Assembly (NCBI GenBank): GCA_040752415.1
Contig: JBFMGU010000281.1
Coordinates: forward strand, 1-13,597
From: Myxococcota bacterium
GTDB taxonomy: Bacteria > Myxococcota > JACRCW01
Direction of reading: 5' to 3'
Length of the DNA stretch: 13,597 nucleotides
The notes beneath the pieces are model-generated. The model worked only from the letters and a program-made list of their open reading frames with translations, was not told where the DNA came from and made no database searches. The position numbers and the translations under genes are program-made. This document shows positions 1-13,597 of the stretch, piece after piece (position 1 is the first letter of the stretch; each line of letters begins with the position of its first letter).

Positions 1-1
1 G

Positions 2-454
2 GAGAGTGCCACCCACGCGCTGCTGGAGCTTTCCCGTGACGCGAGTGGGGCACCGGAGATCATCTTTGGCGCGGTGCTGGGCGCGGTCATGGTGGAGCCG
101 GAAGCAGCGCAACGGAACACGGCGGCCATCCTCCGTCACGGCGGGGCGGCGAGCGCGGGCGTGTCGACGTTGTTGGCGCTCACCGCGGCCGTCGGTGGCC
201 TCAAGGTCATGCCGCTCACCTGGCTGGCGGGGCTGCAGCACGGTGAGGACCTGCTGAAGATGGCGGACGCCGTGACGGCGGTGAAGGGTCGCCACCTGAC
301 GCGCCCGGTGGCGGACCTGTGCTGGAAATGGAGTGACGACGAGGTGGCCTTCCGCGCCGAACGCGCCGAGGCCCGTCGGAGCATGCCGCCGCCCGCGCGC
401 AAGGAGCAGCTTGCCCTGTTCATGGGCGACGAGAATTCGCGCAACAAGACCTGA
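2..454 (+). CDS. 5'-truncated protein whose C-terminal part resembles the ADP-ribosylglycohydrolase (ARH/DraG) fold with a degenerate catalytic motif
   Basis: Frame is open from base 2 (ESATHALLELSRDASGAPEIIFGAVLGAV...) to TGA 452-454 with strong GC3 bias. ILRHGGAASAGVSTLLALTAAVGGLKVMPLTWLAGLQHGEDLLKMADAV follows the ARH C-terminal pattern GGDxDT...GA.aGA..G...iP..W...L....l...a..l. Family call is by eye on a fragment. Confidence 0.55.
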   Translation, partial: ESATHALLELSRDASGAPEIIFGAVLGAVMVEPEAAQRNTAAILRHGGAASAGVSTLLALTAAVGGLKVMPLTWLAGLQHGEDLLKMADAVTAVKGRHLTRPVADLCWKWSDDEVAFRAERAEARRSMPPPARKEQLALFMGDENSRNKT

Positions 455-463
455 GACGGAGAG

Positions 464-1333
464 ATGGGCATGGAGAAGGCTGCGGTCATTGGACTGGGAA
501 CCATGGGCGCCGGCATTGCGCAGGTGCTCCTGCAAGCCGGCTACAGCGTCGTGGGCGTGGAGAACGAGGAGGGACGCCTCAAGGCCGGCCTGGCACGCGT
601 GCGCAGTGGCCTCGAGAAGGCGCTGGAGAAGGGGAAGATCACCAAGGCGGACATGGATGCCGCGGCGGGGCGACTGACCGGCGCAACGAGCACGCAGGAC
701 GGTTGTCGGGGCGCGGACCTCGTCATCGAGGCGATCATCGAAGACATGGAGGCCAAGAAGGTGGTGATGTCCGCCGCCGAGCAGGCCGCCAAGCCCGACG
801 CCATCCTCGGCACCAACACCTCCAGCCTCTCCATCACGGCCATTGCCACCGCGGTGAAGACGCCCGCGCGCGTGGTGGGGCTGCACTTCTTCAACCCCGT
901 GCCTGCCATGGCGCTGGTGGAGGTGGTGCGGGGTGAGCGCACCGACGAGAACACCGTTGAGCGCTCCCGCGCGCTGGTGAAGCGGCTGGGGAAGGAAGCC
1001 ATCGTCGTGCGCGACTCACCCGGGTTCGCCAGCAGCCGTCTCGGCGTCATGCTGGGCCTGGAGGCCATGCGCATGCTGGAGGAGGGCGTGGCTTCCGCCG
1101 AGGACATCGACAAGGCCATGGAGCTTGGCTACCGCCATCCCATGGGCCCGCTGAAGCTCACCGACCTCGTGGGCCTCGACGTGCGGCTGGCCATTGCGGA
1201 GCACCTCTGGAAGGAAGTGGGTGAGCAGTTCCGTCCGCCGCAGATCCTTCGTCGCCTGGTGCGCGCGGGGAAGCTGGGACGGAAGACCGGCGCCGGGTTC
1301 TACGAGTATCCCGCCGAGAACAAGGACCGCTGA
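464..1333 (+). CDS. hbd: 3-hydroxybutyryl-CoA / 3-hydroxyacyl-CoA dehydrogenase
   Basis: Rossmann GLGTMGAGIA, EAIIEDMEAK, NTSSLSIT, catalytic GLHFFNP, HPMGP and GKLGRKTGAGFYEY. 289 aa, GGAG upstream. The start may instead be ATG 470. Confidence 0.93.
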   Translation: MGMEKAAVIGLGTMGAGIAQVLLQAGYSVVGVENEEGRLKAGLARVRSGLEKALEKGKITKADMDAAAGRLTGATSTQDGCRGADLVIEAIIEDMEAKKVVMSAAEQAAKPDAILGTNTSSLSITAIATAVKTPARVVGLHFFNPVPAMALVEVVRGERTDENTVERSRALVKRLGKEAIVVRDSPGFASSRLGVMLGLEAMRMLEEGVASAEDIDKAMELGYRHPMGPLKLTDLVGLDVRLAIAEHLWKEVGEQFRPPQILRRLVRAGKLGRKTGAGFYEYPAENKDR

Positions 1334-1357
1334 GCCCCGTTGCGCTCGACGGGCGTC

Positions 1358-2716
1358 ATGACCTCCGGACTGACGGAAACCTGGAACCGCCTGCGCGTGG
1401 AGGATCCCTGGTCCGCGCGTGCGTGGGTTGCGCTCGTCGTCACCGTGGCGTTCACGGTGGTGGAGCGCTTCCTGTTCGTGTTCCATTTCAGTCCGCCTTC
1501 GCGCGCGGTGTCGTCGGACATGGCGGGTTACGTGGACCGGGCCTGGCGGCTGGCCTCCGGTGCCCAGCTCAACCGCTTTGACACGTTCTTCCCGCCCGGC
1601 ACGCATCTCCTCATGACCCCCGCCATGTGGATCGCCGGCGACAAGGACCGCGGTCTCATCCTCAACCAATACCTGTGGTGGTTCCTGGCCGTGGGGACCG
1701 CGCTCGTCGTGGCGGAGCTGGCGTGGCAGTTGTTCCACCACCCCGTTCCCGTCGTGCTTTCCCTGTGGGGGCTGTACGCGCACCAGGCGTTCCAGCAGTA
1801 CGCGGGATTCTTCCTCAGTGAGCTGCCGTTCTCGTTCTTCATGGCGTGCACCGTCGTGGCGGGGATGGTGGCCGCGCGGCAGCCTCCATCGAGGAGCCGG
1901 GTGCTCTGGTACGCACTGACGGGCGTGCTGGGGGGCGTGGCCATGGTCATCCGCCCGCAGTTCGTCCTTACCGCTGGCGTCATGGGATTGCCGCTGCTGA
2001 TGCGCCAATTCCCGTTCGTGCGGTGGCGGGAGGCGTGCGCGCTGGTCGGGGCGTTGGTGGTCTCACCGCTGTTGGCCATGACGCTGAACGCGCGCGCCGC
2101 CGGTGAGTACGTGGGGCTGGCCACCAATGGCGGCTTCAACTTCTACCAGGGCCATTGCCCGGTTGACGTCGTGGAGACGCGCACCAGTCACGGTGTCTAC
2201 ATCTGGGGCTCACCCGCGCGGCTGCAGCGGTTGCAGCGCGAAGGGCGACTGGAGACGCGCACCGTCATCCAGGGCCACATGGCGTGGGAGAACGACTACT
2301 TCATCCGCGAGGGACTGGAATGCATCCGCCGCGACGGGTGGGGCCATCTCGACCGTGTCGTCGGGAACGTGGCGGACTTCTTCCACACCACGAGCCCCTG
2401 GCCGGGAAGCGCGTCCCACGTGGGGCCGCTGCTGCTGATGGTGAACCAGATCTACTGCTTCGCCCTGTTGTGCTCGGTGATCGCCGCGCTGTTCGTGGTC
2501 CGACGACGGAAGCCGGAGCGCCTGCTGCTCATGCTCCTCTGCACCGCGTTGCCGGTGGCGCTCATCTTCTACGGGGACAGCCGCTTTCGTATCCCCTACG
2601 ACATGTTCGGGGTGGTCCTGACGTCGGGCCTGCTCGCGTTGCGCTTCGGTTTCCGTCGGGATGACGTAGGGGCCGCGTCAGAACAAGGTGACCAATCGGC
2701 ATTGCCGACGTCGTGA
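1358..2716 (+). CDS. Polytopic membrane glycosyltransferase, GT-C fold (ArnT/PMT, GT39-like)
   Basis: Many hydrophobic segments. Loop motifs SDMAGY and FPPGT after the first TM, then LSELPF, IRPQF, NGGFNFYQG and GDSRFRIP, typical of lipid-phosphate-sugar-dependent transferases. ATG 1358 is preferred over TTG 1340. Confidence 0.72.
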   Translation: MTSGLTETWNRLRVEDPWSARAWVALVVTVAFTVVERFLFVFHFSPPSRAVSSDMAGYVDRAWRLASGAQLNRFDTFFPPGTHLLMTPAMWIAGDKDRGLILNQYLWWFLAVGTALVVAELAWQLFHHPVPVVLSLWGLYAHQAFQQYAGFFLSELPFSFFMACTVVAGMVAARQPPSRSRVLWYALTGVLGGVAMVIRPQFVLTAGVMGLPLLMRQFPFVRWREACALVGALVVSPLLAMTLNARAAGEYVGLATNGGFNFYQGHCPVDVVETRTSHGVYIWGSPARLQRLQREGRLETRTVIQGHMAWENDYFIREGLECIRRDGWGHLDRVVGNVADFFHTTSPWPGSASHVGPLLLMVNQIYCFALLCSVIAALFVVRRRKPERLLLMLLCTALPVALIFYGDSRFRIPYDMFGVVLTSGLLALRFGFRRDDVGAASEQGDQSALPTS

Positions 2717-2949
2717 GCGGGCCACGGCCTGGAGTGCGGCGGGCCCTCGCCTCCCTGGTCAGCGCTGAGTGCGTCGTCAACAGACGACCGCAGAACCCGG
2801 GCTCCGCGACGACGGGGAATACACCGCAGCTCCGCCAGGCGGTCCGTCGGCGTGTGCTGGAACCCGCTCGGCGCTGGCCAGGGCGGCGAGGGCCCGCCGC
2901 ACTCCAGGTCGTGGCCCGATCACGACGCCAGCAATGCCGATGGGCATCT
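2680..2949. mobile_element. Candidate MITE-like non-autonomous element
   Basis: Contains the 75-bp inverted arms, begins AGA and ends TCT, and is flanked by direct repeat CCGCGTC (2673-2679 and 2950-2956). No credible coding capacity. The outer ends align only with an indel, and no transposase is in the window. Confidence 0.35.
2695..2941. repeat. Long imperfect inverted repeat: arms 2695-2769 and 2867-2941, 97-bp spacer
   Basis: Manual alignment of 2695-2769 with the reverse complement of 2867-2941 gives 68/75 identities without gaps. Mismatches are at 2706, 2708, 2717, 2727, 2752, 2759 and 2766. Confidence 0.95.
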
Positions 2950-3137
2950 CCGCGTCTTTCACCGTCGCTGGTCTCCCAGACCGGTTGCCCGCTGCCACAC
3001 CACCTGATTTCACCGCCACGTGAATTGAGGGGTCGCGTGTGGCGCGTCACCCACTGGCGCCGGGTGCAACACACCACAAACACACCCCACCGCGCCGCCT
3101 GGAACGCCCTTCCCTCGGCGTCACGGGCGCTTTGCGC

Positions 3138-3154
3138 TTGGAACACTCCTTGCT
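3138..3154 (+). promoter_or_regulatory. Putative sigma-54 (-24/-12) promoter upstream of the PAP2 gene
   Basis: TTGGAACACTCCTTGCT has GG at 3140-3141 and GC at 3152-3153 with exact GG-N10-GC spacing, close to consensus TGGCAC-N5-TTGCW. Confidence 0.5.
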
Positions 3155-3166
3155 CATTCCAAGGTC

Positions 3167-3724
3167 GTGAGCACCGCGCCCGCAACCCACCGACTGACCA
3201 TCCATCGCATCGCCGCATTGGACGTGGCGGCGTTGGAGCGGGTGGCGCGTGCCCGGACGCGGGAATGGACCCGCCGCATGAAGGTGGTCACCAGCACGCC
3301 GCTGTGGTTGGGGCTGTTCCTGGCGGGGATTGCGTCGCTGGGTCAGGGCAGCTTCTGGCGGGGGCTGCTGGCGGGCGGCATCGTGGCGGGCGTGGCGTCG
3401 TTGTCGGTGATGGTGGTGAAGTTCGCGGTGCGTCGGGCGCGTCCATCCATGGCGTACAGCCTGCTGAAGACGTTGGACCGCTACAGCTTCCCCTCCGGGC
3501 ACTCCTGCACGGCCTTTGCGGTGGCCATTGGCGTCTTGTTCCTGGCGCCCCTGCTCTTCCCCGTGGCCCTGGCCCTGGCCGCTGTGGTGGCGTTCTCACG
3601 GGTGTATCTGGGCGTTCACTACCCCTCGGACGTGCTCACGGGTGCGGCCATGGGTGTGGTGCTGGGGGCGGCAACGTTCGCCTCCAACCTGGTCACCGAG
3701 TTCGTGGGCCTGCTGGGCGGCTGA
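3167..3724 (+). CDS. PAP2-family membrane lipid phosphate phosphatase
   Basis: All three PAP2 motifs are present: KFAVRRARP (KxxxxRxRP), SFPSGHS and SRVYLGVHYPSD. Hydrophobic helices. Start uncertain (GTG 3167 or TTG 3218). Confidence 0.92.
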   Translation: MSTAPATHRLTIHRIAALDVAALERVARARTREWTRRMKVVTSTPLWLGLFLAGIASLGQGSFWRGLLAGGIVAGVASLSVMVVKFAVRRARPSMAYSLLKTLDRYSFPSGHSCTAFAVAIGVLFLAPLLFPVALALAAVVAFSRVYLGVHYPSDVLTGAAMGVVLGAATFASNLVTEFVGLLGG

Positions 3725-3775
3725 GCCCATCCTCCCTTCCCAAGAGGCGTGTGGTCGGGCGTAGGCTCCCGGGCC

Positions 3776-4918
3776 ATGCCCGCATTGTTCGAAACCGAGC
3801 TGCACCAGGACGTCCGCGCCACCGCCCGCAAATTCGCGCAGAAGGAGATTGCTCCGCACGCGCTCCAGTGGGAGGAGGCCAACGAGTTTCCTCGCGAGCT
3901 GTACGCCAAGGCAGGCCAGGCCGGCATCCTGGGCATCACGTACCCCGAGGAGTACGGCGGGATGGGTGGCACCATCTCCCACGCCCTGGCGGCTTCCGAG
4001 GAGCTCATCCTTCACGGCAAGTCCGTGGGGACGGTGGTGGGCCTGGGGAGTCACGGCATTGGCATCCCGCCCATCCTGATTGCCGGCTCCGACGAGCAGA
4101 AGCGTCGTTTCATCCCGCCGGTGGTGCGCGGGGAGAAGATTGCCGCGTTGGCCATCACGGAGCCCAGCGCCGGCAGCGACGTGGCCCACATCCGCACCCG
4201 CGCCGTCCGCGACGGGGACCACTACGTCATCAACGGCTCCAAGATGTTCATCACCAGCGGGACGCGCGCGGACTACGTGACCACCGCGGTGCGCACGGGT
4301 GAGGACGGGCATGGAGGCATCTCGCTCATCGTCATCGAGCGGGGGACGCCAGGGTTCAGCGTGAGTCGGAAGCTGCACAAGATGGGGTGGTGGGCATCCG
4401 ACACGGCGGAGCTGAGCTTCCAGGATTGTCGCGTGCCGGTGGCGAACCTGCTGGGCGGCGAGAACGAGGGTTTCACGACGATCATGCGCAATTTTGCCAC
4501 CGAGCGCCTCTTTCTCGCCGGAAACTGCGTGGCGATTGCGGAGCTGGCCTACCAGGAGTCCATTGCATACGCGCGGGAGCGCATGGCGTTCGGGAAGTCG
4601 CTGACGGGATTCCAGGTGGTGCGCCACAAGCTCGCCGACATGGCGACGAAGATTGCCGCGGCGCGCGCGCTGACCCACGAGGTCGTGGAGCGATTCCTAC
4701 GCGGGGAGGCCGTGGCGGGGCTGGCGGCGATGGCCAAGAACGCGGCCACGGACATGTGCACCGCGGTGTGCAACGAGGCAGTGCAGATTCACGGCGGGTA
4801 CGGCTACATGCGCGAGTACGTCGTGGAGCGGCTGTATCGCGACGCGCGCCTGTACCCGATTGGAGGCGGAACGCGCGAGATCATGAACGAGATCATCTGC
4901 AAGGTGGAAGGGTACTGA
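3776..4918 (+). CDS. Acyl-CoA dehydrogenase
   Basis: PEEYGGMG, AITEPSAGSD, INGSKMFITSG, KMGW..SDTAEL.F, AFGKSL..FQVVRHKLADM, AVQIHGGYGYMREY.VERLYRDAR..PIGGGT. ATG 3776 fits the family N-terminus better than GTG 3749. Confidence 0.95.
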   Translation: MPALFETELHQDVRATARKFAQKEIAPHALQWEEANEFPRELYAKAGQAGILGITYPEEYGGMGGTISHALAASEELILHGKSVGTVVGLGSHGIGIPPILIAGSDEQKRRFIPPVVRGEKIAALAITEPSAGSDVAHIRTRAVRDGDHYVINGSKMFITSGTRADYVTTAVRTGEDGHGGISLIVIERGTPGFSVSRKLHKMGWWASDTAELSFQDCRVPVANLLGGENEGFTTIMRNFATERLFLAGNCVAIAELAYQESIAYARERMAFGKSLTGFQVVRHKLADMATKIAAARALTHEVVERFLRGEAVAGLAAMAKNAATDMCTAVCNEAVQIHGGYGYMREYVVERLYRDARLYPIGGGTREIMNEIICKVEGY

Positions 4919-4921
4919 GCC

Positions 4922-6013
4922 TCAGGGATTCGGCCGCTCCGACGCCTTCTTGAGCCACTTGTCCATGGCGCGCCACCCGTCGGCGAGGATGTTCTCGACG
5001 AGCCCCGCGCCCGGCGGCAACGCGCTCTCCGTCTTCACGCCCTGCTGCCGCAAGTCCTCGACGGTGTCATGCAGCGTCTCGTTGGGGTCGCGGAACTCCA
5101 GCCCCAGCTCCGACTGCGCCTTCTCCGGACTCACGTACCAGCAGTAGCTGGCCATCTCGACGCTGACCGGGTCCAGCGGATTGCGACCGTCGATGCGCTT
5201 CGCGAACTCGTCGAGGAAACGCGCGGACAACGCCCCCACGGAACGCGGCAGCGGAATCAGCGGCGCAGGAACACCACTCACCGCGGCCAGCCGCGCGAAG
5301 AAGTCCTTCACCGGCGTGTTGAGCCCGGTGACGAGGTAACGCTGACCTGTGCGCCCCTTCTGCAGCGCGAGGACCAGCGCGTGTGCCGCGTCGCGCGCGT
5401 CGACAATGGAGACGCCGCCCTGGGGAACGCCCGGAATCTGGCGCTGGATGAACATGCGGACGTCGCGGGTGCTCTCACCGCGCTCGTCGCCGGGACCGAG
5501 CAGCAGGCTCGGGTTCACGCTCACCACCTCGAGGTCCCGCCCCGCCGCCGCCAGCGCGGTCTGCTCCGCGAAGATCTTCGACAGGTAGTACGGCCACTTC
5601 CCTACCAGCGTGAGGTCCGGCTGCGCACTCTCGTCGAGGACGCGACCCGGTGGCTCGGTCACCCCCACCACGCCCGACGTCGAGCAATGGACCAGGCGCG
5701 GCACCCGCGCGGCCTTGCACGCGTTCACCACGTTCTGCGTCCCGCGCACGTGCAGCGCGTGGAGGTCGGCGGCGTCACTGGGGTCCCGGCTCACGCGACC
5801 GGCCAGGTGGAACACCGCGTTGCATCCCTTGGCCGCGGCAGCGACGGAAGGCTCGTCGAGCACGTCGCCCAGCGCGACCTGGACCTTCACCTCCTCCAGT
5901 CGGGGCGCGGGCTTGCGAGACAAGGCTTTCACGGTGTGCCCCGCGTTGAGCAGCTGCTCACACAGATGCAGGCCCAGGAAACCGGTTGCTCCCGTCACAA
6001 GGTAGGTGGCCAT
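4922..6013 (-). CDS. elbE: NAD-dependent epimerase/dehydratase (extended SDR), ElbE-like
   Basis: TGATGFLG, HLAG, HCSTS and catalytic YYLSK. GGAG RBS before ATG. The symbol is inferred from its position directly downstream of the elbD homolog. Confidence 0.85.
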   Translation of the reverse strand: MATYLVTGATGFLGLHLCEQLLNAGHTVKALSRKPAPRLEEVKVQVALGDVLDEPSVAAAAKGCNAVFHLAGRVSRDPSDAADLHALHVRGTQNVVNACKAARVPRLVHCSTSGVVGVTEPPGRVLDESAQPDLTLVGKWPYYLSKIFAEQTALAAAGRDLEVVSVNPSLLLGPGDERGESTRDVRMFIQRQIPGVPQGGVSIVDARDAAHALVLALQKGRTGQRYLVTGLNTPVKDFFARLAAVSGVPAPLIPLPRSVGALSARFLDEFAKRIDGRNPLDPVSVEMASYCWYVSPEKAQSELGLEFRDPNETLHDTVEDLRQQGVKTESALPPGAGLVENILADGWRAMDKWLKKASERPNP

Positions 6014-6031
6014 GTTGCGCTCCTGACGTCG

Positions 6032-9000
6032 TCACACCAGCTGGAAGATCTTCTGGAACTTGATGAGCAGGTCCGGGTCATTGCTCTTCACCACGCCACT
6101 GACGAACTCCATCACCGTGGGCGTGTACTTCTCCTCGACAATGCGCCGGAACATGTCGGGGCTGGTCTTGAGCACGCAGTCCGCGCTCCCGCTCTTCTCG
6201 TTGGTGATGGTGCAGCCGTCCTTGCGCACCTGCACGGTCCACTTCCCGTCGGAGCCGTCGCCGAGGCTGAAGTAGTACGTGACCGGGTCTTCAACCGCCG
6301 GCGGGTGGAACTGCTGGTTCAGCCGGTTGAAGAGTCGCGGCAGCAGCGGTCCCTCCTCCTGGGCGGGAGCGCCGTCGTCGTGGTCCAGGTCCAGGAGCAG
6401 GTCATCACGCAGCAGCTCCACCGCGCGCTGCACCAGGCGGGCGGCCTCCCGGTACGCATCACTCTGCCCCATGCCCTCCGTCCGACGAGCAAGCTGGTCC
6501 ATGGTGATGGGAACGCCGATGCGAACCGTCAGCTCACGCGACTTGGGCAGGATGGCGCCCTTGGGCATGGAGTCGTAGGTGCCGCCCAGGTAGACCGGCA
6601 GCACGTCGACGTGATGGTGCATGGCCAGGTAACCGAGCAGCGGCTTGAACTCGTGAATCTGTCCGTCGCTGCTGCGGGTGCCTTCCGGGAACAACAGGAG
6701 GCTGCGGCCGCTGTCCAACACCTCACCCGCCTTGCGCAACGACTGCTTGAGGCTGCCGCTGCGCTCCATCGGGACGAGATTGGTGAAGTTCTCGAAGTAG
6801 AAGCGACGCAGCGGTCCGTCGAAGAAGTAGTCGCGTGCCGCCAGCGACGGGAGATCAAACCCCGCCTCTCCCAACGCCACCTTGCAGAGCCCCATGTCGA
6901 GATGGCTCGCATGATTGGCGGCGACAATCACGTTGCGGTTCTGCGGAATGCGCGCCTTCCCGACGACACGCGTCTTGAACACGCGCGTGTACAGCGCCCG
7001 CTGCCCCACGGCGAGCACGTCCTTGACCACGCGCTGCACCTGAGACGGCACCTCGATCTCCACCTCGTCGGGGGAGATGACCGGCGACGGGTCCTTGGGC
7101 GTCGGGTCACCCAGCATGGGGGGCGCGGCGTGCCGGATGACGTCGACCAGCTCCGCCACCGTCTCCGCGGCCTGCACCTTGTCCGGGTCAATGGGGCCGC
7201 CGTGCAGGCGCTCCAGGCTCACCAGGATCTCGGTGCGCGCCAGGCTGTCCACGCCCAGGTCCGCACCCAGTCGCGCGTCGACACGGACCTCACCGAGCGG
7301 CTTGGCCAACGCCTCCGCCACCGCCTGGCACACCCGCAACGCAAGCCCTTCCGCGGCCGCGGCCTTCTCGGTGGTCCCGGCCTTCCGCTGCGCTTCCAGG
7401 TGCTTGATCTCCTCGACAACCTGGCTGCGACGCACCTTGCGCGTGGCCGTGCGCGGCAGCGGCGCGTTGGTGGCGTAGATGACCTTGGGACGTTCGTTCT
7501 CGGGGAGGTTGCGGATGCGGTCGCGCAGGGCGCGTTCCGCACGGGCCATGACCAGCGCCTCGGTCTCGCCCTCGCCGGGAGCGCGCGGAACCCAGAGGCA
7601 GGCCACCACCTCACCCCCGTTCTCGTCGGGGAGACCCACAATGGAGAGCTCGCTCACGCCTTCCGTTCCCTCGAGCTCCTGCTCCACCTGGTCGGGGTAC
7701 ACGTTCTCGCCGGAGGCGCTGACAATGACCTCCTTGGCGCGCCCCACGACGTAGAGCCGACCCTTTCCGTCGATCTTTCCGAGGTCACCGGTGCGCAGCC
7801 AGCCGTCGGAGGTCAGTGTGGCCTCGGTGGCTTCCGGGTTGTCCTCGTAACCGCGCATGATCGTGGGACCACGCGCCAGGATCTCGCCCACGCCCTGTGC
7901 GTCGGGGGAGTCGATCTTGAGGTCCACGCCGGGGATGGACGTGCCCACGGTTCCGGGCAGCGCCAGCTTCCCCATCCGGTGCACGGTGACGACGGGAGAC
8001 GCCTCCGTCAGCCCGTACCCCTGCGTCATCTCGAAGCCCAGGCCCTGGAAGAACTCCTGGGTCTGCGGAGGCAGCGCGGCACCGCCGGAGATGAGCACCT
8101 TGATGCGCCCACCCATGCGCTCGTGCGCGCTGGCAAAGAGCATGGGGCCCAGGTTGACGCCCAGCTCCCGCCACGCCCAGCGGTTCACGCGCAGCGCCAG
8201 CTCCATGAACGCCGCCCACACCGGACCGCGCGCCTGCACCTCGCTGCGGATGCGACGCTCCAGCATCTGCCAGAGTGCGGGCACACCCACCATCGCCGTC
8301 ACGCCGCCGGCCTTGAGGCCCAGGCGCAACTGCTCGGCGTTGAGCTCCTGCAGGTACGTGATGCGCCCGCCCTTGTGCAGCGGCATCAAGAGCCCGCAGG
8401 AGAACTCGAACGTGTGATGCATGGGCAGCACGCTGAGCCCGGCGTCCTTGGCACCCAGCGGGAAGATCGGCGCCAGCCCGGCCATGAGGTGCGCAAAGTT
8501 GCGGTGCGTCAGCTGCACCGCCTTGGCCTTCCCCGTGGTTCCCGACGTGAAGATCAGGCTGGCCACGTCGGAGCGTTGCTCGCGTGGGACCAAAGCGCGC
8601 GGTGCATCCCAGGCCGCCCGCTCCGCCGCACGCGTCGCCATGTCCTCCGCGATGAAGATGCGCGGCACCGCCTTGGGGTTCTCGTCGGAGGAGCCCATCA
8701 GCTCACGCAGCGAACGGCCAATGGCCGCGTCGCGCTTGCCGCTGAGGATCACCGCGGTGGCACGGGACGCGCGGACCAGGCGCACCAGCGCTTCCGCCGA
8801 CAACGTGTGGTCGACAGGCACCGCCGTGCCACCCGTCTTCATGATGGCGAAATACGCAATGGCCCAGGCGCTCTGTCCCTCGCTGCACAGGACCACGCGG
8901 TCGCCGGGCTTCACGCCGTTCTCGAGGAGCTCCACCGCCGCGGCGTCGGCGCGCGCGCGCAGTTGCGCGTACGTGATGCGGTGCAGACCTTCCGGCGTGA

Positions 9001-10753
9001 GATCCTGCAGCGCCACGCGGGTGGCGTGGGTGCGGCCCACCTCGTCGATGAGCTGCACGAGATCGTCGAACGTCTGGAGCGGCTGGGTCTCCTTGGCCAG
9101 GCGACGGTCGATCTCCGGGTAGACCCACTTCTCGAGGCCGGGGATGTGCACCTCGTGGAAGTAGTAACGCCAGTCGAGATGCTCGGGCCAATACGGAAGC
9201 TTGATGCGGTCCTGCTCGGTGAGATGGTCGCGCAGCTCACGCGCGTTGTAGCCCACGAACGTGTAGCGGTTGGTCCACACAAAGGGCTTGAAGACCTCGA
9301 TGATCTTCGCGCTGTTGCCGGCCTGCTTCTGCAGCGCGCCAAATGCCTTGCCCACCGTCTTCAGCGGCGGCGCCACGGTGCCCACCGCGCCCAGCGTCTT
9401 GGCGAGGAGGCCGGACACATTGGCCACCATGGGCGAGCTGGTGCGCTCCCAGTCCTGCCAGCTCAGCGTGTGGCTCTCGATCTTCCTGAGCAACGGCGCC
9501 AACGCGGGCGGGCCCGCTGGTTTCACCTTGGCCTTCGTCCGCTTGTACAGACCAATGAGGTCGACGACGCGGTACATGGGCAGCGGGTGCAGGTCGCTGG
9601 AGCAGATCTGGTAGACCGGCCGCGCCTTCCCCACCATCAACGCCGCCAGGATGTAGATCGACGACGACGCCACGTAGTCGACCGGGATGATGTCCAGGCT
9701 GACGTGGTCGTCGCCGGGAATGCCCAGCTGACCCTTCAGCGACATGTACGTCATGGGCGCGGAGGTGTTGATGCCTTCATTCCAGCCCTTCACGGGCCAC
9801 GCCATGGCGCTCTCGACGATGGCCGGTCGCACGATGGTGTACGGCAGGCCGCTGGCCTCCACCATCAGCTCGCCGATGCGCTTGCTGTACGTGTAACCAT
9901 TGGTGAAGCCCCAGTGCAGCGCGCGCTGCTCGCCGAACTTGCTGAGCTCGTCGCGCAGCCACTTGCGACGCTCGTCGGCCAGCAGCTTCTTGTAACCGGT
10001 CCCGCTCTGCGGCTCACCGTTGCGCTCCGCGCGCTCCTTGGCCTTCAGCGCAAAACGCGTCTGGTTGTCGGCGTGGTCGGCGCGCGCCCGCACGCTCTCC
10101 ACGATGGCCACGCACTCCTCGGTCTCGCGCTCGATGTCGAACTCGCTCGCGTCGATGCGGTCGGAGTACGGGAACGGGTCGAGGCTGGGGAGCTCCTCGC
10201 GGATGGTGCCCTGGCGGTCGCCGGCCACGTAGCACGTCGAGGTGTGGAACACCGGGATGTCTCCCAGGATGCGTGCCACGTCGATGGTGTGCTTGGCACC
10301 ACGGATGTTGACGTCCACGAGCTCATCCAGCGGCGGATTGAAGTCCACCACGCCGGAGCAATTGAAGATGGCGGCAATGCGGCCGCTCAGCTTGCGCCAG
10401 CTCTCGTCGGAGGCGCCCAGGCCGGGGAGCGAGACGTCGCCTTCAATGACCTCGAAGATGTTGCGCGCGTGCTCACGCCACGCATCCAGGCCCATGGACT
10501 GCCAGAAATGCTGGAACGGGACGGAAGGCAGGAACTCCTCGTCCAGGCGCTCCCAGCCGCTGCGGAAGCGGCCCTTGCGCACCAGCATGTGCAGCTTGCC
10601 CACGGAGGGATAACGCGCCAGCAGCATGCTGACGGTGACCTTGCCCAGGAACCCCGTGCCTCCAAGGACGAGGAGCTCCTTGCCACGCAGGGTGGCCTCC
10701 ACGTCCAGCGGCGGCCCCTGCAAGGGATTCTCGACGCTGCGCGGCCCTCTCAT
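6032..10753 (-). CDS. elbD: Multifunctional ether-lipid biosynthesis enzyme: fatty acyl reductase + acyl-CoA synthetase + ACP + PlsC acyltransferase + C-terminal SCP2-like domain
   Basis: FAR: GGTGFLG (10643-10663), YTYSK, IVRPAIVES. AMP-binding: FTSGTTGKAK (8522-8551), YGLTE, WLRTGDLG. ACP: LGVDSL (Ser codon 7244-7246). PlsC: NHASHLD (6896-6916), FPEGTRS. The order matches Myxococcus xanthus ElbD. ATG overlaps the upstream stop (ATGA). Confidence 0.92.
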   Translation of the reverse strand: MRGPRSVENPLQGPPLDVEATLRGKELLVLGGTGFLGKVTVSMLLARYPSVGKLHMLVRKGRFRSGWERLDEEFLPSVPFQHFWQSMGLDAWREHARNIFEVIEGDVSLPGLGASDESWRKLSGRIAAIFNCSGVVDFNPPLDELVDVNIRGAKHTIDVARILGDIPVFHTSTCYVAGDRQGTIREELPSLDPFPYSDRIDASEFDIERETEECVAIVESVRARADHADNQTRFALKAKERAERNGEPQSGTGYKKLLADERRKWLRDELSKFGEQRALHWGFTNGYTYSKRIGELMVEASGLPYTIVRPAIVESAMAWPVKGWNEGINTSAPMTYMSLKGQLGIPGDDHVSLDIIPVDYVASSSIYILAALMVGKARPVYQICSSDLHPLPMYRVVDLIGLYKRTKAKVKPAGPPALAPLLRKIESHTLSWQDWERTSSPMVANVSGLLAKTLGAVGTVAPPLKTVGKAFGALQKQAGNSAKIIEVFKPFVWTNRYTFVGYNARELRDHLTEQDRIKLPYWPEHLDWRYYFHEVHIPGLEKWVYPEIDRRLAKETQPLQTFDDLVQLIDEVGRTHATRVALQDLTPEGLHRITYAQLRARADAAAVELLENGVKPGDRVVLCSEGQSAWAIAYFAIMKTGGTAVPVDHTLSAEALVRLVRASRATAVILSGKRDAAIGRSLRELMGSSDENPKAVPRIFIAEDMATRAAERAAWDAPRALVPREQRSDVASLIFTSGTTGKAKAVQLTHRNFAHLMAGLAPIFPLGAKDAGLSVLPMHHTFEFSCGLLMPLHKGGRITYLQELNAEQLRLGLKAGGVTAMVGVPALWQMLERRIRSEVQARGPVWAAFMELALRVNRWAWRELGVNLGPMLFASAHERMGGRIKVLISGGAALPPQTQEFFQGLGFEMTQGYGLTEASPVVTVHRMGKLALPGTVGTSIPGVDLKIDSPDAQGVGEILARGPTIMRGYEDNPEATEATLTSDGWLRTGDLGKIDGKGRLYVVGRAKEVIVSASGENVYPDQVEQELEGTEGVSELSIVGLPDENGGEVVACLWVPRAPGEGETEALVMARAERALRDRIRNLPENERPKVIYATNAPLPRTATRKVRRSQVVEEIKHLEAQRKAGTTEKAAAAEGLALRVCQAVAEALAKPLGEVRVDARLGADLGVDSLARTEILVSLERLHGGPIDPDKVQAAETVAELVDVIRHAAPPMLGDPTPKDPSPVISPDEVEIEVPSQVQRVVKDVLAVGQRALYTRVFKTRVVGKARIPQNRNVIVAANHASHLDMGLCKVALGEAGFDLPSLAARDYFFDGPLRRFYFENFTNLVPMERSGSLKQSLRKAGEVLDSGRSLLLFPEGTRSSDGQIHEFKPLLGYLAMHHHVDVLPVYLGGTYDSMPKGAILPKSRELTVRIGVPITMDQLARRTEGMGQSDAYREAARLVQRAVELLRDDLLLDLDHDDGAPAQEEGPLLPRLFNRLNQQFHPPAVEDPVTYYFSLGDGSDGKWTVQVRKDGCTITNEKSGSADCVLKTSPDMFRRIVEEKYTPTVMEFVSGVVKSNDPDLLIKFQKIFQLV

Positions 10754-12528
10754 TTGCCGTTGCCCTCGTGATGGCGGTGCATCATCTGCTGGTGGTGTTC
10801 CGGGTTGTGACGGTCCGCGGGCTCAAGCGGCTTCACGGTCGGATCCTCGACGTCAAGCACCAGGATGGGCGGTGCATGCACCATGGTGATGTTGGGGCTA
10901 CGCGGCGCGGTGTCCTTGGCCATCTCCACCGCCTCGGACAGGTTGCGCGCGGGCTCGTAGCCCAGGATGCGACACACGCTCTCACTCTTGGCGCCAGCGA
11001 CGATGATGCGGCCCATGTGCTGTCGCCCCGCCTCACCCCAGTACCACATGTAGAACGGGTGGACGCCGTGGTACGCGTGCCCCCGACGGTACATCTGCCG
11101 GTAGATGGGATTCTGCGCGAATTCCTCCTCGTACTTCTTGTGCAGCGTCATGCTGTCCTTGGTGATGGGCAGCAGGCGGTGGAAGAACTCGATGTACGAG
11201 GGATGCTGCTCGGCGTCGAAGCGGTCCTCGGCGGGGTGGCTGATGATGAGCGTGCCACCCTTCTTCACCAGCGGAACGCCACGATACAGGTTGTGCATGT
11301 ACCCCTGCGCCAGCACCTGCACGAGCACGGGGTTCAGGATGGAGTGCACGTTGTAGGGCGAGATGAACGGCATGCCCATGATGGCAATGTCGGCCTGGCC
11401 CTTCACGGGGATGGCGTACTGCTGGAAGACGCGCTCCAGGCACTTCCTGTGCACCGGCTCCGTCTTGCCCGCCCACACGCCAATCATCTCGTAGGGCGCC
11501 TCGATGCGGCTGAAGATCTCCGTGCGCCCGTCGGAGGGGAGCTTGGAGAGCGTGAACATGAGGCCCTTGAACTTCATCCACTCCAGGTCGGTGAAGTCCT
11601 CCTCGCGCTTCATCAGGAAGCTGAGCTGACCGCCGTACATGTTGTTGTTGATGGCGGTCTCGATATGGAAGACGTTGCAGTGCTGGTTGACCAGCTTGCC
11701 CATGCGGTTGGTGCTGTCATGGAGCGAGCTGCGCTCAGGGTCCATGTAGCTGTGGCACTCGCGCATGGTCATGGGGTTGTGGTGCGCGCGCAGGCTCTTG
11801 TACCCGGCCAGCCCCACGGCGACGGACTTGTTGCCGCCATCCATGGGGACCAGGTTGATGTTCACGTAGATGAGCAGGTCACTGTCCAGCACGCGACGCG
11901 GCAGCTCCACCACCTCACCGCGCTCCGTCTTGCCAATGACCTCCATGCCCTCGTCTTCGGCGTCGTGGTTGTAGAGGCGGTCGGGCCAGTAGGCGTTGAA
12001 CACCTTGTCCCCGACGATGTGCCGCACCTCCCAGTCCTTCATGCGCCGGTGGAACGAGGTGGCGATCACGATCTCGATGTCGGTGACGCCGTGATCACCC
12101 AGGATCTGCAGGAGGATGTTGAGGATGCGCTCACGGATGTCCGGCCGCTTCATGGGCGGGAGCGGGAGCGAGATGTCGTCGATGGCGATGGTGACGGTCA
12201 TCCCGGGGAAGAGCTTGGCGTAGAGCGGCTCATCCTCTTCCGGGTGGTTCAGCGCGTAGCGGATGGCGGCGTCCGGGTGATTCAGCGCAGCCATGGGCGG
12301 CTTGGGGAAGATGACGCGCGTGCCGACCGGGAGATGCTCCAGGCGGAAGTCGTCACCGTAATAGAGCACGCGGGGCGGGCTGTTCTTGTCGGTGTGGACG
12401 ATGCCGCCGTCCCACGCGGGCTTCACGTTGTTCCGCGGGATGCTGATGGTGGGTGCCTGCACCGCCGGCTTGTTGAGCGGCTGGCGCGGGATCTTCGTGG
12501 GCGGCGAGGGCACTTTGGTGGACGTCAT
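10750..12528 (-). CDS. elbC: LarA (lactate racemase)/DUF2088-fold protein, ElbC-like
   Basis: IAIDDISLP, IVIATSFHR, DSDLLI, GGNKSVAVGLAGYKSLRAHH, GVWAG, ADIAI and KKGGTLII follow LarA motifs over the full length. Translationally coupled to elbD. The symbol is inferred from gene order. Confidence 0.82.
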   Translation of the reverse strand: MTSTKVPSPPTKIPRQPLNKPAVQAPTISIPRNNVKPAWDGGIVHTDKNSPPRVLYYGDDFRLEHLPVGTRVIFPKPPMAALNHPDAAIRYALNHPEEDEPLYAKLFPGMTVTIAIDDISLPLPPMKRPDIRERILNILLQILGDHGVTDIEIVIATSFHRRMKDWEVRHIVGDKVFNAYWPDRLYNHDAEDEGMEVIGKTERGEVVELPRRVLDSDLLIYVNINLVPMDGGNKSVAVGLAGYKSLRAHHNPMTMRECHSYMDPERSSLHDSTNRMGKLVNQHCNVFHIETAINNNMYGGQLSFLMKREEDFTDLEWMKFKGLMFTLSKLPSDGRTEIFSRIEAPYEMIGVWAGKTEPVHRKCLERVFQQYAIPVKGQADIAIMGMPFISPYNVHSILNPVLVQVLAQGYMHNLYRGVPLVKKGGTLIISHPAEDRFDAEQHPSYIEFFHRLLPITKDSMTLHKKYEEEFAQNPIYRQMYRRGHAYHGVHPFYMWYWGEAGRQHMGRIIVAGAKSESVCRILGYEPARNLSEAVEMAKDTAPRSPNITMVHAPPILVLDVEDPTVKPLEPADRHNPEHHQQMMHRHHEGNGK

Positions 12529-12549
12529 GGCGTTTCCGTCGGGTGCGAA

Positions 12550-13218
12550 TCAGTTGAGCTCGATGATGGGCCACCGCTGGCTCTGCGCCATGATGCGCAG
12601 GCGCGGGCCGGGATTGACGGCAGCGGGATGGCCCACCACCGACAACATCGGCGCGTCGGCCATGTCGTCGGAGTAGGCGAAGCACGCGTTGAGGTCGTAA
12701 CCGCGCTCGGTGGCGAGCTGGCGGATGAGCGCGGCCTTGGCGGGACCGGCCAGCACGGGAGGAATCACGTTCCCGGTGGCGACGTTGCGCAGGAACTCCA
12801 GCCGGTTGCCAAAGCAGTCACCCGCCGGAATGCCCAGCCGTTCCCCCAGCTTCACGACGACAAAATCCGGTGAGCCGGAGATGAGGATGGGCGTGATGTC
12901 GCTCTTCTTGCAGCTCTCCACCAGCGTGCGCGCGCCCTTGTACATGGCGGGGAGCATGACGCGGTCCACCACCTCGTCGGAGAGGACGAAGAGGCGGTCC
13001 TCGCTCATGCCCGCGTAGCCCTTGAAGAGCTGCTGCATCAGCGTGCCGCGGTCCATGGCCTCCGCGATGGCCAGCGAGGGCATGCGGACGGCCTCGCGTG
13101 CGGCACGGAGGGCGGAGAAGAGCGGGTTCTGCTGGCTGCGGATGTAGTAGCCCAGCGCGGAGAAGAGGCTGGTGCGGGTGAGCGTTCCATCCACGTCAAA
13201 GAAGGCTGCGCGCGCCAT
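12550..13218 (-). CDS. elbB: HAD-superfamily subfamily IB (phosphoserine phosphatase-like) hydrolase, ElbB-like
   Basis: Motif I FFDVDGTL directly after ATG 13218, motif II ISGS, motif III GPAK, motif IV YSDDMADAPML, then VGHPAAVNP. 222 aa. The symbol is inferred from gene order. Confidence 0.88.
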   Translation of the reverse strand: MARAAFFDVDGTLTRTSLFSALGYYIRSQQNPLFSALRAAREAVRMPSLAIAEAMDRGTLMQQLFKGYAGMSEDRLFVLSDEVVDRVMLPAMYKGARTLVESCKKSDITPILISGSPDFVVVKLGERLGIPAGDCFGNRLEFLRNVATGNVIPPVLAGPAKAALIRQLATERGYDLNACFAYSDDMADAPMLSVVGHPAAVNPGPRLRIMAQSQRWPIIELN

Positions 13219-13279
13219 GCCGGACCTGCCTGCTGACGGCGACGACCGGTCTGGCCCCGGACCGCCGCGGTGGGCGCCC

Positions 13280-13308
13280 CTTGTGTGGCCAAGCCCGCGC
13301 CAAGTCAA
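13280..13308 (-). promoter_or_regulatory. Possible promoter of the elb-like operon
   Basis: Minus strand reads TTGACTTGGCGCGGGCTTGGCCACACAAG. This gives either TTGACT-N17-CACAAG (good -35, weak -10) or an overlapping GG-N10-GC (13287-13303). It lies in the only sizeable, locally AT-richer gap before the operon. Confidence 0.3.
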
Positions 13309-13349
13309 CTGATTTGAGCCTTGTTACGCTCCCGCCAGCGCCCACGCCG

Positions 13350-13595
13350 TCAGAGCTGGGGGCTGTTGGTGGGGAAGTACTCGGGATCCAGCGTGTTGGG
13401 GTCCGCGCCCATGCGCGCCGCGGCCACGCGGTTGTGCACGCGAACCACGTCGCGGAGGTAGCGCTCACGCTCAAAGCGGGCGAGCAGCGAGAAGAGGTCG
13501 CGCGCCAGGTAGCCCACGGCCATGCCGGCAAACCCCAGAACCAGTCCGCCGATCACGCCCAGCAACATCCCGCCCGCCGCCGCCGAGCCGCCCGC
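13350..13595 (-). CDS. 3' end of a hypothetical membrane protein running off the window edge
   Basis: Frame is open to the window edge (AGGSAAAGGMLLGVIGGLVLGFAGMAVGYLARD...). One Gly-rich TM helix followed by a charged tail, high GC3. Confidence 0.6.
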   Translation of the reverse strand, partial: AGGSAAAGGMLLGVIGGLVLGFAGMAVGYLARDLFSLLARFERERYLRDVVRVHNRVAAARMGADPNTLDPEYFPTNSPQL

Positions 13596-13597
13596 CG

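Follow-up and report, generated by a model that had tools for sequence, protein, structure and literature searches.

ElbC of a myxobacterial elb operon is a LarA-superfamily protein and a candidate nickel-pincer enzyme of ether-lipid synthesis

The window (the whole analysed stretch of DNA, 13,597 nucleotides of Myxococcota contig JBFMGU010000281.1) contains an elbB-elbC-elbD-elbE operon on the minus strand. Within it, elbC is flanked by elbB, a HAD gene, and the multidomain elbD; the SDR gene elbE comes after elbD. The genes and the larger features of ElbC are:

12550..13308, minus strand: elbB, HAD-IB phosphatase-type (Pfam HAD, 1.2e-25; TIGR01490, 116.5 bits vs a cut-off of 98.3)
10750..12528, minus strand: elbC coding sequence, 592 aa, from the open reading frame and its translation; LarA-superfamily protein, NCBIfam NF052592 (LarAH14/15/16)
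11767..12303, minus strand: Lar_N (cofactor-binding N-terminal) domain, ElbC residues 76-254 (Pfam PF09861, E 4.6e-32)
10768..10809, minus strand: His-rich C-terminal tail of ElbC, 6 His among residues 574-587, from the translation; not conserved
6032..10753, minus strand: elbD, 1573 aa (Pfam: NAD_binding_4/Sterile reductase, AMP-binding, PP-binding, acyltransferase, SCP2-like)
4922..6013, minus strand: elbE, NAD-dependent epimerase/dehydratase-type SDR (Pfam Epimerase, 9.1e-35)

The end of elbB and the start of elbC are 21 bases apart, the elbD ATG overlaps the elbC stop codon by 4 bases (ATGA), and 18 bases separate the elbD stop codon from the elbE start. The true start of elbB is probably an internal Met just before the DVDG motif. 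In Sorangium and Byssovorax a PAPS-reductase-domain gene is found upstream of elbB. It was considered as a LarE-like sulfur transferase and rejected, being an ordinary CysH (156.3 bits vs a cut-off of 154). In the window, an 81-aa open fragment upstream of elbB (13353-13595) has no Pfam match and no similarity to the Sorangium and Byssovorax CysH.

ElbC is a member of the LarA superfamily with the two-domain LarA fold. It scores 801.2 bits on NF052592 (cut-off 740), with residues 43-561 covering profile positions 2-520 of 520, and its Lar_N stretch was recovered again in a separate profile search of the contigs of the source genome. On the lactate racemase model NF033504 it reaches 58.7 bits, below the curated cut-off of 460. 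The AlphaFold2 model of ElbC has a mean pLDDT of 92.0 and a pTM of 0.89. The best PDB match to its fold is 9q3k_A, the single-His protein LarASp loaded with the nickel-pincer nucleotide, NPN (E 1.9e-33, TM by target 0.86), and every match listed through rank 19 is a LarA-family chain. The LarA relationship that the initial annotation proposed from the letters alone is therefore borne out by domain, family and fold matches. Judged by its sequence, ElbC is of the LarAH group 15 type, that is, another member of a known group.

Residue equivalences were taken from a HMMER alignment of ElbC to the NPN-bound structures 9q2u and 9q3k (LarASp), with residue numbers from Gatreddi 2025, and from alignments to LarASp, Mar2 and 5huq read together with the roles given by Gatreddi 2025. 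The positions concerned are:

12166..12177, minus strand: Asp118-Ile-Ser-Leu121; Asp118 corresponds to LarA D72 (LarASp Asp73) in the 9q2u alignment
12049..12051, minus strand: His160, aligned with catalytic LarA His108 (LarASp His115)
11845..11850, minus strand: Val227-Pro228, aligned at the position of catalytic LarA His174 (LarASp Asn185)
11827..11829, minus strand: Lys234, aligned with NPN-tethering LarA Lys184 (LarASp Lys195, thioamide tether)
11779..11781, minus strand: His250, aligned with nickel-ligand LarA His200 (LarASp His211)
11353..11355, minus strand: Tyr392, aligned with LarASp substrate-site Tyr307
11059..11070, minus strand: His487-x-x-His490 of the C-terminal domain; His490 falls on LarASp substrate-site His401 (HAYHGVH vs HAFHPFH)

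The initial annotation had placed a Lys and a His 16 residues apart in GGNKSVAVGLAGYKSLRAHH, and translation confirms both (Lys234, codon aag; His250, codon cac), as it does His160 in the ATSFHR motif. The Lys/His spacing is not a matter of chance because the stretch falls inside the Lar_N domain. The alignments to LarASp and 5huq also agree with its statement that equivalents of K184, H200 and H108 are present: in L. plantarum LarA (5huq), query residues 148-252 align on chain residues 96-202 with the same H160/H108, K234/K184 and H250/H200 pairs. The two departures from LarA that it described hold as well. The segment DLLIYVNINLVPMDGG lacks His, and the loop corresponding to H174 is shorter by 4 residues (1+3 gap columns relative to LarASp at the Val227 loop). 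DDISLP, which starts at 12180, replaces DxxR and puts Leu121 on LarASp Lys76, the R75 position of LarA, where NPN phosphate and the substrate carboxylate are bound (Gatreddi 2025). By alignment, ElbC keeps the equivalents of D72, H108, K184 and H200 and is without those of H174 and R75.

Conservation was examined in 66 close homologues (the ElbC of the window and those of 65 of 80 genome loci). Positions D118, H160, K234, H250, V227-P228, Y392, H487 and H490 are invariant in 66/66, while across the protein 107 of 592 positions are invariant. The Lys and His residues singled out at the start are thus conserved among ElbC homologues. Position 121 is occupied by L (52), V (8), M (4), I (1) or C (1), never by Arg or Lys. 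Asn233 of the window ElbC is His in 58 of the 66. The His-rich tail was considered as a nickel site and rejected as a family feature, with at least 4 His in only 2 of the 66 homologue tails.

Further from ElbC the pattern is more scattered. Of 67 distant representatives, 28 have H160, K234 and H250 together, 29 have none of the three and 10 have some of them. Such a mostly all-or-none distribution is expected of a functional unit. The joint loss was also tested on a FastTree tree of 59 rows, with eight visibly broken rows excluded and the three tested columns removed. His160, Lys234 and His250 changed 8, 9 and 7 times, giving 7 independent pairs with p 0.125-0.25. The tree-corrected count was 4.0 the same way vs 0.2 the other way (median p 0.125), which is not significant. 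The direction of joint loss is right, and joint loss itself is not demonstrated. His487 and His490 together are present in 54 of the 67 distant representatives.

The initial annotation noted that larB, larC and larE are absent from the window. This is correct, and all three are found on other contigs of the source genome: larC and larB side by side, plus larE, all over the curated cut-offs. The genome contains two Lar_N proteins only: ElbC itself and a paralogue, 58% identical, that belongs to the same family. The larB and larE genes were surveyed in the source genome and five complete relatives, and larC across 251 Myxococcota genomes. All five complete relatives possess larB, larC and larE, so the co-occurrence of larBCE with elb genes, which had been named as a check, is found in every genome of that smaller survey. 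NF052592 matches were detected in 199 of the 251 genomes (168 over the cut-off), every one of which (199/199) also has a LarC match, and none of the 20 genomes without LarC has an NF052592 match. Counted by family, LarC is present in 21/21 families with an NF052592 match vs 5/12 families without. Because LarC is widespread in Myxococcota (231/251 genomes, including 32 of the 52 without a family match) and related genomes are not independent, this co-occurrence discriminates weakly. In three complete genomes (G100, G117, G123) ElbC is the sole Lar_N match, and LarC, LarB and LarE are present there. Other NPN clients exist, for example the AKR-fold NphT, and the lar genes may serve those rather than ElbC. 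In tblastn searches with the LarB, LarC and LarE of the source genome, none of the 80 myxobacterial loci had larB, larC or larE within 10 kb of elbC; physical linkage therefore gives no evidence here.

Among loci with room for a neighbour, the gene directly upstream of elbC is ElbB-like in 64/74, and the one directly downstream is ElbD-like in 30/71 (elbD not adjacent in 41/71). The paralogue in the source genome shares its operon with a gene resembling CDP-alcohol phosphatidyltransferases. At Sorangium-type elbC loci the neighbours are unrelated (CysH, an ArsA-like ATPase, a protein kinase). A distant branch that bears the Lys and His residues ('GGWKS') was followed with a 6-sequence alignment, which led to 80 metagenome loci. 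ElbB, reductase or acyltransferase matches were found in 0/80 of these, AMP-ligase matches in two, an SDR in one and LarE in one (about 6 kb away). Thirteen neighbours from 5 of the loci are mixed: a 4Fe-4S protein, an alpha/beta hydrolase, an HD domain, a FAD-linked oxidase, an Asp/Glu racemase and transporters. That branch thus falls outside the lipid association. The suggested link between ElbC and the ether-lipid pathway comes solely from operon position.

ElbC is probably an NPN-type, LarA-fold enzyme of the elb operon which performs non-racemase hydride chemistry on an ether-lipid intermediate. It would most likely carry NPN produced by LarB, LarE and LarC of the genome, thioamide-tethered to Lys234; His250 would be the fourth ligand of the nickel, and Asp118 would sit on the ribose. 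As the only acid/base, His160 would take up the proton from a hydroxyl of the substrate as the hydride of the neighbouring C-H goes to the cofactor. Since Val227 and Leu121 stand in place of His174 and Arg75, ElbC should not be able to racemise 2-hydroxy acids by a two-base mechanism. The likelier reaction is a transient oxidation of one stereoisomer of a non-carboxylate secondary alcohol, with the hydride handed back elsewhere or after an intervening chemical step. The constant partner ElbB, a HAD-IB phosphatase, and the frequent partner ElbD make a phosphorylated glycerol-lipid intermediate from the Elb pathway the most likely substrate. Several points count against parts of this reading. 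The R75 position, an NPN phosphate site in LarA, is hydrophobic in ElbC. None of the LarA-family papers examined contains an experiment that shows a group 14/15 protein with bound nickel or NPN. With regard to the ether-lipid role, the passages of the 2022 review that deal with the elb operon report no elbC mutant phenotype.

A bolder and unlikely version is that ElbC enables the AGPS-independent ether bond of bacteria, with NPN as a carrier of a borrowed hydride and His160 as the sole base. ElbC would transiently oxidise the sn-2 hydroxyl of an intermediate based on glycerol-3-phosphate. Candidate substrates are 1-acyl-G3P or a hemiacetal with a fatty aldehyde released by ElbD. The 2-keto form would activate C1 for acyl-to-alkyl exchange or dehydration, after which either C2 or the alkyl chain's C1' would take the hydride back. 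The product would be 1-O-alkyl-glycerol phosphate (or alkyl-DHAP, reduced by ElbE), dephosphorylated by ElbB.

It is also unlikely that ElbC is NPN-dependent but works outside ether-lipid synthesis proper. In that case it would act with ElbB on a phosphorylated alcohol that is soluble, for instance a sugar phosphate or glycerol phosphate, and the adjacency of elbD in some lineages would reflect only a loose metabolic association. The locus counts lend this some weight: the conserved pair is ElbB-ElbC, ElbD is adjacent in fewer than half of the loci with room, and both the unrelated neighbours at Sorangium-type loci and the metagenome loci of the distant Lys/His-bearing branch fit it. The structurally closest proteins, LarASp and LarABw, are suspected of processing carbohydrates, with a possibly phosphorylated ligand. 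However, elbC is coupled to elbD by the ATGA overlap in the window, 30 loci spread over the phylum show the same order of genes, as does the published elbABCDE operon, and the paralogue is also found beside a phospholipid-type gene. The hydrophobic residue at the R75 position is likewise a better fit to a lipid-like substrate than to a sugar acid.

The next alternative, a rather improbable one, is that ElbC works without NPN, with another cofactor, with none, or as a scaffold for ElbB and ElbD, and that Lys and His are kept for a different purpose. About half of the wider family lacks the Lys/His/His set, which means that the scaffold can exist without NPN, and the 29 distant representatives without H160, K234 and H250 still keep His487 and His490 of the C-terminal domain, so the LarA-type fold has an NPN-independent life. 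The missing R75 anchor for the NPN phosphate points the same way. LarABw, a true member of the family, did not load NPN in vivo, and Frankia LarAH14, which belongs to the same NCBIfam family as ElbC, showed none of seven assayed activities in Table 1 of Desguin 2020. Against this stand the four cofactor and catalytic residues, invariant in a protein where fewer than a fifth of positions are, the retention of lar genes in the three complete genomes where ElbC is the sole Lar_N protein, and the complete lack of genomes among the 251 with a family match and no LarC.

The least probable of these readings makes ElbC an ordinary racemase or epimerase of 2-hydroxy acids that depends on NPN. Database product names have it so ('hydroxyacid isomerase' for NF052592; 'lactate racemase' on 3/7 named members of a related cluster), and it would fit the characterised homologues in the LarA-family papers examined, which all act on 2-hydroxy acids. 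Several findings speak against it: neither the second catalytic His nor Arg75, the carboxylate anchor, is present, the NF033504 score is below cut-off, the seven activities for which LarAH14 was negative are racemase/epimerase activities, LarASp, likewise single-His, does not racemise lactate, and the myxobacterial Group 15 rows of Dataset S2 in Desguin 2020, like the Group 14 rows, have Asn at K298 and a gap at Q295.

According to the passages of the 2022 review on the subject, the formation of the alkyl ether bond by the ElbD route in aerobic bacteria is unsolved and its steps await characterisation. The nickel-pincer field, for its part, has groups of LarA homologues with one catalytic histidine missing and no known substrate. 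As a nickel-pincer-type protein, ElbC would join the two problems. The lipid field gains a cofactor hypothesis for ElbC that can be tested by point mutants and lar knockouts, and the nickel field gains a genomic context pointing to a likely substrate class. If the preferred reading is true, ElbC would be the first enzyme with NPN whose substrate is a lipid precursor, and its reaction would be the first non-racemase one in the LarA fold. If the AGPS-independent route is true, a single nickel enzyme would stand in for the GNPAT/AGPS/reductase logic of eukaryotes, and NPN chemistry would stretch beyond 2-hydroxy-acid racemisation to the formation of lipid ethers. The value of these results is limited by the facts that the residue pattern is published, that the family is already annotated as LarA superfamily and that the functional steps are inferred. 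ElbC is nevertheless a useful and testable functional lead, a candidate for a step of ether-lipid synthesis.

The nearest known group is Group 15 of Desguin 2020. The myxobacterial Group 15 rows of Dataset S2 have D at D72, L or I at R75, H at H108, a gap at H174, K at K184 and H at H200. ElbC shares this residue pattern and the same local motifs (DDISLPLP, NxVPMDGGxKS) with, for example, two Anaeromyxobacter rows. Nothing essential differs; the ElbC of the window has Asn233 and the non-conserved His-rich tail. Group 15 and Group 14 (Frankia LarAH14) together make up NF052592, which includes ElbC. Desguin 2020 also proposed non-racemase hydride chemistry for such LarAH groups; both the residue pattern and the hydride idea are therefore already published and not new. 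The accessible parts of that paper make no connection between Group 15 and elbC or lipids, and the literature search found no paper tying the Group 15 pattern to ElbC or ether lipids.

In the elbABCDE operon of M. xanthus, elbC occupies the same place, with the HAD gene elbB on one side, the multidomain elbD on the other and the SDR gene elbE after elbD. M. xanthus ElbC is MXAN_1529 by the numbering from elbA (MXAN_1531) to elbE (MXAN_1527); gene order and family, rather than a direct sequence comparison, are the grounds for taking it as the orthologue of the ElbC of the window. The 2022 review, in its passages on the operon, lists ElbC as a protein whose function is unknown, and a 2026 figure legend gives it no role.

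L. plantarum LarA (5huq) has the same fold (Foldseek E 3.1e-23, TM 0.75) and the residues D72, H108, K184 and H200 in common with ElbC, which is about 160 residues longer and is without H174 and R75. Among solved structures, the best sequence match (E 1.5e-22) is to LarASp and LarABw (9q2u, 9q3k, 9q3j; Gatreddi et al. 2025), which are of Group 17 type; the identity between ElbC and LarASp is about 20%. The Lys tether, the nickel-ligand His, the single catalytic His and the ribose Asp are common to all three, the second catalytic His is missing from all three, and Tyr307 and His401 of the LarASp C-terminal domain correspond to Tyr392 and His490 of ElbC. LarASp and LarABw have Asn at H174 and Lys at R75 as subfamily features, whereas ElbC has Val and Leu and a loop shorter by 4 residues. 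Their gene neighbours are glycolytic and sugar genes, not lipid genes.

ElbC, the 592-residue product of elbC (P0001, whose numbering is used here), matches the full profile of NF052592, the NCBIfam model of the 'NPN-dependent hydroxyacid isomerase, LarAH14/15/16 family' (NPN, nickel-pincer nucleotide), scoring 801.2 bits where the cut-off is 740. The lactate racemase model gives just 58.7 bits against a cut-off of 460. The AlphaFold2 model of ElbC, made from an input alignment of 64 rows, is confident (mean pLDDT 92.0, pTM 0.89), and a Foldseek search of the PDB with it returned 19 matches at E ≤0.001, with LarA-family chains in all rows listed through rank 19. The top matches are the single-histidine homologues LarASp and LarABw (E 1.9e-33, TM 0.86 by target length); for canonical LarA (5huq) the Foldseek TM is 0.75. 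ElbC is an additional member of a known, curated and functionally unexplained group of LarA homologues. Public names are inconsistent: among the seven named members of a related cluster, three are called 'lactate racemase', three 'hypothetical protein' and one 'transcriptional regulator'.

The initial annotation had reported that the equivalents of LarA K184, H200 and H108 are kept and that the H174 loop is shortened. After the minus strand was re-read and translated, all of its motifs and coordinates proved correct: Lys234 (11827-11829) and His250 (11779-11781) are 16 residues apart, His160 (12049-12051) lies within ATSFHR, DDISLP runs from 12180, and DLLIYVNINLVPMDGG contains no His, its loop being four residues shorter than in LarASp and Mar2 by HMMER alignment. 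Aligned with HMMER to the NPN-loaded cryo-EM structure of LarASp (9q2u/9q3k; E 1.5e-22), Lys234 corresponds to Lys195 (thioamide tether), His250 to His211 (nickel ligand), His160 to His115 (catalytic base) and Asp118 to Asp73 (ribose contact), with roles as described by Gatreddi et al. 2025. The weaker match to LarA 5huq (query 148-252 on chain 96-202) agrees on the equivalents of H108, K184 and H200. Leu121 is found at the Arg75/Lys76 position and Val227 at the His174/Asn185 position. Because Lys234, His250 and His160 are enclosed by the Lar_N domain (E 4.6e-32) and fall on functional residues of NPN-loaded LarASp, the pattern is not due to chance. By alignment and model, ElbC is a LarA-fold protein that keeps the residues for holding the cofactor and a single catalytic His, and lacks the second base and the carboxylate-binding Arg.

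These residues are strongly conserved. The close-homologue scan, with one genome per species, recognised 583 relatives in 599 candidate stretches. Of the 80 top-ranking loci retained, 15 were left out because residues 45-555 were not spanned or a stop codon or X was present. In the resulting 66 proteins (65 loci and the window sequence, identity 52-78%) Asp118, His160, Lys234 and His250 are invariant, as are Val227-Pro228, Tyr392, His487 and His490, among 107 invariant positions out of 592. Position 121 is hydrophobic or Cys throughout (52 Leu, 8 Val, 4 Met, 1 Ile, 1 Cys). The tether Lys is preceded by Asn233 (11830-11832), where 58 of the 66 have His (GGHK, as in Mar2), and so does the second ElbC-type protein of the genome, encoded on contig C497. 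The C-terminus of ElbC is His-rich, with six His among residues 574-587 (10768-10809, minus strand), reminiscent of nickel-handling proteins; only two of the 66 tails have at least four.

Further relatives were collected by an exhaustive HMMER search over 1.84 billion representatives, which detected 1975 proteins at E ≤1e-3 (315 at ≤1e-30). The query and the best 150 of the 1975 formed a set of 151 proteins, and the 67 with a length of 480-600 aa were analysed. His160, Lys234 and His250 are all present in 28 rows, each of which also has Asp118, all absent in 29 and mixed in 10, several of the last being visibly broken. Such an all-or-none pattern would be expected of a cofactor-binding unit. 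A relatedness-aware test of joint loss (7 pairs, 4.0 concordant vs 0.2 discordant; median p 0.125) was not significant because there are too few independent pairs. The C-domain His487 and His490 are kept in 54 of the 67 rows, some of them without the triad. The 29 triad-less rows, among them P0007, P0009, P0012, P0016 and P0024, retain both. The LarA fold seems to include a large branch that does without NPN.

General absence of larBCE from elb genomes had been named as a finding that would speak against NPN dependence, and no such absence was seen. The window's own genome (11.0 Mb, 520 contigs, 96.8% complete) has larC next to larB on one contig, with larE on a second; each scores above its curated cut-off, and none has a LarA-type neighbour. 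Its only Lar_N proteins are ElbC and the C497 paralogue. Among 251 Myxococcota genomes with a completeness of 90% or more, NF052592 was matched in 199, above the cut-off in 168; the matches below it are other LarA homologues. LarC was matched in all 199 (198 of 198 without the unpublished genome G162, which has both matches) and in 32 of the 52 others, which include all 20 LarC-less genomes; in these counts related genomes are not independent and LarC is common (231 of 251), and as further NPN clients are known, such as AKR-fold enzymes (Semersky et al. 2026), the lar-gene evidence for ElbC is indirect. By taxonomic family, LarC occurs in 21 of 21 with an NF052592 match vs 5 of 12 without. LarB and LarE are also present in five complete genomes, three of which (G100, G117, G123) have no Lar_N match other than the ElbC gene. 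No lar gene was found within 10 kb of elbC in any of the best 80 loci.

The window holds four head-to-tail genes on the minus strand, in the order elbB-elbC-elbD-elbE, with three genes beside them on the opposite strand:

12550-13308, minus: HAD-IB phosphatase-type gene at the elbB position (TIGR01490, 116.5 bits vs cut-off 98.3)
10750-12528, minus: elbC
6032-10753, minus: elbD, multidomain, 1573 aa (reductase NAD_binding_4/Sterile, AMP-binding, PP-binding, acyltransferase, weak SCP2 match)
4922-6013, minus: elbE, SDR of the epimerase/dehydratase type
464-1333, plus: 3-hydroxyacyl-CoA dehydrogenase
1340-2716, plus: hydrophobic protein of 458 aa, no Pfam match
3749-4918, plus: acyl-CoA dehydrogenase

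The elbC stop codon and elbD start codon overlap (ATGA), and the remaining intergenic gaps are 21 and 18 bases. This gene order is the same as in the ether-lipid operon of Myxococcus xanthus, as given in a 2022 review and a 2026 figure legend. Upstream of elbB, an ORF at 13353-13595 (minus strand) runs off the window end; its visible 81 aa have no Pfam match, and it occupies the place of elbA in M. xanthus.

Among the best 80 loci, 74 have room for an upstream neighbour, and in 64 of these a same-strand ElbB-like gene ends no more than 400 bases before elbC. An ElbD-like gene starts within 2 kb downstream in 30 of the 71 with room there; the phosphatase is thus the constant partner of ElbC. 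The elbC-elbD link is frequent and not universal, in agreement with the 2022 review. In the same 80 loci the plus-strand neighbours are rare: acyl-CoA dehydrogenase in three, 3-hydroxyacyl-CoA dehydrogenase in one and the 458-aa protein in none. In Sorangium and Byssovorax loci elbB-elbC is immediately preceded, on the same strand, by a gene for a CysH-type PAPS/APS reductase (L025:8255-9115, plus; L012:8443-9204, plus), probably a chance neighbour. The C497 paralogue and its neighbours form an apparent operon:

L090:4360-5973, minus: second ElbC-type gene (58% identical, NF052592 783.7 bits)
5974-7134, minus: neighbour
7124-8602, minus: neighbour
8599-9774, minus: neighbour

The neighbour products are CDP-alcohol phosphatidyltransferase-like, an Octopine_DH/ApbA-type NAD dehydrogenase and an MFS transporter, so the same enzyme type appears in a phospholipid-like setting different from the elb context. 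In the distant Lys/His-bearing 'GGWKS' branch (32-41% identity), none of 80 metagenome loci showed elb-type neighbours. Gene contexts vary between loci of this branch: directly upstream are an FAD-linked oxidase (FAD_binding_4 + FAD-oxidase_C) at L166:8568-9944 (plus) and a 4Fe-4S dicluster protein at L104:8945-9940 (plus).

The initial annotation proposed a possibly NPN-dependent hydride-transfer enzyme, not a simple racemase, as a candidate for the unexplained redox or isomerisation step in ether bond formation. Family, residues and cofactor supply support this reading in part; the function is still a proposal. Lys234 would be the tether and His250 the ligand of NPN made by LarB, LarE and LarC, and His160 would deprotonate the substrate hydroxyl as the geminal hydride passes to the cofactor. 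With one base only, ElbC would be limited to one stereoisomer, so the hydride would have to go elsewhere or return after another step. Three features favour a phosphorylated glycerol-lipid intermediate over a free 2-hydroxy acid as the likely substrate: the hydrophobic residue in place of Arg75, the phosphatase partner and the lipid operon. A borrowed-hydride route to the ether via a transient 2-keto (DHAP-like) intermediate is chemically attractive and wholly speculative. The operon context gives a specific, testable hypothesis for an open step in bacterial ether-lipid synthesis.

In the literature searched, which did not include Lorenzen et al. 2014, no published identification of Group 15 with ElbC or ether lipids was found. 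The residue-level finding itself is already in print for the same family and phylum. Dataset S2 of Desguin et al. 2020 places two Anaeromyxobacter proteins in Group 15, and their rows have D, L, H, a gap, K and H at D72, R75, H108, H174, K184 and H200, with N at the K298 position. Its Frankia Group 14 row is alike, and Frankia Group 16 lacks H108 and K184, a pattern matched by the triad-less distant relatives of ElbC. The absence of His174 from Groups 14 and 15 is restated in Gatreddi 2025. Frankia LarAH14 had none of the seven activities assayed by Desguin et al. 2020, whose text considers another hydride-mediated reaction possible for such groups, the same idea as the mechanism put forward here for ElbC.
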